This document shows positions 1 to 42,347 of a stretch of 42,347 bases of DNA, piece after piece (position 1 is the first letter of the stretch; every line of letters begins with the position of its first letter). Below the pieces are notes generated by a model that was not told the DNA's origin, did not search any database, and was given only the letters and a program-made list of their open reading frames with translations. Source of the DNA: an uncultured virus (IMG/VR IMGVR_UViG_2061766007_000706) (taxonomy: Duplodnaviria; Heunggongvirae; Uroviricota; Caudoviricetes); IMG/VR virus record IMGVR_UViG_2061766007_000706. One strand, written 5' to 3'. The position numbers were made by a program, and so were the translations under genes.

Positions 1-132
1 CCGCCACACATACACAAAAGCCCCGGAACAATCCACACAACCTTTTTGCGCGGCTCCCCATTCATACGCCCAATGTTCACGGTACATCTGTTGGAAGTAT
101 TCAATCAACTTCCGAACCGGTATCAGTGCCAT
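1..132 (-). CDS. Endolysin N-terminus (NlpC/P60 peptidase, DCSG catalytic Cys); continues at 39986 downward
   Basis: Hand translation from ATG 132: MALIPVRKLIEYFQQMYREHWAYEWGAAQKGCVDCSGAFVYVWR. Bases 1-16 (ccgccacacatacaca) are identical to 39971-39986, where the frame continues VYVWRLFNK... Confidence 0.85.
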   Translation of the reverse strand, partial: MALIPVRKLIEYFQQMYREHWAYEWGAAQKGCVDCSGAFVYVWR

Positions 133-162
133 GTTATCACCCCAAATCGGGCAGAAAATAGC

Positions 163-321
163 TTATTCAGCCTCTTCATAATCCTCTCCGGTGATCTCCT
201 TGAATTCAGCCGCCGTAATCAGATTCGGGACACAGGCACGGACTTTTTCGATTGACCACAGCTTGCGGTCATAGAAGGTCTTAATTTTCTGGAAATTCTT
301 GCTGTGTGTTACCTTACTCAT
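163..321 (-). CDS. XkdX-family small phage protein
   Basis: Not in the ORF track. 52 aa MSKVTHSKNFQKIKTFYDRKLWSIEKVRACVPNLITAAEFKEITGEDYEEAE with the XkdX-like 'IT..EFKEITGEDY' motif, just before the lysin. Confidence 0.8.
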   Translation of the reverse strand: MSKVTHSKNFQKIKTFYDRKLWSIEKVRACVPNLITAAEFKEITGEDYEEAE

Positions 322-641
322 TCGTCCCAACCTCCCATCATTTCAAGGAAAGAAATCCGGGCATCCATTTCAGCCCGCATCTTTTCATCATCGGACATAT
401 CCCGGAGATTGAAAAGATATCCTTCCGACCAGTGCAGAACGGCATCACAAACGAGGTTTTCCTTTTCAACGGTGATATCTTCGCCATCTTCGGGATGTTC
501 GACAATAACAACCGCGCTCAATTCATCCTCGTTCAGATCCGTTTCAAGGGAAACTTCCGATTCGCTGACAAACATTGATCCGTTAAGGGTCAAGTTATCA
601 AGCACATTTCCACTTAATGTGGTGATCGTATACGTACTCAT
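318..641 (-). CDS. Hypothetical phage protein (tail-end/XkdX-adjacent)
   Basis: Acidic ORF with GGAGG RBS before ATG 641; overlaps the XkdX start (coupled). Confidence 0.6.
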   Translation of the reverse strand: MSTYTITTLSGNVLDNLTLNGSMFVSESEVSLETDLNEDELSAVVIVEHPEDGEDITVEKENLVCDAVLHWSEGYLFNLRDMSDDEKMRAEMDARISFLEMMGGWDE

Positions 642-1896
642 AAGCATTCCTCCCATATAATTTTAGAATCAATCTTTCCAATGCCCGTACTTGTGGGTAG
701 GAAAGGTATTCCCGTTTTGAAACTTCCCAACTGCGGTACATATCAAGCACTTCCCGCAACGGGAGCATCCCGCTGTCAACCTTCGGTTTCAGCTTTTTCA
801 GCCGCCGTTTCAAGCGGGTTATTGCCTTTGGGCGCAATCGTTCAAGGATCGTCCCGTTCGGCATTAGCTTGAAATAGTGCTGAAGGTATGTGAATCCTTT
901 ATCAAGGCGCATGATGCAGGATTTCCGTTCATTGGTAAACATTCCAACCCGGTATGATTCCTCATCAATTGATTTTGCCCGTTTGCGTAACTGGCTGATA
1001 TCCGTGTCAATGTCATAGCTATCATCCATATACCGGGCATAGTACAAACTGCCTTGAACGTGTTTCGCCATGCTGTCAACCCGATATGGATACAAGATTC
1101 CAGCGGTTTGTGAGAACTGATCGCCAACATTCATGCCCTTCTTTAGCATTTTCTGACCGATTTTAGGGTGATTCGCTTCCCGGTATGAAACACGGTCAAC
1201 GCGCGTTTCCATTGCGCGGCAAAACTCTTCATCGGTCATATAGCTAACGTCCAATTCACTTGCTGAAAGGAGAAGCCGTACAAGCTTCAAGGCAAGCGTA
1301 TTATCGGTGAATCTGCAGATCTGTTCATAAACCGTATCATGACAGATATTGTCATAATATTTTGATTGATCCTTGAGCCGGATGTATCCGATATTGGTTC
1401 CGTTACGGCTATAAAAGCGGGTCATGTGAGCCCTTAACCGCCGCCTCGCCATGTCAACGCCACGGTTTTTGATGCTTGCGGTGTTATCGTAAATTAGATG
1501 CGGTATGATTGCGGGAACCAGTACAACGTCATTTAGGGAATGGCTAACAACCCGATCACGGAATGTTTGTCCGCAGATCGGGCGCATCCTTCCGCGCTCG
1601 TTCAGCATGAATTCGTACCCGTCATCCGGCGTGTAGCTTTCCGGCAGATCCTCATCGAGCCGGTCAAGCTGGGTTTGGATTTTGGTAATCCTTCTCAAAT
1701 ATTCCCAACAGAACGTTTGAACGCTTTCTTTCCATGCCGTATTCTTTCGGGCTTTAAGCATTGCATCGTAAAGGTTGTTTGCATCCGCTATCGGATTATA
1801 CGATTTCGGCTCACGTAAGATATCCCATTCATAGGCGGTTTGTTGCGCATCCGGCAAGCTGTCCCATGAAAGGGTATCACTGTCAAAGATACTCAT
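598..1896 (-). CDS. DGR reverse transcriptase
   Basis: 432 aa with YARYMDD catalytic motif, DGR-type GMNVGDQFSQ motif and FRDRVV motif; GGAGG RBS; directly downstream of the TR. Confidence 0.95.
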   Translation of the reverse strand: MSIFDSDTLSWDSLPDAQQTAYEWDILREPKSYNPIADANNLYDAMLKARKNTAWKESVQTFCWEYLRRITKIQTQLDRLDEDLPESYTPDDGYEFMLNERGRMRPICGQTFRDRVVSHSLNDVVLVPAIIPHLIYDNTASIKNRGVDMARRRLRAHMTRFYSRNGTNIGYIRLKDQSKYYDNICHDTVYEQICRFTDNTLALKLVRLLLSASELDVSYMTDEEFCRAMETRVDRVSYREANHPKIGQKMLKKGMNVGDQFSQTAGILYPYRVDSMAKHVQGSLYYARYMDDSYDIDTDISQLRKRAKSIDEESYRVGMFTNERKSCIMRLDKGFTYLQHYFKLMPNGTILERLRPKAITRLKRRLKKLKPKVDSGMLPLREVLDMYRSWEVSKREYLSYPQVRALERLILKLYGRNAYEYVYDHHIKWKCA

Positions 1897-1899
1897 AAG

Positions 1900-2030
1900 G
1901 TCTTCACCTCCCCGTCAATGGCCTTGGCCAGACGTTTCGGCTACGTGCGATATTTACTGGTTTCCCAGACGGATAAATCTTCCTTTCGTTCCACAGTCGG
2001 TTTCAATTACTACAAACCGATGTAGCGGGC
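1900..2030 (-). ncRNA. DGR TR-RT spacer RNA region (structured)
   Basis: Non-coding region between the TR 3' end and the RT RBS; hairpins such as CTGG-GAAA-CCAG and TCGGTTT...AAACCGA. Confidence 0.5.
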
Positions 2031-2095
2031 GAAATCGGGCGAACGCCATTGGAGTTGGACGCACCGTTGTTGTTAGCGTTACCGTTGTTGTTAAC
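2031..2095 (-). repeat. DGR template repeat, 3' exon
   Basis: GTTAACAACAACGGTAACGCTAACAACAACGGTGCGTCCAACTCCAATGGCGTTCGCCCG is AAC-rich; 2049-2095 matches VR 3280-3326 with 8 mismatches, all at TR adenines. Confidence 0.93.
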
Positions 2096-2431
2096 CTTAA
2101 TGTTCAGCATGATTCGCTACTTCATACCGGCGTATTAACGCTCCTTTATGTTTCCATAAAGAACAGACTATATCTTTATCCTTTCGGATATCTGCCGCTT
2201 CCACCGTCAATCGCTTACGGTGTACTCCCTTCCGGGATAGTCTTTGAACCTTCTTCATAATGAAGCTTGGATGCTGATTACCCATTATATAAGCGTTTAG
2301 GATTTAACCATGCGCCATCCGTGCATTTGTTTCTACTTTCGCAACCGTTAAGGTATGAACGGCTTTAGGGCTTTTCAGCAATTCAACAGATGTTTTATCA
2401 ATCCGGTTTCCCGAATCGGCAACGAATTTTC
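2096..2431 (-). ncRNA. Group I self-splicing intron (IA2-like, no homing endonuclease ORF) inside the TR
   Basis: P1 GCAAU^G...GUUGC with U-G wobble at the 5' splice site; P AAUUGCUGAAAA (2372-2383); Q AAUCAGCA (2272-2279); R GUUCAAAGACUA (2238-2249); S AAGAUAUAGUC (2166-2176); P3 AUCUGUUG/CGGCAGAU; two stems between P7 and P3'; GAAA-capped P2, P8 and P9; terminal G at 2096. Confidence 0.92.
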
Positions 2432-2481
2432 ATTGCACGCGTTCGTGGCACTGTTCACTGAACGCAACCAATAGTTGGCAC
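2432..2481 (-). repeat. DGR template repeat, 5' exon
   Basis: GTGCCAACTATTGGTTGCGTTCAGTGAACAGTGCCACGAACGCGTGCAAT matches VR 3327-3376 with 4 A-specific mismatches and one G>T. Confidence 0.93.
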
Positions 2482-2504
2482 TTGTAAGATTTACCCGCAA
2501 ACAT

Positions 2505-3167
2505 TTATGGTAAGATGCGGCTCGGATCAGAATCCGGGTCGCACCGTTCCATAGCTTCAGAGAAAGTATGAAAGAACTGTTTCACAGCTTCATTTGTACC
2601 GTTCTGCTCGATAAACGTTAACCAGCGTTTCATATCCTGTTCTCGCAAGGCTTTCCGTTTCGGATTATCACTTTTACGCCACTTGGTTATCAAAGCGATT
2701 TCACGGTCAATTTCCGGCTGAACTTGCGTCATCCAGTTTTTATCAATGGGAACGGTATCCATAATATCTTGTAAGTCTACCATTAACCGTTCACAAGCAC
2801 CGACAGCCCTGTCTTGATAGATTCGCCGCTGGTCGGCTTCCGCAATGGAAACGGGATGTTTGATACAATTTCCCGCCGCAATGTTATGCACCATATCTCG
2901 GATATCGTTATCAACGTCACGGCGTTTCTGTGCAAGAAAGAATCCATCAAGGCATTTCAGCTTTTCAAGGCGATCTGCTTCTTTCTTTTTCCACCGTTCC
3001 TTGCTAACGTCTGACCATTTATCAAAGTTACCGGGTTCTTTGCTTTCTCTTACTTTTAGACCGAAATTCCGCAGATAGGATAGTTCACGGATCATCTTTT
3101 TCAGTACAATGGCATGATCCATGACTTCAAACCCACTTTTGTTTCGATCATTCTTGTGAACGCTCAT
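2505..3167 (-). CDS. avd: DGR accessory variability determinant (Avd-like four-helix-bundle protein)
   Basis: Basic, helical 220 aa ORF between target gene and TR; MSV.K..R..S.FEV start, 'RRIYQDRAVG.C..L' and 'EIALITKWRKSD' motifs typical of Bacillota DGR accessory proteins. Confidence 0.75.
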   Translation of the reverse strand: MSVHKNDRNKSGFEVMDHAIVLKKMIRELSYLRNFGLKVRESKEPGNFDKWSDVSKERWKKKEADRLEKLKCLDGFFLAQKRRDVDNDIRDMVHNIAAGNCIKHPVSIAEADQRRIYQDRAVGACERLMVDLQDIMDTVPIDKNWMTQVQPEIDREIALITKWRKSDNPKRKALREQDMKRWLTFIEQNGTNEAVKQFFHTFSEAMERCDPDSDPSRILP

Positions 3168-3187
3168 CCTTCATCGCCCTCCCGTGT

Positions 3188-3216
3188 AGCCATGCCCCGG
3201 CGGGGGCCGCGTGGTT
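3188..3216 (-). promoter_or_regulatory. GC-rich hairpin downstream of VR (candidate DGR target-recognition hairpin)
   Basis: GCCCC-4 nt-GGGGC at 3194-3207 within a longer imperfect inverted repeat, just past the end of the target gene. Confidence 0.55.
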
Positions 3217-3219
3217 GTG

Positions 3220-4022
3220 NNNNNNNNNNNNNNNNNNNNNNNNNNNNNNNNNNNNNNNNNNNNNNNNNNNNNNNNNNNNCTGGAGTTGGACGCACCGCGG
3301 TAGTCAGCGGTACCGTAGGTGTTAACATAGCACGCGTGCGTGGCACTGTAAACTGAACGCAACCAATAGGTGGCACGAATGTCCTCTACATCATGGTTGT
3401 GCCGGAAAATGCTCAACTGCCGTTTGGCGTGTCCAACTTCATAGCCCTTACCGCCAACACTCCATGCGGGGAATCCGTACACTTCGGTTTCGCTCATCAG
3501 TTCAACTTTGCAATCCACCCATGCCCAGCCGGTTGCGTTGCCGCTGGCATCATAGGTAGAAGGAAGCAAACCACGGTAAGCGAGAACGTGCGCGTTTCCG
3601 AATGCCGCGATAACTTTTGCTTCCGCGCCCTGTGCATCGCCGTTCGCGGCTTTAATATTCGCGCGGATAGCACTGGCAACGTAGCCGCCAGTCGTTGTGT
3701 TCGTATCATTCCATTTCGCGGAATACAGGTTCCTGTCCGGGATCACGGCGATATGATGTGTACCCAGTGCGGTATCACCATCGTTGTAATACGTATCAAA
3801 ATCCGCAATCAGCCAGTTTACGCCGTTGATCGTCCAATAATCACCGATATACATTCCATCAAATGTTCCGGCGATAATTGCCGCGCTCTGTTCTGCGGTA
3901 AGCGCATTGCCGAGGTATTTACCCCGGTAAAGCGAGTTGTGGAATCCGGCATTGTTGTTTCCGAGAGCCGCACTCGCTTTGTAAATTGTGTGTCCAACGA
4001 CACCGACTAATGAACTACCCAT
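3220..4022 (-). CDS. DGR target protein, putative receptor-binding/C-type-lectin-fold protein (DUF6273-like); true stop probably hidden in the N-gap 3220-3279
   Basis: IGDYW...TNTTTGGY...YWLRS motifs; C-terminus contains the VR; last gene of the tail-fibre cluster; GAGGAGG RBS. Confidence 0.85.
3280..3376 (-). repeat. DGR variable repeat (VR); 3' end and IMH masked by Ns
   Basis: Ungapped match to the spliced TR; encodes ATYWLRSVYSATHACYVNTYGTADYRGASNS. Confidence 0.93.
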
Positions 4023-4037
4023 AGTGTTTTACCCTCC

Positions 4038-4292
4038 TCAATAGTTAAAATATAACTTGTAATCTTCACCGTCTAACGAAACGGTGTAAGGACAAGTCGC
4101 GGTTGTGCCGTGCCAGTACAGTTTGAATTCATCTCCATCCACTTCAACTGTAAAGGCGCATTCCTGCAGAGATTCCGAAATGGCTTCATCAATGGCTTGC
4201 ATATTCGCGTTGTAGCCGGATCGGAACGTCTTTGGTCTGTCGGTACTATCCGGGATAACCAAATGCAGATTGCCCGTGGTTTGTGATGCCAT
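4038..4292 (-). CDS. Hypothetical tail-associated protein
   Basis: MASQTTGNLHL... start after AAAGGAGG RBS; N-terminus resembles tail-fibre N-termini (T.N..L..P....D....YN.NM..ID). Confidence 0.55.
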   Translation of the reverse strand: MASQTTGNLHLVIPDSTDRPKTFRSGYNANMQAIDEAISESLQECAFTVEVDGDEFKLYWHGTTATCPYTVSLDGEDYKLYFNY

Positions 4293-4309
4293 GTGCGATC
4301 CTCCTTTCA

Positions 4310-4743
4310 TTATGCTGTGCGTTTCCAGTAATGAATTGAACCGGTTCCCGCTTCGGTTTCATAGCTTTGCGTGTTCGCTTCCACTTCAGCCCATGTTTCG
4401 GTGATTCGGATTTCCACCCATGTGCCGCCGAATGAAGGAGCCGTACTGCTTGTGGACATATAAATTGATCCAACGGGGAACATCAAATTCAACGCCTCCT
4501 CTGCCGTGTAATATGTATCGGGGATACCGCTTATTACGATATCCCCGGACATATACTTACCATTTGATGCGATTGTTTGCTGTTGGCGTGTTGGCGTTAC
4601 GGTTTGACCGGCAAGCGTTTGAATGTTGCCGGTAATCTGTGCGCCGGATGCANNNNNNNNNNNNNNNNNNNNNNNNNNNNNNNNNTAAGATCAATAATGG
4701 TTTCTCCACCAAGCATGAATTTTGCGCCGGGTGAATATGCCAT
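4310..4743 (-). CDS. Tail/baseplate-associated protein (gap-split)
   Basis: MAYSPGAKFMLGGETIIDL, N-gap, then ASGAQITGNIQTLAGQTVTPT...KYMSGD...FPVGSIYMSTSSTAPSFGGTW; the ORF track reports only the last 80 aa. Confidence 0.6.
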
Positions 4744-4757
4744 ATTCACTCACCGCC

Positions 4758-5354
4758 TTAACCAATAGAATAGATCAACCCGCCCGTTGTCTGATCCGTT
4801 GTGATGGTAACTTGAATCGCGTTTACCGTCACTTGACTCAAGCAGTTATACCCGGAATCCGGTAAGAGAACCTGTTGTGACAGGGACGGGGTAACGGTTT
4901 TCGCCTGTGCATTCATATCTTCCGTTCCGGTCATCGTACCCTCGATATCAAGGATCGTAACGCCCTGTCGGACGTTTGCCGGAATCAAGGCCGCTTTATC
5001 TGCGGAACTTAATCCGATACCGCCGGAACCATCGTGATAGCCCTGTGGAATGGCTTTTTCTGTGTCCCGCGCTTCAAGGGTCAAGTGCTTTTCCCCTTGA
5101 TTGCTCATTGAACCGGTATGAACAGAACCACCTTTACCAAAGGTCTTACCGGAAAGCACTTCACCATCCAACGCGGTACAACCGCTTGAATCAACGTCTT
5201 TTGTGCTTGTACCAGTTGCGATTGAACCATTGGCTTTGTGAAATTGTTTCCCGTATGCAACGTCACCCTCCACAACGTCATCTTGCGTTAAGTCAAAGAC
5301 AACATCGCCGCCGAGGATAAATTTTGCACCCGGGAGGTACGTAGGATTCGACAT
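4758..5354 (-). CDS. Tail-associated protein
   Basis: IPQGYHDGSG and LIPANVRQGVTILDIEGT, KTVTPS..QVLLPDSGYNCLSQVTV motifs common in Bacillota phage tail genes. Confidence 0.6.
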   Translation of the reverse strand: MSNPTYLPGAKFILGGDVVFDLTQDDVVEGDVAYGKQFHKANGSIATGTSTKDVDSSGCTALDGEVLSGKTFGKGGSVHTGSMSNQGEKHLTLEARDTEKAIPQGYHDGSGGIGLSSADKAALIPANVRQGVTILDIEGTMTGTEDMNAQAKTVTPSLSQQVLLPDSGYNCLSQVTVNAIQVTITTDQTTGGLIYSIG

Positions 5355-5370
5355 TTGCTTTGATCCCCTT

Positions 5371-5661
5371 TCAATCAATATAGTATGTCAAACCCCCGGA
5401 GGGGCTTGTAACAATAGAAACCGGGACTTCTGTGACGGTGATATCATCGTTAAGAACTTTCCCGGCTGTTGGAAGGATCGTTTGTTCCTTCACTTTTGGA
5501 GTGACCGTTGTTTCCCCGGTATATTCTTCATAATCCTGCGCAACGATTACGGGATCTCCGGGGGAATAGGAAACCTCTTCATCATCGCAACTGATTTCAA
5601 AAAGGATTACCGGATCATCTTCAATAACAAAAGGTACGCCGCATCCGCAATTATTCGCCAT
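5371..5661 (-). CDS. Hypothetical phage tail-region protein
   Basis: YTGETTVTPK...LPTAGKVLNDDITVTEVP; coupled to neighbours. Confidence 0.6.
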   Translation of the reverse strand: MANNCGCGVPFVIEDDPVILFEISCDDEEVSYSPGDPVIVAQDYEEYTGETTVTPKVKEQTILPTAGKVLNDDITVTEVPVSIVTSPSGGLTYYID

Positions 5662-5977
5662 AGCTAATCACGTCCTTCAACAGTACGTCATTAACGCATA
5701 GCGGCTTTTTCACGGTCACACCGGCTTTACCGTTGGAGAATATGAATCGAATCTGGGAATAGGCGTTTCCGGCTTCGATGGCAAGTGTTTCAGCCTGTGT
5801 CAGTTCCACTTCACCAACGGTATCCTGTCCGTCAAATTCAACGGTGAATCGTTCACTGTCACTGGTGATCGTTGTATTCTTGCCGGATTTATCTTGAATC
5901 GTCAGAAACAATTTTGCTTCCGTCAGATCCTTGCCGATTATCCGAATCGGTAACGTTGGAGTTGATCCCCGATACAT
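5651..5977 (-). CDS. Hypothetical tail-region protein (BppU-N-like beta protein)
   Basis: MYRGSTPT...LTQAETL...QIRF pattern. Confidence 0.55.
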   Translation of the reverse strand: MYRGSTPTLPIRIIGKDLTEAKLFLTIQDKSGKNTTITSDSERFTVEFDGQDTVGEVELTQAETLAIEAGNAYSQIRFIFSNGKAGVTVKKPLCVNDVLLKDVISYGE

Positions 5978-5981
5978 TTAA

Positions 5982-7185
5982 TCACCCCCAAGATTCGATA
6001 TCGCCCCATGTGGCTGTCATGATCCTTCTTAATTCAGCGGAAAGGGTTGTTAACTGCCATTTCGTAGAATCCCACGCTTCCGGGATCGTGATAGGCGTAA
6101 TACACCGATAAAGCAAATTATCGTTGGTGCAATAAGCATCAAGCGCATACGTTCCATTATCTGGATCGTATTCATCCGCATCCAGCGGTAATGCAATATT
6201 ATGGTTTTCATCCGGCCCGATTCCGTTTACGGTGTTCACAGATCCTGTACCATCAACACCATAACGGGCAATGGTATAAGAAGTGATCGTTTCACCCGTA
6301 GAGAATGTAATCGCGGTTTTCGTCCACAGGAAACGCCCCGGAGTGATGGAAGGAATAGAATCCTGCCAATTTGATGGAGCCNNNNNNNNNNNNNNNNNNG
6401 ACTGAATATGTGGTGATTGTGATATCATCGCCGCGATCACCCTTCTGCCCTTTGATCTTGAACCACTGGTAAGAAGTGTAATGCGCGGGAGCCGTATCGG
6501 ATGATCCGTAATATACACCAATATAGTTATCCGGCACATCCTTCATATCGCTGTCCTGTGTAGGTTCAGCCGCGCTGTACTTGATCCACGTATACGTGTT
6601 ATCTCCTTTATCGCCTTTTTCACCGTTCGTCACGGTAAAGGTTGTGGAAGTTCCATCGTTATACGCAATCGTGTACGTATCCACCAACCCGGATGTACTG
6701 GTTTTCGTGATGCTGGAAATACCTTTACCGTTGGTCACGGTGAAGGTTGTTTCCGTTCCATCGTTGAATGCGATCTTATAGGTATCAACGAGAACGTTTG
6801 TTCCGGTCTTTGTGATACTGGAAATGCCTTTACCGTTGGTCACGGTAAATGTTTCGGTTGTGTTATCGTTGTACGTGATCGTATAGGTATCAACGAGAAC
6901 CGATGTACCGGTCTTTTCAATGGATACAATACCCTTACCATTGGTTACGGTGAATGTTTTGGTTGTTTCATCGGCAAAGGTGATCGTATACGTATCCACA
7001 AGAACCGATGTGCCGGTTTTTTCGATTTTGTTGATACCGCCGTGACCGTCCAATGCTTCAGCCAAACAGTTAACCAACGTCTGACCGGTTAGGCGTTTTG
7101 CTTCACCTTCCTGTTCAAGAACAAAATTGTCAACGTTGTTTACTCTTGTTGCCGCTGTCAGTTCCGATATCGCCCGATCTGCCAT
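5982..7185 (-). CDS. Tail fibre protein with 35-aa tandem repeats and collagen-like triplets (frame broken at N-gap 6382-6399)
   Basis: ORFs 6292-7185 and 5982-6539 join across the gap; repeats NGKGISSITKTGT.VLVDTYTI.YNDGT.TTFTVT; GEKGDKGD; YTWIKYS; FLWTKT. Confidence 0.75.
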
Positions 7186-7375
7186 CTTTCACTTCAGCCC
7201 CTTCTTTAGCTTTTTCTTTTTGTTCTTTAATGCCATCAAGGATCATGAGTTTCATCTGGTCAATGGCTCCCATGCATCCGAGCATTCCGTCAACATTGTT
7301 TCTTCCCTTCACCTCTATACAATCAAGGGTATTGGCGAGGGTGTCGAGCATTCCGTACAAGGTTTCAAGCAACAT
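7130..7375 (-). CDS. Hypothetical protein
   Basis: 81 aa ORF with GGAGG RBS in the tail operon. Confidence 0.55.
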   Translation of the reverse strand: MLLETLYGMLDTLANTLDCIEVKGRNNVDGMLGCMGAIDQMKLMILDGIKEQKEKAKEGAEVKDGRSGDIGTDSGNKSKQR

Positions 7376-7413
7376 GGTTTTATCCTCCTTTTTATTGTGC
7401 TTTTAACGCAGTA

Positions 7414-7695
7414 TTAAGTTAATTCTGAAAAATAGTTTGGGTTTTTCAGAGCAAGTCTAACTTCTTCATCTAATGCGGAAACATCCGTGATTACTGTGTA
7501 CCCATTATATTCGGCAACGGGATCTTCATTTTCATTGTAAAAATACTTAATACTATTTGATTCTTCTGGTTGAGAGAAAACAGCAACAAGTTCTGGAAGA
7601 GTATGCCCAATGATAGTGATATACAGAATATCATGCAAAGCCCCACAGTGTTTCGCATTAAATGTTTTATCGGTTCCCGTTTTAATGCACTCCAT
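7414..7695 (-). CDS. Hypothetical protein
   Basis: 93 aa ORF with AAGGAGG RBS; AT-richer than its flanks. Confidence 0.6.
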   Translation of the reverse strand: MECIKTGTDKTFNAKHCGALHDILYITIIGHTLPELVAVFSQPEESNSIKYFYNENEDPVAEYNGYTVITDVSALDEEVRLALKNPNYFSELT

Positions 7696-7710
7696 TTTTA
7701 TTCCTCCTTT

Positions 7711-9510
7711 TTAGTGATAAGCGTATAGAACCTTTTTGCTTTCTGTTGTTACCGATTTATTCGTAAAATCAACAGCTGTTACGTATGTAATTGTTGTCCA
7801 CTTTGCTGTTACAGGAGAACTACCATCGTCTACGGTAAGAGTTCCAACGTGCGCATTAGTAAAATCTCCGTTTTTCGCGGTAACACGGCGATCCTTTTTT
7901 TCCGTTCCCGAAATATCCCGTGTATATTCATAAGATGTTTGTCCGTGGGTAACTTCTGTACCATGATCAGTCTTTGCTTTCGTAACAGTTCCGTTGGTTA
8001 ACTTACTACCGTTTACGCCGCTGATTTTTCCATCGCTGACTGTACCATCGGTTAATTTACTACCGTTAACACCACTAATTTTCCCATCGCCAATTGTCGA
8101 ATCTGTGATGTTGCTCCCATCCAGTGTGTAAGTTGTTCCATCTGGGTTTGTAAACGTCAGTTTGGATGCATAAATTGTGCCACCGAAAGTACCGTTGTGC
8201 GCGGTAAGATTTCCGTTTGAATCAACAGTGAAAGCGGCTGTGTATTCCCACGATCCATCCTGCCTTTGTTTACCCGCGCCCATCGCAATACCGCTGTTAC
8301 CGATGAAGATACCCGCATCTGTTCCACTATAACTGGTTTTTCCACGATATATACCACTGTTACCAATGATCCACGGATTATCACCGGAACCGATTGTACC
8401 GTCTTTAGCCGTAAGGGAACCGCCGTTTGTGACCTTGAACTTACCACCGCCGAGGGCGATACCATCATAACCGATATACATACCGGTTGTGTTCGTTGTG
8501 TCATCCCGGCTGGTCATTCCGCTTAACACGGTTAACCGCCCGTTACTCTGTTGCACCTTGAAACTGTTCTTTGCATCCTTGTAAACGGCTATGCCATCCG
8601 TGCCGACATAGGTTCCGGCATCCGTCCCGGATAGGGTTGAAAGACCGTTGTAAATGCTTTTCGCGCCGATGTGCCAACAGGAAGAATCAGATCCGATTGT
8701 ACCNNNNNNNNNNNNNNNNNNNNNNNNNNNNNNNNNNNNNNNNNNNNNNNNNNNNNNNNNNNNNNNNNNNNNNNNNNNNNNNNNNNNNNNNNNNNNNNNN
8801 NNNNNNNNNNNNNNNNNNNNNNNNNNNNNNNNNNNNNNNNNNNNNNNNNNNNNNNNNNNNNNNNNNNNNNNNNNNNNNNNNNNNNNNNNNNNNNNNNNNN
8901 NNNNNNNNNNNNNNNNNNNNNNNNNNNNNNNNNNNNNNNNNNNNNNNNNNNNNNNNNNNNNNNNNNNNNNNNNNNNNNNNNNNNNNNNNNNNNNNNNNNN
9001 NNNNNNNNNNNNNNNNNNNNNNNNNNNNNNNNNNNNNNNNNNNNNNNNNNNNNNNNNNNNNNNNNNNNNNNNNNNNNNNNNNNNNNNNNNNNNNNNNNNN
9101 NNNNNNNNNNNNNNNNNNNNNNNNNNNNNNTCTTCCTGCGGTGCGCTGAAATTGCTATAAAACGTGCGCCCAAACGTTGAATCTTGATGATAAACCCCAC
9201 CGTATACACCGTTGGTTTGCACGGCATCGCCCATTTCAACGGCAGGATCAACCGTAGCGTTTTGAACTTCATATGGCTGATACTGATATCCATTGACTTT
9301 CTGCAGGATATCATTTGCCATTTGTTGTGTTCCCCACGGGCAAGTTAATTCAAGCGTAATGCCGGAATCATCCCCGGCAACGTATGAAATAATTGAATCA
9401 TCGGAACCGTCAATCTTTTCAACATTGATAATTACTTTGCTATAAGGCGTTTGTATATCGGATTTTCTTACGTCTGTTGCCCGTTTACCGATATTTACAA
9501 CATCCGGCAT
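7711..9510 (-). CDS. Tail spike/Tal-like protein (427-nt N-gap inside)
   Basis: Follows Dit and baseplate genes; Gly-rich beta repeats (GTIG...W.IG, GIYIG.DGIALG). Confidence 0.65.
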   Translation of the reverse strand: MPDVVNIGKRATDVRKSDIQTPYSKVIINVEKIDGSDDSIISYVAGDDSGITLELTCPWGTQQMANDILQKVNGYQYQPYEVQNATVDPAVEMGDAVQTNGVYGGVYHQDSTFGRTFYSNFSAPQEXXXXXXXXXXXXXXXXXXXXXXXXXXXXXXXXXXXXXXXXXXXXXXXXXXXXXXXXXXXXXXXXXXXXXXXXXXXXXXXXXXXXXXXXXXXXXXXXXXXXXXXXXXXXXXXXXXXXXXXXXXXXXXXXXXXXXXXXXXXXXXXGTIGSDSSCWHIGAKSIYNGLSTLSGTDAGTYVGTDGIAVYKDAKNSFKVQQSNGRLTVLSGMTSRDDTTNTTGMYIGYDGIALGGGKFKVTNGGSLTAKDGTIGSGDNPWIIGNSGIYRGKTSYSGTDAGIFIGNSGIAMGAGKQRQDGSWEYTAAFTVDSNGNLTAHNGTFGGTIYASKLTFTNPDGTTYTLDGSNITDSTIGDGKISGVNGSKLTDGTVSDGKISGVNGSKLTNGTVTKAKTDHGTEVTHGQTSYEYTRDISGTEKKDRRVTAKNGDFTNAHVGTLTVDDGSSPVTAKWTTITYVTAVDFTNKSVTTESKKVLYAYH

Positions 9511-9521
9511 AATCACGCCTC

Positions 9522-10559
9522 CTAACTAAAGATTTTGATTCGATCCGAGCCGAATACAAGCCGATAACCGATTTCGTCCGTTATCAAAGCTGTTTCAGCT
9601 GGTAGGTCATATAAGGGAATAAGCTGAAGCATTCCGAGGTCATTTATGATCCAGTTACCGGCATACATTGCGCCAATGTAACCCAATACCTCACGCATTG
9701 TATATTCAGAAGGATACTGGATCACATAGCTTTTGTTGATAAGGGGAATGGTTCGTGGATCAACGGAAACACCAATTTTTGCGGCAATATCATACACAAC
9801 GTTCAGATCCGTTGCCGGGAATCCCAGCGTGTTAGCATCCCGCAGAATGATTTTCCCGTACAGGTTCGGGGGCGGGCTGTTCTGGGTTGTGAACCGCGCA
9901 CCGTGGTTAATCTGTGTAAGTGTTACGCCCTGTCCAAATGCGATATTGTCATCCCCGATGTACTCAACTGAAATGGATTTTTGATTCGTGATCCTGTTGT
10001 CCTGCAGTGTAGCCGTGTAAACGCCGTTGCTTTTCGTCCATTCGGATATGGTGAATTCAATCTCTGTATAGAATTCACCGTAATCCTGTTCGGTTTTAAG
10101 CATGGAATCATAAGCATGAATCCGCAAGATGTCCAAATCATCATCGTTTCGTGTATTATCACGGGTATCAATGAAGAATGTTCCCTTCGGCAACCATTCC
10201 GTTTTTCTTCCATCTACATTAGAAGCAAGACGGGTGTACGCTTTGATTCGGGCTTGACGTTCAATTGAGCCCTTTGGCATCAGCATTTCAACGTCAAGTT
10301 CACCGCACGTACACCCGCCAACTGTCGGAACGTTGTTCGGAAACACGCTTCGCGTTGATTTTACGGCGATCAGAATATCATCGTCATATCCGCTAACTGC
10401 ATCATCAGAAACATTCAGTTTGATAGCAACGCCGCCGAAACGAATGATTTCATTGTTTTCGGTAATCAACCGACCTGCTCCACCAATCGCAAGGGATGTT
10501 TCCACTTGATAATCCTGTGATTGATAGATCTGTTGATATAAAGCCGATGTATTTTGCAT
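9522..10559 (-). CDS. Tail/baseplate protein
   Basis: EWLPKGTFFIDTR...LRIHAYDSMLKTEQDY, YTMREVLGYIGAMYAGNWII motifs; follows Dit. Confidence 0.65.
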   Translation of the reverse strand: MQNTSALYQQIYQSQDYQVETSLAIGGAGRLITENNEIIRFGGVAIKLNVSDDAVSGYDDDILIAVKSTRSVFPNNVPTVGGCTCGELDVEMLMPKGSIERQARIKAYTRLASNVDGRKTEWLPKGTFFIDTRDNTRNDDDLDILRIHAYDSMLKTEQDYGEFYTEIEFTISEWTKSNGVYTATLQDNRITNQKSISVEYIGDDNIAFGQGVTLTQINHGARFTTQNSPPPNLYGKIILRDANTLGFPATDLNVVYDIAAKIGVSVDPRTIPLINKSYVIQYPSEYTMREVLGYIGAMYAGNWIINDLGMLQLIPLYDLPAETALITDEIGYRLVFGSDRIKIFS

Positions 10560-10565
10560 TTTGCA

Positions 10566-10940
10566 TCACCTTTCTACCAACGGGAATGAAATGTCCTTCC
10601 AGTGTCCGACTCCATCGGGGTCAATGAAAAGAAGGGAAGCGGGGACGTTGTTTGAATAAAACTGAACGCCCGTGCGCTCCCCCAACATAGGATCAATATA
10701 ATCAACGGTAACGTATTCCGGGTTGATAAGTTTCAGAAGAACCTGTGTTTCGCTTGTCAAAAGCGGCTTGCATTTAATTTCAAGCTTTATTTTTTGCGTA
10801 ACACGTCCCCGGTTCATTTGTCCGCTTAACGTTCGGCCAGCATTGGCAGAATCAATGTCATTCCGCGACCATTTCAAGCCGCCTTGCGCGATATATTTTG
10901 TGATATCCACGCCGCCGATTTTAATATAAGGCGTTGCCAT
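10566..10940 (-). CDS. Distal tail protein-like (DUF6711-like)
   Basis: DIDSANAGRTLSGQMNRGRV...WKDISFPLVER; immediately after the tape measure gene. Confidence 0.65.
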   Translation of the reverse strand: MATPYIKIGGVDITKYIAQGGLKWSRNDIDSANAGRTLSGQMNRGRVTQKIKLEIKCKPLLTSETQVLLKLINPEYVTVDYIDPMLGERTGVQFYSNNVPASLLFIDPDGVGHWKDISFPLVER

Positions 10941-10944
10941 TGAA

Positions 10945-13900
10945 TCACCCCCATGCTCTGCTTTGTTGCCGTTGATACTTTGTTACAACATCCGCGATAG
11001 TTCGTCCGTCAACTTCCAGTTTGATAACAACCGGATCACCTTCCGAACTGCCGCTTTGTGACCGGGTGATAGCGTTGTAAAGCGCATCTTCAAGCCCGGT
11101 AAGCCCCGTTTCCGTGCTTCCTGTGGCGTTTCCCGCCGCCTGTGCGCCGTAGGGGATCACTTGTCCACTTGCAATAGCGGGAAGCGGTAAACCACCCATC
11201 TGGGCTATTGAATCGGTTATTCCAATGAATATATCCGCGATACGTGCTAACTTATCCGTTACGGTATCAAGTCCATCCGTCATCGCGTCAATCTGTACGG
11301 AAATACCGTTTCCGTTTTCAGCTTCCTCTACCATTGCACTTGCGATATCGCCAACCGTGCTGATAGCATCTTCCCCGGTATCCTCAAGCCCGATCTGCAT
11401 ACCCTCCATGACATAACCGCCGATCTGCTCAAATACCTTTGACGGGGATGCAATACCGAGGATTTCACGCGCGGTATCTGCGCACACGTTACAGATTTCG
11501 GCCATAACATCAACCAACGTTTGACCATAGGCATAGAATCCGTTAATCATACCGATCAACATATTTTCACCGATGGTTTTACCGATGGATTCGTTAATGT
11601 ATGCCTGTACTGTCGCGAGAACATCGGAACCAATTGTTCCTGCGTCTGTAACTGCACCGGAATAGTTGTTTGCTAATCCGTCATCAATTCCGTATACAAA
11701 AGCTTCTCCGATATCGCTTCCATTGGATCTGCTTAACGCTTCTGCGGCGGTATCCCGGATTTGTGCGGAAACTTCGCCCATATTCACGTTAACAACGGAA
11801 TAATTGTAAGCGATTCCGTTGTTCCATCCGTCAATGAATGCTTTGGTGATTTCTTCACCAGCACCCTTTGACATAATTTTTGCGGCTTCATCAACAACTG
11901 CTTGTGCCGCAACCTTGATTGCTTCAACCGCAACCGGATCACCGTTGGCGATGGCTTGCGTTATTGCGGCCATCATGGTTTCAGCATAGGGCTTCACATT
12001 GTCGGGAAGAACGGCTAACGGANNNNNNNNNNNNNNTCCGATGCGTCACCGACTTTATCGCTGTTATCCTGCATACCGGTTACGAGGTTTGTATCTACGG
12101 CTTCGCCGGTTGTGCTTGCTTCGCCCGTGATCGCTTCACGGGAATCTTTTGTGGATGCGAGGTCTTCCAGTTCATCCGCTTTAGATTCCAGTTCCGTTTT
12201 ACCCGCTTCGTAACCTTGAATCATGCCCTCCGGCATCAAACGCCCCATTGCATCACCGGTATCCGTTGCCAGTTCACCGGCTACCGTCTGCAGATCTTTG
12301 CCCGTGGAGTTCATATACTCCATGAGGTTCGCGTGTAGGTTTGTCGTGTCCAGTGCCGCAATGGTACTTTGATCCACACCCATAGCCAACAGCATTAACG
12401 CCGCACCTATGTTTTCTGTACCTTTCCCTCTAATGGATTCAGCAAATCCATCCGTTACGCTGATACCGGCATCGCCAAAGTGCTTCTTGATTTCTTCAAC
12501 TGTTGCCGTATCAAGTGATATACCGGCGAGGAGTTCGTTCGCTTGTGCGGAGAAGCGGTTAACCTGTTGACCCAAACCCCAGTCATTGTTTGACAGGACT
12601 TCGGTAAATTCATCTTGGAATCCGATTCCCAACGCCGCCGCTGTCGCAAGCATAGTGGTACGTGCCGCATCATATTCTGTACCGGCTTGACCAATGTTCT
12701 GCATAAACAGATACATCATGTTATCTGCCGCAAGTTCACCAGCTTTTCCAGCTTGTTCTTGCAATTGTCGTTCAACTTCACCGGAAAAAACATCCGGGAC
12801 TTCAACGTGTTCATAATCTTCCTGCTTGCCGAAGATCAGTTCAATAAGCCGCTGTGCCAGACCACCAACTGCAGTAGCCGCCGCCCAAAGAGCATCCCAC
12901 AAAAGCCCGAACAATTTTTTACCGATACCCAACCAGTCAACGTTGCCCAGCGCATCACCGATAGATTTCCCGACTTCATCCCAATCCGTCTTTGTAATAA
13001 ATTCATCAATGCCGGTAATAATACCCTTGACCGCATCACTGAATTTCTTACCCAAATCAGACCAGTCAATATAACTTTGCCCGGATGAATCCTTTCCGAA
13101 AACCTTGTTGATACCTTCTGCCACACTTGCGCCGAGTTCGTCCCATTTGATGTTTGCAACGGCGGTAAGAAGTGTTTGGGCAAGGGTATAAATGCCGAGG
13201 AAAAGCGTGAAAATCAAATTCGCCCAATCAATTTTACTGATAAGACCGTTTACGCCATCAGCAAAGGTTTGCGCGATATCGCCCCAGTTTGTGGTTTCAA
13301 TAAACGTTCTAATACCACTTACGATCCCGTCAATTGCCGTACTAACATCCGATGTTAGTTTATCCCAATCGAGATTCGGGTTGCCGTTTTCATCTTTACC
13401 GAAAATCTTATTGATCCCGTTAGCAAAGCTTACGGCAAGTTCATCCCATTTGATGTTCGCCAACGTGGATGCAATCGTTGAAACAATTGAGAATAATCCG
13501 AGAATCAACGTGAAAATCATGTTAGCCCAATCAATTTTCTTAACGAGCCCGTTGATCCCGTTTGCAAAGGTTTGCGCCATTGCACCCCAATCCGTTGTTT
13601 CAAGAAAAATGCGGATACCATCAACAATTCCGTTGATTGTTCCGCTGATCCCTTCCGTTAGTTTATCCCAATCAAGATTCGGATTGCCGTTTTCATCTTT
13701 ACCGAAAACTTTGTTAATTCCGTCCGCAAAACTCTTTGCAAACGCGCCCCAATCAATAGATGCAAGGGTTGTTGCAATAGTCAATGTGATACGGAAAAAT
13801 CCGAGAACAATTGTCCAAACAAGGCTTGCCCAGTCAACACCAGTAATGATCTCATTGATTCCATCAGCAAACGTCTTTGCCATCTGATCCCAATCAACGG

Positions 13901-16366
13901 TTTCAAGGAACGTCCGAACACCGGTGACAATGTTGTTAATACTATCTTTGATATGCGTTGCAAGGGTTTTCCAGTTCAAATCTCCGTTTTCCGAACTGAA
14001 AATCTTATTCACACCGTCCGCGAATTTCTTTGCCAATTCAGCCCAATTGATACCGGCAAGGATTTCATAGAATGTGCTTGTGATCCTGTGGAAACCCAAC
14101 GCGATAGTGTAAATAAGTTCTGCCCAATCAACATTTTCAATGATACTATTTACGCTTTCCTTAAACTGGGTTGCAAGTCCGTGCCAATCAAAATCCCGGA
14201 TGAACACTTGAATTGCTTCCGTGATTCCGTTCAATCCGGCTGTGATACCTTCGCTTAATTCACGCCAATTGATACTATTGACAAATGTATTCAAACCAAC
14301 GGCGAAATCAGATCCGATATCAGCCCAATCAAGGTTTTTGAAGAAATTGGATACGGTCACAATAAGGGCATTCCATTTTGCCGCAAAAAACGATCCGAGC
14401 AATTCCCAATCAATGTTGTCAAAGATGCTGTTTACGCCATTTGCAAGCTGTTCACCCAAACGCGCCCAATCAAACGTTGTAAGGAAGGTATAGCCAATAT
14501 CAATAATAGCGTTCAGACCGTCCGCGAACATTTTTCCCAATGCTTCAAAATCGAATTTGTCTACAAGCCCGTTAAGAATTCGCGCGATGTTTCCCGCCCA
14601 TTCAACGCCGAATGGCCGTAATTTATTGTTAATCCAATCATCAATGCTTGTGACAACCCAATTTAGCCCGTCCGCGACAAGTTCACCGACCTGTTCCCAG
14701 TTCTGATTCGCTATTGCGTCTTTGATACTGTTGAAAAGATTCTGAATGGATTCCGGGAGAAGGTTGGCGATATCCTTTTCTTCAAAGGTTGCGCCGGTTG
14801 ATCCCCCACCGCCGCCGGATTCGCTTTCCTGCTTTGTCAGTTCATCAAATCCGTAGATCTGGTGATTCAGATCTTTTGCCGCGCCGGATGCGCTTTTAAG
14901 GCTTTTTGCATAATCATCCGTTGAATTTTTTGCCACCATAACCGATGATTTACCGGAAAGTAAAGCAAAAAACGCGTTGATATAGCTAATAGCCGTTGAT
15001 AGCCAGTTGATGATTGTGGACAACGCCGGAGCAACGGCATTCACAAGATTGCTGAATGTTACGGCGAGGTTGCCGCCCATCGTGGTAGCCGAATTCTTGA
15101 TATTCGACATTGACCGGTTAAATTCATCAGATGCTTTTGCGATATTGTGAAGGGATGCCTGTACGCTTTTGAAAATTGCAGAAATGAACATCCGTTTTAC
15201 ACGGGTAATCAGCATCCGCTTTACGCTCATAAGGCTTTTCACAAGCCCATTTGACGTAAGGGTTGTACTTTTCGTTTTGTTGCTGAATGCGGACAAGGCT
15301 TTCTTTGCCATGTTCGCACCCGCCGNNNNNNNNNNNNNNNNNNNNNNNNNNNNNNNNNNNNNNNNNNTACGGCGGTTCGTCCCATCGTTGCAAGTGCCGT
15401 TGTAAAACCGGAAATAAGCATTTTTGCGCCGCTGATAGCCGCGCCGAGGGTAGCGGATATCGCTGATGCAAGCCCGGAAATAGCGGTTTTTACCGTGGAA
15501 ATAATACCACTTCCGAGGGCGTGTACACCGGAAACAAAGCTATTCAGCCCCGCGTGCGCGATTGTTGCCGCATTGCTTCCAATAGACCGTAACATTGAAC
15601 CGAAACCAGATGCGGAAGATGCCGCTTTCTGTGATTCGTTCGATGTTTCCGTTTCCGCATTGGAAAGATTACGGAGGGAGTTGGCCGCTTGATCCGCGCC
15701 CATGAACAGCTGTGAATACGCGCCCGTCTGATTGCCCTGCGCAAAGGCGGTTCCGCTGTCAATCATGGATTGCATATCAGCCCTAACATCTTCAAGCTTC
15801 GCCTGTGCGTTTTCAATTTCAAGGGATAAACGCTTCCATGAATTACTGTTTTCATCCACGCCGAGATCCGAAAGCATACCTTGACGGTCATAAAGCTTTT
15901 CAAGCTGTGCTTCCAGTTTCGCCGCATCACTTTCCAGCCGTGTGTAGCCTTCGCTTTTCACTTCCACCTGTCCGACAGCGAGAATCGTTCCTTGAAGTTT
16001 GGTCATTTCCTGCTGAACTTTCGCCAAATCGGATTGCCATTTAATGGCTTGTTCATCGGACTTAAAGCCTTGATTCGCCCGTTGCTGAAGGGAAATGATT
16101 TTACCTTGCAACGTATCAACCGCATTTGCCATAGAACCGAGGTTCTTTTGGAATTGCGCTTCGGTCATTGAACTTGAGAATGTCTGTGCTTGTCTTGCGA
16201 CATTTTGAAGGGCAGGAGCGATAGCACTAATGTTTGCCTGTGCTTGCTGTCCAAAGTTATTGACAGCGGTTTGCAGACCATTGATCGCGCTTCGCATCTG
16301 GTTGGAACCGCTTTGAAAACCTCTGTTATCAAGTCGGGTATCAACCACGATAGATGCATCAGCCAT
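10945..16366 (-). CDS. Tape measure protein (three ORF pieces split by N-gaps at 12023-12036 and 15326-15367)
   Basis: MADASIVVDTRLD start, coiled coil, GFDEL motif, many DW-spaced repeats, LGIASPSKVF motif, IKLEVDGRTIA C-terminus. Confidence 0.9.
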
Positions 16367-16944
16367 TATTCGTCACCACCCTCCACAAGAGAATTGAATA
16401 TATCTTGCAACGTGTCTTCCGCTTTCTTCGCGGAAACGTTGCTTTCAATCGAACACAATTCCTTATTTGCATTCAAGAATTCGCGTTCGTATTTTTCCAG
16501 TTTCTTGCCCTTTGCGCGTTTCTGCCGGATCGAAAGAACAAATGACCACAAATCCTCCCGGTCAACTGTGCTAAAGTATCCGAGGAACGTCCACCAATGC
16601 ATATATTCCACAAGGCGAACTTCACACCCGGCAACCTTATTCACGGCGGGGAAGATCATCTGCTCATCTTTGATCCAGTTGAACAACTTATATGGGCTTT
16701 TCTTGCCCTTTATGCCGCCGCCCTCGATAAAATCCACGGCGGCTTGATAGGCTTCCGTATAATCCTTTTTCGGGATGCTTTCAAACTTAACGAATACCCG
16801 TTTAAGAAGGATATATGCTTTTTCTTCATCTTTCAGTTCCGGGTCTTCTATTGCTTCAAAGATCGTAAGGATATTACGAAAATCGGAACGGATATCATAA
16901 TCCGTTCCGTTTACATTCAAACTTTTTGGTAACTGTCCGAGCAT
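16366..16944 (-). CDS. Gp15-like tail assembly protein
   Basis: LPKSLNVNG..YDIRSDFR...YMHWWTFLGYF (A118 Gp15-like). Confidence 0.75.
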   Translation of the reverse strand: MLGQLPKSLNVNGTDYDIRSDFRNILTIFEAIEDPELKDEEKAYILLKRVFVKFESIPKKDYTEAYQAAVDFIEGGGIKGKKSPYKLFNWIKDEQMIFPAVNKVAGCEVRLVEYMHWWTFLGYFSTVDREDLWSFVLSIRQKRAKGKKLEKYEREFLNANKELCSIESNVSAKKAEDTLQDIFNSLVEGGDE

Positions 16945-16949
16945 CGGGA

Positions 16950-17423
16950 TCACCCGCGCTTCTTATCGTTTTTCAGATCCTTTGTGTATTTTTCCGTGCG
17001 TTCCTGCGCTTTCGCGGCTTCTTCCGCAACATTCTGCTGAATCACCTGTCCCAGACCGGCAAGCACTTTTTCAACAAAGAATTCACCGTTAATCGCGGAA
17101 AACGCATTCCGGGTTGCAAAGATATCAGCGGCGTTTTTGATATCAAACAGATCATTGATCCGTTCAATTATTTCTGCTTCAACCTGTTTAAGCAGATCCC
17201 AATCCTTTTCAAATGTGGCGGTTCCATCCGCGTTTGTGCTGATATCCTTCAACGGCACAATTGTTTTTTCAAGGTCTTTCACCATCGCTTTATACCGGTC
17301 AACGATGCCAATATCACTGACACGGATATGCAGAACGGCAATGGTTTCATGGTACGGGTTTTCAAGGGTTATCTCCCGTGTACCATCATCAATAATAAAG
17401 GCATTTTTCATATTGTTTTCCAT
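16950..17423 (-). CDS. Tail assembly chaperone
   Basis: Between major tail and Gp15-like genes; helical, 157 aa; AGGAGG RBS. Confidence 0.65.
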   Translation of the reverse strand: MENNMKNAFIIDDGTREITLENPYHETIAVLHIRVSDIGIVDRYKAMVKDLEKTIVPLKDISTNADGTATFEKDWDLLKQVEAEIIERINDLFDIKNAADIFATRNAFSAINGEFFVEKVLAGLGQVIQQNVAEEAAKAQERTEKYTKDLKNDKKRG

Positions 17424-17451
17424 GTTCGTTTCCTCCTTCTACTTACGGAAA

Positions 17452-17482
17452 AAGGGGAGCCGCATCATATTACGGCTCCCCT
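17452..17482 (-). terminator. Intrinsic terminator after the major tail gene
   Basis: AGGGGAGCCG...CGGCTCCCCT stem followed by a T run on the minus strand. Confidence 0.65.
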
Positions 17483-17519
17483 GTTGTGGATCATCAAGAG
17501 GGATCGCTGATCGTGGCTT

Positions 17520-18202
17520 NNNNNNNNNNNNNNNNNNNNNNNNATCGTCACGGGTACGGCATAACCGGAGGTATCGCCGCCGGTAGACTGCGGCACGTAC
17601 CATGCTTTACGCACAATACAAGTACCAGTCATCTTGCCGGTAGCAGGATTCGCGGTATCGAAATACGCTTCCGCGAAATAACCCACCAGATCGTTTTCCG
17701 CGAACTTCTCTTTCCGGGCGTTTTCGCTGATACGCTTATACATCTTCCGGGAAGGATCAATGAAATAAGGATCAACGCTGATTTCCGGTTCATATCCCTT
17801 GTGGGTGAAGGTTGCTTCACCGAGGACGTTTTTGGATTTCTCCGTGTCGGGATTCAGTTCTTTGGACAGATCATCGTTGTCCTTACCGATGGCTTCCCAA
17901 CCACCCGAAGCGGCGGCGGTATACAGAACCACGATGATATCGCCCTTCGCCGGGGTTCCGGTAATGGTGATGCCATACGTGGTAAGGGATACCTCTTCGC
18001 CGTTCAATTCCCAAACGGGAGTAGAACCAGCGGCGGTACACAGGAAGACATATTCACCGGAACCGGAAACCTTTCCAGCGAAAGCCGTCGCGCCNNNNNN
18101 NNNNNNNNNNNNNNNNNNNNNNNNNNNNNNNNNNNNNNNNGTAATCGCGTCCGGGCTCCAACAGCCAAAGAACATAAGCCGATTACGAGCCTGTTTTCCC
18201 AT
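17520..18202 (-). CDS. Major tail protein (C-terminus near an N-gap)
   Basis: IGKDNDDLSKELNPDTEKSKNVLGE...YEPEISVDPY...STGGDTSGY motifs. Confidence 0.75.
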
Positions 18203-18219
18203 AATTATTCCTCCAATCG

Positions 18220-18657
18220 TTAATGTGTTTTGTAGGTGACTTGAATCTGAATCTGATATTTCGCGCTATCCGTTCCCGGCGCACTAACGTATTGCGTCAA
18301 TGTAGGCACAACCGCCGTTACCGTACCGCCCTCCCATGCGGGTAGGTTCCGAGCCGCATTCTGCTCTATCATCCACGCGATAACGTTTTGATAGAATTCG
18401 TAATTGGATAGGTTCTGCCGTTCATCGGCTCCGTAGGTATCCCGCGTTGCGAAAACAAAGTTTTGCTTTTGAATCGAACGAGGAACCATTTCTCCCAACA
18501 CGTTTTCCGTATACGCAATCGTGGAAGGTTGCGCAAATACCGCATATTCAGTAGGGTTTTCGGAAAGAAAGTCAACGTGGAAACGGTTTTTCTTTGACAA
18601 TTCTGGACAGCCCAACAGCCACTTTCTCAAATGTTGTTCATTATTAGATACCGGCAA
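18220..18657 (-). CDS. Tail terminator/minor structural protein
   Basis: Position; C-terminal AKYQIQIQVTY. Confidence 0.65.
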   Translation of the reverse strand: MPVSNNEQHLRKWLLGCPELSKKNRFHVDFLSENPTEYAVFAQPSTIAYTENVLGEMVPRSIQKQNFVFATRDTYGADERQNLSNYEFYQNVIAWMIEQNAARNLPAWEGGTVTAVVPTLTQYVSAPGTDSAKYQIQIQVTYKTH

Positions 18658-19099
18658 CTGCTTTCGCCTCCTCCAGAATATCCTGTATATGGTTAGCTTT
18701 CATACGTTCAACCCAATGTGAACCCGCTAACGGGTTTGTGTCGGTGTTGTACTGGATCGGTCTTCCGGTCAAGTGTTTAGATTGACCGGGCGGGGAATAA
18801 AATCGGGTAGGAACCCCGGAATCATCCTCAAATACAGGAATGTTCGGCCCCATAACCTCGCCATAGTACAAATACCGTGCGTAAGGGGTTTCGTAGATCA
18901 CTTCACCACTCCCCGGCGGGGATGCTCGATACGGGCTTTGCGCAAGTGTTCCCGTTTCAAAGGGTACATAGGGCATACAATAGCGGATCACGGCGGTATC
19001 AATCGCCGTTTGAACCGCACCGCCCAGTTCAAAGTTTCGTTGGAGCAACGCAAGTTTATCTTCGCCGTTCCATTCAAACCGTGCAACCGTTGTACCCAT
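18644..19099 (-). CDS. Minor capsid/neck protein (Minor_capsid_2-like)
   Basis: YVPFETGTL...YETPYARYLYYG...AGSHWVERMK. Confidence 0.75.
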   Translation of the reverse strand: MGTTVARFEWNGEDKLALLQRNFELGGAVQTAIDTAVIRYCMPYVPFETGTLAQSPYRASPPGSGEVIYETPYARYLYYGEVMGPNIPVFEDDSGVPTRFYSPPGQSKHLTGRPIQYNTDTNPLAGSHWVERMKANHIQDILEEAKAVAGI

Positions 19100-19542
19100 T
19101 ACGCACCAACTACTTTCCAATGCGGAGATTTCCTTAACCGGCGATTGTCATTCACCGCAAGGATTGTAAGAACCTCCGCATAGTTGTCATGAATCAGTTT
19201 CGGCGTGATATTTGCATCACTTTCTGAAACCTCGCCGTGAACAATCAGATCCCCGTTACCGAGGGTAAAAGAAATACCGGATTGTTCATCGGACGCACCT
19301 TTATAGGTGACAGGGTTAACGTATATTTTACCGCCGAAATCTGCATCTATCGGAATACGCACCGTGTACTGGTTAGCCGCTTTCAAACCGCTTGGATCAA
19401 CGGTTGATTTCAAGCTTCCGTACCATGATGCGCCACGAACAATGGTTTTGCGGTATACGGTAAACCCTTCTTCTTCTTGATCGTATCGTTGATTGATGAT
19501 CGTGATTACTTCTTCACAGAGTTTCAACCTCCCACACACCAC
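19099..19542 (-). CDS. Head-closure-like protein
   Basis: Position after the adaptor; C-terminal PHWKVVGA. Confidence 0.6.
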   Translation of the reverse strand: MVCGRLKLCEEVITIINQRYDQEEEGFTVYRKTIVRGASWYGSLKSTVDPSGLKAANQYTVRIPIDADFGGKIYVNPVTYKGASDEQSGISFTLGNGDLIVHGEVSESDANITPKLIHDNYAEVLTILAVNDNRRLRKSPHWKVVGA

Positions 19543-19590
19543 CCATCTCTCACACCGGCCATCCGCGCCCGTGTAGCTTCACGCGCACAT

Positions 19591-19980
19591 TCATCCACGC
19601 GCACCGCGATAGAGAAGCGGAACCCCGTTATCATCCACTTCACCGTAAAGCATAGCAGTGATCTGCTTTGTGATTTGCTTTGCGGTATCATCTGCAGACA
19701 AAGCATTACCGTAAGACTCGCTATATCCGTCATTATTGAATGACGTTAACTGCGGGTTGGTTGCTTGCGCTTCCGCGCCGCTTGCTTGATCCATGTTCAT
19801 AATTGTCATCATGCACATTTTTACCGCTTCCGGTACAACGGTCATATTCTGAACACGGTTCGCGGTCAAAAGGTCAATCTGCTTCCGCGCTTTGAATTCT
19901 AACAGGGGAAAGGCGGTTTGATCGGCTGAACCGCCGTAAGCTACGTATTCGCTATATTCCAAATATGCTGAATGCGCCAT
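19591..19980 (-). CDS. Head-tail connector (adaptor)
   Basis: AYLEYSEY..YGG, SFNNDGYSESY, LLYRG motifs; follows the capsid gene. Confidence 0.75.
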   Translation of the reverse strand: MAHSAYLEYSEYVAYGGSADQTAFPLLEFKARKQIDLLTANRVQNMTVVPEAVKMCMMTIMNMDQASGAEAQATNPQLTSFNNDGYSESYGNALSADDTAKQITKQITAMLYGEVDDNGVPLLYRGARG

Positions 19981-20017
19981 ATTTCAAACCGCCTTTCTGA
20001 ATCCGTCATTCACGCGA

Positions 20018-21235
20018 TTATCCGCGAGAAATGATCCGCGCAATCGGGATGGTCTTGTGATTGATATAGGAGGGAGTGCTTCCGGCAGACTTCACCAGTT
20101 CCCAGTTCGCGCCGTTTTCCAGTTCGGCGTTGGTCGGGGACGCGGAAGTCATGGAAGCCATTGTGAAGGAAATGCCATAGGGAGCCCAGCACTTGCGCTG
20201 GCGGCTGTAAAGCAGATCCTGTCCACCCTTCACGGCGGGGTTACGATCNNNNNNNNNNNNNNNNNNNNNNNCGCAATCGGTGTATTCAATAGCACCATCG
20301 CCCAGAACGAACGTGGTATACGCGGTGTACGCTTCATGCGTCATCTCGTAGTAGGAACCAATGCTCGCGTCAACGGGGGATGCAACCACCGTATAGGTGT
20401 AGTTGCCGGAACTGCCGGAACGGGTGTAGTAGGTCTTACCTTCCACAACCGCCGCATCGGAGGTCTTTGCATAGGTAGCATCCACATCCTCAACGGGCAT
20501 GGAATCGTCAATCAGAACGAGCCGCCCGTTCAGATCGGCAATGGCAACTTCCCTCTGCATACCCTTGTCATCGTTGAACTTCCGGTAGGTCAGAATGTTG
20601 AGGTTTTCAAGATGGGTAGAAACCGCGCTGTGCATAACAACGAGGCTGAACTTGCCCTTCTGATCGCCGCTGGCCTTCTGAATAGCGGAATTCAGCGTAG
20701 TAGCGTCCATCAGACCCACTTCGTTTTCCTTGTTGGTCAGATCCACGATATCGTAGGTATGACCGTTGACAAACGCGAGATTCGCCGCGCCGGTCATGCT
20801 GAAGATGCCCTTCAGAATGGAAACGATGGTGTCTTGGTCGATTTCGTTCCAGTAATCATTGACCTGTTCCGCGATGTTCTCCATGAAGTTTTCACCGCCG
20901 GTGATATCATAGGAGAAATCGTATTCAGCCCACGCGTTGGCACGGCCAACAACCACACGGGAATGCAGATACGTTTCCGTACTGGACGGGGTGATGTTGG
21001 TGTTGCCGTCATAGTTCATAGGAGTAGAACCGGAAATCAGACCCTTCAGCGGGGTAGACAGGAAGTTCCCACCCACTTCATCACGCATGGACTGCGCCAG
21101 TTCGGGGCGGGGACGGATCGCACGGGACTTCAGCAGTTCCGTAAGCCGGGGATTGGGAATCCGTTCAATGTACTTCTGGAACACTTCGGTATTAAAGTGT
21201 TTCGCATCGAAAATACTTGCCATAGATGCATTCAT
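20018..21235 (-). CDS. Major capsid protein
   Basis: FDAKHFNTEVF, NYDGNTNI, VVVGRANAW.E.DFSYDITGG, VMHSAVSTHLENL, SPTNAELENGANWELV, IPIARIISRG. Confidence 0.9.
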   Translation of the reverse strand: MNASMASIFDAKHFNTEVFQKYIERIPNPRLTELLKSRAIRPRPELAQSMRDEVGGNFLSTPLKGLISGSTPMNYDGNTNITPSSTETYLHSRVVVGRANAWAEYDFSYDITGGENFMENIAEQVNDYWNEIDQDTIVSILKGIFSMTGAANLAFVNGHTYDIVDLTNKENEVGLMDATTLNSAIQKASGDQKGKFSLVVMHSAVSTHLENLNILTYRKFNDDKGMQREVAIADLNGRLVLIDDSMPVEDVDATYAKTSDAAVVEGKTYYTRSGSSGNYTYTVVASPVDASIGSYYEMTHEAYTAYTTFVLGDGAIEYTDCXXXXXXXXDRNPAVKGGQDLLYSRQRKCWAPYGISFTMASMTSASPTNAELENGANWELVKSAGSTPSYINHKTIPIARIISRG

Positions 21236-21261
21236 CCTTTCATGAATAAGATTTTTAACGC

Positions 21262-21920
21262 TTACGCGTCAAAGTTGATTTCCATATCGGGGTTATCGTT
21301 CTTCATCTGCATCAATTCAGCCAAAGAACGCTTTGCACCGGCGGGCTTGTCATGTTTTCCCGGAAGCGTGATACTGGGGGGAGGAGTGGTCGGGGGATCG
21401 TTCGCGGGCGGGGTTTCCACAACGAATGCGCCGGGATCGTCTGCCTTATACTTGGTTAAGAAATCTTCATAGCCCAGCAGTGTATCTCCGTCCATCTTGA
21501 ATTCCTTGCTGATAGCTTCCTGCACAAACGCCTTTTTTGCCGCTGTGCTTGAGAACTTCAGCCCGTTCGCCCGTTCACGAACGGCAAACTCATAACGCTG
21601 TTTCGCAAGGCTTGCTTCATACGCTGATTTGTCATTCGCATACTTGGTCTGCAATTCGGACAAAGACTGCTGAACTCCGGGAAGTTTACCGGCATCGGCT
21701 TTNNNNNNNNNNNNNNNNNNNNNNNNNNNNNNNNNNNNNNTGCTCGTTCAGCTGGGTGATCTGTGCGTTCAGCCCATTGACTTTATCATCAAACTTGGCT
21801 TGGCTGACGTACCCGCCATCCGCAAGGTTAACGATGTTCATCTTGGCTTCTTTCACTTTCTCCAACAGCTGATCGTAGGTCAACTGACCGTCACCGAACA
21901 ACGCTTTCAGAAAATCCATA
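21262..21920 (-). CDS. Capsid scaffolding protein (gap-split)
   Basis: MDFLKALFG...NLADGGYVS..KF joined across N-gap 21703-21740 to a coiled-coil ORF; directly upstream of the capsid gene. Confidence 0.75.
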
Positions 21921-22119
21921 CTTACCTCCGTGTCATGCACCATGATACCGCTTTAATTTGTATATCCGTTGCCGCTCAACGGTTGTGATGCCCCATGCAT
22001 TTATATCCCGGCATGGTAGGGTAATGTATATCATGCGGTTATCCGCTTGATACCTTGTTTCCCGGTGTTTCTGTGTTGCACACCGGAAAGCGTGTTTGTT
22101 ATGCCGTTTTCCCGGCTAA

Positions 22120-23241
22120 TTTGATGGGCTTAAAACCCTCCACGGTCATTCTGTTCCTGTGGGGCGTTAACCCACTTGCGGCGGNNNNNNNNNNNNNNNN
22201 NNNNNNNNNNNNNNNCGCAACGCATCATCCCCGGCGGCTTGTGCCGCTACTGCAGTATCCTTCCATCGCCGGGTTTCGGTTTCAATCTTCCGCATCATCT
22301 GTGTTGCTTCATAGATTGTCCGTTGTTTTCCGTCAATCTCACACCCATCTTTATTCTTCTGCGCCCAATCCGCTAACTGTTCGTTAGAATATAGGCGTTT
22401 AGAATACTTTGTGGAAAAGGGATTCGGGAAATGCATACAATTCCATTCACCGATTGGCCGTTCAAACCCGGAATAAGATTGCCCGTCAATATCGGTAAAG
22501 GATAATGCGCTTTGCATCTTGTCATATTCCGTTCGCAGGAATACGCGCCCTTGCACGGGTTCATGATCCGGCGCGGAATGCATATGCGCGGAAAGTTCAA
22601 CGGCATCATATCCGAGGGCTTCACCCACGGCATCAGCACAATGCATCGAAATCTGCCGTGTCCCATCAAGGATATTTTGCCGTACCGCCGTATCAAGCCG
22701 CCGATGATACCCGGATTCATAGTACACTTGCATACCGTTGTATCCGAGTTGCTTGATCGTATCCCTCATTGCCGCAGAATAGCTTGTCAAACCACTACTA
22801 ACCGCAAGAACCGNNNNNNNNNNNNNNNNNNNNNNNNNNNNNNNNNNNNNNNNNNNNNGATATGTTGTCCAATCTTTGAAGGGTCTGCATTGCAACTCCG
22901 CGCGTATACGTAACAAGCCGTTGTCGCTGTTCCGGGGGAACGGTCAAACCGGCTTTGAACGCTTTTGTAAACCGGGGATCTGTGAATGTGTCATTCATCG
23001 CCCGATTATAAAGCTGAATCACTTCCGGTTTGGAAAGATGCGCCGCATATTGTAATTCCTGCGTGATCTCCTGCACATCGGAAGTGACTTCAGCCATAAC
23101 CGCTAATAAATTGATACTTGATTGATTCAATTCGCCAATTTTGGCGATTTGTACCGCTATTTTCTTGATAAACAAGCGATTCACCGCATCAAAGCGGGTC
23201 TGAATGGCTTTTACCGCCTTATTCAGTTCATCCGGGGTCAT
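22120..23241 (-). CDS. Minor capsid protein (Phage_min_cap2-like), gap-split, 3' end approximate
   Basis: RRLDTAVRQNILDG, ELSAH..SAPDHEPVQGRVF, IGEWNCMH motifs; after the portal gene. Confidence 0.75.
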
Positions 23242-24815
23242 TTGCCATCATCCTTTACAGGGTTTGGCTTCACCGGGTTTGTTGCTTGATTATCAATGTC
23301 CATTGCGGCTTGCTGTGCGCCTTGGATCTGAATCTGTTGCATCATTGCTTCCATATTCTGCTCCAATACGCCATCTTGAATCGCTTGAATCGCCGCTTGT
23401 GCCTGTGCTTCGGTTTCACCCGTATACCACTGCCGCACTTCGGCCTTACTCAAAATACCCTGTGACATAAGTTCAAGCTGTTCGGTCATTTCCTGCGCCC
23501 GGTCTGTCAGAATCGAATCATCCCATTCAAAAGACGCTTCATATTCGCCCTCCGGGGCAAGGTTGTAGATCGTTGCGTACTTATCCATCGCGCGGATAAC
23601 GTCACGCAGACAACGCTCCAACGCGGCTTGATTGTCCGCGATGGTTGCATATGTCCGTTGCCGCAGGATACGCAGTTCCGTAGCTGTGCGGGCTTCCAGC
23701 GGGGCATCCGATAACGTGCCGCGCGACAACCCGGAAAGGTCTTCAATCATCATCAAAAGACGATTCAAACCGTTCAACAGGGCTGTGTCACGGATTGACG
23801 GACTAAACACGGAATAATGATCTTCGTCCAGATTTACGCCACGGAACAGCCGTTCGTTCAACTGGGGAAGTTCATACACCGGTTCGCCTGCGCCGGTCTT
23901 TTTGCCCTTCTGCGGGCGCAACGCCAGCGGGTCAACGTCAATCGCCAGTTCCGATCCTTCAAATTCCCACAGGAGGCGGGAATACTGCATATCGGCTTGC
24001 TTAATCACCTTCAAGGCTTTGTGGAATACACTAATACCCATCGGGGAATCAACATCAACGTTGTTCGCCGCCGCAACTTTGTACCACCCGAACATCTGCC
24101 CGTCTGTCCCGTGCAGTGTAGCTTCAGGCTCCAGCTTCGCCCACTGATCCACGGCTGAAAGGGGGACTTCACTACCTACTTGATCTTTGAACTTTGACTT
24201 GAATACCCTCTGTGTCACCTTCACACCGTCTTTTTCTACGGTATGCCGTTCAAGCCGGGTGTATGTGATATCGCCATCTTGATACACATCCCGGAAAATA
24301 ACGTCTTTGAGGTTGCCGGTTTCGTCAAACGCTACCGGATAGAGGCTCCAATCCATTGTCCAACCGAAATAGATATGCCCGTCATCTGTGTTCGGATAGG
24401 GACGTACCGCCATGCCACCCGCCGCGCATCCCTGTTCAAGCTTTTTCCGCAATTCGGACATAAGCTTTTCAAACTCGTTGCGAAGATATTCGGCACGGGG
24501 GTTGTCCACTGCTTCCGGGGTTTCATTTTCTTCGGTCTTTTCCGGGGTCTTGCCGGTAATGTTCCACTGCATTTCAAGGGTCACTTGCCGCGCGATTTCG
24601 GATGCGATCATAGCAGGAAGGTTCATAGACTTTACCTTGCCATCATCCGCGCTTAACCACGGGGACTGCCCGCAATACGCTTTATACCAATCATCAAGCG
24701 CGTTTATCATATCCGCAGACAGGGGAGTTTCGATCTTTTCCACCTGTTCAACGGCTTTCAGCGGTAACATCTTTCTAATCACCTGCCTTATCAATGCCAT
24801 AATCTTTGAAAACAT
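23238..24815 (-). CDS. Portal protein (A118/SPP1 Gp6-like)
   Basis: YTRLERH, ANNVDVDSPMGISVF, YSRLLWEFEG, TATEL, WDDSI motifs; follows terL. Confidence 0.88.
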   Translation of the reverse strand: MFSKIMALIRQVIRKMLPLKAVEQVEKIETPLSADMINALDDWYKAYCGQSPWLSADDGKVKSMNLPAMIASEIARQVTLEMQWNITGKTPEKTEENETPEAVDNPRAEYLRNEFEKLMSELRKKLEQGCAAGGMAVRPYPNTDDGHIYFGWTMDWSLYPVAFDETGNLKDVIFRDVYQDGDITYTRLERHTVEKDGVKVTQRVFKSKFKDQVGSEVPLSAVDQWAKLEPEATLHGTDGQMFGWYKVAAANNVDVDSPMGISVFHKALKVIKQADMQYSRLLWEFEGSELAIDVDPLALRPQKGKKTGAGEPVYELPQLNERLFRGVNLDEDHYSVFSPSIRDTALLNGLNRLLMMIEDLSGLSRGTLSDAPLEARTATELRILRQRTYATIADNQAALERCLRDVIRAMDKYATIYNLAPEGEYEASFEWDDSILTDRAQEMTEQLELMSQGILSKAEVRQWYTGETEAQAQAAIQAIQDGVLEQNMEAMMQQIQIQGAQQAAMDIDNQATNPVKPNPVKDDGK

Positions 24816-24828
24816 ATTCGCACCGTCC

Positions 24829-26070
24829 TTACTGCCCGCGCCGCTTCCATACGCGTTCAAGCGCATAACGTACCGCGTCTATGCTGTGGTTATTCGCGTC
24901 CGGGTATCCGCTGATCACTTCGCCCTCCGGGGATCTGTCATATTCGTAATGCGTGAATTCGCGGGTTGTTTCCGGGCATCGTTCCGGGTCGATCACAATC
25001 GCTTTCAAGGATTGCAACCATTTAATACCGTATCTTACGCTGTCCGGGCCTTTCACGGCGGGTCTGCACATCGCGCCATAATCCCGGTAATCGGATACCG
25101 ATTTCGGTTCGGCACTGTCAGCCGTGATAAGGTCTGATCCGGTAACACCTTTGATCGTTTGCAAAGCTTCCCACGTTTCACGGTTGCTTTGCTTGTTCGC
25201 GCGGTATTCATCGTAGATATACAAGGTCAGCCGCGCCGCGTCATAATGACACTTGCACCAATGGAAAGGATCTGGATACCAGCCCCAGTCAATACCCATA
25301 AAGATATTGTCGAAAGTTGATATCTGATAATCGGTAATCGGTTCGATCTTCAAATTGTCGAACACTTCGCCGCCCGTTCCGGTCACTTCGCCCAAATATT
25401 CATGCCGATACGCTTTCGGGTTAATCAAGGCCAGTTCCAACGCGTCATTGAAAAACTGTTGCCCTAACCATTCATCCGGCACGGTTCGGTAATCGGAAGA
25501 ATGAACAAGCGTATCATGATTCGGATGTAAAACCTCTTCATTCATGAAGTTTGCTTGCGTTTCCGGCGGGTTGAATGACATAAAGTTCCAATAAAGCGAT
25601 CCACCACGGCGGGCAGATTGCAATACTGAACGGATTTCCTTCATCCCGGAATACTGATCCGCTTCTTCAAACCACGTAATGCCGAAATACCCTTTGGGGG
25701 CTTTAATGGACTTGATTTTCATAGGGTCATCCAACCCACGAAACAAAATCACTTGCCCGGTTTCAATGCGTTTTATCTGCATCGGGGATACTCGGCAAGT
25801 GAATTCCTCATTCAAGCCCAACTTATCAATCGCAAACTGCATCTGCCCGAACACACTGTCACGCAACGTCTTAGCCGTTTTACGGATAATCAACGCGTTC
25901 ACATCCGGGTGTTCAAGCATCAGAAGGGGAATTGCAAAACCGATAAACGAGGATTTCAGCGATCCGCGCCCACCCTTCAAGATGTAATTGGAATGTTCAT
26001 GGTTTACAACGTCTTCCAATAAGGCATCATAATTCGGGGCGATCAGATCTTCCACATAGATTTCATTCAT
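24829..26070 (-). CDS. terL: Terminase large subunit (PBSX family)
   Basis: Walker A KGGRGSLKS, Walker B WFEEAD, SFNPP, GIDWGW, ADSAEPKS, NHSIDAVRYA. Confidence 0.93.
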   Translation of the reverse strand: MNEIYVEDLIAPNYDALLEDVVNHEHSNYILKGGRGSLKSSFIGFAIPLLMLEHPDVNALIIRKTAKTLRDSVFGQMQFAIDKLGLNEEFTCRVSPMQIKRIETGQVILFRGLDDPMKIKSIKAPKGYFGITWFEEADQYSGMKEIRSVLQSARRGGSLYWNFMSFNPPETQANFMNEEVLHPNHDTLVHSSDYRTVPDEWLGQQFFNDALELALINPKAYRHEYLGEVTGTGGEVFDNLKIEPITDYQISTFDNIFMGIDWGWYPDPFHWCKCHYDAARLTLYIYDEYRANKQSNRETWEALQTIKGVTGSDLITADSAEPKSVSDYRDYGAMCRPAVKGPDSVRYGIKWLQSLKAIVIDPERCPETTREFTHYEYDRSPEGEVISGYPDANNHSIDAVRYALERVWKRRGQ

Positions 26071-26689
26071 CCGGGCTCTCACCCTCTGAATCGTTCAAGG
26101 CTTCGGATACATGATCCGCTACCGCCTGTCCGATCTGATCCGCGCTTTCACCAATCGCCCGCATCGCTTCCACCACGGCCAGCCTATTCGCCGCCCGTGT
26201 AGCCGCGTCTTCTTCGTTCTCGTCTTCGCGGGGCTTTTCTCCCCGGATGAGGTGTATCCGTACCCCACCGGCACTGGATAACGCATCCGCATCAGCTGTT
26301 AAGGTTAATCCCTGTGCCGCTTCCTGCAGGATACTTTCAAGCCCGGTCATCTTAACAAGCCAATCGCGCGACTCCTTATCACCATTCAAGGCTAACAGGA
26401 CTTGCGTATATACCACTTGTGCGATCAACGGGGCTCCATCTTCCTGCAACTGGTCAACACCGGTCATCTTCAGCACGTCCATGCTTTTAGCACGTCCCTT
26501 GCTGTTAAGGTTAAGCACCGCCCGAACCGCCGCACGGATATCCGCGTTTCGCTTTCGTGCTTTGTTCGCCGCCGCGTTACCCTTTCGCCGGATTTCGCGT
26601 TCTTCTTCCGGGGTCAAGTTACCGGAGCCGAGGGGTTTAAGGTTTTTATTCTGCGGTCTTTCCTTCTTTTCACCTTCCACCAACCTCAC
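26063..26689 (-). CDS. Probable terminase small subunit
   Basis: Overlaps terL start; N-terminal NLKP...TPEEEREIRRKG motif. Confidence 0.6.
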   Translation of the reverse strand: MRLVEGEKKERPQNKNLKPLGSGNLTPEEEREIRRKGNAAANKARKRNADIRAAVRAVLNLNSKGRAKSMDVLKMTGVDQLQEDGAPLIAQVVYTQVLLALNGDKESRDWLVKMTGLESILQEAAQGLTLTADADALSSAGGVRIHLIRGEKPREDENEEDAATRAANRLAVVEAMRAIGESADQIGQAVADHVSEALNDSEGESPDE

Positions 26690-26710
26690 CTCCTATCGTG
26701 AAAAATGAAA

Positions 26711-26737
26711 CAGGACAAGGGTTCTGCCCTTGTCCTG
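26711..26737 (-). terminator. Intrinsic terminator
   Basis: CAGGACAAGGG-5 nt-CCCTTGTCCTG perfect stem followed by TTTCATTTTT on the minus strand. Confidence 0.7.
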
Positions 26738-26755
26738 CTGTGCGGGAATGGTTTC

Positions 26756-26893
26756 TTACTTGCCCTTTTTCGGGGCTGGTTTCTTCGCCGGGGATTTTTT
26801 ACGATCCGGCGCGTTTCCGTTGTTCGCGGCTGTCAACGCTTGATACAAGCCCTTCGCCGCGCCCTTTGGGAGTTTGATCTCCTTGTATGCCAT
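26756..26893 (-). CDS. Small basic protein (45 aa)
   Basis: MAYKEIKLPKGAAKGLYQALTAANNGNAPDRKKSPAKKPAPKKGK with GGAGG RBS; below the ORF-track cutoff. Confidence 0.6.
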   Translation of the reverse strand: MAYKEIKLPKGAAKGLYQALTAANNGNAPDRKKSPAKKPAPKKGK

Positions 26894-26959
26894 CGTCAGC
26901 ACCTCCCTTTGTGCCGGGTTGATTTTATCATTTTACGGTTTCTTTGTCAATTTGTCAGT

Positions 26960-27808
26960 TTACCGCCTAAACACCAGCACCGAACGATCAATAATGTTCG
27001 TCCGATCATCGCCGCGTGAATCACCGGTAATCACGTTATAGCCCATCGCAAGAGCCCAAATTGACATATTGTTGTTATTGAAGTTCGTGTTATACCCGCC
27101 AACTGCCCGATTAAACTTCGGATGCGTCTGTGCGAATTGCCGCGCTTCAATCGCCAACTGGGATCTGCTAATCGGCTTTGCCAGTGCGGGGTTCAACGTT
27201 GCTACCATCGTAAAGTTGCCGTATCCTGTCGGTCTGCCACCGTTCCGCGCGAAATAAGTTCCCGCGCCGAGGGCTTGCCCGCCGACTTTACCGCCGATGT
27301 AGTTGAATCGGCTGAACATCAACATATCGGCTTGCTGTTGTCCGGTCAAACTCATTGTGTGACCACCCGCCGAATACTTGATATCATCCACGCTTCGCGC
27401 ATAAACATCGCTTGCGGGAATGTGATTCGTCTGGCAGAACTGAATGAACTGCGCCGCGTCAAGCACTGTTGGCTTTTCATTCATACCGGCTTGATACACG
27501 AAATTCTGCGTAACATCGTTCACGTCAGACAGGAAATTCGGCATGATAGCCCGTTTTGAATCGTTGACAAGCTGTGCCAACTGATCATCCGTCATCTGCG
27601 TTAATGCCGTTACCCCACCCGGCTGAACCGGCGTATTCTGATCGTTCGGGGCTTGATTCGCATTCGCCGGGTTCATCGTGTTCACTTGCGGCTGAAGTTG
27701 CGGAGGCATCTGCTGGCTCTGCACTTGCGCCTGTGTAGCTTGCACCGTGATCGGCGTTGGCGATGCGGGGCGTGTTACTCCGCTACCGTGGCTCTTGTTC
27801 GATGCCAT
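26960..27808 (-). CDS. Hypothetical protein, Q/P-rich N-terminus, possible ADP-ribosyltransferase-like domain
   Basis: GQALGAGTYFA resembles the G.G.YFA NAD-binding motif of PARP-like ARTs; motif-level evidence only. Confidence 0.45.
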   Translation of the reverse strand: MASNKSHGSGVTRPASPTPITVQATQAQVQSQQMPPQLQPQVNTMNPANANQAPNDQNTPVQPGGVTALTQMTDDQLAQLVNDSKRAIMPNFLSDVNDVTQNFVYQAGMNEKPTVLDAAQFIQFCQTNHIPASDVYARSVDDIKYSAGGHTMSLTGQQQADMLMFSRFNYIGGKVGGQALGAGTYFARNGGRPTGYGNFTMVATLNPALAKPISRSQLAIEARQFAQTHPKFNRAVGGYNTNFNNNNMSIWALAMGYNVITGDSRGDDRTNIIDRSVLVFRR

Positions 27809-27814
27809 GCCGAA

Positions 27815-27973
27815 TCACCCTTTCTTCTTTTTCTTCTTTGCGGCGAGTTCCTTGTTCAGTTCCGCGATCTGGGCTTTCTGGGCGGCTGTCTGCGGGTTCA
27901 CCTTGATTCCATATCCTTTGGATGTGAACCGATCCGTACCATCCAGCCGATCCTTTTTCTTTGCGTTCGCCAT
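27815..27973 (-). CDS. Small basic protein (52 aa)
   Basis: MANAKKKDRLDGTDRFTSKGYGIKVNPQTAAQKAQIAELNKELAAKKKKKKG with AAGGAGG RBS. Confidence 0.6.
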   Translation of the reverse strand: MANAKKKDRLDGTDRFTSKGYGIKVNPQTAAQKAQIAELNKELAAKKKKKKG

Positions 27974-27987
27974 TTCCTTTTTCCTCC

Positions 27988-28842
27988 TTATCCTAATTCA
28001 ATTACAACCGTGATCTGCTTCCGGTTTCGACTTCCGGGAGGGGTTCCTTCCGCGCGGGCATTCGCTACCGGGGACACCGACAAACCAACGATCTTCTGCG
28101 GAATATTCCGCGCACCAATGATTTCACCCAGCCGCCCGCCGGGGCCATCACCGGGCATAAAAGCTTGCACACTTGCCTTTGCGCGGTATTCTATTTTGAC
28201 TTCACGGGTTGTAAAGGTTGACGGGTCAATCGCGTTCTTAAAGTTGTTATAAGACGTTGACAGGAATTTGTTTTCGGAGAAACTTCTTCCAACCAATGCT
28301 TTTTGCAACTGCGATTCAGTCATGCCGGTTGTCCGACCATGCACACCAAACTGTTGTAATAGCCGGTCAACAAAACTGCCGTGATCGTACCGCTGAAGGT
28401 TCAAGTTATAGCCGAGGTTGTGCATCGCTTCATCCAAACCGTCAGCCGTTGCTTGATGTGTCGGGGATAACGGAAGGTTGTTCATCAGTTCCCAGTTCAT
28501 GTTCTGTGACAGGGAATGCACACCGTCACCGCCGTATTGCGTCCCTTCCGGGTTGCTTGCGAGGTAATTCTGTCGGGCAAGTTCCGAATCAATACCGAAT
28601 GACTGTTTCTGAAAGTATCCACGCCCGTTATACAGGTCATGGTAATCCGCGCTGTCATGATCCGAAAATTGCCCGTTGTTTGCGGTCTGTGCCTGTTGCG
28701 CCGTTGGCGTTACTTGATTCGGTTGCAACTGCTGAACCGGTATCTGCGGGGCGGGTTGCGGGGCTTGCTGAACCACTACCCTTTGTGCCATCGTTGAACG
28801 GGAGGATGTAACACCGCTTCCCCGTGTTTTATTCGATGCCAT
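27988..28842 (-). CDS. Putative ADP-ribosyltransferase (VIP2/exoenzyme-like R-STS-E)
   Basis: LDEAM...NLQRYD (R), ENKFLSTSY (STS), LGEII (E) in canonical order. Confidence 0.6.
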   Translation of the reverse strand: MASNKTRGSGVTSSRSTMAQRVVVQQAPQPAPQIPVQQLQPNQVTPTAQQAQTANNGQFSDHDSADYHDLYNGRGYFQKQSFGIDSELARQNYLASNPEGTQYGGDGVHSLSQNMNWELMNNLPLSPTHQATADGLDEAMHNLGYNLNLQRYDHGSFVDRLLQQFGVHGRTTGMTESQLQKALVGRSFSENKFLSTSYNNFKNAIDPSTFTTREVKIEYRAKASVQAFMPGDGPGGRLGEIIGARNIPQKIVGLSVSPVANARAEGTPPGSRNRKQITVVIELG

Positions 28843-29500
28843 TTGCTTTGATCCTCCTTTTGATCTGGCTTGTCATTGTGTCAATCTGACAAATGATATT
28901 GCCCTTCATACCGTCAAACACCCGGCCATGCACGATAATGCCGGAAGGGTTCAGCCGGTCAAGCATTTCATTGTATCCGGTCATAAATGACGAATTGCGT
29001 TCATCCGACATTGCGCTCCCGTCCGTTGAAACGGAAACAATGCTATCTGTCGGGAATCCGTCAAAACAATATTCAAACGTATCCGGGGCTCCCCACATGA
29101 TCGTAGGAATCACGGTCATTCCGTAACACTGCCAATAACACGCCAACCATGCATTGCGGTATACGTTCCATATTTTCGCCGCTTTCGGGAAATCGCTATA
29201 AACGGAGAAATCCGGGGACATAACTGCCTTATAGCTTGACAAGAGGGGAATATACCGTTCCGGGTCAGCCCATAGCCGTTGAAACTGGTAATCGTCCAAA
29301 TAGAAGTGCAATCCGGTTTCCGCGCGTTCTTCTTTGTCGGTTCCACGGGCAAAATTGAAACTGATCCAGTTTTTCACATCGCATTCGGTCACGGGTAACA
29401 TTTTCGGAATATCATATTTACCCGCCGCGTTGACAAACGTTGCCAGCTGAAGGTTTTCCCAGTTCCGCGTCCGTTTGTATAGTTCGCTACTTGTTGCCAT
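28829..29500 (-). CDS. DUF4417 family protein
   Basis: LHFYLDDYQFQRLW, SPDFSVYSDFP, IWNVYRN.WL..YWQ, VIPTI.W motifs. Confidence 0.8.
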   Translation of the reverse strand: MATSSELYKRTRNWENLQLATFVNAAGKYDIPKMLPVTECDVKNWISFNFARGTDKEERAETGLHFYLDDYQFQRLWADPERYIPLLSSYKAVMSPDFSVYSDFPKAAKIWNVYRNAWLACYWQCYGMTVIPTIMWGAPDTFEYCFDGFPTDSIVSVSTDGSAMSDERNSSFMTGYNEMLDRLNPSGIIVHGRVFDGMKGNIICQIDTMTSQIKRRIKANGIE

Positions 29501-29778
29501 GCGCCGCACTTCCACCTTTCTGCATTATGCACACCGCCATATAATAAAAACGCTCAAGCCGTTCTGCCCTCAACGGCTCAAGCGTTACGTATACCGTTCA
29601 TCTGTCGTGCCACCAGATGAAAAACACCCTAACGCGGCAAGGAGGTGATAAGGAATCCGCGCTCGTTCTATGTTCGGGTGTCTATCCGATATTCGCATCA
29701 TATATGATATACGCATTGACAACAAAATAAAAGGGACACACAGGGACACTTTTTCACTGATTCGCATTTTCTCACCCT

Positions 29779-30261
29779 TCAATGCTTTTTAATATACCGA
29801 TAAACCGCCTTTCGTATCGCTTCCGTGTTATACCCATCACCCATATTCGCCGCGACATTATCCCACCGCAAGCCATCAACAAACCGGAAAGTAAAGATCT
29901 GGCGCATGATAGAATCATCAATCGCACCGATATACCGTTCCAACCGGTCACGTTCCAACACGATCAGCGTTTGCCGAGTTGATATCAAGGCTTGAAGGTT
30001 CACCATCGCGTCATGTTTCCTTCGCAACGCTTCTTCAAGCTTCATGATCTGTTGCACCGTGTTTTCAACGGGGCTTGATACGTCCGATCCATGCGGCATT
30101 CCGTCCAGTTTCGGACTTGCCAGCCCGTCAAGGCTTCTCCGCATCGCCAACAGGGAATCCTTGTCCCGTTCTATTTCGGCTTGTAGATCTGCCAACTGCC
30201 TTTTGTTCAATTCAACTTCACGGTTCAGCCAATAAAGCTTTGATAGTTCCTTTACGGTCAT
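29779..30261 (-). CDS. Late transcriptional activator (ArpU/RinA-like)
   Basis: LDGMPHG motif, coiled coil and C-terminal HTH (RQIFTFRFVDGLRWDNVA). Confidence 0.7.
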   Translation of the reverse strand: MTVKELSKLYWLNREVELNKRQLADLQAEIERDKDSLLAMRRSLDGLASPKLDGMPHGSDVSSPVENTVQQIMKLEEALRRKHDAMVNLQALISTRQTLIVLERDRLERYIGAIDDSIMRQIFTFRFVDGLRWDNVAANMGDGYNTEAIRKAVYRYIKKH

Positions 30262-30440
30262 TCTTCCACCTCCAACCGTTTTCTGACTTGTTCAGCCCAA
30301 TCTTTATCACCAACCAATGTAAACTGAATCCCGCCGCTAAACAGGATCGCCAACCGTTCACGGAAGGTCAGCCGGATTTCTTTTCCAACCACGCCCGGTA
30401 CATACGGGCTGTGCGTTTTTATCGGATATAACCGCTTCAT
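30258..30440 (-). CDS. Hypothetical protein
   Basis: Short ORF coupled by ATGA overlaps to both neighbours. Confidence 0.5.
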   Translation of the reverse strand: MKRLYPIKTHSPYVPGVVGKEIRLTFRERLAILFSGGIQFTLVGDKDWAEQVRKRLEVEE

Positions 30441-31828
30441 GCGCTTTCCTCCTTTGCTTTTGTCCATCGCGCTTTCAACGCCGCTAATAATGCTTCCTGC
30501 ACACGTTCTTTACCGGTCAAGGATTTTATCACGGCTTCATCCATACCGCCCTCAACGGTCAGAATATGCACAAATACCGGTTTTTCCTGCCCTTGTCGGT
30601 GTAAACGCTTGTTTGCCTGTTGGAAATGTTCAAGGTTCCACGTCAAGCCAAACCAAATGATATGATGCCCGCCGTGCTGAAGGTTCAGCCCGTACCCGCA
30701 ACTCGCCGGATGCGCCAACAACACATCCACTTCGCCCGCGTTCCACGCTTCCTCATCTCCCGCGTCCGCGTACACGCGCACACGAGGCCGCGAAGCTACA
30801 CCGGCCAGCGCACGGATCAGCCGATCACGATCATGCTGAAACTGATAGAACACAAGCACCGGTTCATTGATCTGTTCCAACGTTTCAAGGAATGCTTCTA
30901 TCTTGCAATCATGCAGTTCATGCACCGCGCCCGTTTCGTCATACACCGCGCCATCGCACAACTGCAACAGCTTCCCCGTCAGCACTCCCGCCGTACCCGC
31001 CGTTACCCAATCATCTTCCGTCACTTGCAACAGCTGTTCACGTTCCAACGTGTCATATACCTTCTGCGCCGCCTTATCAAGCTTCACGGGGACTTCATCG
31101 GTGATGCAATCGGGCAACGTCAGATAGTCTTCCGCTTTCATGCTTACGCAGATATCCGCTATCTCACCGAATATCACGCGATCCGCACCGGGCTTCAGCT
31201 TGTATGACCAAACTTGATACCCGTTCCGCTTATCCGGCAGGAAATACATATCACGGTATACGCTAATCGTCCGTCCTAACCGCTGTCCACCATCCAACAG
31301 GTAAATCTGACTCCACAGATCCGTTAAACCGTGCGGAGCCGGGGTTCCGGTTAACTCGATCAATCGTCTGATCTTCGGTCTTACCACCTTCAAGGCTTTG
31401 AAACGTTGCGCTTTGGGATTCTTGAAACTACTGCTTTCATCAAGCACCACACAATCAAACGGCCACCGCAAGCCAATTTGCCGCACAAGCCATTGCACAT
31501 TGTCCCGGTTGATAACATAAACGTCTGCATCCTGTGCCAGTGCCGCAAGCCGTTCTTTTTCACTTCCAAGCACCGTTTGTATAGATATTCCAGATAAATG
31601 TGACCACTTTGTCCCTTCTTTGCGCCATGTTGCTTCCGCAACCTTTTTCGGGGCAATCACCAAACATTTGCACATTGACCAGCGTTCATACTTCAATTTT
31701 TGTATCGCGGTCAACGTTATAACCGTCTTTCCAAGCCCCATATCAAGGAATAATCCGCAATACGGATGTTCAATAATAAAGTTTATGCAATCCCGCTGGT
31801 AATCATGCGGAACAAAATCCATCGCCAA
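30437..31828 (-). CDS. SNF2-family helicase
   Basis: LDMGLGKT, VLDESS, LTGTP, HPASCGYGLNLQ, QANKRLHRQGQ. Confidence 0.92.
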   Translation of the reverse strand: MAMDFVPHDYQRDCINFIIEHPYCGLFLDMGLGKTVITLTAIQKLKYERWSMCKCLVIAPKKVAEATWRKEGTKWSHLSGISIQTVLGSEKERLAALAQDADVYVINRDNVQWLVRQIGLRWPFDCVVLDESSSFKNPKAQRFKALKVVRPKIRRLIELTGTPAPHGLTDLWSQIYLLDGGQRLGRTISVYRDMYFLPDKRNGYQVWSYKLKPGADRVIFGEIADICVSMKAEDYLTLPDCITDEVPVKLDKAAQKVYDTLEREQLLQVTEDDWVTAGTAGVLTGKLLQLCDGAVYDETGAVHELHDCKIEAFLETLEQINEPVLVFYQFQHDRDRLIRALAGVASRPRVRVYADAGDEEAWNAGEVDVLLAHPASCGYGLNLQHGGHHIIWFGLTWNLEHFQQANKRLHRQGQEKPVFVHILTVEGGMDEAVIKSLTGKERVQEALLAALKARWTKAKEESA

Positions 31829-31834
31829 CCGTTA

Positions 31835-32105
31835 TCACCTCGCATCCGCGTCTGCAGATCTGCCCTCACCGCGATCCCGTGTAGCCCTCCCGCCGGATCT
31901 CATCCTCCGCATCTGGGCTTGCCCGCTGATCATCATGCACATCTGCACAACCTTATTCACCGCTTCCGGGCTATCCACGCAACCGGCTACCGTAAAACCC
32001 ATCCGGGCAAGCTGGGTCTGCACAAATAACTGCCGTTGCCGTGGTTCTTCGCCCGGTCTTTTCAGTTCCGCAAACACCACCGCCCCACCGGGCAACAGAA
32101 TAATC
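31835..32105 (-). CDS. VRR-NUC nuclease (N-terminus lost in gap)
   Basis: IILLPGGAVVFAELKRPG..PR..Q...LARMGF motif upstream of SNF2. Confidence 0.8.
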
Positions 32106-32231
32106 NNNNNNNNNNAACGTTCTTTTCGGCTTTTGTCCGCTTTGCTTTTGCAGGAGCCGGGACAACACCGTTTCCACGGATCGCATCGGCAAGGTTGTTA
32201 ATCGCATCAGCGATACCGGGCAGTTCAATAA

Positions 32232-32405
32232 TCACTTTCGCTTCAAGCATTCTCTCTTTTCCTCCTGTTCACGCTTCCATTGCTCGAATCGCCGTTGATT
32301 TTCCGGGTCAGCGTAGAACTTCTGCGCCGAATCCAGTACCGTAGCACATAGCACACGTATATCAACGGCAGGAATCAAATTCGGGCAGATTTTCACGTAT
32401 GCCAT
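32232..32405 (-). CDS. Hypothetical early protein (57 aa)
   Basis: MAYVKICPNLIP...KFYADPENQRRFEQWK with AAAGGAGG RBS. Confidence 0.55.
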   Translation of the reverse strand: MAYVKICPNLIPAVDIRVLCATVLDSAQKFYADPENQRRFEQWKREQEEKRECLKRK

Positions 32406-32422
32406 CTTTCACCGTCCTCCTT

Positions 32423-32623
32423 TCATCGCGTCAGCTTGCCTGTTGCGCGTTGNNNNNNNNNNNNNNNNNNNNNNNNNNNNNNNNNNNNNNNNNNNNNNNN
32501 NNNNNNNNNNNNNNNNNNNNNGGAAAAGTTAGCCGGTTTGATACCCGCTTTTTCAGCAACGGCCTTGTCCGTCATACCCGCTTCTTCAATCGCGTTACGC
32601 ACCACGGTAATTATTGCATCCAT
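32423..32623 (-). CDS. Cro-like HTH protein (gapped)
   Basis: AIEEAGMTDKAVAEKAGIKPANFS HTH; divergent from the repressor. Confidence 0.75.
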   Translation of the reverse strand: MDAIITVVRNAIEEAGMTDKAVAEKAGIKPANFSXXXXXXXXXXXXXXXXXXXXXXXQRATGKLTR

Positions 32624-32692
32624 ACATTAACCTCCTCTCTACAAAAGCAGGACAACATTTTGTGGTTGTCCATGTTTTGTGGACTCACCCAT

Positions 32693-32721
32693 AGTATAGT
32701 CTGCAATTTCGGGATTGTCAA
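32693..32721 (-). promoter_or_regulatory. Sigma-A promoter for cro/lytic operon
   Basis: TTGACA-17 nt-TATACT on the minus strand. Confidence 0.75.
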
Positions 32722-32763
32722 TAGTTATTTTGCTAAAAAATCTACAAATTGCAGAATTTTGTA

Positions 32764-32792
32764 TTGCACCGTTATTTAGTCTATGATATAAT
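32764..32792 (+). promoter_or_regulatory. Sigma-A promoter for the repressor operon
   Basis: TTGCAC-17 nt-TATAAT with extended TGn. Confidence 0.7.
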
Positions 32793-32818
32793 CATTTTTG
32801 GAAAGGAGGCGTAGACTA

Positions 32819-33170
32819 ATGGCGCAAGATCAATCTGCCCGCACTATTTTAGCGGCAAAACTCAAGGAGTACCGTCAACGCGCCGGACTCACCATCTATG
32901 AAGTTGGCGAAAAGATCGGCAAAAGCGGAAAAACGGTCAGCGCATGGGAAACCGGCCACGGTCAACCGGACGCTGAAATGTTCGTGAAACTTTATTCCCT
33001 GTACGGAATGACTTCAATGTCAGAGTTTTACGGGATTGAAGACGCGGACACTCCGCAGGACGAGATCGAACTTCTCAATGCGTATCGTGCCTTAAACGCG
33101 GCGGGAAAGTTGCTTGTTCTGTCCAATGCTAAAGCGTTGGTAAAGAGTGGGGATTTTGCNNNNNNNNNNA
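32819..33170 (+). CDS. CI-like XRE repressor (stop probably in N-gap)
   Basis: LKEYRQRAGLTIYEVGEKIGKSGKTVSAWETGHGQPD HTH; AAAGGAGG RBS before ATG 32819. Confidence 0.85.
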
Positions 33171-33221
33171 CAGCCGCCCGTGCAAATGGGCGGCTAATTT
33201 ACTTCATAGGAGGTTTTTATC

Positions 33222-33455
33222 ATGGGTAAGGCGAATTATGTTTCTGTCACAAGCGATAAGAGCAAAAGCGGCGCGTTTATCCGTTGCTTGCTCGGCGGGA
33301 TCATTGGTTGGCACTATTTCTATGTTGGCCGGTATTCGCGGGGAATCCTTGCCCTTTGTACCGCTAACTTTTTCCTTATCGGTTGGATCAAGGATCTGGG
33401 AGCAATATCACAAGGACGATTTCAAGATAATATTGGTCAATATCTCCGGCAATAA
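33222..33455 (+). CDS. TM2-domain membrane protein
   Basis: KSKSGAFIRCLLGGIIGWHYFYVGRYSRGIL...GWIKDL. Confidence 0.8.
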   Translation: MGKANYVSVTSDKSKSGAFIRCLLGGIIGWHYFYVGRYSRGILALCTANFFLIGWIKDLGAISQGRFQDNIGQYLRQ

Positions 33456-33466
33456 GGAGGATCACC

Positions 33467-35105
33467 ATGCCCGTTACAACCGTCACGTTCAATGCGGATG
33501 TTAAAAAGGCAAAAGGGGAACCGGTTTTAGCTGTTATTTATGCCCGATATTCAAGCCACAGCCAGACGGAACAATCCATTGAGGGTCAGCTGGCGGCGGC
33601 ACACGGATATGCGAACGCACATGGCTACACGGTGGTGCGTGAGTATTGCGACAGGGCGATGACGGGTCGGAATGATAACCGGGATGCTTTTCAACAGATG
33701 CTATCCGATACGGATAAACACCAATTCGATGTTATAATCACATGGAAGGTTGACAGAATCGGACGCAACCGGGAAGATATTGCATTCAATAAGCATCGTT
33801 GCAAAAAGAACGGAATACGTATTGAATACGTAGCGGAGAATCTTCCCGACAGCGCGGAATCCGTGATTCTTGAAAGTGTATTGGAGGGAATGGCTGAATA
33901 CTATTCCCTCCAACTTTCTACCAATATTCGCCGGGGTCAGCTTGAATCGGCGCGAAAGCTTCAATGCGTAGGCGGTACGCGTCCTCTCGGATATGACGTA
34001 GACAAGGAAACAAAGAAATACATCCTCAATGAACAAACCGCGCCAATCGTCAAGCAAATCTTTGAAAGATACGCGGAAGGGCAGACGGAATTTGAAATCA
34101 TCCGTTGGCTGAATGAACAGGGCATCCGAACCACAAAGAAAAAGCCCTTCTCCAAATCAAGCCTTGCGACCCTACTTCACAACGAAAAATATATAGGGGT
34201 TTACGCATACAAAGATCTGGTAAGGGTAGAAGATGGAATCCCGGCAATCGTGGATAAAGATCTGTTTGAGAAGGTGCAGGAACTTATGAAGGTAAACCGC
34301 CGCGCCCCGTCCCATACATGGACGCATCGTGAATACATCTTGACCGACAAGCTGTTTTGCGGCAAATGCGGATCACCGATGGTTGGCGAATCCGGGTTTT
34401 CAAAGACCGGGGCAAAGTATAGCTATTATAGCTGTGTCGGCAACCGGAAAAAGAAGATCTGTGATAAACACCCGGTTCGGCAGGACTGGATCGAGGGCGA
34501 AGTGCTGAAAGCTACACGAGAGATGCTGGGCGATGATGAACTGCTAGACTTCATCGCGGATAAGACCTATGAATACTATCTGTCTATCAGTACGGATCAA
34601 GCTAATAAAACGATCCTTGAAAATGAACTGGCATCCGTAAACACATCCATAGACCGGCTGATTTCCGCGATTGAAGCCGGAGCGTTTAATGACCGGATAA
34701 AATCCCGGCTTGANNNNNNNNNNNNNNNNNNNNNNNNNNCAAATAACCGCGTCAATCGCGGATCTGGAACTAACTTCCGGTTTCCAACTGACGCGGGATC
34801 ATATCGCATTTTTCCTTCGGCAATTCCGGGACGCAGATCTAAATGATCGGGCTTGCCAAAAGCGTTTGATTCAGACTTTCATAAACGCCGTGTTCGTGTA
34901 TGACGATAAACTGAAGATCGTATATAATTACACTGCTGATTCCAACACGGTAACGCTTGATATCGTTGATAAACTTGACATTACCGGGGAGGGTTCGGGG
35001 TTCGTACACAGCCCGGAATGCTCCACCATACCGATCTGGTACGAACCCGGAATAATCATATTCGGGTCAACGTTCATGATCGTAATAGAAAAGACGGGCG
35101 GTTAA
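33467..35105 (+). CDS. Large serine recombinase (integrase), frame broken at N-gap 34714-34739
   Basis: VIYARYSS catalytic Ser, DRIGRN, PLGY, recombinase domain, zinc ribbon CGKCG...YYSC...C, coiled coil; C-terminal part in ORF 34710-35105. Confidence 0.92.
34998..35048. other. Candidate attP site
   Basis: Perfect 10-bp inverted repeat GGGTTCGTAC/GTACGAACCC flanking a central CTCCACCA, inside the integrase 3' end. Confidence 0.55.
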
Positions 35106-35121
35106 TCACCGTCCGTCTTTT
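35089..35121. terminator. Bidirectional terminator between convergent genes
   Basis: AAAAGACGGGCGGT-TAATC-ACCGTCCGTCTTTT. Confidence 0.65.
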
Positions 35122-35434
35122 CTACTGCTTTGAAAGAATCCACACCGGGGATCAATGAAAGACTGCTTCCGTTGTCCCAGTTCACCATGATCTGTCCGGC
35201 ATCATCCACTCCGACAACCGTTCCGCGTGTCCCTTCCGGCGGGGCTTGAAAATCATCCATACCGATCAATTCAACCCTCGCTCCCTTTGGATACTGTTCC
35301 CGGAGAATCTGCAACTTTCCATATCGTGCGGTTTCCCGATACCCATTCAAGGTTTCATTCACCATGTTCATCTGTAGAGCCCTCCTTTGGTTTTCGATTT
35401 CTTGATGGTATCCACTGTGATAACGTATTCCCAC
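35102..35434 (-). CDS. DUF4314 domain protein
   Basis: YPKGARVELIGMDD..APPEGTRGTV.GVDDAGQIMVNWDNGSSLSLIPGVD. Confidence 0.8.
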   Translation of the reverse strand: MGIRYHSGYHQEIENQRRALQMNMVNETLNGYRETARYGKLQILREQYPKGARVELIGMDDFQAPPEGTRGTVVGVDDAGQIMVNWDNGSSLSLIPGVDSFKAVEKTDGD

Positions 35435-35619
35435 TTCCCGAACCGACCTAATGCGATCCGTGCGCCCTTCCGGGTATTGAACGCCTTTTGATAGATCTGT
35501 TGGAAATCACCGTCACGGATAGTAAGAACAACCGAATCATCGGGGAACATTGCAATCACGGCGGTATCACCACGATCATTCTGATAGTGTTCTTCTACTT
35601 TCGTCTTAATCAGCCACAT
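35368..35619 (-). CDS. Hypothetical protein
   Basis: 83 aa ORF with GGAGGG RBS in the early operon. Confidence 0.55.
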   Translation of the reverse strand: MWLIKTKVEEHYQNDRGDTAVIAMFPDDSVVLTIRDGDFQQIYQKAFNTRKGARIALGRFGKWEYVITVDTIKKSKTKGGLYR

Positions 35620-35824
35620 CGTCAGCCCTCCCTAACACATAAACATCTTCGTAATTTACCCGGATGCGTTCATGATCGAAATCATCCAGTTCAATCGTTA
35701 CGGACTGATCATTCAGCCGAACAATTGTTCCATGATAACGGTATGACCAACGCGGAGTTATGTGCGTCACCATCCAACCGTTATCCCGGATCTGTACCCT
35801 GTCACCAACCCTTAAATCTTTCAT
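35606..35824 (-). CDS. Hypothetical protein (SH3/KOW-like)
   Basis: MKDLRVGDRVQIR...YHGTIVRLNDQSVTIELD; upstream part of the track ORF overlaps another gene. Confidence 0.5.
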   Translation of the reverse strand: MKDLRVGDRVQIRDNGWMVTHITPRWSYRYHGTIVRLNDQSVTIELDDFDHERIRVNYEDVYVLGRADDVAD

Positions 35825-35864
35825 AGCGTTAACCGGGGATATACCGCCCCGGCTCGGTTTGTCC

Positions 35865-36143
35865 TTAAAGCGTTTCATATTTCCCGGTTGCCGGATTGCG
35901 GTACTGGATCTCCGTGCAACCATAAGCGGATTCGTAGGTGTCCAACGGGGCAAAGCTACTGTTGCTTGTGCTTTTCCCGTAAGCGTAAATCTCACCGTCA
36001 TCATCCAACAGCCGAAAAGTGAACAATTCCGGGACGAAACCCTGTTCCTTTTCAAGCCGTTCTTTCATGTGCTTCAGCCGCCCGGTGTACTCATCCTTCC
36101 CGGAATCCGTGATTGCGGCACACCATTTCGTAATACAGAACAT
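35865..36143 (-). CDS. Hypothetical phage protein
   Basis: FRLLDDDGEIYAYG...FAPLD...YGCTEIQY; GGAGGG RBS. Confidence 0.6.
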   Translation of the reverse strand: MFCITKWCAAITDSGKDEYTGRLKHMKERLEKEQGFVPELFTFRLLDDDGEIYAYGKSTSNSSFAPLDTYESAYGCTEIQYRNPATGKYETL

Positions 36144-36156
36144 CTTTCATCCCTCC

Positions 36157-36486
36157 TTAACAATACTTGATAAGATCATACTGACCATTCTTGATGCACG
36201 TTGCCGCGCGGGTTTCACTGGCCCAGACAACGATTCTCTTTGCAAGCCCGATCTGCTTTCCGGTAAGATAGATCACCGGGCGGCAACAAGCACCGGCGAA
36301 TTCGTTCTGCAGTTCCCGCAGATCCCCGTCAAGCATATTGCAGATCCGTTCATACCGTGGCTTGTCCATCGGGATTTCTCCGTCTTCCATCGCGCGGGCG
36401 GTAAGCCACAGGCGATTGTGATAAAACTCGATATCGTGTGCGTGTTTCGCCGCGCTGAAGGGGTAACGTTTTTCGTTGGTAGCCAT
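36157..36486 (-). CDS. Hypothetical protein
   Basis: 109 aa ORF, AAAGGAG RBS, first gene after the promoter at 36531-36559. Confidence 0.6.
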   Translation of the reverse strand: MATNEKRYPFSAAKHAHDIEFYHNRLWLTARAMEDGEIPMDKPRYERICNMLDGDLRELQNEFAGACCRPVIYLTGKQIGLAKRIVVWASETRAATCIKNGQYDLIKYC

Positions 36487-36525
36487 GATTCCGATCTCCT
36501 TTCAAAGTGGTTTATCAACCTTACG

Positions 36526-36614
36526 TGAACATTGTAAATTATAAAATTGCTTTTGTCAATACTTTTTGACAACTTTTTTCTAACATTTTGAAAATTCCTT
36601 TTTCCGTTGTCAAT
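36526..36614 (-). promoter_or_regulatory. Duplicated early promoter/operator, copy 1
   Basis: TTGACA-17-TACAAT (36531-36559) with palindrome TTGTCAA-6-TTGACAA; near-identical to 37722-37810. Confidence 0.75.
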
Positions 36615-36768
36615 CTAAAAATTGACCACGGAAGCAAACACGAATGAGGGATCTGCGAGGGGGCTACACAGGAATGGGAAAGCACCCGCCGGATCTCCTG
36701 TGTGCCGGAAACAAAAAGAACCGGGAACCGATCATCACCGGCTCCCGGTTTCACTTTCACCAGATCCA

Positions 36769-37257
36769 TCAGCCACACTCCTCCCCGGTATATGTAACAT
36801 CGGTTAGGACTTGCCACTGATCCACAAACCCGAACGTATCTGTTTCAATCAGCTGGGCAACGTGCGCCATTACATGATCCGCTTCTTCCCGCGTCAATCC
36901 CCGGATATCATCTTCCCCGTTGAATGCCAAAACAAGCAGATTCCCAACGGTAATGATTTCGTCACCGTTCCGGGCAGACACCCGGCAATCATCGCGGTAT
37001 GTTCCTTCTTCATCAGCAATCAGCACAAAGGGCTTGCCACCGATCCACCGGAAAGGCATCTCCAATACCCGACATCCGATCTTTTCCCGGAATGCTTCAC
37101 CATCATTCGCAACCCGGATCGGACGAATGATCTTCTGCCCATACACATCCACAAACACGGCGAGGATACCGTCTTCCTCTGCAAGATACTCTTCAACATA
37201 CCGTTTATTCGCGGCTTCAACTTCCTGCATAACTTCCAGTTTGCGCTTGATATCCAT
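36769..37257 (-). CDS. DUF3846-like hypothetical protein
   Basis: EKIGC..LE....IGGKPFVLIADEEG...VGNLLV motif; AAGGAGG RBS before ATG 37257. Confidence 0.55.
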   Translation of the reverse strand: MDIKRKLEVMQEVEAANKRYVEEYLAEEDGILAVFVDVYGQKIIRPIRVANDGEAFREKIGCRVLEMPFRWIGGKPFVLIADEEGTYRDDCRVSARNGDEIITVGNLLVLAFNGEDDIRGLTREEADHVMAHVAQLIETDTFGFVDQWQVLTDVTYTGEECG

Positions 37258-37306
37258 GATCCTTACCTCCTTCAAAAACGGGGGAGGGGGCTTACGCCCC
37301 GCCCCC

Positions 37307-37670
37307 TTACTGATCTTCACCGTCATCCGCTTCCGCGTCATCCGCTTCCGCGTCATCCGCTTCCGCGTCATCCGGTTCATCGTCCTCGGTATCATCCGGG
37401 GCATTCACTGTCCAATCCACGGGGTTAGCCGCGTAGATCGTAACAACCTTCTTCATCTCGGCGAATGCGGCGGGGGTCATCTTGTGGAACTGNNNNNNNN
37501 NNACCGTCCACAACGTAGCTGTCGGACACCGTGACACCAGCACAAGTGCTGTTGCGATCCGGAAATTCAACCGCGACCAGCGTTCCCTGTGCAACGGTCA
37601 TACCTTCGGGCAGTTCGTAGATACGGGCGGCATTGTCCTTCAGCCGGAGAACCTTAACGATGTTTTTCAT
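37307..37670 (-). CDS. Hypothetical protein with acidic DDAEA repeat tail (gap-split)
   Basis: ORFs 37425-37715 and 37307-37594 join across N-gap; AAGGAGG RBS before ATG 37670. Confidence 0.55.
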
Positions 37671-37721
37671 GGGGATACCTCCTTCAATCTTTCGTAAATC
37701 GGTTGCTTTGTTCAACCGTCA

Positions 37722-37810
37722 CGAACATTGTAAATTATAAAATTGCTTATGTCAATACCTTTTGACAACTTTTTTCTAACTTTTTGAAAAATTATTTTTC
37801 CGTTGTCAAT
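37722..37810 (-). promoter_or_regulatory. Duplicated early promoter/operator, copy 2
   Basis: TTGACA-17-TACAAT (37727-37755); near-identical to copy 1. Confidence 0.75.
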
Positions 37811-37860
37811 TTGATAGTTGACAAACCAAACAGAATCAATGTATCATACCGTGTGAGGAG

Positions 37861-38085
37861 GTGATCCGTATGGAACTGTCCACCGCCGAGAAGATACGAA
37901 TTATCTTGAAACGGAAAGGAATGACGGTCAAAGAACTTGCAGAACTAACCGGACAATCCCGCCAGAATCTGGCACAGAAACTGGATCGTGATAATTTCGA
38001 TGAACGGGAACTTCGGTTGATCGCTGAAAAGATGGGTGTCAGTTTTGAATCCTATTTCATTCTGCCAAACGGTGATCGTATCTAA
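37861..38085 (+). CDS. XRE-family HTH regulator
   Basis: EKIRIILKRKGMTVKELAELTGQSRQNLAQKL; promoter TTGACA-18-TATCAT at 37818-37847; terminator at about 38090-38118. Confidence 0.85.
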   Translation: MIRMELSTAEKIRIILKRKGMTVKELAELTGQSRQNLAQKLDRDNFDERELRLIAEKMGVSFESYFILPNGDRI

Positions 38086-38124
38086 CCGGAAAGAAGCGCA
38101 GATCCGCGCTTCTTTTTTTATTAC

Positions 38125-38372
38125 CTTACACGCGCGCACGCGCGTATATAATACGCGTATGTGGGCGTATACGTGCTATACGTGCGCCCTGCGTATGCTT
38201 ATATACCTATATTAGATATATTATGTAATAATGTAATATATCTAATATAAATATAGACAAAATAACGGTTTTTTCATCTTACATTGTTTCTTACATTGTT
38301 TCTTACAATCTTACAAACATTTTTGCCCTTTTCTTACATAAATGTAAGAAACGCAACTTTGTAACATTGAAA
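38125..38372. other. Putative replication origin (AT-rich, CTTACA/TGTAA(G) iterons)
   Basis: Non-coding, very AT-rich, many CTTACA copies in both orientations, immediately downstream of the primase gene. Confidence 0.6.
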
Positions 38373-38373
38373 A

Positions 38374-38618
38374 TCAAGATTGTAATTCACCGGTTTTCTT
38401 ACGCACAAACCCACGTTGCGCACCGTACTGGGGGACGTAAATCACACCCGCACTGCTCCAATCCGGCATACTTGACAGCACCGCGTTGATCTCCCGCGTT
38501 TCACTTTTCTTCGCTTTGTCATCCACGGAATGTCCGTAAAGTTCGCGCCAGATTTCTGCCGCGCACACGGTCTGCCTGTCCACCAACTGGATTGTTTCGT
38601 CCGACTTAACGCCGCCCG
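38374..38618 (-). CDS. C-terminus of the VirE primase-helicase
   Basis: VCAAEIWRE...REINAVL...YGAQRGF typical of VirE C-termini; continues from 39998. Confidence 0.75.
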
Positions 38619-38628
38619 NNNNNNNNNN

Positions 38629-38866
38629 CTTCATACGTCATTGCCCGGTTGCTGTCACTTACACCGGCTGTGGTAGGATCAACCAGCACACCGAGAAGGG
38701 AAAGCATCATAATGAATGCGTCCGCAACCCGTACCGCGTTATTCTGCGTCAGTGCCGGGTATACGTCAAACATCGCAAGGATCGTATAAACGAACGTAAG
38801 GATGCAGGAAATAAAGGAAGTCAGCCAAACCTTGTTTTTGAATCGTACTTTCCAATTCAGTTTCAT
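38629..38866 (-). CDS. Holin (phiLC3-like), stop lost in gap
   Basis: MKLNWKVRFKNKVWL...LGVLVDPTTAGVSDSNRAMTY, two TM helices. Confidence 0.85.
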
Positions 38867-38883
38867 TGGGGATCATCCTTTCT

Positions 38884-39213
38884 TCAATTTGATGTGGGCG
38901 GTTCCGTAGGTAACTGCTTTAGCTTATTGTATATGTTCGTAATCGCACCGTTACCGCCCAACGCGTGATACGCATTGTATAGGGATTCAACGTTTTCCAT
39001 GCCGTAGATTGGGCAGAACCCTTTATCCGTGTAATGGTTGTATGCTTGAATGATCCTGTCCCGGAGAAGGGCTTGCATCCCATCTTCAACAGCTGTCTGC
39101 TTTACGCGGGTTTCTTTGACCCGTTTTGCAAGCTTCCGGTAAAGCCATCCGAGGAAAGCAAGCACCAATCCAAATAAGGCTTCTACCCAATACTTGACAA
39201 TGAATTCGTGCAT
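38884..39213 (-). CDS. Lysis-module membrane protein (holin-like)
   Basis: N-terminal TM helix, ALLRDRIIQAYNHY..KG, LYNAYHALGGNG motif. Confidence 0.65.
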   Translation of the reverse strand: MHEFIVKYWVEALFGLVLAFLGWLYRKLAKRVKETRVKQTAVEDGMQALLRDRIIQAYNHYTDKGFCPIYGMENVESLYNAYHALGGNGAITNIYNKLKQLPTEPPTSN

Positions 39214-39214
39214 T

Positions 39215-39986
39215 TTAGCCCACCCCCAGATATTTATCGAGGGTGTCCCGGATACTTTCAAGCCATTCACGGCTGACCGTCACGCCCAGATCGTACCCGC
39301 TGTTTCCCGGCGTGTAGCCCTCCGGCGGTACTTCGCCGGGGATCTCTGATCCGTCATCCTCCCCATCGAGGTCAAGGAACTTACGCATCATCCACCCGGT
39401 CTTTCCCTTATACTTGATCTTGTACCATGCCGAATTCGATTCGGTGTCAAGCACCTCCACGATTGCCCCGAACGGTGCGTCATCTACTACGGGCGCACCG
39501 GTTGAAGCGGTTTTGCGGATATGCACTTTCGTACCGCCCGCACCGGCGGGCTGAATTACTGTTGCGCTTCCCACTGTTGTATTCCCTCCCGTTTCAATAG
39601 GTATTGTTGGTGTGTCCGTATTTGAATCTGTGTTTGTGCCGGTGTCGGTTCCGTAATCAACATCTTTCAAATATCCCACGCCGAACCATTTACTAATCGG
39701 TGATCTTTGAAAACCTGTATCCTTGCCTTGCGCGTTCAATACATAACGGGGATCGTCATCAACTAAACCAACGTGGTAATAGTCGTTCAGATCCCCGTTA
39801 TAAGCCGCCCCTCCGGGCTGGTATTTATCCGGTAAGTCATAGTATTCATCGCCCGGTTTACGCCGCTTCAGAGCCGCCATTCCGGGCTTTGCTTCACTGA
39901 TCGGAAGGATTTCTTTGATATACGAACGCGCTATTTTGTTGCTCCCGTGCGCAATGGTTTTGTTGAATAGCCGCCACACATACACA
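39215..39986 (-). CDS. Endolysin C-terminal part (NlpC/P60 His motif, T-rich linker, SH3b domain)
   Basis: YYHVGLV...VLNAQG; VHIRKTAST...WYKIKYKGKTGWMMRKFL; joins 1-132. Confidence 0.85.
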
Positions 39987-39997
39987 NNNNNNNNNNG

Positions 39998-42176
39998 TGA
40001 CCAGTCAACGGGGACTTGCTGATTCACAAAATCAATGATTACACCTTCCTGCATACCGCGTTCCCTGTGCGCTTCCTGCCGTTCCATTGCCACTTGCGCG
40101 ATATCACCGGAAAGGAATATTTCTTCACCGGTCACAAACCGTACATACGCTTCAGCCCAAACTTGATCCACTTCCGCGCTTGTCAGTTCCGTAAACACGT
40201 TCTTTGTCGGGGCGTTTACGCGGGTATCCACCGGCCAAAAACGCCGGTTCCCGGTTGTATCCTGCAGGAAATCTGTATTATTGCACGTCCCGAAAAACAC
40301 GCACCGCCGCTTGAATTCGGATACGTTGCGCCCGTAGGCTTGCCGGTAACGGTCTGTTGTCAACGAAAGAAATTGCTTAATACACGCAACGTCTGTGCGC
40401 CGGAATGCGTCAAGTTCCGCAACCTCAATGATCCAAACGCCCTGCAGGAGTTCGCTTGCTTCCTTCCCTTCAAATGTTCGGATGGAATCATTGAACCAAC
40501 CGTGACTCATCTTATCAAGGATCGTTGATTTACCTATGCCCTGTGGCCCGCAGAGGATCAACATATTGTCAAACTTGCAACCGGGGGTCATGGCACGGGC
40601 TACCGCCGCNNNNNNNNNNNNNNNNNNNNNNNNNNTCCGCGCCGAGATAGTCAATGAACAACGTATCAAGCCGGGGCTGTCCGTCCCATTTAAGGCTTGT
40701 CAGATAGTCTGTGACGGGGTTAAACGCATGGAGGGACGCATGGATCATAAGCGCGGAATCAATGTTGCCGCGTCCCGTAATGCCCCACGTTTTTTCCATC
40801 CACCAGTAAAGCGCGTTTGAATCGGTATCCGACCACATCCGGTTCCCGTCCTTACCGCCGCGCGACCACGGAAGAGCATCAAGCACTTCACCGCGTCCGG
40901 TAAACTCATTCATCGCAAACTTACCACGTATCCGGGGATCGTGTTCAAGGATCAGAACCACGTTATCAATCGTATTTTTGACTTCGCCCGTCTGATGGTT
41001 TCGCTTCAGCATCAACTGCCAGTTCCCATCCGCGCCCTGTGTAGCTTCGCCCATCACTCCTTCCAGCCCGGTGATCGGCGCAAGGGTTCCGGTTCCCGAT
41101 CCACCTAAACTGGTATCCACCGACACACTACCGGCACTTCCACCGTTCACGATCCCTTCAAAATCCGCTTGCGCCTGTGCCTGTCGGTTAGCAAGCATTT
41201 CAAGCGCGACTTCATCAAGGGTATTCGCGTACTGGCACATTGCCTTATAAGAGGGTAATTTGTTGTTCGGGGTTCCGTCTGCCGCGTCATCGTCCTTATC
41301 GCTGAACTTATGCAACCGTACAAGGTCAAACGCGTTCACAAGCTTGTTAGAGCATGGATCTGTGGCATGATGGGAGAATAAGAACTTTCCATCATCGTAT
41401 ACAACCGCGCCGCCTGTGGTACTTCCGAGGGTATATGTAAACCGGTTCGGGTCATTGTCGCACGGGGCGTAAATACCCGGTAACAGTTCCGCAATCGCCC
41501 GGAGAACGTCATACCGCCGACAAAACGCGCCAACGATACCAGCTTTTTCAAGCGGATCACCTTGTTTTACCGCCAGCTTTGCATAGCTGAATGATCCGGG
41601 GACTTGCGGCCACTGGGTTATATCGTGCCAGTCTTCATACGTCCGCAGAAGCCCGTCCACCGTGATAAACGGAGCGTCCTTAATCACGTACACATATTCG
41701 GCATCCGAACAAACGGAAGGGAAATACATCAGCCGCGCCGTTTCAAACGTTGTCGGGTCAGCCATCGCAATACCGATATTTGCCGCCAAACGCCGCGCAC
41801 AGGGTTCATATTCATCTGCGGTCATGGTTCGGTCTGTCGGTACTAATACGCGTAACCGGGGCTTATTCGGGGCGTGTTTACGGGTTGAATAGACGCAGTA
41901 ATTCACCTTCATTTGTTCAAGGGAATCAATCACCGTCTGTGTTCCCAACGCAGGAACGGCATCAAAATCAAGGGTAATAACGTCCCTTCCGATCACGTTG
42001 TTCGACTTACGCCGCCCGCCGTTCAAGCTTCCCGCGACAAAACCGCCAACGTCCTTCAAATCGTCCTGTTTTGACTTGCTCATCCGCATATATTCGTCAA
42101 GCGTTTCCACGCCGCGATTCGGAATCCGCAAGCGTTCATAGAATTCGGACACTTTCAAGGTTTGCCGTTTCCAGTT
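39998..42176 (-). CDS. Primase/VirE (virulence-associated E) helicase, gap-split
   Basis: DVGGFVAG, YSTRKH...PRLRV, RLMYFPS, FSHHATDP, FDLVRLHKF; Walker A GPQGIGKST; FFGTCN, DTTGNRRFWP. Confidence 0.9.
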
Positions 42177-42186
42177 NNNNNNNNNN

Positions 42187-42347
42187 CCCTATACACGCTC
42201 ATATACCTATATTAGATATATTATGTAATAATGTAATAATAATATAAGAAATATAGATATTATAACGTTTTCCGGTCTTACAATCTTACTTACATTTTTT
42301 CTTACAATCTTACAAACATTTTTGCCCTTTTCTTACATAAATGTAAG
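42187..42347. repeat. Variant second copy of the origin-like region 38190-38348
   Basis: Shares ATATACCTATATTAGATATATTATGTAATAATGTAATA and TTTCTTACAATCTTACAAACATTTTTGCCCTTTTCTTACATAAATGTAAG with a divergent middle. Confidence 0.8.

Follow-up and report, generated by a model that had tools for sequence, protein, structure and literature searches.

Group I introns are found in bacterial non-coding RNAs, namely in tRNA-Leu and other tRNA genes and in 23S rRNA, and other phage introns of the IA2 type are said to be those of T4 (td, nrdB and sunY), Twort and SPO1. A template repeat (TR) of the diversity-generating retroelement (DGR) of phage BPP-1 tagged with the td intron was reportedly described by Guo et al. 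in 2008. According to Naorem et al. 2017 (PMC5703328), the td group I intron was engineered into the TR of the DGR of Bordetella phage BPP-1, and only the spliced sequence reached the variable repeat (VR) or cDNA, which was read as proof of an RNA intermediate. In the passages searched of open-access papers and preprints (PMC5703328, PMC9610469, PMC12386605, PMC4143802, PMC5758913, PMC4372165 and PMC8144416), no natural group I intron in a DGR template is reported and only the engineered tag was found; those of Paul 2015 (PMC4372165) make no mention of introns in TRs. Split or short TRs could be listed in the supplementary tables of the large DGR surveys (PMC8144416, PMC5758913). Here we analyse a stretch of 42,347 nt from an uncultured Caudoviricetes virus (IMG/VR record IMGVR_UViG_2061766007_000706; the whole stretch is called the window below), in which a group I intron lies within a TR. 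Both parts are ordinary, and their natural combination is without description in the literature searched.

The host of the intron is a phage DGR made up of a target gene with the VR, a 220-aa accessory gene, the TR, a structured spacer and a reverse transcriptase (RT), all encoded on the minus strand (Table 1). The RT next to the TR is of the DGR type by its phrog_1423 match and by its boxes VGDQFSQ and YMDD, both of which are invariant in four relatives; [LIV]GxxxSQ is the hallmark motif of DGR-type RTs. Against Pfam RVT_1 the protein scored 28.7 bits, 0.9 below the cut-off of 29.6, and its match to PDB 8ub7 ('Reverse transcriptase', E 7e-4) was weak. The consensus fold of the spacer, built from nine loci, contains 38 predicted pairs, 10 of which covary with changes on both sides. 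RT-2 RNA (RF03077, 74-113 bits) was found in 13 distant DGR loci (within L029-L042), about 80-330 nt upstream of the RT start and hence at the place of the TR and spacer, and in none of the window's clade (RT at least 52% identical), so that this clade has a different DGR RNA, the spacer structure of which covaries.

The accessory protein is conserved in seven sister loci with 52-59% identity and had no sequence match in Pfam, NCBIfam or PDB. Its AF2 model (pLDDT 81.6) hints at a likeness to 2gsc and 2rld, four-helix bundles of the Avd family, through weak fold matches with E 0.2-0.9 and TM to target 0.69-0.74. In the window and its sister loci the protein measures 220-227 aa, and Avd is about half that size. 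The target gene, in turn, matched DUF6273 weakly (24.6 bits, cut-off 23.5). Beyond the DGR, the genes of the window, among them tape measure, portal, terminase, serine integrase and holin, are those of a temperate siphovirus-type genome. A promoter and terminator scan of 500-4200 returned counts under the shuffle expectation and nothing usable.

Several further properties of the window were recorded. It contains 21 runs of N (for example 3220-3279 and 8704-9130), 982 N in all. A GP20-a RNA (RF02991, 65.7 bits, gathering score 47.2), a cis-regulatory motif, lies between head-morphogenesis genes at 21922-22025 (-), and the tape-measure gene at 13027-14677 (-) holds several diverged repeat families with a main period of 303 nt. 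Two pairs of AT-rich intergenic repeats, 84-90% identical, are located in the regulatory/replication region: 38197-38348/42197-42347, 4000 nt apart and extending to the window's end, and 36527-36626/37723-37822, 1196 nt apart.

Table 1. Features of the DGR and of its group I intron (window positions; (-), minus strand)
Feature	Position	Description	Basis
DGR reverse transcriptase	598..1896 (-)	432 aa	phrog_1423 'Reverse transcriptase', E 3.5e-43
Spacer RNA, structured	1897..2028 (-)	From TR to RT start	Consensus fold of 9 loci
TR 3' exon	2029..2095 (-)	67 nt, AAC-rich; 7 mismatches, all at A	Repeat D14, 85% to VR 3281-3326
Intron 3' tail	2097..2143 (-)	Two predicted hairpins (P9.1-/P9.2-like), then single-stranded AACAUUAA before omega-G2096	
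P9	2161..2144 (-)	6/7 pairs change on both sides	
P8	2189..2178 (-)	3/4 pairs change on both sides; J8/7 between P8 and P7 3' strand	
P7	2242..2238 (5' strand), 2170..2166 (3' strand) (-)		
P7.2	2222..2202 (-)	3/6 pairs change on both sides (14-15 rows with letters there)	
P7.1	2237..2226 (-)	Invariant, within the search pattern	
Catalytic core	2190..2391 (-)	P3-P7.2	Rfam alignment and covariation
P3	2391..2384 with 2197..2190 (-)	5/8 pairs change on both sides	
P4	2380..2375 with 2277..2272 (-)		
P5 and extension, P6/P6a	within core 2190..2391 (-)		
P2 hairpin	2399..2418 (-)	CGAUUCGG-GAAA-CCGGAUUG; 8 bp, GAAA loop	Fold
P1	2419..2436 (-)	Exon GCAAU and intron GA (2436..2430) with UCGUUGC (2425..2419); 7 bp	Rfam alignment and fold
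TR 5' exon	2432..2481 (-)	50 nt; 5 mismatches, 4 at A	Repeat D20, 90% to VR 3326-3376
Accessory ORF	2505..3167 (-)	220 aa, all-helical, in the position of avd between VR and TR	
DGR target gene	3171..4022 (-)	ORF as listed crosses an N stretch, true stop hidden; downstream of tail and baseplate genes	
VR, visible part	3281..3376 (-)	Continuous across the intron position (3326); 3' end in N run 3220-3279	

The TR is interrupted and the VR is not. Direct repeats link 2431-2481 to 3326-3376 (90%) and 2050-2095 to 3281-3326 (85%), 0.9-1.2 kb upstream; the VR runs continuously over 3376..3281, while its counterparts in the TR, 2481..2432 and 2095..2050, are 336 nt apart. When 2431..2096 was removed, the TR aligned with the VR over 96 nt without a gap and with 12 mismatches, 11 of them at TR adenines and one at G2456 beside a changed A, five on the 5' side of the junction and seven on the 3' side. 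Adenine occupies 29 of the 96 TR positions (P ~ 2e-5 for the adenine bias), and 11 of these 29 template adenines differ in the VR. It is only with the intron removed that differences confined in this way to adenines, as in a DGR, appear between TR and VR. In the reading frame of the target, the junction lies between two codons. The 3' exon can be compared with the VR over 2095..2050 only, the remaining VR being under N along with its homing signal (a DGR has IMH at the 3' end of the VR and IMH* at that of the TR), and the exon's end at 2029 was set by homology to the 117-nt TRs of sister elements. The TR begins 24 nt past the accessory ORF and may therefore belong to a polycistronic transcript. 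An earlier note on this DNA, made from the letters alone, had rightly described the host of the intron as a non-coding RNA; that host is the DGR template repeat, adjoining the DGR RT.

The group I intron occupies 2431..2096 (-), 336 nt, exactly the interval given in that note, and is fixed to the base by the RF00028 match together with the ungapped alignment of the spliced TR with the VR. RF00028 covers 2442..2144 (-) over its full model (1-253 of 253) with 93.6 bits and E 5.8e-23, the gathering score being 50 bits. The intron begins with G2431 and ends with omega-G2096, and the last base of the 5' exon, U2432, forms a wobble pair with G2423 in P1; ribozyme rules (the U-G wobble of P1 and the terminal G) thus lead to the same boundaries as the independent break between TR and VR. 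In the Rfam alignment J3/4, J6/7 and J8/7 are near consensus, and 39 nt inserted after the P7 5' strand and ahead of the P3 3' strand hold the two hairpins that the note had named P7.1 and P7.2. Subgroup IA2, as reportedly defined by Michel & Westhof (1990), is marked by this additional pair of hairpins between the two strands, and with both present the intron is IA2-like.

The note had called the intron ORF-less. Two ORFs overlap it, of 62 aa (2097-2285) and 41 aa (2375-2500); neither matched a Pfam family, and the 62-aa ORF had no PHROG match. The note had also suggested looking for a free-standing HNH/GIY-YIG gene in the unassembled part of the genome; in the window, 982 nt of which are N, no HNH, GIY-YIG or LAGLIDADG gene was found among the 56 ORFs of at least 70 aa. 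An 86-aa phrog_93 'endonuclease' fragment at 31835-32095, by an N run, was considered as a homing enzyme and rejected: it has no Pfam match, a helicase gene adjoins it, and it is presumably a replication-module nuclease. The idea that the 3' tail is the relic of such a gene was likewise dropped, as the tail showed no meaningful similarity to that of the Enterocloster intron described below.

P1 and P2, both of which had been proposed before, fold together at -18 kcal/mol (z -3.5), and the splice site that P1 defines through U2432-G2423 agrees with the TR/VR break. The support for P2 comes from the fold, the P2 elements of the relatives not being homologous (matches begin at intron nt 84-91). 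From P9 to the 3' end the fold reaches -20.7 kcal/mol (z -3.9), with P9 and two further hairpins; the MFE fold of the tail favours an extended P9 plus these two hairpins, where the earlier note had a possible P9.0 of UGUUC/GAACA. The P5 extension alone was no better than shuffles (z +0.4), and inspection of the sequence allowed 1 bp of P10 at best.

For the conserved helices we relied on covariation among relatives. A 31-nt pattern from J6/7 to P7.2 occurred at 112 places in IMG/VR, 80 loci were fetched, and 57 distinct relatives plus the window gave an alignment of the 3' half with 58 rows. In it, 95.1% of the cells of P7, P7.1, P7.2, P8 and P9 were paired, compared with 31-50% when the 3' partners were slid; both partners vary in 12 of the 26 pairs, and none of 500 shuffles reached the covariation score. 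The 5' strand of P7, P7.1 and the first 3 nt of P7.2 belong to the search pattern, so invariance there is uninformative, and the signal comes from P7.2, P8 and P9. Among the 3' helices put forward earlier, these three are thereby borne out, while for P7 and P7.1 the comparison says nothing either way. In the 5' half, 37 relatives were anchored on J3/4 and the misanchored L077, L098, L104 and L108 were left out, which gave 34 rows; P3, P4, P5, P6 and P6a were paired in 92.0% of cells (27-49% when slid), and 13 of 24 pairs change on both sides. Taken together, the paired cells and the compensatory changes indicate that the intron core is real and intact, as the earlier note had claimed.

In the phage collection, the introns closest to that of the window belong to Enterocloster phages and are 79.7% identical across intron nt 91-288. 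The one in Enterocloster phage CB457P2 (OP172754.1; L004) scores 95.9 bits against RF00028 and shares the core, P7.1 and P7.2 included, at about 80% identity across 198 nt, and a reading of the two Rfam alignments shows compensatory differences in P3, P7.2 and P9. It carries a GIY-YIG/NUMOD3 homing endonuclease after P9 and sits between two annotated protein-coding segments, whereas the window intron lacks an ORF, differs in P1-P2 and in the 3' tail, neither of which is homologous to its Enterocloster counterpart, and has untranslated exons that are a template for reverse transcription. The endonuclease of this closest relative makes an endonuclease-bearing ancestor plausible. In agreement with the Enterocloster neighbourhood of the intron relatives, the nearest genomic relatives of the RT are prophages of Clostridia and Lachnospiraceae. 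None of the 80 IMG/VR loci fetched with related introns had an RT within 3 kb. An exact 28-nt intron core had no match in IMG/VR, and a megablast search with window positions 1-8000 gave no match in the phage collection.

Intron-less alleles, which the earlier note had proposed to seek in sister phages, were found in all eight sister elements (L001-L003, L006-L009 and L315; RT 57-65% identical), each of which has one uninterrupted TR of 117 nt. Writing the intron position as a slash, the empty site reads ...AAT/GT(C/G)AACAACAACGG in these eight TRs and ...AAT/GTTAAC in the window, with an exact GCAAU in three of them (L001, L003 and L007). RF00028 had no match in 41 related DGR rows, and L155-L327 were screened by BLAST with intron cores instead of Rfam. 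A split-repeat detector, which recovered the window's TR with its 336 nt as a positive control, revealed no second split template in 214 rows, representing 167 distinct DGR loci, where only short or low-identity matches appeared; it requires halves of at least 22 nt each, an identity of 70-72% or more and a VR on the same strand within the fetched flank, so that remote or diverged cases are missed. Counting the window, the TR is split in one of 168 DGR loci. One candidate, in L327 (~2014-2016), was rejected as an artefact of N in its VR: in this Lachnospiraceae genome contig the variable core of the VR is replaced by N and the TR is intact, which mimics a split template in repeat screens.

The stretch occurs in ruminant gut metagenomes, with at least half of its words in 15 DNA runs; the 20 rows containing some part of it belong to 12 studies and include two runs that are its possible source. 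Two DNA samples (X3 and X5) and two RNA samples (X16 and X17) were compared as assembled contigs of low depth, regions of the RNA runs without cover not being counted as absence. In X5 one unbroken contig spans 600-2987 with 23 differences and includes the whole intron, and the two splice sites are covered by a pair of X3 contigs as well (600-2227 and 2198-3219/3282-4100). The intron-bearing TR is therefore present in the source and in two other studies, with a flank divergence of about 1%, which weakens the idea of a recent arrival that the earlier note had entertained. Where the second X3 contig skips 62 places of the window (3220-3281, among them the N run), X3 has 84 letters, and the N run thus misstates the true length. 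Among the 18 of 24 differences listed for this contig piece, which make the count a lower bound, at least eight separate the X3 VR from that of the window, seven at template adenines on both sides of the junction and the eighth at G2456; the VR divergence is at least 8/95, compared with at most 16/724 in the rest of the piece. A shared intron-bearing TR together with these VR differences indicates that the populations carry differently diversified, intron-free VRs.

The lone non-adenine mismatch of the window, VR 3351 (T) against TR 2456 (G), is peculiar to it, the contigs of X3, X5 and X16 carrying the template's G. An X3 contig of 104 nt that skips 2095-2430, with six differences in 59 nt, was dismissed as an intron-less TR and read as a VR variant; it was placed on the TR since in the reference N takes the place of the VR 3' end. 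Many contigs of X3, X5 and X17 match the intron core alone (loose ends at 2135-2319) and then diverge from the window, so that related group I introns are common in these rumen communities and break assemblies at the core.

Among the RNA samples, X16 yielded a contig of 184 nt (depth 2.6) that joins 2481..2431 to 2092..1960 and departs from the window otherwise only in lacking 2 nt at 1978 and in having C in place of T at 2093; X16 had no cover inside the intron. The contig continues through 69 nt of the TR-specific spacer, which shows that it is no VR. The C at 2093 is of the synonymous type (GTT/GTC) and is shared by six of the eight sister TRs that lack the intron, with G in the remaining two, so an intron-less allele is among the possible sources; the contig may represent spliced TR RNA of a variant strain, such an allele, or DNA in the RNA library. 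In X17 a contig covering 1980-2130 without differences is unspliced across the 3' splice site and represents either precursor RNA or DNA carry-over.

We favour, with a probability of roughly 0.8, the reading that the DGR stays functional as the ribozyme leaves the template RNA before reverse transcription, the intron being a selfish element in a conserved, transcribed and untranslated site. The accessory-TR-RT region would be transcribed and the intron would fold, P1 being formed by GCAAU, the final five bases of the exon, and GUUGC of the internal guide. To judge from its sequence, and indirectly from the intron-free VR and the exon-exon contig of X16, the intron would then splice itself in vivo in a guanosine-dependent manner, two transesterifications excising it and leaving a continuous TR RNA (...GCAAU/GUUAAC..., junction at the slash). 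The DGR RT would prime in the spacer, copy the ligated TR and misincorporate at adenines, and the cDNA would replace the VR. Unspliced RNA would be a dead-end template, either because the RT stalls in the folded intron or because a wrecked intron would enter the tail-protein gene, so that DGR function would depend on splicing and the ribozyme core would be kept intact. On the simplest view the intron itself arrived through homing at the DNA level or through an ectopic insertion and shed its endonuclease gene afterwards. Self-splicing in vivo, its place ahead of reverse transcription, what becomes of unspliced RNA and how the intron arrived are inferences, whereas the data show the intron with its boundaries, the identity of the DGR, an intron-free VR changed at adenines on either side of the junction, the occurrence in other samples and the lack of the intron in sister TRs. 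A functional DGR is supported by the conserved and intact spacer structure and by the catalytic boxes kept in the RT, while the VR could have come to differ between samples before the intron was inserted, or through intron-less templates acting in trans.

The last point is developed in an account which we consider unlikely, namely that a recent or neutral intron crippled the DGR, that the adenine differences are older or were made in trans by co-resident intron-less TRs and that the intron-bearing TR was never a template. The intron-less state of all eight sister TRs would fit such a history, as would the want of an endonuclease gene in the window to account for spread and the exon-exon contig of X16, whose C at 2093 is compatible with an intron-less allele in closely related phages. 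However, an allele recovered from the source and two other studies with about 1% divergence in its flanks is not a one-off, the VRs of those samples differ at template-adenine sites on either side of the junction, and neither the core, which shows no decay, nor the RT and the spacer RNA, both intact, look like parts of a crippled element. An assembly chimera, in which the assembler joined the intron of another rumen phage into the TR, is hardly credible. Same-sample contigs do share the intron core and break within 2135-2319, and one pair of X3 contigs meets inside the core, but the X5 contig spans the region independently with its own differences, the ends of the insert follow group I rules with a guide sequence complementary to the TR exon, and the joined exons restore the VR exactly.

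As to origin, the earlier note had suggested that the intron was reverse-spliced into TR RNA and copied by the neighbouring DGR RT, the cDNA becoming fixed in the TR. The RT and an abundant RNA target do adjoin, and P1 needs GCAAU only, which is present at the empty site of three of the eight sister TRs. This route nevertheless appears very improbable, since the DGR RT randomises adenines (11/29 in the VR) and those of the intron have been spared: it has 116 adenines, all 19 columns with A in at least 90% of the 57 relatives are A here, and its only two departures from conserved columns are both at C columns. The chance that all 19 would be spared in one unselected pass at the 11/29 rate is about 1e-4. 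Moreover, DGR cDNA homes to the VR and not to the TR, and no VR examined carries an intron.

Returning to the preferred reading, of a DGR kept functional by splicing, one could go a step further and suppose that the intron gates the DGR. Only spliced RNA would be usable, so diversification of the tail protein would need folding and guanosine-dependent splicing, and the interrupted TR DNA, being non-collinear with its mutagenised cDNA, would be shielded from overwriting. We regard this extension as doubtful; if it were true, split templates would be a selectable DGR architecture, overlooked by finders that expect a contiguous TR. Independently of gating, a split TR offers only repeat halves of 46-51 nt, from which we conclude that DGR catalogues based on contiguous TR/VR pairs may miss or mis-size such elements.

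Compared with the known systems, the BPP-1 construct is a laboratory tag with the T4 td intron, whereas the intron of the window is natural, sits in another DGR clade, that of a Clostridia-type phage of the rumen, and has persisted across several samples. It is a natural counterpart of the experiment with an intron-tagged TR, and from the VR, which lacks the intron and is mutated at adenines, the same conclusion follows, that the DGR proceeds via an RNA intermediate. It also presents a testable dependency between two RNA systems, with ribozyme splicing placed upstream of mutagenic reverse transcription. The introns of bacterial tRNA and 23S rRNA genes are like that of the window in that the ribozyme resides in an untranslated, highly conserved RNA without help from the ribosome. 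Their hosts, however, are stable housekeeping RNAs of the cell, whereas here the host is the template RNA of a phage retroelement, which adds such a template, as a transcribed, untranslated and strongly conserved site, to the habitats of group I introns.
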